DNA of 64,000 nucleotides from Octopus vulgaris (Eukaryota): positions 86,180,001 through 86,244,000 of the forward strand of contig OX597820.1 of NCBI GenBank assembly GCA_951406725.2. The letters are read 5' to 3'. The notes below the pieces were generated by a model. It had not been told where the DNA came from, searched no databases, and saw nothing but the letters and a program-made list of their open reading frames with translations. Below, piece after piece: positions 1 to 64,000 of the stretch. Position numbers and translations under genes: made by a program. Within the stretch, counting starts at the first letter, position 1, and the number at the start of each line of letters is the position of its first letter.

Positions 1-265
1 TGACGGGGACCTAAACACACCAGCATCGGTTGTCAAGCAATGATATGGGGACAAACACAGACACACAAACACACACACATATACATATATATACATATAT
101 ACGACAGGATTCTTTCAGTTTCCGTCTACCAAATCCACTCACAAGGCATTGGTCGGCCCGGGGCTATAGCAGAAGACACTTGCCCAAGATGCCACGCAGT
201 GGGACTGAACCCGCAACCGTGTGGTTGGTTAGCAAGATACTTACCACACAGCCACTCCTGCGCCT
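1..265 (-). mobile_element. tRNA-derived SINE, family A (head GGCGCAGGAGTGGCTGTGTGGTAAG), internal (TA)/(TG) tract, runs off window edge
   Basis: Reverse complement is nearly identical to the copy at 20884-21250; A/B-box-like head (TGGCTGTGTGG, GGTTCAGTCC). Confidence 0.9.
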
Positions 266-1319
266 ATATATGTACGTACCTACCTCTACATGTCTATATA
301 CATGCATATATGGATACAGGACACCAAAACAAAACGTCGAACACAATGAGAAACGAAAACATAAACACAAAACCAAGGAAATGGTTGTTTTAAAAAAATG
401 TCCATTTCCTTGGTTTTGCGTTTATGTTTTCGTTTCTCATTGTGTTCGACGTTTTTTGTGTCCTGTACCCATATATGCATGTATATATACATGTAGAGGT
501 AGGTACGTACATATATGTATGTATATATGCATATGTTTTATTAATTTATTAATTTATTATATGACGGAACGCACGCATCCATTTCTAAGTAAGACTGTTC
601 TTAATATTAATAATGATACGCACTCTTAACCTTTGTCTCCCCTCCCTTTCTCAGCCTTCATTCTTCTGGCTTTCCTTTTCTTCTACCTTACTGTCTCTCC
701 CTCTCTCTCTCTCATTCTTCATTCTTTTCTCTACAACCATTCCCTTTTTTCTCTCCGTTTCTCTTACTCCTCCTCCTCCCTCCCGTCGCGGTCACGTGAT
801 GAGATGGCTATTTCTGTCTTTCTTCGCCTGGCCTCCTTCAAGTAGATACGGTAAAATATGTTGCTCTCTGCCGTTCTCAAACAATAGCGTTCGTAAAAAT
901 TTTTTATCTCGTTTCCCTTAACAGCCCTTCTTGTTTGTGTTGCTGTTATTCTCCGTGTCCTGTCTTTTACTGTTTATATTTTGTACTGTCGTTACTGACG
1001 GTTTTTGTTACCATTTTTATCCCTCCGCAAAAAATCTCAAATTTTATTTAATTTGATTTTTGCGGGAAGGAAATTTTCATTGAAGTCATGTATCGCCTTG
1101 ACCTTCGAAACGTGGAGTAGATGAAATTAAGGCGACTGAAGAAGGGGAACTTTCCTTGTTTTGTATGTCCTGTACTCTATGTTTTCGTTGTTTTAAAAAA
1201 ATGTCCATTTCCTTGGTTTTGTGTTTATGTTTTCGTTTCTCATTGTGTTCGACGTTTTTTCGGTGTCCTGTACCCACATATATGTATGTATATATGCATA
1301 TGTTTTATTTATTTATTAA

Positions 1320-1321
<2 letters not shown>
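266..1321 (+). mobile_element. Penelope-like non-autonomous unit: direct terminal repeats (384-553, 1187-1321) plus inverted copy (266-384)
   Basis: Direct and inverted copies of TGTCCATTTCCTTGGTTTTG..GTGTCCTGTACCCA are visible; direct-plus-inverted pLTR layout is typical of PLEs. Confidence 0.6.
1087..1147 (+). ncRNA. Candidate hammerhead ribozyme with non-canonical strand order
   Basis: GTA, GAAAC and CTGAAGA are each flanked by helices that pair in the hammerhead register (see findings). Confidence 0.4.
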
Positions 1322-1351
<30 letters not shown>

Positions 1352-1356
<5 letters not shown>

Positions 1357-1516
1357 CGGGCTTCTTTCAGTTTCAGTCCACCAAATCCACTCATAAGATT
1401 TTGGTCGCCTCGGGGCTATAGTAGAAACAGTTTTCCCTGATGCTAGGCAGTGAGATTGAACCCAAAAGCATATAGTTGAGAAGAAAGGTTTTTTCACCAC
1501 ACAGCCATGCCTGCGA
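1352..1516 (-). mobile_element. SINE family A, 5' half, diverged
   Basis: GACGGGCTTCTTTCAGTTTC..CACAGCCATGCCTGCG matches family A. Confidence 0.8.
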
Positions 1517-1972
1517 CTATATACCTCTTAACTCTACAGAACTTCATATCTTATTGAGATACAAACGGCTGAGGGTCAGCATGAACATTTGTATTTATTA
1601 CCAACAAATTGGTTAGGAATGGAATCTAAATCTCGTCCGAATGCAATAAGTAAATTTAATTCCACCAAAATCATCAACACATCACACATCAGATGTTAAC
1701 TTAAAACTATATCACCACACAGCAGAAAACAGCATGTAAGAATAACAGACATGGTTTGTATCTTACGCACTAAAAAGAAAAACTTCACTTTACAAGACAC
1801 AAATATCCTACAATCTTCATTTGGGTAATTGAAGTTGAAACATTCGAGAGAATCTAGATGTCTTTGCCTTCGATGAAGCTTCGATGGAGAGGTCGATGGT
1901 ATCTATGAGAAAAGTTAGTTTCCTATTTCTGTTTCATCTTTATTCCTTTTTTAGATACTTTGCAGCACACAC

Positions 1973-2037
<65 letters not shown>

Positions 2038-2080
2038 GTGTGTAAGTATATATTATAGATAGATAGATAGATAAATATAT

Positions 2081-2145
<65 letters not shown>

Positions 2146-2221
2146 GAGAGAGAGAGAGAGAGAGAGATAGATAGATAGTGGTTCAAGTACATATACACAT
2201 TCATATATTTTATGTACACAC

Positions 2222-2257
<36 letters not shown>

Positions 2258-2848
2258 ACATATTTTTTTCCTGTAACTCAAGAAAATATTCCCCATTTCC
2301 CCCACAAAAGTTTATCATTTTCTAAAATATTTTTGAAATATATTAATATAGTTTTTTTACCCCTCTAATATATCTTTGCGACGAATGTAATGGATCTAAT
2401 TCATATAGAGAACATTTTGGAAAATGCAGAATATAGAATTAACGAATGCTCTCAATATTTTTAACTTTTTTGTTGAAAATGTTAAAAATCGATTGCAACA
2501 TAAAGATTAAGGTAGGAAATCTTAACCGATAATTGAAGAGAAGAGACATATCATGGGTTGAGATAGAAAGAACTGGAAGAATACTGAAATTTTCAGTAAC
2601 AATTGTCGACAAGTATATTTTCTTTCCTGTAATTTCTATAAAATGAACGGTTACTAGGAATAGATGTACGACCACTCTACACAAACGCGCATACGCACAC
2701 GCACACATACACATATACACATATATTCATTCACACATATATGTGCGCCTACCGGCATACATGTGTCTATCTACATGTATGTATATACAGTGCGTATAAG
2801 AGCGTGTTCGAATATGCGGACGTTTCTATATGTCACTGTCATTGTATA

Positions 2849-2899
<51 letters not shown>

Positions 2900-3011
2900 T
2901 ATATATATATATAATATACATATATATGAACATACTGTACATGTGTGTGTATATATATGTATATATGATATAAATATATATAAACATACTGTACATGTGT
3001 GTATATATATA

Positions 3012-3058
<47 letters not shown>

Positions 3059-3174
3059 ATATATGTATATATATTGTATACATATGATATATAATATATA
3101 TATATATATACATATATATAATAAATATATTATATATATATATGTATGTATATATATATTATTTCTATGTATTT

Positions 3175-3215
<41 letters not shown>

Positions 3216-3764
3216 TCGAGAGCCTTTCCTTTACATTAAGCTAAATATCGAGCTTGTGTCGTGGTAATAAATCCCGACAAGTTGCACTAAATGGGCATGC
3301 CGTATCTTCGTTTCAAGTTATAGTTTTGTTCACAATACACCGTAATGATAGTGAATATATATATGTACTCGCCCGCATCCGCTTACTAGCAAATGCTTAG
3401 CAGCTGAAATATTCAACATATTCAATATAGAGATCGGATATTATATTGGACATATATTTGAGAAATTAACATTACTTTCTTCTTTTTATGTCATAGTTAG
3501 AAAAAGAGAGGCACCATTCTTTACTTCTTTACACATTTGTCAGAGACTTCAAAACCGCTCCGAAGGAATGTTTTCATTTTAAGTTTCAGGCCTATGAACT
3601 ACCTCAAATGTTTGCAGTACTGAATTTCCTGAAATGTAGCCGATGGCCAAAAGAGAGATGGACCACGTCTATTAACTCAAACGAATAACTTTCCGTTGAG
3701 TTATCGGAGATTCCTTCTCTCAGAATTACCATAAATGTATTTGGCTGACCCGAGGTTCAGAAAT

Positions 3765-4085
3765 CTTTTAACTGTAGCTTATTTCAGACATTTGAGTGCG
3801 GCTATGCTGGAGCATCACCCTGAAAGGTTTTACTCGAACAACTCCACGCCAGGACTTAGTTTTTTAAGCCTGGTACACATTTTATTCGTCACATTCGTTA
3901 ACACACCAAGCGGTAACAGTGGACACACACACACATAGATATGTATTCGACGGGTTTCTTTCAGTTTCCCTCTACCAAATCTGATCACAAGGCTTTAGTT
4001 GGCCTGAGGCTATAGTAGAAGACATCTATCCAAGGTACCATGCAGAGGGACGAACCCGGAACCATGTGGTTGGGAAGCAAACTTG
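3765..4085 (-). mobile_element. SINE family A, diverged
   Basis: ATGCTGGAGCA..GAACCATGTGGTTGGGAAGCAAACTT. Confidence 0.75.
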
Positions 4086-5988
4086 CACAAAATGATGCAC
4101 AACGGGATTGAATGTTAAAATATGTAGCAATCATTTCCAAATCCACTGATGTCTACTTTGTTTTCTTATAATGTTCTAGCCACAGAATGTCCCTTAACAG
4201 ACGATCGATGGTGGAAGAGATTCCAGCTGTGACTACTTTAATTCAAAAATATTTTATCTGTAACTTCTGATCTAGTGTGTCTAACCGTCTCAAAGGGCTC
4301 TGTTGTAATTTGACAGATATTTAGCTGTTGTTTCTAGTATAGTATGAGGCTTTCGGTAGGCCCACTGCATTATGAATAAATAATTGCTTTATTGCTGTTG
4401 GTTAGACCGACAATAAAAAGTGTTTGACTCATAACCATTCACTATCTTATTCATGCACTGCGTACGGTGGAAAGATTAACGAGAGTTTCCTTTTTAGAAC
4501 GTGTGCATAGGTGTAAATATAGAAATGACTGCTATTTCAAAATATTCAAGCGTGATGTATGAGCTTCGCAAACAGATGGTTAGGTTAAATTCTCACTCTG
4601 TTTTGCTTTTATCACACGAATTCCAGATGAAATCTTTTTCATTCATCTTTCAGTTTGATAAGTAGTAAACACCTATCATAAAATAATCTACACACATCCG
4701 CTAAAACCTCGTAGCTTCCCATGAAAATTAGAGATCAGATCTTTGCGACAGTAATGTCACAGTAAATGTATATAAGAGAATCTATATAGATTACTGGGTT
4801 CTTTCCGTTGTCAAACCACTTTAAATACCAACTACATTGTAACCAGATGAAAGATATCGAGTGGTGTTTTTTTTTATCTGAGTATATTTCTCCAACTTAT
4901 GATCAGGTGCTTCGTTGCACCTGCATTATTTCACTAACTATGAATTGGAATTTCATGCGCATTCCAGTAATGGTGTTTAACATCTAATAAAAGTGAAATA
5001 GGATTGTTATTTTCTGCGAATCACGTTGCCTAAATAAACTTATTTGAAATAGTTTCAAATATGTCATGCTTCAATAAAAGGTTGGTATATAAAAAAAAGA
5101 ATACTTTCTGCAGTAAAAACAATGACATTTTGAGGTGGATAAATCTCCTTTCCGTAATATAAGATTTTATATATATATAAATCTACTCACACACACATAT
5201 ATTTTCACAGACACATACATATATATTACTCTTTATCCTTTGGTTATAAATATTCCATCAAAATGGAGTTGTTCTCTCTCCATTCATTAAAAGTTAATGG
5301 AATTGCATAATCTTCATTGACTGCGCCTTTTAAAAGTTAGGGTAAGGTTTATAATCTCTCATCCTTTTCAATATACCATTGACATATTTATTGAATGTTA
5401 TCTGCCATTCTTAGCTATGGCGTTAAAAAATTTTCGTTGCCTATCTGTTCTGATTATCCTGTTAAAATTATTGTATATATATTGGAGAAACAGTGTTAAA
5501 AGTGTAAATTCCGTACAGATGACGACCTATTCCGGAAATATAACACCAAAGAATATTTGTTGGTTATATCTTTTACTACAAAGAACGGTGGAGAAATATC
5601 TGATGTTTCGGCTTAACATGCATCAAAAGACTTTAGGAAGACCCAGGACGAATTAACATGCCACGACTTACAAACCCTCCTAGTGTGTTTTTTAACAATC
5701 GTTTAGATTGTCAAAATTTCACTTATAGTAATTAGACTAAGTCTGACAGTGAAGATTGTGTCTCTGGATTAAAATTTAAAAAAAGAAATTAGAGCAATAG
5801 TTGCTCTAATTTTTGAAAATGATGTCAATAGACTGAAGTGCTGATTGAACGTACAGATTAGGTTCTGTACAGATGAACACAAGATTACAAATGTAGATAG
5901 GAATGCTAAGAGAGAATGTTTGAAGTGGTTAGGATACGCTATTCTCAGACAGCATCACCATAATAATGTTGACTTTTGAGTATATATC

Positions 5989-6200
5989 TCTTTTACTCTT
6001 TTACTTGTTTCAGTCATTTGACTGTGGCCATGCTGGAGCACCGCCTTTATTCGTGCAAATCGACCCCAGGACTTATTTTTTGTAAGCCTAGTACTTATTC
6101 TATCGTTCTCTTTGCCGAACCGCTAAGTTACTGGGACGTAAACACACCAGCATCGTTGTCAAGTGATGCTGTGGGGACAAACACAGACACATAAACATAT
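5989..6200 (-). mobile_element. SINE family A, 3' half
   Basis: TTTCAGTCATTTGACTGTGGCCATGCTGGAGCACCGCC..GGGGACAAACACAGACAC. Confidence 0.8.
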
Positions 6201-7118
6201 ACACATATAGATATAAAAAAAATACATACATACGAAAAACTTTATTATGAATTTGGGGTGCGTTGAAAGAAACGTTTCAGCATTTTTCCAGTTCTTTTTT
6301 GTGTTAAAATCCCGCCAACGTAAACATTGCCTTTCGTTTCTCCGAAATCAATAACATAAAGTGCCATTCAAGCACTTTGTGTTGATCGTATCCATTAATC
6401 CCATCTCTTCCATTTTTTTTAGCTTTGTACATATACTAGGAAATTATTTTTATTGCAATCACCATACCTATCTTTAATCAAGAAATTTTCTTTCTAAAAA
6501 ACGTATTAGGAACATCTCAGAAAAAAATGCGTATGAGTTTTGAACGCTAACAACCACGTCAAATGCTAACAAAAACCATTCAAGTTTAACAAATTCTTCG
6601 TGTGAATGTTTACAGATCGTAGTATTGCTACTTTCTAGAATATATCTGTGGTAATCTGCCAGTATCATTACAGAAATACTTGTGTATTACTTCAGCTGTA
6701 CTAATTACAAATGGGATTATAAACACATTTCTTAATTGCCATAATGTTTTTAATTCAACAGCTAGGTGAATGTAATTTCTCATTATCGCTATCATAATTA
6801 CTACTGTAACACCTCCGTCTCTGTTTCTCCTACTTACAACAACACCGAATAAATTGCAATACACACATTTTATGGCCTCGACATACAACATCATCATTTA
6901 ATGTTTTTCTACTACTGTGTGTGCTGATGTTGTCTAGATGGTTGAATGTATATACTTATATATATGTGTGTGTGAGAGAGAGAGGGGGAGAGATTGTATG
7001 TATGTGTGTGCGGGCATGTAAACGTGTATGCACATGTATATATATATATTTATTTATTTATACACACACACGTACATACATACATGCATACATACACACA
7101 CACATATATATGTATATA

Positions 7119-7177
<59 letters not shown>

Positions 7178-7209
7178 CACAAGGTGAATATGTGTCTTTA
7201 TATATAGAG

Positions 7210-7258
<49 letters not shown>

Positions 7259-7587
7259 TGTGTGTACTTGTATTTTTCTAATCAACGTTTGTTTTATATT
7301 CAATGTAAATTCTATCTAGTTATATGTTGTTCCAGTATCCATGTATTGATCGCCTGTATGCAGTATCGAAACTTATAAGAGCTTCGAAATTATGATGTTT
7401 AAATTCATCTTCGTCCGTCATGCTCCTTGTCTTGACGCCGTTGGCAAGGAGACACACACCTGTTCGTATACACCAGTAATAATGATTATGTGTGTCTATA
7501 TGCGAGTGAATATAAGTGGGTGCTCACCCACACACAATCAATCTAATATATAATTTTCAATTTATGAGATATTATTGTTGTTGTGGC

Positions 7588-7654
<67 letters not shown>

Positions 7655-8607
7655 TAAAATGGCTAGGCACATGAAAACTACACTGATTTCGTGTTGATAA
7701 ACCTTTACGTTATTTTTCTCTACTTTTCCGAATGAGTCTTATAAAATTCTTACACTTGCCTTCAAAAGGTGACAGCAAATCTGCAGAAAAATACACTTTC
7801 ACGCTTTATGTACAGAATACGTTTATATAACAATTCCAAATTCTCTATTTTCTCTTTCAAACATATAAGCATTTGCCAAAGTGGCGAAATCTCTTCCAAG
7901 CAACATATGTGTTATAATAGATGAAGATGGATCTAAATTATTGTACTAGCCTCTTAGCCAGTATAACTCCAGCTAACTCTGCCAGAAAGGAATGTCAATC
8001 AACTGTACCTGAAACGAAATCTAAAGGGACGCCCTAGTTTCTCTCGAAATTTCAACACGAAGAATAATTTAGAACAGCAAAACAAAAACAAACGAATTAA
8101 CCTTACTAACGCAATCGTCACCACTATCAACGACAAGGAAAACAAGAACGACGATCGAAAACAGTATCAGTACCAGTAACAACAACTACAATAACGACTA
8201 TGACGACGATAACAACATCGATAGCAACAACATTAAATCCAAAACGACCTCAAAACCAGGACTGCTCTTTGCTACTGTAACGCAAACGTGGGTTAATATA
8301 GCGTTGGAAGACAACTCGGTCTTTAACTAGACGAACCGACACTGCTGTGTCTGATCGTACTTCTCCAGGAAGATATATAAAAAAATAAAAAAATAAAAAG
8401 GAGTACACAGAATTATAACAGCTAGAAAAGAAGAATAACTGAAAATCTAGCACAAGTACAAGCTGAGAAATGATTGAAAGAAATGTGAGAATCAGTGAAC
8501 CATCAAAGAAAAGGAAAATTATTTGGAAAAGTAGAATTCCTCTACCTTAACAAAGAAGAGATTGTAAAAATGATCACAGTTACTCGATCTGCTGAAGAAT
8601 ATGTACT

Positions 8608-8845
8608 CATACCTATTTCTTTATTACCCACAAGGGGCTAAACATAGAGGGGACAAACATGGACAGACATAGGTATTAAGTCGATTATATCGACCCCAGT
8701 GCGTAACTGGTACTTTATTTATCGACCTCGAAAGGATGAAAGGCAAAGTCGACCTCGGCGGAATTTGAACTCAGAACGTAGCGACAGACGAAATACCGCT
8801 AGGCATTTCGCCCGGCGTGCTAACGTTTCTGCCAGCTCGTCGTCC
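8608..8845 (-). mobile_element. tRNA-derived SINE, family B (head GGCGGCGAGCTGGCAGAA; core GCCTTTCATCCTTTCGGGGTCGAT)
   Basis: Reverse complement matches the copies at 22565 and 27465. Confidence 0.9.
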
Positions 8846-8849
8846 TATT

Positions 8850-9099
8850 TCGGAAAATGTTTATGTTAGATGACACAAAAAGTGGGCCGATTTAAATGTT
8901 AAGTTACAAATGCGGCCACTCAAGAAAATTTAGAAAAATTCCCGACCTCACACACCTGGAGATATTGGACCCCGTAAGAATCATGGTTGTAGGAAGAAAA
9001 GGTTTAATGCGTGTCCACGCCACAGAAACATCAACAACTTCAACGCCAGTATCAGGAACTTCAGATAAGATCACAATCACACGCATGCATACACACGTA

Positions 9100-9132
<33 letters not shown>

Positions 9133-11240
9133 ATACACACAAAACCAGCAATCACCATCCCTTACTGAATCATCCTCAAATAACGAAAAATAAACAGTGG
9201 AGCACAGAGAGTGAGAATGGCAAGTTGTCGACAGAAAGGCTCCAAAATATAAGGTAAAATGCCTTAACTCCACCATAATCAACTTCAACGCTGACAACAC
9301 TCTCCAAAATACACCAAATTGTCACACCAGTGCAAGCACCGAAGCATCACCAGGAGTAACGAAAAACAATAAGTCACAAAAATCATCATTACAACAACCA
9401 AAATGCTCCCACTGTAACCTTACAACAAGAAAATATAGAAGCACAAGAAGAAAACGCACAAGCACAAAAAGAACAAAACCTTCAAAAGAAAAACGAAACA
9501 CAGTTAATTACACCGTGAGAAACAAGATCAGCACAGAGTTAACGGACTACATCACAAAAATGGAATAAAATTAGAAGGGGAATGATTTATATAATTCAAC
9601 CCCAAAACACCCAAAGAAAGAATCCTTATGAAAACATCAAGTCAAATTTACCATACTCTCTTGAACAACTTCCCAAAGAGAGCGGTTATTTTCAGAAAGT
9701 TAGTTAATAAAAGTTTATGGGAAGGGCTTTTCAAGGGACAGCCACCTCAAAAGGACACAGACCATCCTTCATTCAAAATGACTCGGAGCGACGTATGTGA
9801 GAAAACTGTTACTTATTTTCTTCAATAAATATGGTGGTACTCAGATTGGGATGTATCAATGTTCATTGTTTGTTGTCAACTTGGAAGTAAGGCAACTTGC
9901 TCAACGACCTCCAATTACTTGATTAGGCGTGGTGGCCATTACTGTCACCATAATTTCTGAGACGCACGTATTCGGCTCAATGTTTAACAACAAGACGTAC
10001 TCATCTTCTGGTTTGATAGGATCGGTCATTGGAATAACTCTGCTTTTCTGGAAGGAATTCGGTTTAGAAGTGCAGACGAGCTTACTGGATCCTGCAGGTG
10101 AGTTGGTGGTACTAGATGGGTGTGAAAGTAAAGGCAGCGCTTTCAGACTAGCGGCCGTCTATGCCCCCACCCCACCTGGGTTAGACTGTCATATACCTAT
10201 AGACGCCTAGAAAGCTTCCGAGGAACATGCCGCTCTCTTGTTTCTAGTAGCTGACTGAGATGGTATTTTGGAGGCATGAAAGGATTGTGTAGTGTTAAGT
10301 CACAAAAAAGATGCAAACGCCTCGAAAACTTAGATGTTGCCAACTCTCTGACAGATAGCGACTGGATCTCCCGAATGAGGCATTTAGATTTGGAGCAACC
10401 ACGATGGGACTTCCAGGTACTTAGAGTTTTCTTTAAGTTATCTGACAAATATATATTAGGACATCCGTAATTTAAACTAGTCGGCTACGCAGATCACAAA
10501 TTTGAGATCTTCCCAACCGCTTTGAATAAGACCCGTAGCCAAGGACCCGACTACTGGAACCTGAAAGTGTCTTCCCTGACGCGTAAAATACAGAGACCTT
10601 ATTAGCGAGCTAGTTAAGAGACACCTGACAGAGGAAATAGTTAATAACAGATGGTGGGGAACCCTGAGATGTAAAATTAAATATGAATTAATAGCATTTA
10701 GCAAATAGCAAGTGACAGAGAGAAATAGACTAGAGAAGGACCAGTTAGTTCTCTAGAATAGGCAATTAAGAGTGACATTGCAACCAATGTACTGGTGGCA
10801 AGCATGGGCCTGAACCATTTCTTCAATACGAAACATGAAGGCAACGTTGTCAGGGCTAGAGCTCGTGCACTAAAGCAAGAAAAAAGGAAAGCCGTCTGGT
10901 GGGCTAGGATGGTGGAGGTGCGATGTGGCAACAAAGCCATAATTCAGTCTTAGGCCGCTCGGGATGGGCTTGTACTGAGCGGTTCGGAGCAAATGTGGGC
11001 AGACTTCCAGCATTTTGCTTAACGTTTCAAAGAAAGCGATAGGCCACTGAGAATAATGGATTTCAGTAACTGCCTCAACAGCTTGCGGCAACTCTCGGAA
11101 GAAGAGGTTACAAGCTTTGAAAGGTCAATAACAACAATTGAGATAAGAGAAGTATTGAATGTCTGCGCAATGGACAAATCATCCGGTTCGGATGCTCTCC
11201 AACACTCTACACAGGTCTTTGAAGGGTTAAACTTAACCAA
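8850..11240 (+). pseudogene. Decayed Tx1/L1-type non-LTR retrotransposon: ORF1 remnant, APE endonuclease and linker; RT missing
   Basis: LRLGCINV.., DPAGELVVLD..FRLAAVYAPT, ADHK, GPDYWNL, ITTIEIREVL..KSSGSDAL (KSPGPDG motif); many stops and frameshifts. Confidence 0.75.
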
Positions 11241-11299
11241 AACAATTGGTGTTTTAAAACCACATGGAAAGGCCGTAAAAGGCGTCGGGGAGTGGTGAA

Positions 11300-11800
11300 C
11301 GATAGTTCTATTAAATTTTCATTTGTTGGCTTCTTTGAAAAGTTTTATTTTTGTTTACTCATGCTAATTGTATTTAATTTCCATGCTTCTATACTTGTTA
11401 TTCCTTAATGCCTATTACCTTTTCTTTCTGTTTTAATCATTAATTTAATTTGTCTATAAAATTCCTCCTCAATCTTTACTTTCTTTTGAGTGTATTGTAC
11501 ACTGTTTAGTTCATTGATTCCTAAATATTTGTATATTTCTGTTTGGTCTAATTCTCTTACCTCATTTTCACCGTGATATATAAATGTTCTTAATTAGTTT
11601 TCCTCTGAACAAATTTGCTTTGGGACATTTTCTAAAATAAATCTCATTTTTATTTCTTTGGTAAATTTGTGTACTGTCTGCCGTTAGGTTTCCATTTGTT
11701 TATAATGTGAAGCATCCAAAAGATAGTTGATTATTTTACCACTGCATTTGTATACACATTCAAGTCTCTTAAGCATGACGCTTAACGACATTTATACAAG
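11300..11800 (-). pseudogene. R4/Dong-like LINE reverse transcriptase C-terminal fragment
   Basis: Minus strand reads KEIKMRFILE..RELDQTEIYKYLGINE, like RLE-clade RT domain 7/thumb. Confidence 0.55.
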
Positions 11801-12656
11801 ACAGAAAAGAAGTCGAGAGAGGGAGTCCTCCTAAAATATTCCTCTTATATTGAGAAAGAGAATACGTTTTATTATTCCCACTTTTGTCAATAACACCCGA
11901 ATTATTTGTCTTTTACTGATATGTTTCAAGTAGCATTATATGACTTACCTGACTCAGAACTAGTATTTCTTGGATTCACTTGTACAGAATGCTGCCAAAT
12001 GCCTGCCAGTAGTCAGTCTAAACCATGGTCAGGTCTTCTTTTTTTTCTTCTTTTTATTTCTTCACTCTTCGATTATAGTTTTGCCGAAAAGTAGTGTTTT
12101 CCTCGAGGATCTTGCTCACTTTCTTCGATACTATTTTCGTTATGGCTTTGTAGGAAAAACCGCCAAGGGTCACTAGATTTGAGGGTTTGCAGTCTCTCTT
12201 ACTGTAAGTTGTCTCTGGCTCTGTCGGTATTACCTTAAACCTAACCTGACTTTTCAGACTGTGCCACGTCTTCGTATCTTCCAGGTGTTGTTGTTAGTGT
12301 TGCTCTTGTTGCTGTTATTGTTGTTGCTATTCTCATCATCGTCATCATCACCATCTCTATTATTTTTCTTTTAACTCAATTTGTGTTGGAATTCTCTTGC
12401 ATAAGCAGCAGATTTGCCGTTTGCAGTCTACCAGTACTTTGCTATATGTTCTTTTCAACAATTTGATACTTTCGTCATCATTCTGGTTATGCCAAGAAGC
12501 CAAGCGTTTTGCGACAGCTCTACTGGACACACTATTCTCATTTACTTTATATTGCTATTGATACCTTCTGATATTTTCACCAAGGACCCATATTATCATT
12601 ATTATTATTATTATTATTATTGCTGTTGTTGTTGTTGTTGTTGTTGTTGTTATTAC

Positions 12657-12734
<78 letters not shown>

Positions 12735-12789
12735 CATCATCATTATTATTATTACTATTATTATTATGATGAAGATGACGCTTGTTTAC

Positions 12790-13120
12790 TGGTCATGCTT
12801 CAAGATCCCTGGGAAGAAATCTTGCAGATCCAAGCAATGCTGATTTTGTTGGTGTTCTACCTTCGCACTTGCACCAATCGTTTTCAGCCATATTGGAAGT
12901 TGAGTGCTGATACTTCCATGTGTGACAACCGCTATTGATATCACCTCTACTCACTTCATTGACGGCAACCTTCGAATTTCTCACTTCAAATTGTCAGAGT
13001 TGTTTATTTTTTTCTTCTTTCACATTGATCCTGTTGTCATCTGGGCATGTTATGTCGATTATCAGGCATGTTCTTATTTTTTATTCACTACAAAGTCCGG
13101 TTTCCGAGGTCTGGTATGGT
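12790..13120 (-). pseudogene. R4/Dong-like LINE restriction-like endonuclease C-terminus
   Basis: KSALLGSAR..LEA* terminal motif. Confidence 0.55.
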
Positions 13121-13159
13121 GAATTATTATTAATATTGTTGTTGTTGTTGTTGTTGTTA

Positions 13160-13613
13160 TGGAGTGAGAGAGTAGTGCATGCCATCACAGTGACACTGGA
13201 GTAAAATATACAACGCCCAGTATACCTATCACGACTCCCCGTCTGATAAGGGTACACCAGACATAGGCATCACAACCATATGTGCTCGACATGCTGATTT
13301 CGTATGAAGATAAACAGCACATGACCTTTCAAGTGGGACCCAGTTAGAAATTTCTGCGAGTCGAGTAGCCCGGCTATGATGCTATGATGCTCCCCCACTA
13401 CTTCTGCTCGTGTTTAGAGATGCGCATATCGTCAGCCACTAAGGGATACGCTCAGCTGTTTAAGTGCAAACAACTGACAAACAAATCTGCGGTATTGAGC
13501 AGAATACTTGCTATAGTCCACCTTTTTTACCAAGACAAAACAATGTACATGTAGCACTTCCAATCAGTTAAAATCAGAAGTCAGGAGAGCCACTGTCTGG
13601 TACTGCATCAGAA
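13160..13613 (-). mobile_element. Family C retroposon (probable Dong/R4 3' UTR or derivative) with ~29-bp TSD
   Basis: Matches 14383 and 56407; TTATTAATATTGTTGTTGTTGTTGTTGTT on both flanks. Confidence 0.75.
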
Positions 13614-14074
13614 CATTTATTAATATTGTTGTTGTTGTTGTTGTTCTTGTTGTTCTTGTCCTTGTTGTTCTTGTTGTTCTTGTTGTTTTCCTTGTTCTTG
13701 TAGATGTCCTTGTTCGTGTTGTTATAATATTTCCAGGCAGATTTCTACTGCATCACCAACTACACCTCTGTGTTGCTGTGTGTGCAGCATTATGTGTTCT
13801 CTTTTGGATTTTGGGGCTGCGTGCAACGATCTCGGGATTGTATTGCATCAGGTTGGTTTTGTTATGGAGTATGGTTGCAGTCGCCTGTTGTATTGGTGGT
13901 TGTATTGTGTACTGTGTGTGTAATGCAAGTTGTGTTCTTCTATTGAGTATCCGGCCTGTAGAATACATGTGATGGTTATTTATTTTATTAATTATTTTCC
14001 GTATAACGTTTCTTGTGTTTGTGGATTGGTTTGTTTTGGTTTATTGTTGAATAGAGTCTGTCGTAGGATTATTA

Positions 14075-14152
<78 letters not shown>

Positions 14153-14382
14153 TATGTTTGACTTTTGCTTTATGTCTGTACAAGTTGGTTCCAAGTCTCA
14201 CCCAGAGACCTCAAGAGACAACAGGTTGGAAGTTCTGTGCCATATATTTGGGGTTTTCTTTTATTATTATTATTATTTTATTATTATTATCATTATTATT
14301 ATTATTATCATTATTATTATTATTATTATCATTATTATTATTATTGTTATTATTATTTATTATTATTATTACTATTATTATT

Positions 14383-14553
14383 GAATGAGAGAGCTGTGCA
14401 TGCCATCAAAGTGACACTGGGGTAAAGTATTCGAAGCCCAGTATACCCATCATGACTACCCATCTGATAAGGGTACTCCAGGCAGATGCCTCACAACCAT
14501 ATGTGCGTGACATGCTGATCTCATTTCAAGATAAACAGCGCTTGACCTTGCAG
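14383..14553 (-). mobile_element. Family C, 5'-truncated copy ending in (TAA)n
   Basis: TGAGAGAGCTGTGCATGCCATCAAAGTGACACTGGGGTAAA next to (TTA)n. Confidence 0.75.
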
Positions 14554-14590
14554 TGGTGGTGGTGGTGTTGGTGGTTTTGGTGGTGGTAGT

Positions 14591-14641
<51 letters not shown>

Positions 14642-14699
14642 CACTAGTCCCCTTTTATTGTGAACTTGTGGGCTTATTTTTGACTTCATAATGGAGCAT

Positions 14700-15990
14700 T
14701 GTATGCCTTGAGTATGTGAGATGTTATCTTCTATTTTTCATATTTCCCGCTTTTTCCATTGTATTGAAACATCGCAACATAATGTGTGTGCATAGATGTA
14801 CAAGCGTGCAAGCTTAAATACCGAAGGGTTGAGGTGTCATTGTGTATTTATTTGCACTTTCATCATTTTCGCGAAATCTCTTATAGAAATGATTTCTCCT
14901 TTCATCCTTGAATTTCTAGGTATCTCTCTTTCTAGATAGGGTTTCTCAATTTATTTTAGAGTTGCATTATCTCATTGTAGATCTGATATTCAATCAAAAG
15001 GCACTTCCTTTTGTGGAGGTCCCTAAGAATGATAGCGATCCGATTAGACTTGATCTCCTTGATCTCCTTGTTTGACTGGATTGGCATATCCCAAATTATG
15101 GCTGCTTTCTCATTTGCTGAAATCATTTCGAGTGCTCGTTTCTTCCGTCTCTTCTCAACTGGTACTTCATAATGCTGGCGTAACTTCTATTGTTGGCTAA
15201 CGTTGTGCATTCAGAGACAATTTGACAGTTTCTTCCCCGCCTTCAAAGTGTTTGCGGTTACGCAATACAATATACTCTGCTTCGTTATATGAACTTAATA
15301 CTTTTTGATGGGAAGATTTTGAGGCTGAGTCAGTCAGGAGTGTTTAAATTTCAGCTTTGGGTTTTCACTTCGTAGCCACCGCTACTATTTCCACTCTGGC
15401 CAATTTCTCGTACATTGGTCATGTATGACACTTTCTTACCGTCATTTTATCACAGTATTCGGCTGCTCAAGAGTTAATTTGATTCTAGCTGTTTTTTCAA
15501 ATATATTTTAATCATTTGTCTTTCTCCTGACAATTCAGATTTTATTGTGTATCTTTCTACTATCTAGAGTACAGAAAACTGTCTCAATGGTGTATAACAT
15601 TTTGGATTGAGTACAGATTTTCTCTCTTGGTTCGTTATTTATCATATAAATTGTTATTGCTACCGATATTAGTTTCATTCTCCACATCCTGTATATTTGA
15701 CTTCCAAAATTTTTATGGGGTCAAAGTTTCTACACATATTGTTGGGGTTGATGTTTTGCTCAAAATGGGAGCCTAGTGCCTATTTGCATACAGGTATTTT
15801 CATTCCAGTTTTTTTTATATATATCTGCCATTTTCACCTTGTTCACTTTGTCATTCTAGATAGGCTTGCCCAGATGGTTATGGCCACGTTGATTTTAGAT
15901 GCCGCTTGGTAAATTGAATCCCACTTCTTAAGCTTTCTTACATAGAAGTGACGGCACATTTTCTGATAAATAAGTTTGCCTGTTCAATCG
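14700..15990 (-). pseudogene. Decayed R4/Dong-like LINE 3' region (CCHC plus RLE)
   Basis: WDMPIQSNKEIK..SNRIAIILRDLHKRKCLLIE resembles the WD-P-I-TD..NRPD..C-LID motif. Confidence 0.6.
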
Positions 15991-16229
15991 TGACTATATG
16001 TGACATTGGACCAGGTGACCTCAGCTAATTTAACCAGTTTCTTCCTTGGAAAGGTTTATATCTTTTTTCAATATCTTATAATTATATCCTCCCTTCTTCC
16101 TCCTCCTATTCGTCTTCCTCCTCCTCATTATCATCATCGTTTTCAGTCTTCTTGTCAGAATAAATTTCTATTGCATTTGGTCGCCTCGTTACTAACGAGA
16201 ATATTGGCTTGGTTAACATCACCATCCTG

Positions 16230-16600
<371 letters not shown>

Positions 16601-17436
16601 CCATGTTCTTATTATCGCATCATCATAATTTTGTTTCATTTGTGCATTTGCCGTGCTCGTTATTCCCGTCTTCCCTTGTCGTTGTCGTCCATGTTTGTTT
16701 TGCCGTTGTTGTTCTTCTGGTTGTTGTTATTGCTGATTTTATTCCTTTTATTTTCGATTTTGTAGTTGTTGTTTTATCTATTCTTATCATCGTTGTTATG
16801 TTGTTTATGCTGCTGCTACCGCTGCTGCTGCAGTTGCTGCCGATGTTGTGTTTGGAGTACACGCATTAGTTATGATTAACGTTAAATTTCCTGGTTTTTG
16901 CATTCTTTGCTTTGTTTGCCATAATTTGTTCCGATATTTTTTTTTTTACATTTTCCTTCCAATAATTGTATTTGTTTGTGTGAATTGAATGTAAACAAAA
17001 ATATAATTGCAATGATTAAGGAGGTCTGAATTTGAGGTTTTAACAGGAATTAGACAATGGTTTGCAAAATTGAATATGGAAAGAAAAATTGAAAAAATGT
17101 GTATTCATGTTTAGATATAATTGCTACTTTGTAGAACAGTGGGGATGGATGAGAGAGAAAGATAGCCCATAGCTAATTGCATTATATTGTAGCGCCCTTG
17201 TGCAGAGGTTATATCTTGACAAGTCGACTCCCTGATGGAAGTTCGATTTTCCGATTGAGTCAATTCGTTTCAGTCAGTTCTGCAACATGAGATCTTTTAT
17301 ATTTGTTTCTTGCCCGAAACTGCCAAATTATTAAAACCTACACACATGCATGCATTTCGCGCTATATATCTTTAGTGCCATAGATTTTACATGTTTTGTC
17401 TAACATTATAGTAGTTTTTTTTTCTTAGACGAATAT

Positions 17437-17705
17437 TTGGTAAAAAGTTTGATTTCCAGCCTCATGGCTCCGATTCAGTACCACCGCGTGGAACCTTGGA
17501 GAAGTGACTTGTACTATTAGCCTCGGGCCGATCAAAGCATTATGAGTGGAATTGGTAGATGGAAGCCGAAAGGAGCCCACCGTATATGTATGTGTATGTA
17601 TGTGTGTCTTGGAGTCTGTACCTCCTACTACTGCTTGACAACCGATGTTGGTTTGTTTACATCTCCGTTGCTTAATAGTTCGGGAGAAGCACACGATAAA
17701 ACAAT
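17437..17705 (+). mobile_element. SINE family A, diverged
   Basis: CTCGGGCCGATCAAAGCATTATGAGTGGAATTGGTAGATGG. Confidence 0.7.
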
Positions 17706-17894
17706 TATTAGGCATACTTAATGCCTATCGAGACAACGCCATCGAGTATCAAACAAGAATTCTAGTCTCGTAGGTCTTTCGGACGATTTCCAGAAATATA
17801 TTGAATAGAGTGCCGTTTACAGCCGTGTATATCTATGTTTTTATATATGTCTATATAAATATATATATATATGTATGTGTGTGTTTGTACATTC

Positions 17895-17967
<73 letters not shown>

Positions 17968-17971
<4 letters not shown>

Positions 17972-18255
17972 TTTGATCACTTTGACCGACCAGTCCGTCA
18001 GGCGTCCATTTGACACCGCTGGTCACAGCACGCTGTCCAGTCCTGTCTGGATCGCGCCTTTCTCATCCACGTGATCCCAATCGTCCTCCTGAAATCGTCA
18101 CTTCACCGTCGTGGAGGTCTTCCGGGTGGTCTTTTCCGCTCATGCGGGTACCACTTGACGACTGCGTGCGTCCACCGATTATCGGTGAGCCGGGCGACGT
18201 GTCCAGCCCATCTATACTTGCTGCGTGTATACTCTGCGATGACATCTCTCACGCA
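17968..18255 (-). mobile_element. RTE-clade LINE 3' end with short tandem-repeat tail
   Basis: SKYRWAGHVARLTDNRWT..WYPHERKRPPGRPPRR; tail (CAAAGTGAT)2 next to (TA)n. Confidence 0.85.
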
Positions 18256-18264
18256 AAAAAAAAT

Positions 18265-18610
18265 CAAAAACGCGAGAAAGGGGAACATGTAAAGTATTAG
18301 CAGACGCTCAGGGTAAGAAAGAAAGATGGTTTAACGTTTCGAGCAAAGCTCTTCTTCAGAAATAGAAGGAAGTCCAATAGAAAGGAAGAGGGAGGAAGAA
18401 AATCAACATATTTATATATATCCATTTCCTTCCGGTCATTTCAAAATGTAACCACATGTGAATCGTTGGCGATTTTCTTCCTCCCTCTTCATTTCTATTG
18501 GACTTCCCTCTATTTCTGAAGAAGAGCGTTGCTCGAAACGTTAAACCATCTTTTTTTCATTCCCTGAGCGTCTGCTAATACTTTACATGATCCACGTCCT
18601 GGCGTTGTTG
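18265..18610. repeat. Fold-back (arms 18265-18404, 18471-18610), each arm with a minimal hammerhead motif
   Basis: CTGAAGA-A-GAGC-gtt-GCTC-GAAACGTT at 18516-18542 and its reverse complement at about 18333-18359. Confidence 0.8.
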
Positions 18611-18651
18611 ATTAGTTTACGTTTCTTTTTGTTTTGGGGAATTTATGTGTT

Positions 18652-18682
<31 letters not shown>

Positions 18683-20419
18683 GTGTATGTGTGTTTGTGT
18701 GTATGTATATGTATACCTATGGGTATAGTTAAGAGCCCTGTATGATTTTAGGATCATCCAGTCCTGTAAATTTTGGCCATGAAGTGAATTAGCTAAGAAA
18801 CAATGTTCGCACTTGCCAAATGACCTCTCAAGCGACCATGTCCAGAATGGTACGTGTATTGACATACATCGCGGAGTGTATTAGCAGTGTGTACTAACGC
18901 CATACTGCTATTGTGTGCAGTGATGTACGCCCCGGAAACCTGGAACTACTGTTGATGTTATACTCAGACCCTTTCTCAAGGCATTCAATGTATTGTCACT
19001 GTTCATCTCTCCACCATCCTCCAGGTTTAGGCCAGCAACAGCATTGGGGAGCGGGAACTCAGCTTCAGTTCTCGGGGGTACAAAAACGAGGTGAATGAAT
19101 CAATAAATGTTCGTATCATCGTAATGACAAGTATGACCAGTGAGATACTATTTAGTGATATTTAAATTCTAGTATGTATTTAACTGGAAATCTTCATTTA
19201 CACACAGCTATATTGGATGGCTGCCTACAAATCTGGGGCCACTCAAGCGACATGGCCCCTGAACTCTGTATAAAGGTGTATGTATATTTGTACGCATATA
19301 CATAAACATATATATTGCTCTTTCACAATGGCGCCAAGTGGTTATAATATTGGAATGGAACTTAAATTTTGAATCACGCAATCATTATGTTTAACAGTTA
19401 GTCCTTTCGAATAAAGAATAAATAAAACAAAAACTATAGAACCCATACTGAACTTTTGAATTAATAAAATTCTCTGAAACATTATTGAAGAAATAGCGAT
19501 TTCTTGTTTCATTGACAATCATCAAGTGATGCTTCTTTTGAAATTTGGAAAAAAAAAAAAATTTTCTATTCTTTTTGTTTCGTTGCTTGAAATTTATTCC
19601 GCCATTTCTATTAGATTTTAACTTTGTTATATCGTTTTTCGTTTGATATTATTAGACATAGCAAAGTTTCTCTTTTAGCATTAATAGCTTCTTTTAAAAG
19701 AAGTAAATGTTTGCCATTGTAAAGAAAATAGAAAGACTCTTTCATTTCAGAATTAATTCAGGTAATTAATTTAGAAATTTCAAAAGGTCCGTGAGATAAA
19801 GAAAACTAGACAATTCATTAAACTTCATATAAAGGATAGAATTCTAAAATCAAAATACGAGAGCAGAGGATTCACAAAAAGCTAGGTCGAGCGAAAAAAT
19901 ATAGGCATTGAAGAGTTGCATGAGGACACATACAACACTCCTATTGTGAATAGGTCGCAGATCATCACGATTCTACAAGATGTCACAGAAAAATACTAAC
20001 AAAATGTATGCATTTGAGGCAGAGAACATTTCTACGATTTCTGATGAGTTCACAACAAAGTTGCGGAAAATATTTCATAAAATAAATCACAAAATGGAAC
20101 ATTTTTTTGTATATTTTTATACTCCAGGATGCAGGTAAATATTTAACAGAGGAACATATTATAGGCAAGTGTGTATGCATATTTAAACATGCACTAAGCA
20201 CACACCCTGTGCATATACACACAAAGGAGGTGTATATGAGTATGACTGTGTTTATGTGTGTATATGTGTATCGGTGTGAGTTTACTTGCGTGCCTGCGTA
20301 TGTGCGAGTGTGTATGAAAATTGGTCGATGGTGGAAGCCCAATTTCTTTCAGGGGTACAAATATTCTTATATTTTTTGTGGATTTTGTTGCTTTCTTTCA
20401 TTATATATTCTTTTTCTAG

Positions 20420-20575
20420 CTGCAGGTATGACTACGTGGTAAGAAGCTTGCTTTCCAATGACATGACTCCGGGTTCAGTCCCACAGTGTGTCACCTTGGG
20501 CAAGATTACTCTAGCTTTGGTCTGATCAAAGCCTTGTGAGTGTATTTGGTTAACGGAAACTAAAAGAAGACCAGC
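20420..20575 (+). mobile_element. SINE family A, 5' half
   Basis: GTGGTAAGAAGCTTGCTTTCCAA..GGGTTCAGTCCCAC. Confidence 0.75.
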
Positions 20576-20883
20576 CTATATATATATATATATATACATA
20601 TAAAAGTAAATAAATGGTACAACGAAGTACCGATATTTACTGGAAAATAGCGATCGTAATAAATACAACGCTATTGTATAGCTTCACTGCGTATATACTA
20701 GCAAAGACGTGTGTGTGTGTGCAACAAACATGAAAAAATTTGTCTTACTTCTAGGAAGAACATCTGAAAAATGGAAAACCTAGAAACGGATAATGCAGGA
20801 CCGATTTCAGACTCTTCATATACGTTTGACAACGTAGATTTGATTTGTCCTCATCAGCTATATGCAGCTGATTATGCATAGAA

Positions 20884-21270
20884 GGCGCAGGAGTGGCTGT
20901 GTGGTAAGTAGCTTGCTAACCAACCACACGGTTGCGGGTTCAGTCCCACTGCGTGGCATCTTGGGCAAGTGTCTTCTGCTATAGCCCCGGGCCGACCAAT
21001 GCCTTGTGAGTGGATTTGGTAGACGGAAACTGAAAGAAGCCTGTCGTATATATGTATATATATATATATATATGTTTGTATGTATGTGTGTGTTTGTGTG
21101 TCTGTCCCCCTAGCATTGCTTGACAACCGATGCTGGTGTGTTTACGTCCCCGTCACTTAGCGGTTCGGCAAAAAGAGACCGATAGAATAAGTACTAAAAG
21201 GTGGTGCTCCAGCATGGCCGCAATCAAATGACTGAAACAAGTAAAAGAGAAAAGAGTAAAAGAAAGAGAG
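20884..21270 (+). mobile_element. SINE family A, near full length, young
   Basis: Complete head, internal microsatellite, tail ACTGAAACAAGTAAAAGAG repeats. Confidence 0.92.
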
Positions 21271-21439
21271 AAGAATATATTACACAAAGGAATTCCAACT
21301 CTGTTTATTATGTTTTATTTATATTCTTATAATATTAATATACGATACAGAATATAGAATATATAGTAAGAAAGAAATGAAATGAAATATCGATTGTATT
21401 ATTGAACAAATGAAATATTGAAAATTAAATATTAAATGT

Positions 21440-22505
21440 CTATTCTCATTGAACTAGTATACTTTGTTGCATTTAAGTATTCATCAGGTTCAGGTTGCGA
21501 CAGGAACGCTTCGACTGTGGTTTACTGGTTGCCTTTTGTCCTTTATATACATTCCTGTGGGCAGCAGTAGTAGTTACTTGGCTATTTTTAGAAATGTTGC
21601 CAAACCATTTTCCCGTGTTTATTTTAAGAAATGATGATAGCAGCACTTTTTAGGGATTTTTAATTTTTAGGTATAGGGGTAAGATTTTTAAACCTTAAAT
21701 AAGATCAATCTAATCATTGTTTATTAAGCTTGGGTTTGAATTTATTAATAAAATCCTTTTTACTCAGTTTTCTCTCGATTTCATTCAGATTGTATAGTTT
21801 ATGAAATGGAAACATCATAAATGTTTTCCGACCACATATTGCCCGATGTTTACTCAGTGGTATTTGGCGCCCTTCTGGATTTTTAATTTGTTGTAGATGC
21901 ACACGCGAGCGTTCTGATAGTGCATTGCCTTTCTCGCCAACGTACAGTTCTTCACAATTTGGGCATTTGCTGCAGTAGATTAAATTTCTGCTTTTGCAGT
22001 TCATGTTTGCGTTTGTGAATATTTCTCCTGTTTTTGTGTTCATATATGGGCCGGTATGAATTAATTGGCATGTACCGCATCGGCTATCATTGCATTTAGA
22101 CACAGTGAATGTTTGATCTTTGTTGCTCCTTACCTTTGTTAATAACTTTTTCAAGCGCTTAGGCTGTCTTTTACTGAGAGTTATAGTTTGATCTGTAATG
22201 GTATCTCTTAATTCCTTACTTTGTGCAATGATTGGTAGGTTTGATTTAGCGATATTACAGATGTTCTGGTGGCATGGATTATGTGTCACTATAAATAGTA
22301 TGATTTGTTTTTGTTTTTCTCTTCTTTATGGCCTCCTCAGTTGTTGTATGGGTATTTTCATTGTCCACTAAATAGCATTTTCTATAAGTAATGACGGGTA
22401 TTTTCGTTTAAGCAAAAATTCTTTCATTTCCATCAGGCGCTGATTTCTGGTCTTTAAATCTTCTACAATGGTACAGATTCTTCTGGCTAAGCGTTTAAAG
22501 ACCAG
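21440..22505 (-). mobile_element. 5'-truncated Penelope-like element: RT thumb, Cys linker and GIY-YIG endonuclease (ORF 22289-21714), plus 3' pLTR remnant
   Basis: RLARRICTIV..L.EMKEFLLKRKYP; C-x4-C-x2-C linker; CKSRNLIYCSKCPNCEELYVGE..LSERSRVH. Confidence 0.88.
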
Positions 22506-22564
<59 letters not shown>

Positions 22565-22567
<3 letters not shown>

Positions 22568-22782
22568 CAGAAACGTTAGCGCGCCGGGAGAAATGCTTAG
22601 CGGTATTTCGTCTGTCGTTACGTTCTGAGTTCAAATTCCGCCGAGGTCGACTTTGCCTTTCATCCTTTCAGGGTCGATAAATAAAGTACCAGTTTCGCAC
22701 TGGGGTCGATGTAATTGACTTAATCCCTTTGTCTGTCCTTGTTTGTCCCCTCTATGTTTAGCCCCTTGTGGGCAGTAAAGAA

Positions 22783-22785
<3 letters not shown>
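22565..22785 (+). mobile_element. SINE family B, 5'-clipped at (CA)n
   Basis: GGCAGAAACGTTAGC..GCCCCTTGTGGGCAGTAAAGAAATA. Confidence 0.9.
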
Positions 22786-22834
<49 letters not shown>

Positions 22835-22835
<1 letters not shown>

Positions 22836-22950
22836 ATGAGCTTCTTTCAGTTTCCGTCTACCAAATCCACTCACAAGGCTTTGGTCGGCCCGAGGCTACA
22901 GTAGAAGACACTTGCCCAAGGTGCCACGCAGAGGGAGCGAACCCAGAACC
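22835..22950 (-). mobile_element. SINE family A fragment
   Basis: CTTCTTTCAGTTTCCGTCTACCAAATCCACTCACAAGG. Confidence 0.8.
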
Positions 22951-23380
22951 ACTATTTTCCCTGAAAGTTGTTTTGTTTTATATTTACTATGGATTGCTCG
23001 AAGCTAACTTTCTTCCTACACCTCGATCCCTGGATCTTGTGTGTGTGTGTGTGTGTGTGTCTACCTGTGTGTATGTGAGTGTGAGTCCGAGCATACACAC
23101 ACACACACATTTATATATATATTAAAGAGATAAATAGATTTAGATATATCCGCATGCCTGTATGTCGTTGCATTTGTTTCGATCACCACCCGACAACCAG
23201 TGGTGGTTTGTTTACTTCTCTGTTACTTATGCCTTCGGCAAAAGGAGCCTGATATAATGATGATCAAGCTTTTAAAAAGTAACGGGCCCATTCGTCCGTC
23301 CAAAATGTTGAAGGCAGTAACCCATCATTGCCATGCTCCAAAGACGAAACAAGGGATTGACATTTGTACGTATATGTGCT

Positions 23381-23426
<46 letters not shown>

Positions 23427-23918
23427 CGTGTGTGTGAGTATGTACGTGTGTGCGTGTCAGTATGTATGATTCGTGTGTCTATCGATTGAATTACTATTAA
23501 CAGATGACTGAGATTAAAGCCAAATATATCGGCTTCACGGCCGTGATGACAGTGACTTGTGTTGACAAATTCCGATAGAGTTAAAGTATTGAATGGATTC
23601 TATTTGAGTATAGTGAAGAAATGAACTGGCTGGAGAAGAAACTCAGTTAGAATTATAGATGATTCCTCTCCTCACAACAGCAGTGAAGCAATTTCACTTC
23701 TACTGCTATAAAAAGGCCAACGGGATCCCCATGGAGATTCTGTTCAGAACAAAAGGAGACAAAAGTGCATATAAGAATTTTAGTGTCGGTGCTTTATATA
23801 TTCAAACAACTTACATTTCACACATGGGCATACACACAGGTAAGCACTCACAAATAAAACAATGTTCGTTTGTTTTCCACCTGCCTTCGTATTTTGTCTA
23901 TTTTCATAAAGCTTCCCG

Positions 23919-23954
<36 letters not shown>

Positions 23955-23987
23955 ATATGTGTGTATGTATGTATGTATGTATGTATG

Positions 23988-24035
<48 letters not shown>

Positions 24036-24177
24036 CATATATATACATACATATATATGCATTTACATATATACATATACATATATACATATATAAATAT
24101 ATATTTATGCATATTTATATGCATACTTTTATATATATATATATGTATGTATATATATATCTATGTATGCATATATG

Positions 24178-24222
<45 letters not shown>

Positions 24223-24247
24223 ATATATATCTATGTATGCATATATG

Positions 24248-24287
<40 letters not shown>

Positions 24288-24399
24288 AGATAGATAGATA
24301 GATAGATAGAATTTTATAATCCTATAACCTTTAATGGATATGGATTTGAATATCTTTAAATAAACTGGTGTTTGCATGTCAATTTCTCCATTTTCTTTA

Positions 24400-25932
24400 T
24401 CTAATTCATTTATATATATATATATATATTATATTAAAAGCAAGTTGTCTGTGTGTGTGTAGTGTGAACCACTTCTATTCCTACCATTTTCAACCAAGTT
24501 TCACCAAAATTTGACATGTGTGCTCTCTTTGACTTAGGACGCTTTTTCTTATAATTATTCCTTGAAATTCCGCGTCCCCAAGATAAATAGAGTTCTCTCA
24601 ATTCGCCAAGGATTTGGCTTCAGCCAGCAAAAAAAGAAAAAAACGTGTCACACACCCAGCTGGACAAAATCAATACTTTGTCAGCTATGGAGAGCTGTTA
24701 TTGACTGCTTGCACAATACTGCCAGCAGTATTCATTCGCGAGTTACGATTTGCCTCTGTTTTCATGTGAGCGCTCTTTTTCATGTGATTATTCCAACTTA
24801 AACTAGCTACTTCATAACTCTTACCCAAAATTAAAAATTCTTAATTCGGTTTGCTTGATTAACATTTTTGCCAACTACATTTTACTATTATTTTGGGTGC
24901 TACACATTCACCGTTTTTTCCTTAGGACTTTTTCTGTTGTGTAAACTGATATTTTTCTACCATGCCTCGGCGCAAATGATCCAACATAGGTCGGCAAACA
25001 AATGCTGCAAAGAAAAGTAAACGTATACATGCAAATGAATCTGCTGAGGACGCCGCCAGGAGGAACTCACTCAGTGCACTTAGGATGGCTTCAGCGCGAA
25101 GAAGGGAAAGTAAAGAGCAGCGTTGTGATCGGTTTGTACGTATTGTTGCGCAACGAGCTGCCCAGAGCAACGAGCAACGTTCAGCACACCGAATAAGAAA
25201 TGCTTCCTCTACTGCTGCTGCACGAGCTTCAGAGACTGTAGCACAACGCACAGATCGACTTACAAGATTTGCTTCCTCTGCTGCTGATGCACAGAGATAC
25301 AGAGACTGCAGCACAACGCGCAGATCGACTTACAAGATTTGTTGCAGCAACTGCTGCTGCTGCGCGCTACGGAGACTACAGGCGAAATACAACAACGACT
25401 GGAGGCTACAACAAAGCGAAGGACGGCACGACGTTCCTACTCAAGGCCATGATCCTCGCGTTGGTCAACGATAGCATTCATCTACGATCCTACAATTTAC
25501 TGTAGTAGTCACCCTGACGTTCAAATAGGCTGCGTATCTACAATCTGCCAATTTTGCCGAGCTAAAAGTGGCGTGGAGAAACTCACGGCATGTGCTGCTC
25601 CAACGGTAAGGTTACGGTATCTCTTCTACAAGATCCTCCACCCCTTTTGACTGATCTTTTGACAGGGGCGTTTCCTTATTCTCATCACTTTCTCAAGTGG
25701 ATACGTGCCTACAACTGCGCGTTCCAAATGACTTCCTCCGGTGCCAACATCATACAAGATGGGCATTTCACGCCTTCCGTTAACGTGTAGGGGCAGATTT
25801 ACCATAGAATTGGTTTCCCGCAGCGGAATGACACTGCCTTGCCTCAGTTTCTTCAGTTCAACTTCGTTGGAGACTACGCTGACCAGGCATACTTAACAAA
25901 CAGCTCTGAGCAACGCCAGGAACGCCTGATAG
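24400..25932 (+). mobile_element. Internally deleted Helitron with RepHel N-terminal remnant (24962-25880)
   Basis: MPRRK*SNIGR; CCSNGKV..FLKWIRAYNCAFQMTSSGA..GQIYHRIG..PQFLQ; degenerate 3' hairpin CTGAGCAACGCCAGG..ATAG|T. Confidence 0.8.
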
Positions 25933-26130
25933 TATATATAAAACTGAGAATGTGTGTGTGTCTGTCTGTATGTATGTATGTCGGTATGTATGTTTGCATC
26001 ACTAAAACTCGAGAGCTCCTCAACCGAATTCATTCAAGTTTTCCACATGCTTTTCTTAGAGTCGTTGAAGTTTCATGGGCAAAACAAAAATCAGCTTCTT
26101 ACCTAAATCGAGCCCGGAGCATTCTCTTAA
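25933..26130 (+). mobile_element. 5' end of a second Helitron-like element
   Basis: ATATATAAAA..(TGTC)/(TGTA)n..CAACCGAATTCATTCAAGTT resembles the 5' end at 61611. Confidence 0.45.
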
Positions 26131-26134
26131 TGTG

Positions 26135-26214
<80 letters not shown>

Positions 26215-26358
26215 TTTTGAGTGTGGCCATTCTGGAGCACTGACTTTCAGTTGGAGAAATCGACTTCTAGACTTATTCTTTGTAAACCTGGAGCTTATTC
26301 TATCGTTAACTTCTGCCGAACCGGTGTGTGTGTGTATGTGTGTGTTTGTGTGTGTGAG

Positions 26359-26389
<31 letters not shown>

Positions 26390-26836
26390 ATGTATGTATG
26401 TATGTATGTATGTATGTACGTATGCATGTATGTAAGTATGTATCTATGTATGTATGTACTCATTCAGAATAAATAAAGCCCCGTATATTACTAGCTTAAC
26501 TTATACAAATTTTAACGCCGGTTGAATATTTGCTTCTAATTCTGTCATCGGAGAGAAAGTCTTTTATAACTATATATTAACAATTTCTCTATACTTGCAA
26601 ATTTCTTCTTTTATAATTATTTTGCAAAATAATGTATCTATAAAAATACTTTTGATCTGATGCATTGATATTAAAATGTTACTCTATCACAGAAATTCCC
26701 CTTGGTTTTAAATAGTTTAAAAATTATTCGCTTCGATTAAAATTCGCCCTATAGATTATTTTTCGATGAAAAGTCATATGACCGTCGTATAAGTGTTTGT
26801 GAAGTGAATCTACTTCTCATCGACAACTGTGATTGT

Positions 26837-26881
26837 CACACGCCGATGACGGGTCAATACCCAGAAACTCGAGTCCGTGTG
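26837..26881 (+). ncRNA. Minimal type I hammerhead motif (core CCGAUGA)
   Basis: Stem I CACACG/CGTGTG, stem II GGGT-caat-ACCC, GAA + palindromic ACTCGAGT, GUC site. Confidence 0.7.
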
Positions 26882-27041
26882 TATCATAAGTTGAAGACGG
26901 GAAGGATGGCTTCCCATTACAAACACTGATAGGGCACAGAAAGTGTGTTTATGGCCAGCTGGAGGAGGTGTCCTCCTGGGGCTACAAACTACAGTAGCAT
27001 CCACCCTTAGGGGTTAGCCATATTGAAATGGCAAATACACG

Positions 27042-27112
<71 letters not shown>

Positions 27113-27114
<2 letters not shown>

Positions 27115-30100
27115 TAGGTGGCCAAACCACGACTCGCGAGTCATATGCGGCTCTTTGACCTTTAATATGCGGCTCGTGAATATATCTTGGCTGAGCTCCT
27201 TTTTTCATCACAGTTAATATAGAAGGAAAACATGAAAAATTTCAAGCTTTATAATTATTTACTGAGTAAAAATTGAGACATCACTGGATTAAGAAATAAG
27301 TTTAATGTTCATGGTTAGTAAATATATTTAAGAATTTAAATCCTAATTTTAATGCTAGGTCTGAATGAGACAATGCTCTTTAGTGCTGAGGCAAGGACTA
27401 GTGGGAGGCAGGGTGATTAAAGAAATTTCCAGTCAGCAAGGGTTACAGAGGTATGTCTGAAGTAAGGCGGCGAGCTGGCAGAACCGTTAGCACGCTGGGC
27501 GAAATGCGTAGCCGTATTTCGTCTGCCGTTGTGTTCTGAGTTCAAATTCCGCCGAGGTTAACTTTGCCTTTCATCCTTTCGGGGTCGATTAAATAAGTAC
27601 CAGTTACGCACTGGGGTCGATGTAATCGACTTAATACCTATGTCTGTCCTTGTTTGTCCACTCTATGTTTAGCCCCTTGTGGGTAATAGATAAATAGGTA
27701 TGTCTGAAGAACGAGGTCAAGGGTAAGGGGATTAAAGGTTTGGGTGCATCGGGGATATGAAAGTGAGCACAAGTGGCTTAATGAGTCTAGGCCCGACAGC
27801 ACTCGTCTTCTACATTAATGCAGTGTAAGACGTCGGGCTATGCAGACCTAGTTGGTACATTTCGAATACAAGTTTTGTTTAAAAGTCTCTGGGAAAATTC
27901 TGTGAAGGAAGATGGCCTCCTCAAATTGAGAGAAATGAAAATATGAAGATGAAATTGTAAGCCAGAGTGGGAGATTTTGCATTCACTGTTAAAGGAGGTA
28001 ATTTTTTACTTTATCTGCCATGTATCACTCAGTCATTACAAAGTAAGTCACTTGAAATGCCACTATGAAGTAAATCACAAAAAATTTGCGTATGATTATT
28101 CACCGAAATCAAAATTAAGGAAAATCAAGTTAACTATATTAAAATCAACAGTAAATAGCCAGCGGACACTTTTGACAATGTTCAGTAAAGAAAATAATAC
28201 AATGACTGAAGCCAGTTTTGTTATGTCATGGAATATTGCTCGTGCTAAACGACCATATTCTGATAGCAAATTTCTTAACGAAAATATGGATGAAATTGTT
28301 GCAGTGTTAGATCCAAATAACACAAGACTTCAGCGACTAATAGCACAAACACCAGTTTCACGCCACACTACAGAGAGGCATATCTCTTAGATTAGTACTG
28401 ATGTTGCAGGAAAAATGCAAAATGATTTGAAAAAATCTCTTGCATTCAGTTTAGATCTTGACAAATCAGCAGACGTACAAGACAACCCACAACTGGCAGT
28501 ATTATTCGTTATGTTTCTTCTGATGTAACTATGAAAGAAGAGATCTGTGAATTAGTGGCATTAAAAGAAACAACTCGTGGTATTAACATTAAAAATGCGC
28601 ATGACAGAACCTTAACAAATGCTGATGTTCCACTGAATAAACTCGTCAGTGTTGCAACAGATGGAGCAACTTCTATGGTGGGAAAAAATGTAGGATTAAT
28701 TGCACTCTTGAAAATTGATCCCAGATTTCCAGAGATTCTCCTTGTTCATTGCATTGTACATCGGGAACACCTGGCAGCCAGATACTTCAAGTATGTAGAT
28801 GTTATAAAATCTGTCCTTGAAATTGTTAATTTAATACGCTAATTGGGAAGACTCACTGACAATTTAGAAAATTTATTGAAGAACTGGAGCTTGAAGATAA
28901 ACCAAGTGATATCGCTTTCTATAGCATTGTGGGGTGGCTGCCAAACAACAATGTCTAATTAAATTTGCTAATATGCTGATGCCTCTTATTACTTTTCTTA
29001 AAGAAAATACATCTTATCCTCAACTGGAAAATGAGGGATGAACACAAGGTCTGATGTTCCTTACTGATACAATGAATCATCTACAAACTCTCAACTTGGC
29101 ATTCCGGGAGAAGAATAAGATTGTTTCTAATCTTACTCAGATGATTTTCAACTTTCAGACATATTGCCGAGAAACTTCAGTCACTTTCTCAATCTCACTA
29201 GGAGGGTAAATTCAATTTTCTGATATTGAAATAAAGACCACAAACTGGAAGAATGCAAGGATAAATTACAAGGACTGCTTGATAATTTCCTTGCCTGGTT
29301 TGAGGACTTGCAGAGGCTGAAGCCCTGTTTAGCCTTTCTTGTAAATCCTTGTATGGTTGATATGGTCATTGGTGGATTTTCATTTCTCAAACCTCTGATT
29401 ACGGTATCATCTCCTATGGTGATGGAACTAATGGAATTTCAAGAGGACATGGGTCTAAACATGAACGATAAATCCTAGTCAACAACTGAGCTCTGGAAAC
29501 GATTTCCAGAAATACATTATCCTAAACTGAAGAAAACTAGTGAGCGGCTCATCTCAATTTTCAGCACAATCCTTATAAACCAACACCTGACGGAACTAAT
29601 TCGAACAACCTTGGCGACATATCAGCTAGATTTTCAATTACTTACAGCCAAGATGGAGACCCATAACATTAATAGCCTCTTATTTGTAATATTGTCTGTT
29701 TCTCATAAAAATATTATAAGATTGCAATTTTGTAAGATGGTATGTGATTAAAATATCTCAAATTTTATTGGTTTGCTTTTATTTTATATATTTTCCTCCA
29801 TGTTTCGACCAGATAGTTACTATGACAAATAAATATCTTTAAAAAAATTTTTTTTTTCCTTTTCAGTGTTATTTTTGCCAGTCTAATTTTATGTTACAGA
29901 AATGCAAATTCGCACATTTTTCTGAGAAGTTCCTGTATTAAATGTGCTCAATATAGTTATAACAATCATAAGTCAAGATTTTGAAAACATTTGGTTTGTG
30001 TGTGTATTTTGTAGTTACTGAAACAAATAAAATTAACAGTTTAAAAAGCTGCATACATGAATAATTATTTTTGCATACATGCATTTCTTAATATTTATAT

Positions 30101-30135
30101 AGAATTTCGTACAAAATGTGTATCTAAGAAACACG
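27113..30135 (+). mobile_element. hAT (SPIN/Charlie/GTF2IRD2-like) DNA transposon with pseudogenised transposase (~27912-29675)
   Basis: End motif GGTGGCCAAAC..CGCGAGTCATATGCGGCTC; BED-like C..H..H; FSLDLDKSAD, SVATDGATSM, HCIVHREHLAA; right end not identified. Confidence 0.85.
27463..27695 (+). mobile_element. SINE family B nested in the hAT, 14-bp TSD
   Basis: AGGTATGTCTGAAG at 27449-27462 and 27696-27709. Confidence 0.92.
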
Positions 30136-30137
30136 TA

Positions 30138-31045
30138 AAGGGGTTGGACAAAATAATGGAAACACTTAATAATTTCAAAAAATTTATTCTGATATGTGGT
30201 AGGACTGCCTTTGGCAGTAATTACAGCTTGGTTTCTACTGGGTATGGACTCATACAAAGTTTGAATTGTTTCCAAAGGAATTTTCGTCCATTCTTCAGCT
30301 AAAACAGATTCCAGTTCTTGTAGTGGCGATGGTGGGAGGTTCGACTCATTACTTGTTTTTCAAAAATGCACCACAAACTTTCAATAATATTGAGATCTGG
30401 AGACTATGGTGGCCAGATAAGATGTTCAACTTCGCTAGAATGTTTCTCGTTCAAAGCCGAAACAAGGTTAGCTGTGTGAATTGGTGCATTATCATCTTGA
30501 AAGATTGCGTTTCCCTCCGGAAACAGTTCCAAAACCATAGGATGAATGTGATCAGACAAAAAAATTTAAATAGTCTTGACTATTAATTCTGCTATGAAGG
30601 GAGACCATTGGGCTGGCGGATTTCCAAGATATAGGCCCCACCCAAATCATCACAGATCCTCCACCTAGTCTAAGAGTTGCAAGAAGGCAGTCGAGATCAA
30701 ATGCTTCTTTTGGCTGTCTCTACACGTATACTAGGCCAGTGGCCGGAAATAAGGAAAAAGATGACTCGTCCAAGAAGATAACATTCTTCTACTGCTCTAG
30801 GAACAAATTTTATAGGCTTTTACTCCACTCTAAACGCTTTGCAACGTTTGTTTTTGATAGAGGTTTTCTGATTGCAGCCCTCCCATGTGTGGAAACTGGG
30901 TTCTCGAGGTGGTCATTAAGCTCTGCAGTAATTCTGGGAGCTGTTCATTCGTGATCCCTTCTAACAATTCACGTAAGAATTTGGCTAACGTCATGGCTAA
31001 CGTCTCTTGAACATCTGAAATTTATCGAATGTGGTTCTTACATTA
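30138..31045 (-). mobile_element. Tc1 (DD34E-type) transposon fragment with one TIR
   Basis: TA|AAGGGGTTGGACAAAATAATGGAAACAC TIR; FQDDNAPIH, WPP*SPDLNIIESLW, SIPSRNQAVITAKGSPTTY. Confidence 0.88.
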
Positions 31046-31110
31046 AGCAGGCTTAATGAATAGATGTATGTATAGGTAGATGTACATATATATGTATACA
31101 TATAAATATA

Positions 31111-31173
<63 letters not shown>

Positions 31174-31285
31174 AAAAATATGTATGTCTAAACATTTATA
31201 TATACACATATACTTATATATATATATAAATATATATATGTGTGTACATATATATATACATGTACATATATGTTCATATATATAA

Positions 31286-31316
<31 letters not shown>

Positions 31317-31484
31317 TATTCACGCACATGCAGACGCACACATGAACTCGCACCCACTTACACTTACACACACACGTGCGCGCGCACACACACACACGCA
31401 CACACACATATTTATTTATATAGCTGAGCACATAAGTGCAAAAGAAGGTGGTGAAAGCCGTACTTGAATACCAAACGTAGAGTA

Positions 31485-31627
31485 ATATACTTTTTTATTT
31501 AAACTGCAAAATTATTACGGAACAGTTACTCAGTTTCATGTTCGTCGGACAGTTGTCCGACAAACAGGGACGTGAAACCCTGAGTAACTGTTCTGGAATA
31601 ATTTTGCAACTTGAATAGAAAAGTATA
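31485..31627. repeat. Imperfect fold-back centred on TCGGACA-GT-TGTCCGA
   Basis: GCAAAATTATT..GAACAGTTACTCAG pairs with CTGAGTAACTGTTC..AATAATTTTGC. Confidence 0.8.
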
Positions 31628-31653
31628 TATACGTATATATGTATACAAATTCA

Positions 31654-31723
<70 letters not shown>

Positions 31724-33050
31724 AATATATATATATACATGCACATATGTATGTATGTATGTATGTATGTAGGTATGTTTGTATTGCTTAACATTTTATA
31801 TTGCCACTGGCCCAATAACTTATAGACGTATTCTTCAATTACTACTGTACCAGTCAACCGACTTCCAATTTCAAAATAAGTAGGTAAACTAGAGCAACTA
31901 GAAACTCGGTAAACCGCCATAAATCTGTGCACCATGCGATTAAAAACATAAAAGTGATTACAGTACAGACATAACTGAGATCAATATCGAATGAGCTATG
32001 GCAGGCCAAATAACTGAACATAAATCCTGCAGGGGAGGTTCACACAAATGTTAATTCCTAGGGTTTGATCTCCTTTGTTTTCCATTGATCACAGATACTT
32101 TCTTATGATTCTTCTAGCGTTTATGTTTGTTTTTTTTCTTTTTGTTTTTTTTTTTTGCTCACACATCCGGACTTAAATTATCTTTAGCAATAAATTCCAC
32201 ACAGCCTCACATATACACAGAAAATCACAAAAACATTCATACACGGACACACATACACACACACACAGACACTCACACACACATATGTTTATACGTATTT
32301 GTGAGTGTGTGGATGAGATTATACATACACATATAAAGACATATACACGTTTGATTACAAATAATAGATTGCGAAGGAATATAGTTCTTTGATGTTCCTA
32401 GGCAACAACAAAGTACCCTTAACCTCGTAATCAAATGATTTGAACTATTGCCATTCACTTTATTGTTTTAGTAATATTTCTCCTTTTCGTCTTCTTCTTA
32501 TTATTATTATTCTGCTTCTTCCTTTTTGTTTTTTCTTCGCAACTTATTCACCCTCAAACCAAACGTTAATGTTTGACAAAAATTTCCTTTACAAAATAAC
32601 GTTTAACGTTGTGTTTTCCCAGCACAATTGCCTGTTGTTATGTAGTTGTGGTCCTGATTGTGGCTGCTGGTATTAGTACGCGTGGTTTTTGGTTTCATTC
32701 TTTTTTTGAACAGGCGCCAGGAGGATTACAGTCGATTGCTGGACAATTGTTTTATGTATATTTCGATCAATGTGCAGTATTTTATGTGAGACGGCGATAC
32801 ACTCGTCTATAAAACTATTTTACTCTCAGCCGATATATTTCGAGTCCGCATCCTGTCACGTGAATTTCAGTAGCATGCGCATGAATAAAATACAGCAAAA
32901 TATCCTTATAAGTATGTGAGCGTATGTGCATGCGTGTATATGTGTGTGACTGTGTATGTATGCACATACAAATATGTGTTTATTCAAATATATATATATA
33001 TATATAAGTAAATATATAGTGTGTATATACAGACATGTATATATAGCTTC

Positions 33051-33083
<33 letters not shown>

Positions 33084-33125
33084 TAAATATATAGTGCGTA
33101 TATACAGACATGTATATATAGCTTC

Positions 33126-33198
<73 letters not shown>

Positions 33199-33337
33199 TG
33201 TGTATGTATAGATATGTATATATAATCTATATATACACAAATATACTGATACTTGTATACACATGTGCTTATTCCTAAATATATGTGAGTGTGCATATAT
33301 ATGTGTATGTGTGTGCGTAGGTATGTATACATATATA

Positions 33338-33372
<35 letters not shown>

Positions 33373-33844
33373 GAATTACGATTTGAAGAACCGCCAGAAA
33401 CTCGTGAAACTGCAACAATTATATATATCATGTGATTAAAATGACTGATGTGATTACAGTGTAGACACAATGCAGTTCAATATTAACTGTCCAAATACAG
33501 GCGAAATAATATATATCCAACATACTAATGTTATTAACTGGGGTCTGATTACATGGATCTCCGATTGTACACATGAGTAATAAACTGATAAAGATAATTT
33601 GTTAACGGACAGCAGTTTTAAATCCTAGGTTGAAATGTATTAATTAGAAAAGACAAAGCAAAACGTCAGTATCATCTTCTTGTGCAGATGCTGAGACTCA
33701 TTTGGTCGAGAAGTGTACATAGACATAAGGAGGCTTTCAAAACTAAATTATCAGGATATTCTATAGGATTTCTCATGAAACAAACTCGGAGGGTGTGCTC
33801 AGTAAAATACTTTTGTTTAAAGCGCCTGAACGACCAAACTGTCT

Positions 33845-33907
<63 letters not shown>

Positions 33908-34073
33908 ATTAATAATATAAGGGTAAATAATTATTTATTTAAAAAATTAATAATTATTACCAAGTAGTTTCGGTATGGAAATAGAACCATTATCGGTAGG
34001 AACTTTTACAAAAATTACTATATATATATATAGGTGAGAAAGTTGGTGTGTGAAAGCACGTGGTTGGGTATAT

Positions 34074-34470
34074 AGAAAATAGTAAAAAGTGAAAAAAACT
34101 ACAGAAGGCTTGTTTTATAAGGTTAAAGAATATATTTGAGTCATTATGTTGGAAGAATGTTATAAAATTTTTTCATACAGTAACATAGTTTTTTAAGAAA
34201 TTACCGGTTTCGCGTTAACTTTTCAAATTTCTCAAGTGTCTTTACCTACATCTTGTTATGTCTTCGTTATGAAATACTGCACTTCATAACGAAGACATAA
34301 CACGATGTAGGTAAAGACACTTGAGAAATTTGAAAAGTTAACGCGAAACCGGTAATTTCTTCAAAGACTATGAAAAAATTTTATAACATTCTTCCAACAT
34401 AATGACTCAAATATATTCTTTAACCTTATAAAACAAGCCTTCCGTAGTTTTTCACTTTTTGCTATATTCT
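34074..34470. repeat. ~195-bp-arm fold-back, 9-nt loop, hammerhead motif in each arm
   Basis: Arms 34074-34273 and 34283-34470; motif at 34324-34360. Confidence 0.9.
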
Positions 34471-34488
34471 CTCTCTCTCTCTCTCTCT

Positions 34489-34527
<39 letters not shown>

Positions 34528-34534
<7 letters not shown>

Positions 34535-34718
34535 TAAGCAACAAGTTGCTTAGCCACATACCGAAAATTTAGAAATAGCAGTCAACAACCGCTTATTCCT
34601 ATTTACTACAAATATAGCTCCACATATAACATTTTTGTAGTAAATAGGAATAAGCGGTCTTTGACTGCTATTTCTAAATTTTCGGTATGTGGCTAAGCAA
34701 CTTGTTGCTTAACCCTAT
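34528..34718. repeat. 85-bp-arm fold-back within (TA)n
   Basis: Arms 34528-34612 and 34634-34718. Confidence 0.9.
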
Positions 34719-34736
34719 TTATATATATATATATAT

Positions 34737-35040
34737 CACCGTGATCGACCAGGTTATCAGATGTTGCTACACATGGCTGGTCACAATGCGATTCGCGTTG
34801 TTTTATCCTTCAAATGACACCAGCCCGCTGGCTAAGGGAGGAGGCCAACAGAAGAAAGAGTGAGAGAAAGTTGTGGCGAAAGAGTACACAGAGAGGACAA
34901 ACATGGACAGACAAGCGGATTAAGTCGAAGAGTACAGCAGAGATCACTACCACCCGCTGCCGGAGGCTCGGCCTGGAAATCGAAACCGCGATCCTACGAC
35001 CGCGAGTCCGCTGCCCTAACCACTGGGCCATTGCGCCTAC
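34737..35040 (-). mobile_element. tRNA-derived SINE family D (head GGCGCAATGGCCCAGTGGTTAGGGC), internally rearranged with a family B fragment at ~34890-34927
   Basis: A box TGGCCCAGTGG, B box GGTTTCGATT. Confidence 0.7.
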
Positions 35041-35069
35041 ACACACACACATACACACATAAGTAACTA

Positions 35070-35072
35070 GAC

Positions 35073-35165
<93 letters not shown>

Positions 35166-35166
35166 T

Positions 35167-35254
<88 letters not shown>

Positions 35255-35255
35255 G
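35070..35255. repeat. (GATA)n microsatellite
   Basis: Seen directly. Confidence 0.95.
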
Positions 35256-36416
35256 TTGATTGACTGATTGATTCATTCATTCATCGTGGCTGAAGTCAAA
35301 ATGTGCTAGACGTAGAGATTTGTTATCCCTCACTGACCGGAGAAAACCAGTAGACATATAGCCATAACAGCTGAGAGCACAGTAAATTGAATGTAAAAGA
35401 TGGCAGACCGGGTCCTTGAGTATGCGAAAACTAATTCAGTCCTCCCTGTCTTGACACCAACATAGCATAGAATTCTACGCGGCGCTCTAATTAATCAGAT
35501 AGTTCAGTCGTTCAGGTGCTTTCAACAGTAGCGATAAGGAGAGAAGATAAATAGTCTATAACTGATTGGCGGTATAAGTCACTCGTCCGCATAAACCACC
35601 GGTTGTCAAATAATGATATAGGAACTTTTGCTTCAGTGAGCCACGAGTTTTTGTAGTGATTTTTGTTCCGGTAACTCCAATGAAGGGTAGCTCCTATTAA
35701 TTTTTATTTAGGCTGAAGGAAAAATGTTAAATGTAGCCTATAAGCTAAATTCACCCAAGGTTAACTCAAAAATGGCGATGGTTTACGTCTTTGATAAACG
35801 AATCTTTAAAAATCAGTCGAAGAGCTTACTTTTAAGTTTTATGTGCACTATGCCATATAGAAACAGAAACAGTCAGTCAGGCATGTGATTATTATTTCAG
35901 CTTATGGCTGAAGTATATGGAGGATGCTGTTTATAGAAGCCATGTTTAAAGAAGAGGCCACGTTTAAAGAAGCCATGTTCAAAGAAGAGGCCGTGTTTAA
36001 AGAAGAATCTATGTTTATAGCCTCTAGATTTAACAGTGATTTTATTGAAGAATAAGCAAACTATTTTAGCGATATTTCGTTTGTGTTGCATGTTATACAA
36101 TACTAGCAGAGTTGTATTTTAAGACTGGAATTTAGCTATATGGAGTACACGTAGCGATTATGTTTAATGAGACCAAGGCGGATATGTCCCACTGGACGAT
36201 ATTTACGGTATTTTAAGATAAATATATTGATAAAAGTATCTAGGAAGCTATGTTTCATTTGGCGGATCTCTCATTTTTCCCTGTCGTTCTCATTATATAC
36301 AGCAGATAATACTCTGAATGAGGGCTCCTCTTTAATGTAAAAATATACATACAATCAAGCGTATACATTTATCTATGTATGTTTGTATATGTGTGTTAAT
36401 CTACCTATCTATTATG

Positions 36417-36450
<34 letters not shown>

Positions 36451-36466
36451 CGTGCGTGCGTATATA

Positions 36467-36551
<85 letters not shown>

Positions 36552-36559
36552 TGATATTA

Positions 36560-36760
36560 TTCTATCACTTTTTTCAGTTATTTGACTGTGGCCATGCTGG
36601 AGCACTAACTTGAATGAGCAAATCAACCTGTGACTTATTCTATAGGCCTAGTACTTATACTATCGGTCTTTTTGCCTAACCGCTAATTTTACGGGACCCA
36701 AATACACCAACAGCGGTTGTCAAATGATGGGTGGGGGACAAGTACAAACACAAAGACAGA
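36560..36760 (-). mobile_element. SINE family A, 3' half
   Basis: TTTGACTGTGGCCATGCTGGAGCAC..GGGGGACAAG. Confidence 0.75.
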
Positions 36761-36775
36761 CATTCAAGAATATAT

Positions 36776-37617
36776 ACATGAAGCGGCGTACCCAAGAATA
36801 ACCGGAAACGTCTTCTGTGGGACAAACCCATTATAGTTCAGGATTCCGCTGCTATAATTCACTTGATGCGACCCTAGGGCATCAGTCTGCCGACCGGCAT
36901 CATCGGGTGGGCTCGTCCTGCAATTTGATGCGTCTTTAATCTGTAGGGCTTCTCCTCTGCTCGTCGACTTTTGCGATGGCTGAAACGTTAGAACAACGTG
37001 CTTCCAAGAACTTCTGTTTTCTGCTGGGGAAAACGGTGGCCGAAACAGTTGTCTTGTCTCTAACAGCTTACAAGGACGCTGTCATGAGCAAAACACATGT
37101 TTACGGGTGGTTTCCACGCTTTAGGAATAGTCATTTTTCGCTTGAAGATCAACTTCGTAAATTCATGAACTGGACTTGGAGGACCATCACCGAACAATTG
37201 ACGAACTTGTTGATGTGACTGGTGTGCCCGGAAGAACCTGCCAAAGAATTTTGGACGAAGAATTGCGAATGAAAAGAGTTACAGCAAAAATTTGAGCAAT
37301 GCTTGCTCACGGAAGATCAAAAGCAGTCACGACTGAATGCGTGCCGTGAACTGAAAGAACAGTTGAAAGTTAATCCAGACCATTTTTCGAATGTCATCAC
37401 TGGTAACGAATGCTGGTGCTACGGAATTAGCAGATGTGGAAGAGGTATTAAAAAGCATCACTTCGCAAGAGTTCCAGTAGTGCTTCGAGTTGTAGAAAAT
37501 GCGCCTGAATCGTTGCTTCAAATGGAGAATACTTTGAAGGCGAGAAAATTGTAAACATGTAAAACTAATTGAATAAAAAAAACTGCTAACTACGAGTTTC
37601 TATTGGGAATACCCTTG

Positions 37618-37619
<2 letters not shown>
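36776..37619 (+). mobile_element. Internally deleted mariner element
   Basis: EQRASKNFCFLLGKTVAET..AYKDAVMS..VYGWFPRFR (HTH); LTEDQKQSRL..VITGNECW; degenerate TIRs ending in TA. Confidence 0.8.
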
Positions 37620-37689
<70 letters not shown>

Positions 37690-37740
37690 TTAAAATTACT
37701 AAGTCTCTCTAAAAGAGAACAGCGGCAGCGTTCCCGGAAA

Positions 37741-38143
37741 ATAATAGTTATCGCCATACTAATATGACATTCTTATAAAAATAAGAATAAAGCTGTCCGC
37801 TTATTAGCTCCATGAGGCCATCGCCTTAAGTTAGCTATTTGATACACAAACTGTATCCATATAACCTTCGAACAAGGGAGGTCAGTCGCTCCACACTACT
37901 TAACCGGCAGCTACAGACGCGTTTCGGGGTACGCTGCATTGAAAAGGGGCAATACCCCGAAACGCGTCTGTAGCTGCCGGTCAAGTAGTGTGGAGCGACT
38001 GACCTCCCTTGTTCGAAGGTTATATGGATACAGTTTGTGTATCAAATAGCTAACTTAAGGCGATGGCCTCATGGAGCTAATAAGCGGACAGCTTTATTCT
38101 TATTTTTATAAGAATGTCATATTAGTATGGCGATAACTATTAT
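37741..38143. repeat. Near-perfect 191-bp-arm palindrome, 21-nt loop
   Basis: Arms 37741-37931 and 37953-38143; one mismatch seen by eye. Confidence 0.95.
37933..37974 (+). ncRNA. Minimal type I hammerhead, U3-A8 core variant
   Basis: GCTGCA-TTGAAAA-GGGG-caata-CCCC-GAA-ACGCGT-C^TGTAGC. Confidence 0.75.
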
Positions 38144-38265
38144 TATTATATATATATATATATATATATACATAGATATACATACAAACATACATATATA
38201 TACACACACATACATATGTATATACATATATATGTGTGTCTATATATATATATATATATACACAC

Positions 38266-38312
<47 letters not shown>

Positions 38313-38326
38313 TATGTGTGTATATA

Positions 38327-38376
<50 letters not shown>

Positions 38377-38929
38377 TTTATATATATATATACATATGTA
38401 TGTGTGTGTATATATATATGTATGTTTGTATGTATATCTATGTATATATATATATACATATATATATATGTATATGTGTATATATATATACATATATATA
38501 TATGTATATGTGTATATATATATACATATAAAATGTACGAGGAAGTTTCCTCAGGGTGACTCAGACTAATAGGTACGTACTCTGACTGCTCAATATGCTA
38601 TGCCTCTAAATTTCCAGCATAAACAGCAGTTGAATGTGTGATTTTGCGACTGCGTTTCTAAAACATCTACAAATGGCTTCCCTTTGAGCAGGTGTGTATA
38701 GATTAAAAACAGATACGAAGGGATAAACTGTTTACTGGGACTTGTCAAGGACATGTAATTTAACTATATAGTAACATAATGCAATAAATACGCCCATTTA
38801 TACACATTTGTAATATATACACACCTTTTTATTAGATTATATCGTTATATAGCTCAATTAAATGGCGCTGTCCAAGTCTCACCAAACTGTTTGCTTCCTC
38901 AATTTTTTTGCTCTGTATATATATACACA

Positions 38930-39025
<96 letters not shown>

Positions 39026-39142
39026 AAATCCCAGTCTCGAAATCAGACTGCACCTAATCCTGCTTGCCGGAAACATCGAACCCAGCACTCCTCTACCCGA
39101 TCATGTATTTACCGTAGATGTTTTCTACAAGTCACATAAACA

Positions 39143-39325
39143 TTAGCTTCAAATTTTGGCACAATGCCAGAAATTTTAGAGGAAGGGGTAAGTCGATTAC
39201 ATCGACCCCAGTACTCAACTGATAATTATTTTATCGACACCTGGATGGAATTTGAACTCAGATTAAAAAAACCAACGAAAAGTCTTTTACCCGGCGTGCT
39301 AACTATTCTTTCACATCGCTACCTT
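39143..39325 (-). mobile_element. SINE family B-related, diverged
   Basis: AAGTCGATTACATCGACCCCAGT..GGAATTTGAACTCAGA. Confidence 0.7.
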
Positions 39326-39544
39326 TAGTTTACATGAATATTAATAACGATATGGGGCGCTCACGTTTCTTTCACACACAGCAAGTAAAAATCTGTGCTG
39401 CATACATATGCACGTTCCACACACACACACACACATACACATGCACATACACATACATACATACATACATACATACATACATACATACATACATACATAC
39501 ATACATACATACATACATACATACGTACATAACTTGACTCCGTC

Positions 39545-39865
39545 GATCAGGAATAACTATGGGTGCTCCTAAGATGTTCCCCTCCGTTGTCCAAGTCTGA
39601 GCGGAAAGGCTCCTCAGCAGCGAACGCAAGACCTAGGTTTGTTTTTATGGAAGACCAGCAGTCGCATATGAATACCATCCTCTCCTCCCCATGCCGATAC
39701 AGCGTGATACTAGTGATGTTGCCACTCATTTCTACAGCTGAGTGAACAGTAGCAACGTGCAATGAAGTGTCTTGCTCAAGAACAGAAAACGCAGCCCGGT
39801 GCGTGGATCGAACTTACAACCTCACAGTCGTTAGCTCGACGCTCTAACCGAGACATGCGCTTTCA
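39545..39865 (-). mobile_element. SINE family D-related
   Basis: CTCATTTCTACAGCTGAGTGAAC..AAGTGTCTTGCTCAAGAACA, shared with 49480. Confidence 0.7.
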
Positions 39866-40034
39866 CATATACATACACAGATGCATGTATACATATATAC
39901 ATACATACACACATACATACATATCCTCATAGTGCTGGTAGTACAGGGACCGGACAAGCATCTATATCGTGCCGTGAACCATATTCAAAACATTCAAGCT
40001 CAAAACTAAACAAAAAAATACTGCTCTATGTTTA

Positions 40035-40341
40035 AGAGATGAGGAATTATGTACATTATTTACATTATTTACATTCGACGGATATTTGTCCTCATCTTTT
40101 TTGTTGTTAACACAACGTTTCGTCTGATATACTCTCCAGCATTTATCAGATGTCTTGGGGAAATTTCGAACCTGGGTTCTCATTCCTAAGATATTTTTCG
40201 ATGTTGTTGTTATTATAGTTGTTAGTATTATTATTATTATTATTATTATCATTATTATTATTATTCAGGTCACTGCCTGAAAACGAACTCGGAAACTTGG
40301 GGTTAGTAGCCCGCGCTCTTAACCACTACGCCATATGCCCG
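40035..40341 (-). mobile_element. Family E: tRNA-headed SINE with (TAA)n spacer and hammerhead (mutated core)
   Basis: Matches 62438-62717; core reads CTGATAA at about 40143-40149. Confidence 0.85.
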
Positions 40342-40646
40342 TCGCATACTGCTTCCTGAGATAAGCGAGAATAAACAAGGAACTGAGAGAGAAAAAAATA
40401 AAAGAATGCGTGTAACAAAGAAAACAAGCAAGGAGGATAGAGAGATAAGAGTTATGTTTTAATGGTCCGTTAGACTGAGATTTACCACTGATTGATGCAG
40501 GTAATTCGACGGGAACAGGTTTAATATATTCGAGCGTTTGTTCTTATGTTTGTTAATAGTAATTGTGACCGTGTGTGTGTGTGTTTGTGTGTGTGTATGT
40601 GTGTGTGTGTGTGTATATGTGGTGTGTGTGTGTATGTATCTGTCTA

Positions 40647-40680
<34 letters not shown>

Positions 40681-40798
40681 CAGATTTTTCTGATTTTTCA
40701 GGTTTTTGTATGCTAGGCTACTGGTTATGAATTGATATTAATTAAATTAATATTCAATTTGTCTCCCTCATTATTTAAATACACACACACACACACAA

Positions 40799-40859
<61 letters not shown>

Positions 40860-41782
40860 CGACATACATATATATGTGTGTGTGTGTGTGTGTGTGCATT
40901 ACCGTTTCTGCGAACCTTCCTTCTTTCCTCTTCCTGACTACGAGCCATGCTCGAAACGTTACAAACCCTCTCTTTTTACCGTATTAAACTGAACGTCAAA
41001 CTAATACATCAACTGTGTACGTCTTCGGGCGTAGCTTTTGAACACCATGCATTGAGTCACACCATGCATTGAGTCACACGTAGGGATGTAAGTTTATAAA
41101 TGGGAAAGTTGTAAAACCTAGAACAATGAGTATTTGTGCGTGTGCGCATCACTGTTTGTGTGAGTGTGTGTGCGTATGTGAGTATGTGTGTGTGTGTTTA
41201 GAGATGAAGAGGTATACAAAAACGAAAATAGAGAAAAACCATCAATCCAATCGATAAATATTATATTTGTTTCTCCGTATTTTTATTCAGTCACTACTTT
41301 TTTTTAAATTCCTCACATCTACTCACAATAGAAAACGAATGACAACGCAAAATATTCCGATAGTCACAAAACACTTATGTAAAAACTTACTGCACACTTA
41401 ATCACTTGAAAAATAAAACATTTATTTCACCTAACCAGCAAAAAACTCTTCAACCAGTAACAGAAACGCCGTAGGACACGATGCTGCCTACTATCATAAT
41501 GGCGAATATAAAACAAAAACCAATATATTGACTGTTATTAACCTTCAGCTTCAACGAATTCATACATTTTTTTAAGCCGAACATCTCATTGCTACATAGT
41601 TGCGTTTGTGTGTGGGGGATGGAGCATACATACAAACTTATAAACTTATAACCCTATAACACATACACACGCGTGCACACGCATACAGTCGCATGCACAT
41701 GCACATACGCACACGCGCACGCACGCATGCACTTACGCGCACTTATTTATACACACCTATGTATAAATTATATACATATATA

Positions 41783-42185
41783 CAGGAGTGGCTGTGTGGT
41801 AAGTAGCTTGCTTACCAACCACATCGTTCCGGGTTCAGTCCCACTGCGTGGCACCTTCGGCAAGTGTCTTCTACAATAGCCTCGGGCCGACCAAAGCCTT
41901 GTGAGTGGATATGGTAGACGGAAACTGAAAGAAGCCCGTCGTATATATGTATGTATATATATATGTATGTGTATGTGTGTGTGTTTGTGTGTCTGTGTTT
42001 GTCCCCCTAGCATTGCTTGACAACCGATACTGGTGTGTTTATGTCCCCGTCACTTAGCGGCTCGGCAAAACAGACCGATAGAATAAATACTGAGCTTACA
42101 AAGAATAATTCCCCGGGTCGAGTTGCTCGATGAAAGGCGGTGCTCCAGCATGGCCGCAGTCAAATGACTGAAACAAGTAAAAGAG
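41783..42185 (+). mobile_element. SINE family A, full length
   Basis: Matches the 20884 copy. Confidence 0.92.
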
Positions 42186-42229
42186 TATATGTTTGTGTGC
42201 GTCAGTGTATATATTTATGTAAATTATAT

Positions 42230-42968
42230 ATCCGGTCAGCACATAAGATCTGTCCGATTTTACCTTTTTTAAAATTAAATGAAATTTCATAGTATTTCAG
42301 AATGATCTTCTCTCCATTCTTGCGAACTCGTTTCAGACTTTCTAGATAGACTTGCGACTGGTGACGAAAAATGGATCTTCTATCGAAATGTTAAACGTCG
42401 TAAACAGTCGCTTGGTAAAAGGAAAAAAAGCTCAACCACAGCAGAGAAGGAAACTTCATGGGAAAAGGTTCTTGTCTCTATCTGGTGGGACTGCAAATGA
42501 GTAATTCACTTTGAATTGTTACCATTTAATGCAACAGTCAATACCCACGTCTACTGTCAGCAATTACAGCGTTTGAAACAAGCTTTGAAGAAAAAACAGA
42601 CCCGCTTTAGTGAAGCGAAAAGGAGTGATGTTTCATCAGATAGGTGCGCGATCCCACACTGCAAGGATCACATCACAGATAAAATTCCTCATCCATCTTA
42701 TTCTCCCGACCTTGCTCCTACAGACTATCATTTGTTTCGTAGCTTACAGAATCATTTGGGGGACATAACTTTCGCAAGCCAGAACGTTTCAGAGTTTCTC
42801 ACTTTGAAACCAAAGGATTTTTATATTGATGTGATTAAAATGCTTATAAATAGATGAAAGAAATTCATAGATAACCATGGAAAGTACATTGATGATTAAA
42901 TTTCAATTAAATATTTGATTACTAATTTTCTTTCTTCAAAATTCGGACAGAACTGATGGGATGACTTG
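42230..42968 (+). mobile_element. Internally deleted mariner (DD34D type)
   Basis: KVLVSIWWD, YCQQLQRL, PHPSYSPDLAPTDYHLFRSLQ; TIR TCTGTCCGATTTT / AAAATTCGGACAGA. Confidence 0.85.
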
Positions 42969-43084
42969 TGTCAATTTATATATATATATATGTGTGTGTT
43001 TGTGTTTGTGTGTATGTGTGTGTATGTGTGTGTGTGCATGTATATACATACATGCATACATACATACATACATACATACATACA

Positions 43085-43116
<32 letters not shown>

Positions 43117-43125
43117 CACATATAT

Positions 43126-43410
43126 GGGGAGAGTTCACAAGAAAACAAAATACGAAAACAGGTGGTGCTGACAACAAACAGATGTATTAGTTTAACGCTC
43201 GGGAAAATGAAAAAGTCTTTAACGTTTCGAGCCTACGCTCTTCCACTGAAAGGAATACAGAAAGAAACAAGGAGAGAAAACAAATAATGTGTAATGGCTA
43301 GCGATCTTTCATAAGAAATGCCTGACAGAGGGGTCACACAGGAGGGCTAGGAAGAAGGGGAGATAATAAAGTAGTAGTGATCCCAAAACGAAGGTGCGCG
43401 TGCATGTGTA
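43126..43410 (-). mobile_element. pLTR-like repeat related to the 18265 arms, with a decayed hammerhead (also at 40925-41015, + strand)
   Basis: GTATTAG..ACGCTC..TTTAACGTTTCGAGC..GCTCTTC is shared. Confidence 0.6.
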
Positions 43411-44256
43411 TAAGAGAGTAATTTTGAAAGCTTAGTTACATGCAAAAATCTAAGTACTATAGAGGCATATACGAACCAGAGCCGTAAAGTATAATTTATC
43501 CTGAGCGATCTCGACCATATAAGTCGGTACTATGGGTGTAAATCTAAGTAATTTAATCAAACGTGGGGCATAGATGTCAAATGCACAAGCTAAAGAGAAT
43601 TTCGAATTATTTCTACAAAACAGTCGTGCAATTTCCTTTTCATCAGTAGCTACTAAACAAATTCGTGAGTTTATTCTGAAATAGATTTTTTACAGATATA
43701 TTACGTTTCCTGAAAATATATTTCTGTTGTTTATATCATAATTGAATTGACTAGCAGTCATCCTGATAAAATCTTTAATAAATGAATGAATCATTATCAA
43801 TAGATACGCGTACTCAAACACATGTACTTATTCAATCGATTTCAAAATGTAAAAATTATATAATGGTAAATTTACGAAATACTAACACAAGAGGAAGAAA
43901 CGGACATAACATTTAAAATGCTAGCAATTAATATTTGCTATTTCTGTAGTAACACTGAATACAATAGAATCTTAATTCAATAGCAGTTCTATAAAAATAT
44001 CTTATTTCGTTCGTTTTAGAGAAAATATTTACCTCAAAATTTAAATAATTTCTTTTGCAATAGTTTTACACTGTTCATTGTATTGAGTACATTATATCCT
44101 TGCTACATAAATGTTTATGCATTTCCTTCTTCAGTTTATCTATAATAAATATGCATCTATATATACACATTACATATCATGCATATATAAATATGAATAT
44201 ATATATAGGCAAATATATATATATAATATATATATATACACACACATACATACATA

Positions 44257-44319
<63 letters not shown>

Positions 44320-44685
44320 TAATAGAGATACTGAGAAAGAAATATATATTATTCATACGCAATGCGTTGCATATATTTCACATCAGTGTGCTTTTATCAA
44401 AGACTTGATCGACATTGTTGGCGTATATTCGTATATTCTTGTTATGCCTGTATGCGCTTCTCTTCTCTCTGCTTAATAATAATCTCATATTAGAAATACG
44501 AGTTATTTTTACATATTCATAATTATAGTCAAATAATGTAGGGAAAGCATTTAAACTACAAACATGAATTCAAATCTTGCACCTGCATTTTCTATGAAAG
44601 AATGTTTTTCTATTTATAAGACATACAGTTTGTAAGTCTATATGTGGTTGTGTATGAACGTAAATATATATATATATATATATAC

Positions 44686-44735
<50 letters not shown>

Positions 44736-45245
44736 TTTATGCATGTCTATGTACTATGTATGTATAGGTATAAATATATATGTGTATATATATATACATT
44801 TTATGCATGTCTATGTACTATGTATGTACGTATAGGTATAAATATATATATATATATATACATAATTATATCACATTTGGCAATATGTTCAAGTCGTACT
44901 GGTAATTTGTTGTATGAAGTTGTTTGGATCGCATGTGCTGCGTGCCTCCACAATAGTTTTCTCAACCTACATTGGATGATTAAATAAGTTAACGTTTTTC
45001 AAAAGCTCACTTACTCACTCTCTCCCAACAGCAACATACTCACTTTTCCAACCATTTCCCTCACTCGCAGAGAGTGTATAACACGTCCAAAATAGAACAG
45101 TATTGACGTCTCCCAATTATTTTTAATATGGAAATGAAATCGTGTGTGTGTGTGCCTGTGTATGCCTGTGCTTATTTAAATTGGACTCTGTTATATGTGT
45201 ATATTCCTGCACATAAGCATGTTTGTGTGAGAGTATGTATGAATG

Positions 45246-45317
<72 letters not shown>

Positions 45318-45370
45318 CGTGTGTATTGTGAGTGCGCGTATCTAAGTATCAATATACGTGTGTATTTTGC

Positions 45371-45441
<71 letters not shown>

Positions 45442-46109
45442 TAGATAGATAGATATTGATATAGATATATATGCATGTATCTGTATAAAAATATATACGC
45501 CAGTGTGTAAGCTCGTATGTATGAGTTATGTAAATGTATATATGTATACGTATATGCATATATATATATCTATATTCATGATTCATGCAAACATATACAC
45601 ACCTACTCGCAAACCAATATGCGAGTGTTTGTCTATGTGCGGCGCGTGTGTATCCATGTATATATGCATAATGCAGATGTTTGTTTCTATGCATCTGTGC
45701 AGATTCACATATTCTTTCTTTTAAGTGATATTTAAATATTTTTTTTATGTCTTTTTGAATATTTTCGGTTAAACATTTTTAAAAACTGAAAATAGCTAAA
45801 AATATGTATGAAATAGAATAATTATGTTTTCCTAATATTTCTGTTTGACTATATAACCATTTTTAAACAAAAATTCTGTTTCAGAAAACAATATTTTTTT
45901 TGTAATGATAAATTAACAGTTGGAATAAACCATTGAACTTTCTAAGAAGCTGTTGCTTCGGATCTTTATTTTCAGCAACTGCAGTTTTGATGCTATAACC
46001 GTAATTTATATAAACACTACATTCTTGAGAGACAAATAGCCTTTTGAAATGTTTACAACTAGAGTCGTAGCGAAATAGTTTTAAAACATCTATATGCTTG
46101 AATATACAT

Positions 46110-46170
46110 ACAGTGTAGTAAGAGGTTTGCTTCTCAAACGTTAGGTTCCGAGTTCAATCCTAGTCAGTGG

Positions 46171-46215
<45 letters not shown>

Positions 46216-46470
46216 GTGTGTGTGTATGCGTGTGTGTGTGTGTGTGTGTGCGTGTGTGCATGTTTGTGTGAGTATATGTGTGTGTGTTTTTGTGTCTGTG
46301 TTTGTTCCCCACAACTGCTTAACAACTGGTGTTAGTGTGTTTACGGTGTGTAATTCAGTGGCTCAGTATTGGACACCGATTGGATGTCTCCGACTTTACA
46401 ACAATGCACTGGGGTCGATTCGACTAAAATTCTTAGAGTTAGCCTAATGACTAAAACACATGAAAGATAA
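46110..46470 (+). mobile_element. Highly diverged SINE family A
   Basis: GTAAGAGGTTTGCTTC..GAGTTCAATCC..GTGTCTGTGTTTGTTCCCC. Confidence 0.55.
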
Positions 46471-48638
46471 CAGAAAAATAAAAATATCTATGCATCAAAG
46501 CCTTATATTTAGCAAATACCAAATACAGAACGAAAACTGAGTTGCTAGACAAATTCAGAGAGATAGTTTGCAACATTTCACTGCTTCTTGGATACTCTTA
46601 GCATATGTCAATCCATTATATTTAAGAACAAATGTTGGAGTTAATATCTCAAAAATGCCATCTGCAAGAAAATTAAGAGTTCAATAGAGATGAAGACAAT
46701 ACTGAGCAGTACCATATATCTAATCAGAAAGAACAACACTGTAGAGGGACTGAAAAACATTAGCTAAATAATAAATGGCTTAATAATTTCGGCAAGTAGG
46801 GTAAGACACTTTAGTATGTTTTAATATAATTAAACCTCCTTAGTGAATGATGGACTTCTTCGAACTTGCCCAATGTGTGATATATAACAGCTTGACAGTT
46901 ATAAAACATGAATTTCTAATAATAAGTTAACATAACGTTAACCTCTTTAAAGAACTTTTACTAGAAGTTAATAATATCTACTCTGTTAAGAACAAAGTGC
47001 TCTTTTAGACAAGAATCGCAATCATTCTAATTTAAACGGAGTGTGTAAGCTGACATCTTTACAAGTTATTCCATTATGATAAATTACTCTAGCTATTTGT
47101 ACGACAGCTTCTCTGTCGCTCTGAGGTAAACAGTGTGAAAACTATTACTAGAAATACAAGGTAGCAATATAGTTCTGTTCTGCCTATCAAATTAATATAA
47201 TTCCTGGATGAATCAGTGTTTTTTTCTTTTTTGTTTCTTATTTTCTCTTCATTGGTAACAAGGTTTTGCCTTGTCGGTTATTTCTCTTTTACTTTAATAC
47301 AACTACATTTATCGTATTTCGTATACTTTTAATTTGCACAAACACGCCTCTGTGATTAAGTGGTTTTCTTTGAAAATATGAAGCTTCGGGTTCAATTGTA
47401 AAGTAGTGCTCTTGTATTCCACGATAATCTCGAGTTGTTGAAACCTTAATAGTGATCCTTGAGATACAGAAGGTATGTGAAAGCTTCTTAAAATTATATT
47501 TCCAGATCTTTTGTAGCAAACATAATGATAGTTTATCATTTAATCAGGGGAGCATCTATGGTTATTTTTCTCCAGTGACTCTATGACTCCATCACTGGTG
47601 AGAGAAATTATATCGAAACCAGAGATCTATTCTGAAAACTTTCCACTGAGTGAAAACTACAAAAGCACTCTAGGATCAAGTGATGGTATTAACAACTAGG
47701 AACCCAGATTTCAAAGATTTGGAATAAATACCGAAGGACATGGCACCCGATGTTCAAACAATTCTGTCAGTCCAATAATTGCACTGACACTTTGTTTTAT
47801 TGACCCCTGAAAATATGGCAGGGTAAGTTAATATTGGCAGGATTTAAACTCAAAGAATAAAAAGCCAAGCAATTTGTCTTTCATTTTAATGATTGTGCAA
47901 AATGACTGCCATATGTCTCCCAGTTTAACACCAGCGATTTGGGCTGTCTCTAATGATGCACACTCTGGTGCAACCTTCAAGCCTGTTCTCCTTCTCCAGT
48001 ATGATGACAACTATTCTCCTTCTCGCTATCATAGGAACTATCAAAATGGTCAAGAGTAATGGGCTTCGACTTTTTAATAACTCATGCAGTATAAACTATA
48101 AAACATTGTACAAAAACATGTTATTTTACATAAATCACCAAATCGAAAATGTGCCAGCTATTCTGCCCGGTAGAATTTATAAAAGACAATAGATGTGTTT
48201 TGAGCAGACTGTTAATTAACCAAAAAATTTAAGTGAAAACAAAAAAAAATACTGTATTTTAATGATAGGAGTTAAAATATGAGGGTATTACAATTAATGT
48301 AATTAATAACGAAGTTGGTCTCATGAGACATGTCAATGTTAAAAATATTTATTTATTTCAATCTCTTGTATAATTGTTTGTTTTTTTTATTACTTACTCA
48401 GCCTGGAAAAACGTTTTGCAACGCCTTCAGGTCTCATGGGGGAAACGAAAAAAGAAACCACGCAACTGGCTACTAGATAATAACCCACTTTATCAATACT
48501 CATACACCATCCTAGATATATATGTATGTGTACGTATAGAACATATATGTATACATATATGCGCACATATAGATATAGATATATACTTACGTATAAGTAG
48601 ATATCTATATCTATATCTATATATACATATATACATAC

Positions 48639-48682
<44 letters not shown>

Positions 48683-48736
48683 CTATCTATCTATCTATCT
48701 ATATATATATATATATATATATACATATATACATAT

Positions 48737-48774
<38 letters not shown>

Positions 48775-48787
48775 CTATCTATCTATT

Positions 48788-48834
<47 letters not shown>

Positions 48835-49479
48835 TGTATGTATGTATGTGTGTGTATGTATGCCTATGCTTATTCGTGCTTTTTAAGGCTAGTTATATAT
48901 AAAAAGGAAAATTAACGTTGAACTGAAATGTTGCTCGATTAATTATAATTATTTACTTTTACAAGCAAAACGCTGACAGTGACTTCGAAGTATCGGCTCG
49001 CTCGCCTACATCAGAATGTTCATTACCTTGTATATTTTCTGGCTTTATATAGTCTCCGACTATTTATTTTAGTGGCAGAAATAGCAACGTGAATAACAAT
49101 TAGAGAGGCATAGTAAATCAGCAGAAATAGTTGCGTAGGAAGAGGCTAACAGAATGTATTTGAGGAGACTAGAAAGGTATGGTAAAGATATTTAATTTTG
49201 TTTGATGTAGTAATTATATTATTGTTTAGGGTTCAATAACGATCGAAAAAAACGTGTAAACAGATATGTTGTATTCAGGTCACAACATTATTTGTATATA
49301 GGGTTTGCTTTGTCTGGTATTTTAGGGTTCAGTGAGGAATGTTTCTAGATAATACTGTTAATCACACTGCGTAAGTCTGACTGAGGTTGAATTTTGTTTG
49401 AAGTTATAAGCTTTGTATTAAAAACTTACGGCTGGGAATTTTGGGAATGTTTGGATTGAGATGAATATATTACTAAAGT

Positions 49480-49805
49480 GAAGGTGCATGACTCAGTGGT
49501 TAGGGCTTCGAGCTTACGATCGTGATGTTGTGAGTTCGAATCCCGGACCGAGCTGCGTGTTGTGTTCTTCAGCAAAGCACTTTATTTCACGTTGCTCCAG
49601 TTAACTCAGCTGTAGAAATGAGTTGCGACGTCACAGGTACCAAGCTGTGTCTACTGTTGCCTTTCTCTGGATAACACTGGAGAGGGGAGGCCGGTATGCA
49701 TGAGCGACTGCAGGTCTTCCATAAACAACCTTGCTTGGACTTTTGCCTGGGAAGGTAACTTTCTAGGTGCAATCCCACGGTCAGCCATGACCGAATGGGG
49801 TCTCA
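49480..49805 (+). mobile_element. SINE family D
   Basis: TGACTCAGTGG A box, GAGTTCGAATC B box, CAGCTGTAGAAATGAG core. Confidence 0.8.
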
Positions 49806-50396
49806 ATATTACTAAATATATATTAGGCTTTCTAATGTGTTTATTCCTTGATTATTATACTTTTTGATAGAAGAATGAACAAATGTATACATGTAACTGT
49901 ATGTCAACACCGTTAAATAGCTTCTGCATTTATATCTCCTTATAGACGTATATACACATGGACATATGTATAATCCTTATGCATTCATCAGCATGTAACG
50001 GCCATGCTGTCACACACTAACTCAGTTTGCGAAACACTTGCATATTATGGAAGTTAATGTTGTTATAGATACAACTTAAAGTTCACATCTATAATCATGA
50101 TGTTAAATTTGAAGAGAGCCATATTAAGATAGGAAGGATCGGACCAACACAACAGCATACACCCTTGATTTCAACCTCCGTATTATTGAATGGCATGACA
50201 TTCACACACAGCTCGAACAATATCAAGCAGAACACCATTTGAATTTTCTAATGCATTGTTCAAAGAACGAATTATATCCTGACCTACCAGATGCAAAATA
50301 CACAATAAATCTCTGCATCATAAACATAGAATTCTCCATAATTTCGAGATGACGCGTACGATTTTCTTAGACCTTATCCGGATAAAACTAACAATA

Positions 50397-50770
50397 GGCG
50401 CAAGAGTGGCTGTGTGGTAAGTAGCTTGCTTACCAACCACATGGTTCCGGGTTCAGTCCCACTGCCTGGCACTTTGGTCAAGTGTCTTCTATTATAGCCT
50501 AGCGTCGACCAGAACCTTGTGAGTGGATTTGGTAGATGGAAACTGAAAGAAGCCCGTCGTATATATGTATATGTGTATATATATATATGTATATGTGTTT
50601 GTTTGTCAGTGTTTGTCCCCCAAACATCGCTTGACAACAGATGCTGGTGTGTTTACGTCCCGTAACATAGCGGTTCGGCAAAATAATCTGATAGAATAAG
50701 TACTAGGCTTACAAAGAATAAGTCCCGGGGTCGATTTGCTCGACTAAAGGCGGTGCTCCAGGATGGCCAC
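50397..50770 (+). mobile_element. SINE family A
   Basis: Matches the 41783 copy. Confidence 0.9.
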
Positions 50771-51176
50771 GAAATACCTAGATATGCACACATTGCAAGA
50801 AGTGCTCGGGTTCTATTACACCTAAATATTCAGAGAGCTTTTTGGAAATCGAATCAAAATATATGCTCAGACAGGACTGGCCAGAAAGTTTCTCTCTATG
50901 CAAGACAATGGCGCATGAGAAATAGTATTTTCCCGACAAAGTAAGCCATAAGCATAGTCCGGAAGAAAAGGCTATGCTTCGAGACGAATGCTGGAATCAT
51001 CCACCGCAGAAAACGGAGAAAACCATACTGTGTTTGTAGCGAACGTTTGATTTCAACGTTTGGATTACTGTCTGCTAATAACAGTAACCGTAGATGTAGA
51101 AGCAATGTCACAATGTTTCATGATATCTATCTATTTCTCTGTAAATCTGTATCACTATTTCTGAATAACTGTCTAC

Positions 51177-51319
<143 letters not shown>

Positions 51320-51446
51320 GCTGTCGCTCACTCACTCTCACTAACATGTGTGCGCATATGCGTGCGTGTATGAATAATACGTTTGTATGTATGCATGTAT
51401 GTATGTATCAAGCAGAAACATATATACAGAATTGCACACATATATT

Positions 51447-51850
51447 GGCGCAAGCGTGATTGTGTGCTAAGACGTTTGCTTCCTAATCACATGGTTCCGG
51501 GTTCAGTTCGACTGCGTGAAATATTAGGCAAGTATCTTCTACTATAGCCTCGGACCGAAGAAAGCCTTATGTGTAGATTTGGCAGACAGAAACCAAAAGA
51601 AATCAGTCTTGTGTGTTTGTGCATATGCTTGTGTATGTATCTGTATGTGTGCGTGTGTGTGTGTATTTGCCTACTGCCAACGCTTGACAACTGATGATGG
51701 TGTTTATATACACGCTACTTAGCAAATTGGTGAAAGAGACCGTCATAATAAGTACAAGGCTTAAACAGGAATACCGGATTTGATTCGATTGACTTGGATT
51801 CCTCAAGACGGTGTCCCAGCATGACCGCCCTCTCAGCATTAAAAAAAGTA
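51447..51850 (+). mobile_element. SINE family A, diverged
   Basis: CACATGGTTCCGGGTTCAG..TCTTCTACTATAGCCTCGG. Confidence 0.75.
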
Positions 51851-51899
51851 AAAGATTGCGCGTTAAATATATTCCCACCTATTCATAATGACTGCATTT

Positions 51900-52305
51900 A
51901 TATTCTTTTCTACTCTAGGTACAATGCCGAAATTTTTGAGGAGAGTGGGAGCATTCGATTAGATCGACTCCAGTACGGAACTGATTGCTAATTTATCGAC
52001 CCCGAAAGGATGAAAAGCAGAAATCGACCTCGCCGGAATTTGAACTCAGAATGTAAAAACAGACAAAATACCGCTAAGCATTTCGCATGGCATGCAAAGG
52101 TTTTTATTTCTTCATTGCCCACAAGGGGCTAAACATAGAGGGGATAAACAAGGACAGATAAAGAGATTAAGTCGATTACATCGACCTCAGTGTGTAACTG
52201 GTACTTAATTTATAGACCCTGAAAGGATAAAAAGCAGAAGTCGACCTCGCCGGAATTTGAACTCAGAACGTAAAGACAGACAAAATACCACTAAGCTCGC
52301 CGTAT
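51900..52305 (-). mobile_element. Two tandem SINE family B copies
   Basis: CGACCTCGCCGGAATTTGAACTCAGAA occurs twice. Confidence 0.8.
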
Positions 52306-52641
52306 GTTAACACTAACCTTCTTCTTTTACATCCATGTTTTCCAAACATTTACTACTAGCTTCCAGTTTCTGCATTTACTTTTCTGACCAGGTGTTTCTT
52401 CTTAGTGGTAATATATATTTCCATTAGAATTCATCTATGAAGCGAAATATATTCAGAACATGATATATTTTATCATTGGTAACCGCAATATTAATGTGAA
52501 TCCAATTATTTATGTGTTTTATAGAGATCAACATATAATATAAATAAACACTGGCAGTTCGCTATATTCTATATCGTGTGTCAATGCTTAGTATACGTAT
52601 GTACGTATGTGTGTGTGTATTTGAGTTTGCGTTTGTGTATG

Positions 52642-52679
<38 letters not shown>

Positions 52680-52682
<3 letters not shown>

Positions 52683-52743
52683 TAAAAAGTCGGTTTTAGA
52701 AGTATCTCGGTTTACGAATGCGTTTGATCATAAATAAATCGTG

Positions 52744-52808
<65 letters not shown>

Positions 52809-52855
52809 TAGCACGATTTATTAGAGATCAGAGTTGTTCGAAAACCGAGGTACTA

Positions 52856-52858
<3 letters not shown>
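52680..52858. mobile_element. MITE-like fold-back with TA|CAGTA..TACTG|TA ends and a (TA)n core
   Basis: CTCGGTTT.CGAA..TGATC..ATAAATCGTGCT is mirrored; ends resemble pogo/Tigger TIRs. Confidence 0.6.
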
Positions 52859-52900
<42 letters not shown>

Positions 52901-53512
52901 GTAAAGTTGACTTCAGTGGAGTTTGAACTCAAAACGTGAAAGAGGATAAAATACCACTAAGCGTTTTGCCCGACGTGCTAACGATTCTGCCAGCTCACCG
53001 CCTTACTAGGTCCATGTTACAAGAAACAACAGAGGGAAAATGGAGAGTCGAACAGTGCAATGAAGGTATTGATAATGATAATACTAAGAATTATAAATTC
53101 TTGTGGAAGTGCAGCTAAAATGTGTCATACTAGTGTAAAAATGGAATAGGGTAATTGTAATAATCGTAAAAGCAAACGATGACAATGAGAAAATATTTAA
53201 ATAAAAATCAAATTATAGAAAGGAGGCAATCTGCAACATGTATGTTTATGAGTATGTATATGTTGGAGTCATCCATGTTGTATAAAATGTGTGTGTGGAT
53301 TTGTGTATGTGTACGTACATGCAAAGCAAACATTTCATTCCATGAAGCACATATATCTATGTATTTATGTGAGTATGCATTCGTTCACTCTCAAACAGAG
53401 GCACACACAAATACTAACAAATATACTTATAATATATATATATGTGTACATATGATATATTTATATGTAATACATATATGTATATATATAAGCTTATATA
53501 TAATGTAATATA

Positions 53513-53678
<166 letters not shown>

Positions 53679-55429
53679 AAAGATAGATAGGATGATAGAT
53701 AATGTTTATGTGTGTATGTGTGTGTATTTGCTTGCAATATAATCGTATATATTAGAATGTGTGTGCGCACGCTCGTGCATCCTAGGTGAAAATTGGAAAT
53801 GTGAAAGAAAATTAATGTTATATTTGGAAATGTTAACCCTGGAAGCTAAAAAGTTTAGCAAATTAAACGCCACGATTTAATATCGTAGAAATTTAATATA
53901 TTCAATCCGGACATCTTGGCTTTGTTTGTTATATAGATTGATACAATACTATGTGGTGTACAAATATTATTTATGCTCTTACGCAGCGTACGTTTAGATA
54001 AAAAAAAAATTATGTCTCTGTATGCGAAGGTGTATTTCTTCGGTTTGTATATACACAAAGGTGTGCTTTTCCTCGATGTCTGTTTTATTCTCTGTCCCTT
54101 TCTCGATATTTCTTATGTGTGTGTATGTGAATCTCTCTGTGTATACGTGTTGGTTGAATTCTTTTGGTAGGTTCAACGAACTTTCGATTACATCCATTCC
54201 ATTCTTCATCTTTCTTTTCAGAAAATCTGAATTAATAACGATATTAGGTACTAGAATATAGCACCTAGAAATGATTGGAATATGCTAGTTCTGGCTGATT
54301 TACCTGCAGTTCCTTCTATTTCGTCATCACATAGATAAACCCTTTTAGACTGACGAACGCATTTCATCCACTGTCAAGTTAAACGACAGATATAGATTCT
54401 GCCAACTTGTCCGATCTTATGACGTGACTAGCATGCCTCCACTTTACCAACATACCTCCACTATTAAATCTGGGAGAGCTAGTATTTGTTTCTGTAGACG
54501 TTGCAATAATTTCCCACGTATATAACTATGGTTTTAGTACAGCACGTGATGTTTTAAATGTTTATGTGGTTCATCTTTTTCTACTTTCTTTTCCAATGTC
54601 AATATATCGAGGGATATTGATCACATGTTAGGGGTTTCTTTAAGTTATTGTATGAACGGGTAAGATTATAAAATTTTGCCATTATAAATGTTGGTTGGTT
54701 GAGATCTTCAGTCGGGGTTTATATCATACAGAGCGAGAAAGGGACGAGAGGGTGAAAAAAGATAGAAAGTGAGTTAACCGAAGAGATGCACGATGCATGC
54801 ACATACTAAGCATACTGGCAGAAAAATGGAAAAAGAATGCTACACGAAAATGGTGAGAGAGAAAAAAATCATAAAGAAAGACGAGTGGGACGAAAGAGAG
54901 TAAATGAGAAGTTATACAAAATTTGTTTTAATCAATTATAAGGTACTTATTATCTTTACATTGAAAGATATAAACAAAGATTAATGCACACATACATATA
55001 CATATATTTATACATACATATATATATATGTGTGTGTGACATTGTGTGTATGAATGTATGTGTATATATATATACGTATTAATATATATATATATATACG
55101 TATATATTAATATATACCCGCTATCTGCATAACCCCAAATTCAGCAAGGGGAAAATATACCAGGGACAGGCAGTAGGAATGGGATTATGCTGACAACACA
55201 CCAAGCACAAGAGTATTTAATTAAATTACTACCTACTCAGCTTGTATGATATACAATCTGAGTAGGGACTGCTGATCGGAGATGAAATTTCACTAATATT
55301 TTAAAAGATGCTTGGCATCCCCCTCCACAGAGCTCTTCATAATTCTTATGACTGACAGAGGCTATCTGCATAAATACATGTATGTGTGCGCATGTATGTG
55401 TACATGAATGCAAATATATCAGAATGTTT

Positions 55430-56081
55430 CGTTGTAAATCTGAGAACAGTGCACCATGAAGTTATTTACCGAGAATGATAAGAATCAAAGATCCAGTCAA
55501 CATCATGGTATTGCGAGTGTTCATTAGTGATGGGGACGTTATGCCCCCATTCATCTTTCCACACGGCCTCAAACGCAACACGGTGTCTTACACCAAGTGT
55601 CTGGTGGAGGTAGCGCTGCCCTAGGTCAAGATGGTGGTTGCTGGAAGAATCTCCCTCTGATAACAGGATGCTGCAGCATGCCACGCAAGCAGAAGGACCC
55701 AGTCATGGCTGTAAGGCAATTTCTTCGACCACATCACCCCTAACATCTGGCCACCTAGCTATCTAGTCTGCAACCCTCTTGATTATGTGTGGTGTACAGC
55801 TGATCGAGAGACCAATAAGACACCAAAGATGAACTGAAAGCAAGGATTATGGCGGCATTCACTGACTTAAACAAGGAGACCGTCCAGGAGAGTTGCAGGA
55901 GATTCCGAAATCCTCTGGTGACCGTGATTGAAGACAATGGCGATTTTATTGAATAAATTAACTTTTTAGTATTGCAAGATATTTTAATGTAATTTTGGTA
56001 AATATATCTGTTAAAATGAGACTTTACTGTTATTTTCATTTTTGCGTAATTTAGACGACAGTTTATTCACTGCACCTTGTA
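55430..56081 (+). mobile_element. Tc1/mariner superfamily (maT/DD37D-like) transposase C-terminal fossil and right end
   Basis: SDGDVMPPFIF, QDAAACH, WPPSYLVCNPLDY, CRRFRNPLVTVIEDNGDFIE*; ends CACCTTG|TA. Confidence 0.8.
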
Positions 56082-56406
56082 TACACAAACACACACACAC
56101 ACATTATATATATATATATATATATAAACATATACGTATACATATTTCAGACAAATCTAAAAACAATGGAAGTCAGGTGTTATACTCTTAAAAAACAAAA
56201 TAAACCTGTAAAGTTTTTGATTAATTTTTTTATCATATAATTTATTTTGTTTGCTATACATTAGCAAAATATTCTCGTTTTAATGATAGTATGTACACAC
56301 GCTCAACATACACACAACACATCTGCAATATGCACAGCATACACACACACACACAGGCACAGGAATATTCTTCTTGTTTTTCTTTCCACCTTCTCATTAT
56401 TATTAT

Positions 56407-56956
56407 TGAGTGAGAGAGCAGTTCATGCCATATTAATATATACGCATATATATATATATATACGTGACACTGGGGTAAAATATACGAAGCCCAATATACC
56501 CATCATGACTACCCGTCTGATAAGGGTACACCAGGCACATGCATCACAACCATATGTGCGCGCCATGGTGATCGCATATCAAGATAAACAGCACATGGCC
56601 TTGCAGGTGGGGGCCCAGTTAAAATTTTCTTCGGGTTGAGTAGCCCATCCCGCTCAAAAGGTCCCTGAATAAGAGTTGTTTGAGGATGTTGAAAGAACCA
56701 CCCATGTTTCCAGAGGTGAATTATTCAAACCCAAACAATCCCTCTCAACACATGGCTATGATGCTCCCCCACTAATTCTGCTCGTGATCAGATATGTACA
56801 TATCGTTAGCCACTAAGGGACATGCTCAACTGGTTAAGGTCAAACAACTGACAAGCAAATCTGTGGTATTGAGCAGAATGTTTGCTGTAGCCCATCTTTT
56901 ATACCAAGACAAAACAATGTACATGATAACACTTCCAACCAGTTAAGATCAGAAGC

Positions 56957-56959
<3 letters not shown>
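56407..56959 (-). mobile_element. Family C retroposon flanked by (TAA)n on both sides
   Basis: Matches the 13160 copy. Confidence 0.8.
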
Positions 56960-57022
<63 letters not shown>

Positions 57023-57029
57023 CACCAAT

Positions 57030-58540
57030 ATTATATACTGTTAAACTGCATGTTTGTTACAATAACTCGCCGAAACACATCAGCGTCCTTGGGCGAGTAA
57101 AGGATAAGAGACGTTACAGTATGCCTGAAAGCTTAGGGAAGGGGCGTGACAGGAGCAGTAGAGAAATGTCTTCATGTAATACATAACATACATTTAAATT
57201 CATGGGGTTTTCTAAGGATGTGGTCAGTACTCGTCAGCACAATGTTTTAGATTTCTCTGAGACATGGTTCTCCTGGGATATTATCTAGATATGTCTTCCA
57301 TCTCTTTCTTATCATACCTAGGACACCCACAATAACAGGAACAGTTCTAGATTTAAGATACCACATCTTTTGTATTTTAATTCCCAGCTCCTTATATTTA
57401 CGTAATTTGTGAAATTCTTTTGCAGATATATATTTATCAGCGGGAACACATATATTTATTAGTTTACAAGTATTTTTGTCTCTGTCTTTAATAACTTCCG
57501 AGACGAGATGGTTTATTATTTCATCAAATTTATCGTAGAATCTGGTCAAAATCGTTTTGAAGAACGGCAGCCTGGTAGTTTTTAGTAAGCAATATTTTGA
57601 TCTTGTGCCGCCAGTATGAAACCTCTAGTCTCTACTTTCAGTCTTGAGTTTCTCACCGAATGATGAGTTATTGCTTGGTCTACATCAGCATTTCAGCTTC
57701 GAAGTATATACTGTCCATGTAGAGGCTTCTGGCTCCACCGCTACTAATTTGTTCCTCTCTGTTCTATTTTGCAGTCTGTTTGATATTTTTCTAGCTGTGG
57801 TTTCTGGTTCTTCATTTAATTCAGCGTTAATACTAAGTTCCATTCCGAATTTGCAAGCTTACTTGATAATAGAATGTGATTTTTTGCTGCTTTCATGTTT
57901 GCACACAAGCTGCAGAAAACAGTCATTTGTACTAGATAAGCACCTGATCTGTTTGCATTGGGAAATCCCAGACGATTTTATCGCCACAACTTGTAGTGGT
58001 TTGGGGCAAGTCTATGGTATTCGTTCGTGATATGAGCACTGTGTTCATCCATGCTGTTGCTGATGCAGTACAGCGGTGATACTTGCTCATCCCTTATGTT
58101 GACCCTCCAGTTCGTGGCTAGAGCTTGGTCCTGCGCTGCCAGTACATTGCTCTCGATCTCTTTTTTAGGGTTCCTTTCATCAGCCAATCCCACTTATTTT
58201 TTCAGCAAATTCTATTGTGACTACACGGAATTGATTGTGTTGTCCCTTCTTTATGTCCTTTTTGAACTTCTTTCTTTGTTTTCCTATTTTTCTCCGCTCT
58301 CAATACTCCCTCGTTCCAGTCAGTAGCAAGGTTTCCTTACTTTGGGCTGGGTGTCTCATTAAACTCTCGAGTTCGATACGCACGCAGTCTTCCACACTTA
58401 TCAGTCCCCTTCCTGCATTTTCTCTTTTTATGTATAGGCGATCAGTGTCTGCACTGCACGCGGATGATGGGCTCCATGTACCGTTAGGAGTTTTCTTGAC
58501 TTCTTGTCTATCTCCTTTAGCTCCTCCTCTGTCCACTTCA
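57030..58540 (-). pseudogene. R4/Dong-like LINE 3' part (thumb, CCHC, RLE, 3' UTR)
   Basis: DRLYIKRENAGRGLISVED; LAAQDQAL; KLRKYKELGIKIQKMW..VPVIVGVLG. Confidence 0.82.
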
Positions 58541-58749
58541 GGATTTCAGAACCATACCAAACCACTGCCACTGCGCGCAAATAATAACGTTATTGTTGTT
58601 TTGTTCTATACGAGCTTTTCCCTAAATTCTATGGGGGTTATTTATGATTAGCAACGATAAATTGTACTGGACCAGAATCTAAGAACTAGGATTTTGTTAA
58701 ATTTATAATACTTTGATTTTGAAAGAATATTAAGAGAACTAAGTATTAT

Positions 58750-59560
58750 CAAGTCGACAGTGCTTTTCTAATGATGTGGGCAGCACCCATGAGAATAATG
58801 TTTTTTTTTGGATGTATTACTTGGTGATTTCTCGGTATTTTACAATAGATTTTAAGAGTGCCTTTTGATATCATCGCCAAAGTTCCCATGATCACAGATA
58901 GAGTTGTCGTTTCTAGATATCACATTTTTGAATCTGCTAATTCAAGGTTCTTCTAATTACTTAAGTGTTTTAATGTTCTCACAGAAGTGTTGCGGTCTGC
59001 TGGGATTAACATACTTATGAGCAGATATATTTTGCCAATGTGAGGATTTTTTACCACAATATCTGGTTTATTCACCTGAATACCTCAATTTGCATAGCCA
59101 ATCCCCACAGAACGCTGATGTCTTTATTTTCTACAAATTTGAGAGGTTTATGTTCCCACTAATATAAGAGTGACGATTAGCGGCATATGATCCAGTACAA
59201 ATACTGATTATGCTTATCATGGTGTTTAATATAGTCATTTGCAGTCAATATACACATCCAGATATGAGGTATATTAGGACTGGTATTAAGAATATACACA
59301 TTGGAATATATTCATCATATATGAGTGCCTTTTGCTATGATTCATTAGTTGACAAACAACTGTAAACAGTATACTTCTGATGAATGATGGGACTTTGTGC
59401 CTGAAATATATACAGGTTACTGAACCTTATTTATCTAATTGTTAGAAGCTCTCCTATGGCTTCTAAAAATATTTTGGCCTTTTACATATAAAGTAAATTT
59501 TTAATTTGAAGCAGCTCTATTAATATGAACATTACCGATTGTCACATACTTAATGTATTT
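58750..59560 (-). pseudogene. Second, more decayed R4/Dong-like RLE fragment
   Basis: KPDIVV; TTLSVIMGTLAMI; LMGAAHIIRKALS*. Confidence 0.65.
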
Positions 59561-59915
59561 GTATTGTGTACGTGCATATTGGCCGCGGAATTTTATCCAG
59601 AGGAAAGTCCATTTAAGACGTCTAGTGCTGAAAGAGAGTAAATATCTCAAAACCAGACGAAACGCGCCATCCTGTAAGTGAACGAAAACGGTGGATAGCG
59701 ATATTTCGCTGTTATTTCATATCATCGATACCTTGTAGTCGACTCACTTCGTAACCAATTTGAATCACTTGTCTGAGATATATAAGCAGAGACTGTAAAA
59801 TTTATCTCTTGATGTGCAACATCACCTTACAAGTAAAAACAAATTAGATACTGAATTAAAAGCGGTTCCGTACTGTATGATTTCGTTAATGTTAACGTTA
59901 TTAGAGCTGCTTCTA

Positions 59916-60135
59916 GGGCGACGAGTTGGCAGAATCTTTTGCACGCAGGGCAAAATGCTTAATGAAATTTCGTCCGTCTTAATGTTTGGAGTTCCAATTC
60001 CACCGAGATCGACTTTGTCTTTCATCCTTTCGGGGGTTCGTAAATTAAGTACCAGTGAAACACTGGGGTCGATGTAATCGACTAGTTCCCTCCCCCAAAA
60101 TTTAAAAACTCGTGCCTTTAGTAGAAACGATTATT
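59916..60135 (+). mobile_element. SINE family B-related
   Basis: GGCGACGAGTTGGCAGAA..CTTTCATCCTTTCGGGG. Confidence 0.8.
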
Positions 60136-61116
60136 AGAGCCACTTCTAAATCAAAATTTAGATTTGAGTTGTAGGGTTGGCATTAACTTCTTCGACGTGT
60201 CTAGGGAAGATTTTCTTGAGAATCTCATCGTGATAAGGCTTTTATACTTCAAGAAGTCTCCTTTTTAGCCGATCTACATTACAAGCTCGAAGTATTGTTG
60301 TCATCCTAATATTAGTGCTACTTATTTATTATTCTCAAATAAACATATATAAATATCCTGCTAGCATTGTTTAATGAATATATATTTTCTTTAAATACTT
60401 GCGGAGCATTTATATTTCACTCATTCATACATTGAATAGTATTAGATGTAAGGAGGGACAAATATAGTTAATCGATCGTTATGCTATTAGCAATTAATAA
60501 TCATATAGGGCACAATCAAATATGTTTCAAGTTAGGAGAGAAGTATAGGTATATATGACTGTGTGTATGAATAAAACAAATGTATCAATGAAGAGAAAAT
60601 TTGAGATGGCTGAAAGATTTGAGAATCGATATAGAGTTAATAATACACAAGCATTAAGCCATTAATAATTATTAATATGTGCATCAATAAATATACTTCT
60701 TTATATATGTTTTGTAAATGTATACGCATATTTGAGAAGTGGAGATCATAGATTTACCTATATAATTGGAGATTGCAATACAGTTAATAATGGATTACCA
60801 GTTAATACACATACTGATAGCTATAATGAAAACGTTTGAGGTTGATGGTGGAACCGAAATATATCTATGTATCTGTGTGTGTGTATATATTATATTTTGT
60901 GAAGACAGACTGGGATTTAACAACATATATTGGCCTAGATGCTATGTACAGTTAAATCACATATTGTCTTCACATATTTCTATCTTATATGCTAAACCAA
61001 GTGTTTAAGTAACATCTCCGATGCTCCCTAATGCCTGCTTGCTAATACATCCATGCAAAACAACATTCATAAACACATACATCCATACATACAGACTCGC
61101 AGAAGAGCCAATAAAT

Positions 61117-61327
61117 ATTGCTTTCAAATTTTAGCACAGGCTCAGCAAGGCCAGGCTCTGGGCAAGTCAATTACATCGTCCCCGGTGCACAACTGGTACT
61201 TATTTTATCGACTCCGAAACGATGAAAGGCAAAGTCGGCCACCTATTTTGAACACAGAATGCAAAGATGGATGATGTGCCGCTCAACATTTTTTCCCGGC
61301 GCAATAAAAAGTCTGCCAGCTCGTCGA
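61117..61327 (-). mobile_element. SINE family B-related, diverged
   Basis: GATGAAAGGCAAAGTCG..CTGCCAGCTCGTCG. Confidence 0.7.
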
Positions 61328-61610
61328 CAATAAACATTTGCGCTCTCTTAGATAAAATTATCCTCCTGTTTGAATATATAGTGGTACAACGAAAATGCGT
61401 AAAACATCCCAGACATTTCCATTTGAGATTCCTGGATTGAGCACATTCATATAATCACGTACACATATTATAATCTCGACGACAAACATGCAAACACAAG
61501 CACACACACGCATACACAAATAAGTTCTCATGAAACTCACACTAGTACGAAAGTACAATGCAAACCACGACTTCAGAGCAAGTTTATCAAAATGCACTTG
61601 TAATATTACA

Positions 61611-62411
61611 TCTATCTATATATATATAAACGGCAGTTTGTCTGTCTGTGTGTCTGTCAGGTTGTACCCTCACCCTGACCACGGCTTTCAACCGATTCTG
61701 ATGAAACTTGACACACACATAGCCCAATGTCATAATTCAAAACTAACGCAGCGAAAATTTTGAAAAGTTCCCCCAGTTCTGAAAAAAAATCGATAAATTT
61801 GACATGGGTCGAGAATCTAAGCTTTTTATATGCAACACATTTTCTACAGACTTCTAGGGGACGCAACTCGACCTTTTTAACTCTCGGAACACGTGGGGTA
61901 AGTAACCAAAATGTATAAAAATGTACAAAAACGGCAAAAAAGCGAGCAGCAATGTGAGTGACAACAACGAAAATGTCAAAAGTGACCAAACTGAACAAAC
62001 GAATGGAAAAGGTTTTTTGATTCACACGACAAAAGCGGTTTATAATAAACCAAGAGGTTGCAAGTAGCATCCGAGGACCCTTAGGGTACGTCAAAAATTT
62101 AAGGTAAAACGTTTGGGGTGGTAGTTATAAAGAAAGTGTAAACAAAAAAAGTATTCGAATAACTTGCGGCTGCAGTAGCTATTAGCAGAAGTGGCGGTGT
62201 TGGGGGTAAAGTCTCGAATGTAATTTCTTCCTGGTAGGAATTGGTTGGGTTGAATTATCGATAGCTGTTTGATAGTTATTTGGGAGTGAAGAGAAGACAT
62301 TGCAACCTACACATGCACCTTCGTTCCCTAGAGGGAAAGGACTAGATTGGGATTAGTCGTTGCCTACTAGGGGCTCTTACATACCCGGGCAACGCCGGGC
62401 TATGCTGCTAG
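61611..62411 (+). mobile_element. Complete non-autonomous Helitron
   Basis: A|TC 5' end; 3' hairpin CCCGGGCAACGCCGGG then CTAG|T. Confidence 0.88.
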
Positions 62412-62437
62412 TCTATATATAATACATATCTATATTT

Positions 62438-62596
62438 GAGAGATGAGGAATTATGTACATTATTTACATTTGACGGATATTTGTCCTCATCTTGTTTATT
62501 GTTAACACAACGTTTCGGCTGACATACACTCCAGCCTTCATCAGGTGTCATGGGGAAATTTCGAACTTGGGTTCTCATTCCTAAGATATTTTACGA

Positions 62597-62641
<45 letters not shown>

Positions 62642-62717
62642 GATTCAGGTCACTGCCTGGAATCGAACTCGGAATATTGGGGTTAGTAGCCCGCGCTCTT
62701 AACCACTACGCCATATG
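62438..62717 (-). mobile_element. Family E: tRNA-headed SINE carrying an intact minimal hammerhead
   Basis: Head TGGCGTAGTGGTTAAG..GAGTTCGATTCC, then (TAA)n, hammerhead, and 3' GATGAGGA/TCCTCATC hairpin. Confidence 0.88.
62504..62549 (-). ncRNA. Minimal type I hammerhead ribozyme
   Basis: GACAC-CTGATGA-A-GGCTG..CAGCC-GAA-ACGT-T^GTGTT. Confidence 0.8.
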
Positions 62718-63471
62718 TCGTAGTGGTTAAGAGCTCCGGCTACTAACCCCAAGATTCGGAGTTCGCTTTTTTTAAATATTGTGAAATCTCTTATGAGAAT
62801 GTTCCTAATATTTTTGAGTTTTTTCCTAGTGTGTGAGCGCTCTCGTTAGAACTTATATTATTCAACTACGGTAGTAGTTGAATAATATACTTAATGGAGC
62901 TTTTTTGTCGCAGCCGGAGTCCAATTCAGTTCGTCTTAACTTTCAAGAAAAGGGATATTTTTTAATGAAATCCTCTACCAATATACCTCGGACTACGTAG
63001 ATATCGAGGACATAGGCATTAGGGGAGGGGCAACAATTGGGGATTATTTTTTAGAACTGTTCCTCACTCGGGAGTTTTTCAAAACACGTCATCCATATTT
63101 GTTTCTTTTTCTCTGTTTTGTGCGTCTATGCATCCGTAGATTTCTACTAAACAAACAAATAGGCAATGAAGGCAGAAAACTCTTTAGAATAAAAGAAACA
63201 CCTAAAGGTCTGGTACACAGAAATATGTAATTAAAACAACTTATCTGTCACATACGATTTCTTTTTTCTCACTTTAAGTCAATTCTCAGGTAAAACATTT
63301 CTAATAGAAAGACAGAAGACACCAGAATCAAATTAAGGAATATACATGCACAGTTAAATATAGAAGTGTAAAGCATAATTTGTTACATAATCTCTATAAA
63401 AAACATGATACTGAATGGAATGATTCCCCAGTTGAACATTTACATTACATATGTGTGTGTGTTTGTGTGTG

Positions 63472-63525
<54 letters not shown>

Positions 63526-64000
63526 TATAAATCTACGGATGCGCAAACGCGCAAAACGGAGATAAAGAAACAAATATGGACGACTTGTTCTGAAATGAAT
63601 TCCTATGAATTTTCCAAAATTCCTCCCCATCCTCAACTAAACACCTTTCCCACAAAAGTTTGTATATTCGTAATTTACATGATATAACACATATTCGTAG
63701 AAACTTTCATTAACAAACATCCATTTTTCTGAAAGTTATGATCATCCAAATTCGGGCAGGCAGAAATCTGTAGTTATACCCACTACTGATATAAGAACTA
63801 AACTATTTCTTAGGCGCACACACAACAAAAGATAAAAAAAACAACACAGAGTTCTCATATTTATTTTCATTAGTTTAAACTACTTTTTATAAAAAATGAA
63901 ATTGTTTTGCTCAAATTTTGTAGTATCACTTTTTAAAGTCCATGTGTTAAAGTATTTTCAAAACAAGATTATTTAGTAACATTTTTTTTCTATATTTTTT

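Follow-up and report, generated by a model that had tools for sequence, protein, structure and literature searches.

Can a hammerhead ribozyme be built from core strands that follow one another in an order outside that of types I–III? The question is raised by a locus in the window analysed here, a stretch of 64,000 nucleotides (64 kb) from the genome of Octopus vulgaris, in which the strand with the NUH triplet (block S) is followed by the GAAA strand (block G) and then by the CUGANGA strand (block C). The original prediction took this arrangement for a hammerhead without described precedent, to be explained either by a crossed fold or by an assembly of two molecules. A precedent does exist: the S–G–C order is already known as type SGC, which Eckert, Friedrich, Weinberg and Weinberg discovered in 2023 and showed to be active in vitro (PMC10085705). 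They reported 583 SGC sequences from metatranscriptomes and two unique CSG sequences from soil DNA, none of them in a known eukaryotic genome. Absent from that work are the opened block C of the octopus motif, its junction with two additional helices (P and Q), and a eukaryotic retrotransposon as host.

Core strands and their abundance

The strands of a complete hammerhead core can be read from the letters of the window, exactly where they had been predicted:

1087-91, plus strand: CATGT, stem III 5′ strand
1092, plus strand: A1092, which is N17
1093-1101, plus strand: TCGCCTTGA, stem I side after GUA
1102-06, plus strand: CCTTC
1107-10, plus strand: GAAA
1110-14, plus strand: ACGTG
1131-35, plus strand: GGCGA
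1136-42, plus strand: CTGAAGA
1143-47, plus strand: AGGGG

In hammerhead numbering, U16.1 falls on 1091, N17 on A1092, C11.1 on 1106, G12 on 1107, A15.1 on 1110 and C3–A9 on 1136–1142, and the elements C3-U4-G5-A6-N7-G8-A9, G12-A13-A14, A15.1-U16.1 and H17 are all present. The blocks have neither the circular order nor the nested three-way junction of types I–III, and Rfam models gave no match at the gathering threshold and no hammerhead among nine matches at E ≤ 10. A canonical type I fold by way of the hairpin after CTGAAGA was rejected, as this hairpin is followed by GTTT and not by GAAA. The single-strand fold of 1075–1165 is unremarkable (z −0.47), as is expected of a pseudoknot.

The strand set is far beyond chance. 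Exact patterns with GAAA before CUGANGA, searched in the 2.8-Gb genome, gave 3627 matches versus 1, 1975 versus 3 and 554 versus 0 in reversed-pattern controls, a pooled count of about 6,150 versus 4. The prediction was right about a core in the order NUH, GAAA and CUGANGA and about its pseudoknotted nature. At the scale of the window, which holds a single copy of the motif and no second (partner) motif, an S–G–C descriptor with 4-bp stems I and III matched three times in 150 Markov controls, both strands included, and the same descriptor with an upstream stem II required matched none. The core is constant except for N7 in 27 aligned representatives, which were chosen with the core in the search pattern; block S was absent from the search patterns, and the triplet is GTA, GTT or GTC in 57 of 60 CCTTC-type copies.

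Helices and layout

The motif extends over 1020–1147 and is larger than the 1087–1147 first delimited, which missed helices P and Q and the 5′ strand of stem II, all upstream:

1020–1024, plus strand: helix P 5′ strand, with its partner at 1143–1147 directly after A9; 93% of cells paired, found by RNAalifold unaided
1025–1065, plus strand: hairpin Q, between the 5′ strands of P and stem II with 0-nt junctions; 3 of 5 basal pairs compensated
1066–1070, plus strand: stem II 5′ strand GAAGG (G10.1–10.5), detached from CUGANGA; 5/5 Watson–Crick in 51/60 copies
1075–1081, plus strand: stem III distal extension, 5′ strand, with its partner at 1120–1126 (constrained folding)
1086–1092, plus strand: stem III 5′ strand and GUA triplet (letters), with cleavage predicted after A1092 by analogy
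1093–1099, plus strand: stem I 5′ strand, with 5 bp conserved and up to 7–9 in family A; 4 of 5 pairs compensated
1102–1115, plus strand: block G, with the stem II 3′ strand CCTTC, G12-A13-A14 (1107–1109) and the stem III 3′ strand from A15.1 (1110)
1120–1126, plus strand: stem III distal extension, 3′ strand (constrained folding)
1129–1142, plus strand: stem I 3′ strand and C3-U4-G5-A6-N7-G8-A9 (1136–1142)
1143–1147, plus strand: helix P 3′ strand, formerly read as a stem II strand (pair counts, RNAalifold)

Judging by sequence and covariation, it is very probable that the order of elements is P 5′ strand, Q, stem II 5′ strand, stem III extension, S, G, return strand of the stem III extension, stem I 3′ strand with CUGANGA, and P 3′ strand. 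Stem III is a long hairpin with a total of 15–22 bp whose loop consists of blocks S and G, and the arms that complete stems I and II depart from the hairpin's distal end through linkers of 0–4 nt. With the stem II strand upstream and P following A9, the opening of the backbone falls between A9 and G10.1, where P and Q stand in place of the usual link, and such a layout lies outside the six published permutations. The transcript first proposed for a cleavage assay (1075–1160) omits the stem II 5′ strand, the P 5′ strand and Q, so that a negative result obtained with it refutes nothing.

Within stem III, an internal loop GAAG/AGUA (1082–1085 and 1116–1119), which we take to resemble the loop E or sarcin–ricin motif, is kept in families A, B and C and not in D–F. 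A kink-turn at this loop was dropped, as the loop is unconserved across families. GAAA/TTTC, as an "interaction helix" on either side of block C, and AAGGA/TCCTT, as an outer helix, were likewise set aside, the strands of both being better explained as stem III extension and stem II.

Covariation and the identity of stem II

Pair counts were made on 18 representatives of families A–F; the nine Naiad-type rows among the 27 were excluded because MAFFT misaligned them, and were treated by block anchoring instead. The whole structure model has 96.4% of cells paired and 10 compensated pairs, as compared to 41–50% for slid controls, and of 500 shuffles none reached the percentage paired or the covariation score and four reached 10 compensated pairs, a comparison that relatedness can inflate. 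Both sides have changed in four of five stem I pairs and three of five stem III pairs, and the two stems covary across at least seven subfamilies. The predicted stem III, CATGT/ACGTG, is upheld by these counts; so is stem I, with a length of 5–7 bp across families in place of the 9 bp allowed for it. Among 111 distinct motif contexts at the loci covered, 90 have at least 8 of the 10 pairs in stems I and III, and with 31 of these 90 being family A-like, the contexts are not independent.

Stem II had been assigned to CTTC and the GGGG that follows CUGAAGA. Under that assignment the motif would be an ordinary type SGC hammerhead with an extra base after A9, stem II being GGGG/CUUC and the upstream helices being incidental. 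Four pairs, G–U included, can form in this way in 53 of 60 CCTTC-type copies, and the hammerheads of Penelope-like elements (PLEs) often carry an unpaired base at stem II's 5′ end (PMC4209133). This fold nevertheless appears very improbable: it has two G–U pairs and no compensated pair, its duplex energy is 0.0 versus −4.6 for the upstream stem II, and its G-run serves helix P. Its register mostly yields two Watson–Crick pairs in CCTTC-type copies and one in the GTGTC type (one of five in 25 of 30 Naiad-type copies), where the upstream strand fits instead, and by eye it also fails in coral, acanthocephalan and ostracod Naiads. Of the three helices for which covariation had been proposed as a check, stems I and III are confirmed by compensated pairs, and the CTTC/GGGG stem II, which is uncompensated, is probably wrong.

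At a fixed distance, the upstream stem II has all five pairs Watson–Crick in 51 of the 60 copies of CCTTC type; among the 30 of GTGTC type, 18 have five such pairs and a further 9 have four. Three double changes separate the two types (GAAGG/CCTTC to GACAC/GTGTC) with G10.1–C11.1 retained, such that, with stem II formed by the upstream strand, there are three covarying helices and G10.1–C11.1 closes stem II. RNAalifold without guidance predicts P, Q and the upstream stem II. The P–Q junction measures 0–1 nt in 44 of 65 CCTTC-type copies versus 1.5% in the control, and in 13 of 23 GTGTC-type copies versus 23%, which is weak in that type. On constrained folding, the stem III extension forms with differing sequences in 16 of 18 A–F representatives; for the Naiad type the figure is about 4 of 9. 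Families A–F show no variation in the upstream stem II and almost none in P, and hence the covariation of these two helices rests on the Naiad-type family and on the by-eye reading of supplementary sequences described below.

A nested fold of 1015–1152 favours Q (pair probability 0.97–1.0 in the fold of the window copy), a cis hairpin stem I and P in shortened form, and leaves 0.04 for stem III and 0 for stem II. A second GAAGG, at 1141–1145, overlaps G8–A9 and is lacking in the Naiad-type family; it could pair with CCTTC at 1102–1106, break the core and switch it off.

The host element

The motif had been expected in the pseudo-LTR (pLTR) of a PLE, and the surrounding sequence agrees:

266–398, minus strand: inverted 5′ copy of the pLTR end (266–516 self-inverted, 90.7%; 1188–1294 matches 398–295)
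384–1186, plus strand: 803-nt non-coding repeat unit, family A, Penelope-like, with 5′ truncations at scattered points in copies
1187–1322, plus strand: 3′ part of the pLTR, repeated at 384–492 and beyond (1187–1299 vs 384–492, 93.8%)

A (TA)n tract (about 1323–1353) ends the pLTR, and the insertion bears the marks of PLEs: a partial tandem of pLTRs, an inverted 5′ copy, 5′ truncation and a microsatellite target. The first look at the genome gave 2010 candidates for the family A unit, whose copies share a common 3′ end and have two motifs about 800 nt apart at three loci (L002, L003 and L005). Family B has a unit of about 832 nt with a GUC site and forms many tandem arrays of two to three or more units (L031–L060; L130–L132). 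It is very young: over 241 nt, each of the 40 hits scored has a rounded identity of 100%. Both families resemble non-LTR retrozymes in their tandem non-coding units with one hammerhead each, and the type I hammerhead of those elements is missing.

Besides A and B there are at least five further subfamilies, among which the GTGTC-type (Naiad-type) one agrees with the 3′ ends published for Naiad_Obim and Naiad_Ovul. Its motif lies downstream of degenerate reverse transcriptase (RT) frames on the same strand at L238 and 3 of 8 further loci, and at L243 a motif stands about 850 nt behind an RT frame whose RVT_1 match (E 2e-4) is below the curated cut-off. Neither Pfam nor BLAST matched the short, degenerate RT fragments. 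The CCTTC-type motif is found at none of eight Naiad-RT loci, of which three bear the GTGTC type, and neither these eight nor 20 GIY-YIG loci yielded an autonomous element ending in the CCTTC type; the 20 GIY-YIG loci led to a young family with RT and C-terminal endonuclease (EN), which has no similarity to A or B. As to the Naiad ORF, with an N-terminal GIY-YIG and a C-terminal RT, the unit in the window has no ORF and the N-terminal endonuclease was not recovered in the genome. With no autonomous CCTTC-type element at these loci, the assignment of family A to Naiads rests on ribozyme architecture and target preference, by which it is likely a non-autonomous Naiad-type PLE.

Predicted cleavage

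By analogy with known hammerheads, cleavage is predicted after A1092, and it is quite probable that the family truly cleaves; the SGC and CSG forms do so in vitro (Eckert 2023, PMC10085705). Insertion 5′ ends were counted on (TA)n-joined insertions (minus strand, with one entry per locus there). Just 3′ of the predicted site, a stretch of 11 nt holds 130 such ends (11.8 per nt); the 20 nt on the 5′ side of the site hold 46 (2.3 per nt), a difference in density of about fivefold. Another anchor gave 153 ends over 31 nt lying further 3′ (4.9 per nt). Truncations peak at +6 to +10 and not at +1; the peak is inflated in family B by TA microhomology, and could result from RT stalling at the structure. 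In family A, the best matches comprise about 23 truncations with four of them within 1088–1097, a weak enrichment. Contigs from RNA runs, which cannot show ends, have a dip at 1056–1103, which is also present in the largest run, one not marked as RNA.

A different reading of such data is that the structure derives from a hammerhead, no longer needs to cut, and is retained because it binds protein or serves the Naiad RT as a template signal. It could draw on reports that PLE hammerheads are often slow or protein-assisted (Cervera 2014 and Frangieh 2024), and that 8 of 9 Xenopus retrozyme dimers remained uncleaved in vitro (Li 2026, 10.64898/2026.07.22.740005). For a Poseidon element, Frangieh 2024 describes cleavage as dispensable for insertion in vitro, with no reads ending at the site. 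The octopus motif itself makes this reading improbable: the N-U-H rule is retained while H varies (A, U and C; 57/60 copies), N7 is free to vary, and the 5′ ends drop about fivefold at the predicted cut.

A pair of copies or a single molecule

The explanation considered best combines a full core in non-circular order, a stem II completed from upstream, a cut after A1092 and, likely, a reciprocal pair of copies, and taken jointly it stands slightly above an even chance. The domain-swapped dimer of two copies is modestly favoured in its own right, and given that cleavage occurs, a dimer is reasonably likely in preference to a monomer. In this model, P/Q and stem II/core would together make a perfect four-way junction by which A9 is kept on G10.1, and the arms of each copy would dock on the S–G loop of the other, reciprocally. 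Two pLTR copies in one tandem transcript could form the pair, so that cutting would need two copies and would release unit-length RNA, on which reverse transcription would start about 230 nt downstream and often stop near the 5′ end made by the cut.

The dimer is favoured because a stem III of 15–22 bp with 0–4-nt linkers points away from the place where its own arms would have to bind. The hammerhead crystal structure has stem III stacked beneath stem II and pointing away from the outer ends of stems I and II; the geometric argument uses general helix dimensions and not a model. The intermolecular assembly offered in the original prediction is a live option. The conflict between the direction of stem III and the far ends of stems I and II was also remarked by Eckert 2023 (PMC10085705). 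Moreover, the lengths of the helices flanking the stem III bulge vary without a ruler (by eye, 13+9 in corals and 10+5 in Naiad-4_Dst), which fits a symmetric dimer of any length, whereas a monomer needs a matched fold-back or melting.

The same split architecture would also be compatible with cutting by a monomer, if stem III folded back at its internal loop or if the extension melted and served as an off-switch. The internal loop of families A–F, 4–7 bp from the core and followed by a distal helix of 7–11 bp, would offer the place for such a fold-back, and without the extension the family A linkers would amount to 12–15 nt. It has to be noted that the SGC and CSG RNAs of Eckert 2023, among which there are very short linkers, cleaved while being transcribed and were taken to act in cis; the short-linker problem was flagged there, and the word "dimer" occurs in the main text only within references. 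The monomer is nonetheless considered rather unlikely, as compensatory change maintains the stem III extension, and as the coral (13 unbroken bp) and Naiad-4_Dst (10+5 bp with 1–2-nt linkers) forms, read by eye, leave no room to fold back.

Cervera 2014 (PMC4209133) describes an extra base at the A9/stem II link as frequent in animal PLE hammerheads, which are thought to act as dimers. The four-way junction would thus fall at a link that tolerates an extra base. The split order could have originated when the stem II strand of one CSG unit came to be used with the remaining block C of the next tandem unit, which is plausible.

Split and CSG layouts in other Naiads

Naiad consensi were taken from File S5 of Craig 2021 (PMC8557442), of which about 22 of 54 records were read by eye, with names assigned from the following headers and a table. 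In this part of the file, nine consensi from ctenophore to octopus have the split layout (Naiad_Amil, Aacu, Anas, Naiad-2_Movir, Plae, Naiad-4_Dst, Obim, Ovul and Bfor), and every helix differs in sequence among them. In Bfor, stem I has just 2 bp, and in Esco the split layout is degenerate. Among these consensi the upstream stem II takes five different sequences, GGCTCC/GGAGCC, GGGGA/TCCCC, GGCCCC/GGGGCC, GACGCC/GGCGTC and GACACC/GGTGTC; G10.1–C11.1 is constant in the consensi, and the downstream register of stem II fails there. Six of the consensi covered are of intact type CSG, four by header (Naiad-1_Nbra, Naiad-3_Nbra, Naiad_Hpol and Naiad_Smim) and two whose names, Naiad_Ppac and Naiad_Parc, follow only from their place in the file. 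Neither form was recognised in Naiad-3_Dst, Ppla, Omin, Adux and the hemichordate Naiads within the parts of their records covered.

Craig 2021 (PMC8557442) describes Naiads as proliferating without a canonical hammerhead and leaves "HHR_core/half_core" strings unexplained; seven of the eight "HHR_half_core" entries parse by eye as CSG or split forms in the text covered. A scrambled, split core would explain the reported absence of standard hammerheads in Naiads. Taken more broadly, it is a tentative proposal, falling just short of an even chance, that Naiads from ctenophores to cephalopods carry CSG together with a seventh, A9–G10.1-opened layout with a four-way junction, both as obligate domain-swapped dimers. 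It would settle the puzzle of the "half cores".

Relation to known hammerheads

With types SGC and CSG the octopus motif shares the full core, a 3–5-nt S–G linker inside the stem III hairpin, stems I and II as loop–loop pseudoknots, and a short link running from stem III's distal end to the far side of both other stems. The S, G, C order with a short S–G linker is that of type SGC. In contrast to these types, in which CUGANGA is joined to its stem II strand (1–2 nt after A9 in type SGC, where block C is uninterrupted), the strand here lies upstream of S, with P and Q inserted; stem III is 15–22 bp long, and there are thousands of copies in a retrotransposon. The interaction helix that closes block C on both sides in type SGC is lacking: here the strand 5′ of block C takes part in the stem III extension, by pairing upstream, and the one 3′ of it belongs to P.

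With Naiad PLEs (PMC8557442), the window family shares the pLTR, partial tandems, inverted 5′ copy, 5′ truncation and (TA)n targets, and it differs from them in having neither an ORF nor an identified autonomous partner. With the type I hammerheads of PLE pLTRs and non-LTR retrozymes (PMC4209133; Li 2026), it has in common one motif per pLTR unit, non-autonomous tandems, a proposed requirement for two copies and an insertion tolerated at stem II's 5′ end. Those have the canonical C–G–S order and dimerise through a stem III that is short and palindromic, whereas the octopus motif has a long stem III and its dimer would arise by a swap of the stem I and II arms. A search confined to type I hammerheads is presented in Li 2026 (bioRxiv 10.64898/2026.07.22.740005), and neighbouring literature comprises PMC13725137, Perreault 2011 and PMC6962438. 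No publication linking Naiads with permuted hammerheads, or describing a core opened at A9–G10.1, was found in a search that covered mainly journals open without subscription.

If the dimer model holds, the RNA would cut only when two pLTRs are transcribed, which would offer a direct test of whether PLE ribozymes count pLTR copies, and slow published SGC and CSG ribozymes with unexplained short linkers may also be dimers, a structural answer to the short-linker problem of Eckert 2023. Non-circularly permuted RNAs would pass from environmental sequences into animal genomes, with thousands of copies, and the published assumption that CUGANGA is inseparable from its stem II strand would be overturned. 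Hammerhead halves that dock loop to arm would also be a useful scaffold for engineering.

Other repeats

The octopus genome also holds a young Penelope-like family with a 781-aa frame of RT and C-terminal GIY-YIG in many intact copies (L193:406–4087, L194, L195 and L196). An upstream frame of 359–479 aa in this family has no Pfam match, and the hammerhead patterns matched nothing at its element ends. Fragments near L124, L130 and L247 look like mariner-type transposase. In the window, a short interspersed repeat of about 270 nt stands on both sides of the element (1–274 and 1319–1523), with further copies at 20883–21155, 41773–42052, 50394–50661, 22788–22951 and 3923–4080.

Follow-up and report, generated by a model that had tools for sequence, protein, structure and literature searches.

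This study focused on a 405-bp palindrome in a window of the Octopus vulgaris genome (the window being the whole stretch of DNA that was analysed, 64,000 nt). The reading that we prefer, at a probability of roughly 0.6, is that the palindrome represents two head-to-head copies of the end of a high-copy repeat, likely the pseudo-LTR of a PLE or of a non-autonomous derivative, and that both copies likely arrived in one insertion through two RT events primed from both strands of a cut (TA)n tract. The insertion is likely recent, and gene conversion could also keep the arms alike. Read in this way, the locus would be an ordinary PLE-type insertion with an already described layout, and its value lies in being an entry to a young and abundant family, the junctions of which could test how inverted PLE ends and one-sided tails are formed, a matter named as unresolved in the available text of PMC8557442. 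A second use of these junctions would be to test if the template for transposition undergoes hammerhead cutting in vivo; the portion of PMC11167929 at hand reports no reads ending at the hammerhead cut site.

The palindrome and its surroundings

The inverted repeat comprises two arms of 192 bp each (37740-37931 and 37953-38144) with a spacing of 21 nt, and the sole mismatch between them is A at 37902 versus C at 37982 (1/192 sites). An earlier note on this DNA had recognized the single mismatch but gave the arm and span as 191 and 403 bp, which are corrected here to 192 and 405 bp. It also placed the start of the left arm inside stem II of a hammerhead and let that arm run about 55 bp further; the extension is real, and measures 56 bp, but the arm starts in loop II (37953). 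The locus is made up of the following features:

37621..37683, no strand: (TA)n tract of 31.5 copies (96%), left part of the likely target microsatellite
37684..37739, minus strand: one-sided extension ("tail") of 56 bp on the left copy, family sequence rather than flank, by depth
37740..37931, minus strand: left arm, an inverted 5'-truncated copy that begins in hammerhead loop II
37930..37931, no strand: TA microhomology of 2 nt at the head-to-head junction, common to both copies, mirror of 37953-54
37932..37952, plus strand: loop of 21 nt, forming the 5' half of the hammerhead on the sense strand and running straight into the right arm
37933..37974, plus strand: type I hammerhead motif, predicted to cut after C37968
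37953..38144, plus strand: right arm, a sense copy that is tail-less, its ATT-rich end merging into the microsatellite
37767 (mirror 38117), no strand: rare allele present in both arms (its share of family depth in each run is given below)
38147..38530, no strand: compound array rich in (TA)n, on the right side of what is likely the target microsatellite

The unit does lie between (TA)n tracts, as had been claimed, with the tract at 37621-37683 on the left and the TA-rich array at 38147-38530 on the right. An AT-rich or microsatellite target, a trait of PLE insertions, is therefore present, but it says little by itself in a window with 109 tandem-repeat rows, and no target duplication is discernible. 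A second copy of the unit was not detected by blastn in the 64-kb window.

Several decayed elements surround the locus. Directly left of the (TA)n tract is a mariner-type transposase remnant at 36940-37215 (+), continuing to about 37619 (Pfam HTH_48, E 1.3e-6); its end, and the letters at 38536, resemble mariner terminal repeats. A mariner-type DDE fragment (Pfam Transposase_1) is found at 42501-42857 (+). An STPR-like repeat frame, below the cut-off, belongs to the remnants listed at 24980-25474 (+) and 27953-28842 (+), among which there are also frames that we take to resemble hAT-type transposase.

The repeat family and its junctions

A search of public sequencing runs listed 24 runs from 14 studies, and in 20 of these runs at least half of the sampled words were present; no RNA run containing the family was among the 24 listed. 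Runs coded as eight different organisms hold the family at 58-77% of words, including three with only 5-6 million letters, and this near-identity across organisms may reflect close relatives, mixed samples or recent spread. For the family comparison, contigs of four runs (X1, X2 and X3, from three studies, and X12, which is only guessed to be RNA) were aligned to 37684-38010 at 85% likeness. The summed depth over arm, tail and hammerhead was about 1e5 to 1e6 in X1-X3 (about 3e5 to 1.7e6 for the tail, like the arm), where single junction contigs had 10-188. Although this is not a copy number, it makes plain that the family is very abundant and that the arm, the 56-bp extension and the hammerhead are all family sequence.

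Non-inverted family members, which the earlier note had proposed to look for, were found as contigs that align up to 37930 and then diverge upstream. It follows that the two copies share the TA at 37930-31, and that the 5' end of the window copy has been clipped. In one contig the family sequence extends at least 103 letters upstream of 37930, giving a unit of at least 350 nt. None of the four runs had a listed variant at 3% or more within 37932-37976, and the U3-A8 pair of the hammerhead is therefore the family state; the smaller number of variants in the hammerhead (in X1, 0 sites in 45 nt versus 12 in 217 nt) was not significant (P = 0.08). A common subfamily carries a tail variant one base shorter (window 37714-37744; loose ends 37718/37723), a 1-nt indel that argues against a constrained reading frame or a coding tail. 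In another family variant, the roughly 20 nt that follow stem I on its 3' side are different (loose end 37897, X2).

No description of the family was found in listings of the open literature; it may be catalogued in Repbase, in Dfam or in non-open papers. The supplement of PMC13282606, in the file available, contained neither a hammerhead term nor the motif; the repeat library is not part of that file. Recently active Penelope families have been reported from Octopus vulgaris, according to the available parts of PMC13282606 and PMC8967140.

In the four runs, the share of family depth with the window letter at 37767 (mirror 38117) is only 0.2%, 1.2%, 0.2% and 0%. Since both arms carry an allele of about 1% or less, one source made both. 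This sharing is hard to reconcile with two independent back-to-back insertions, or with a later inverted duplication of one copy, followed by gene conversion. The family is abundant enough for copies to become neighbours, and a single mismatch would suit such a history, but target DNA is absent between the two copies and the mirror symmetry ends exactly at the element boundary, with no flank copied. We regard this explanation as very unlikely.

Eleven further antisense-to-sense junctions with other breakpoints were counted among the joints listed (four in X1, six in X2 and one in X3). The count consists of 10 of 15 joints listed and one from a second table, the first table having 16 joints in total; left out were a plain deletion (37771-37825), four opposite-strand joints of unclear or trivial meaning, and 37817/37760. 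Antisense 5' ends lie 54 to 243 nt into the element, the antisense piece is wholly inside the tail in three of the 11, and the breakpoint gap varies from about 12 to 250 nt. In eight of the ten junctions with a value, 2-5 letters fit both sides. The sides are only 21-28 letters long at 85% likeness, which brings a risk of mis-joins, and nine of ten are marked "between: not known". Head-to-head joining looks routine for this family, and the window copy sits near the short-loop extreme of the set. No tail-less 3' ends at 38144 were listed in the family data. A contig of X2, at a depth of 36.5, joins the tail end (37684) to the hammerhead start (37932) on opposite strands; this could be a head-to-tail tandem junction, though it stands at the edge of the aligned stretch.

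These junctions also bear on whether the palindrome is an assembly or library fold-back chimera. The exact apex is bridged by no contig piece among those listed (32 of 5,748), as a chimera would lead one to expect. A fold-back read, however, would mirror the flank, whereas here the left side continues into the family tail and the right side into the microsatellite; the arms differ at one site, and analogous junctions occur at depths of 10-188 in three studies. A chimera is considered highly improbable.

Origin of the head-to-head copies

In the preferred explanation, a PLE RT/GIY-YIG protein would cut both strands of the microsatellite. Priming of cDNA would occur from one 3' end at an outer start, 37684 (the end of the tail), and from the other at a start 56 nt further in (38144). 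With uncut RNA of a single source as template, both cDNAs would run toward the hammerhead and end at about 37953 and 37930. Their ends would then be joined via the common TA, followed by filling in. Since the start of the right copy lies upstream of the predicted cut site, its template was uncut. A purified PLE protein has been found to cut and extend both target strands in vitro, with a preference for ATT, and two RT start sites bounding the genomic tail, as well as uncut RNA as the main template, are described in the same source (PMC11167929, in the portion available). Inverted 5'-truncated copies, one-sided tails of 30-40 bp and (TA)n targets are all on record for PLEs in the accessible text of PMC8557442 and PMC3846280. 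Twin priming for PLEs is something that we infer; no description of it was found in the open literature, where the titles and abstract openings retrieved concern other elements.

A member of the same PLE-type family might instead have folded back, or primed itself, on a single template (cDNA or antisense RNA), in which case the tail of the right arm was lost in the course of the insertion or later. For head-to-head PLE palindromes, a proposal of self-priming with an antisense template exists (PMC3846280, available part), and the short loop (21-23 nt), the TA microhomology and a shared rare allele are each what a single template could give. However, the position of the tail argues against a simple fold-back. 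The loop, in sense orientation, continues into the right arm, so that this arm would have been the template, yet it has no tail. At the 3' end the left arm exceeds it by 56 bp; the loop-bearing arm, being the shorter one there, cannot have templated the 56-bp tail, and an extra deletion is required. The three of 11 junctions with an antisense piece wholly in the tail are not expected from hairpin fold-back either, and the gaps in the other 11 junctions are mostly too long for a hairpin. We therefore think fold-back unlikely. The earlier note had put forward a PLE-type insertion made by fold-back or template switching; its PLE-type and recent character stands (1/192 mismatch, high copy, published layout, U3-A8), simple fold-back does not, as the tail is on the wrong arm, and the switching or joining of two cDNAs fits the twin-primed insertion favoured here.

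A search for an autonomous PLE parent linked none to the unit. There is no ORF in or beside the unit, and a 30-aa frame in the tail had 0 matches among 1.84 billion proteins, in what was a weak search. A 25-nt hammerhead pattern had 0 matches in metagenome, prokaryotic genome and viral contigs, where the host is not expected, and P0002 gave 36 pattern matches in genome contigs, 0 of them confirmed. The window's only PLE protein match is the broken 3' fragment of an RT + GIY-YIG PLE at 21714-22490 (-), with a CxxxxCxxC linker and about 52% identity to P0001 over 263 aa; it lies 15 kb from the palindrome and shows no DNA similarity to it and no hammerhead match.

Comparison loci were reached from the GIY-YIG fragment at 21714-22325 by way of 10 longer relatives labelled RT and/or GIY-YIG, and were taken as the best 80 of 496 related loci. 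The unit itself had no blastn match to these best 80 of 496 at E 0.5. A hammerhead motif was present in 15 of the 80, some of the loci being redundant, and in all 15 it was on the ORF strand; in 13 of the 15 it was downstream of the match, and in two (L041 and L045, both PLE-related metagenome loci) the core reads UUGAAAA. L045 has an RVT_1 + GIY-YIG ORF followed, 76 nt after the stop, by a U3-A8 hammerhead (position 2216). L041 (hammerhead at 3851) has the same stem III letters and cut base as the window motif, and has no stop-free frame of 200 aa in the standard code. As to orientation, we infer the element's sense strand at the window locus from its hammerhead motif.

The hammerhead and its likeness to known systems

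The hammerhead with a U3-A8 pair that was first read from the letters, across the loop and the beginning of the right arm, is borne out by the location of its core and stems at 37933-37974. Stem I (37933-38/37969-74) has 6 bp, including one G-U. The core at 37939-45 is UUGAAAA, with U3 at 37939 and A8 at 37944, and the other core letters are canonical. Stem II (37946-49/37955-58) has 4 bp and a 5-nt loop, the GAA is at 37959-61, stem III consists of 2 bp within the palindrome ACGCGT (37962-67), and C17 is 37968. The U3-A8 covariation is natural and active in vitro (PMC3088659, in the text available). A descriptor scan of the 64 kb gave this single match, against 0/100 for block-wise Markov shuffles of the window, with descriptor thresholds that were fixed after the motif had been seen. 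On the minus strand, the letters of the core's 5' half do not occur in the order required. Over the 64 kb, Rfam returned nothing at gathering score; over 37860-38146, with E up to 10, none of its hammerhead models matched, and the three hairpin matches in that interval, far below the gathering score, were rejected as chance fits to the palindrome.

Folding predictions depended strongly on where the RNA starts. For a read-through RNA (37684-38144) the long hairpin is predicted to win: stems I and II have pair probabilities of at most 1e-9 and can be imposed only at a cost of +41.1 kcal/mol, so folding of the hammerhead in this context is not predicted. For an RNA starting at 37930, stems I and II are predicted at 0.7-0.9 and stem III at about 0. 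The hammerhead at this locus is thus predicted to be silent in read-through RNA, sequestered in a 192-bp hairpin, and would be a passenger for which cutting needs a loop-start transcript and a partner copy. It is likely dimer-dependent, weak palindromic stems III needing a dimer according to the available text of PMC4209133. Family members continue upstream of 37930 with other letters, by which the window copy is clipped; these upstream letters, judged by eye, could extend stem I. The earlier description of the hammerhead as "intact" consequently applies to the core letters, but not to the clipped upstream side, to a stem III predicted to be absent in the monomer, or to the +41 kcal/mol read-through context.

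The junctions of other copies carry a hint, from their positions alone, that the family hammerhead may be active in cells. In five of the eight junctions with a sense start inside the visible range, that start (joints 37971-37978) lies 2-9 nt downstream of the predicted cut (versus a uniform spread, binomial P = 0.005, for an interval picked after seeing the data). Keeping the three junctions that start at 37930 gives 5/11 (P = 0.026).

The canonical geometry bears on another possible identity of the family, that of a non-LTR retrozyme (tandem units of 150-450 bp with a canonical type I hammerhead, spread by circular RNA), with the locus as an inverted by-product. The unit of at least 350 nt, the possible head-to-tail joint 37684/37932 and the 1-nt tail indel, which argues against a coding tail, are compatible with this, and the available part of a preprint (10.64898/2026.07.22.740005) argues that retrozymes are themselves non-autonomous PLE derivatives. 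On the other hand, there is no tandem unit at the locus, where a single hammerhead was counted and not the array of a retrozyme; among the joints listed, 11 are head-to-head and one, at the edge of the aligned stretch, is possibly head-to-tail; and a one-sided tail with an inverted layout is a PLE trait. A retrozyme family is, in our judgement, distinctly unlikely, and the PLE-type pseudo-LTR end remains the preferred identity.

Variation in X12 raises the matter of RNA editing. Over 37684-38010, 17 of 21 variable places in this run were A>G or T>C, versus 12 of 31 in the other three runs pooled (Fisher P = 0.004). Of the twelve X12 changes that stayed below 0.1% of depth in each of X1-X3, 11 were A>G or T>C, on both strands. 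This pattern is what A-to-I editing of family RNA would give; the signature comes from one run, guessed to be RNA and from another individual, and for six of the A>G changes the depth value is identical, so that they likely stem from a single contig, which does not fit the locus beyond 37930. Insertions of this type, provided that they occur often in transcribed DNA, would supply long double-stranded RNA for editing in one step. The available text of PMC5625713 describes this for a frog repeat that is palindromic, and for lizard Penelope copies with heavy editing.

Put together, these observations allow a broader picture, which as a whole is unlikely: an uncatalogued young non-autonomous PLE derivative with a retrozyme-type hammerhead may routinely land by twin priming, its single insertions making long RNA hairpins that feed A-to-I hyper-editing, and its hammerhead may cut in vivo and set the 5' ends of many copies. 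If true, this would be genomic evidence for PLE hammerhead activity, together with a natural record of how inverted ends and tails are formed. The PLE hammerhead was dispensable in one in vitro study.

Among known systems, the telomeric PLEs of the Terminon/Athena type have a hammerhead at the apex region of an asymmetric terminal palindrome. TTAGGG is the telomeric motif; it had no match beside the unit, between 35019 and 49226, and its count in the window was 16 versus 18.4 expected, this motif being the only one counted. Compared with the Terminon/Athena clade (traits from the accessible part of PMC8557442), the window unit differs in having no TTAGGG, in being flanked by (TA)n, and in that its hairpin consists of two whole element ends.

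Metazoan non-LTR retrozymes (PMC7229834 and 10.64898/2026.07.22.740005, as far as available) share with the window family a short non-coding high-copy unit and a canonical type I hammerhead that likely needs a dimer, but differ in that the window unit is head-to-head, tailed, inserted in a microsatellite and not part of a tandem array.

With regard to the hammerhead, the minimal PLE type has a helix II of 7-8 bp, an extra base between 9 and 10.1 and no helix III, whereas the window motif has a helix I of 6 bp, a helix II of 4 bp and no extra base after A9, a canonical geometry more typical of retrozymes than of PLE minimal hammerheads (PMC4209133, available text). PLE hammerhead variants with a small palindromic helix III are described in the same source, and one was also found in the PLE-related locus L015. 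The window motif resembles Cercyon-type PLE hammerheads of Schistosoma, which share U3-A8, G10.1-C11.1, a palindromic stem III and type I topology; about 1,300 PLE-related U3-A8 hammerheads are recorded there, and pairs on opposite strands are described as well (PMC4209133, portion at hand).

Finally, the pseudo-LTR insertions of EN+ PLEs (PMC3846280, PMC8557442 and PMC11167929, in the parts available) differ from the window unit in that the latter has no ORF and has a tail of 56 bp rather than the usual 30-40, with an indel variant that suggests the tail may be non-coding. The correspondence is otherwise broad. Both have a head-to-head inverted 5'-truncated copy with variable breakpoints (11 further junctions, with short sides, in the present family), a terminal repeat of about 200 bp, an extension at one end, an AT-rich or (TA)n target, and a hammerhead near the 5' end of the repeat.
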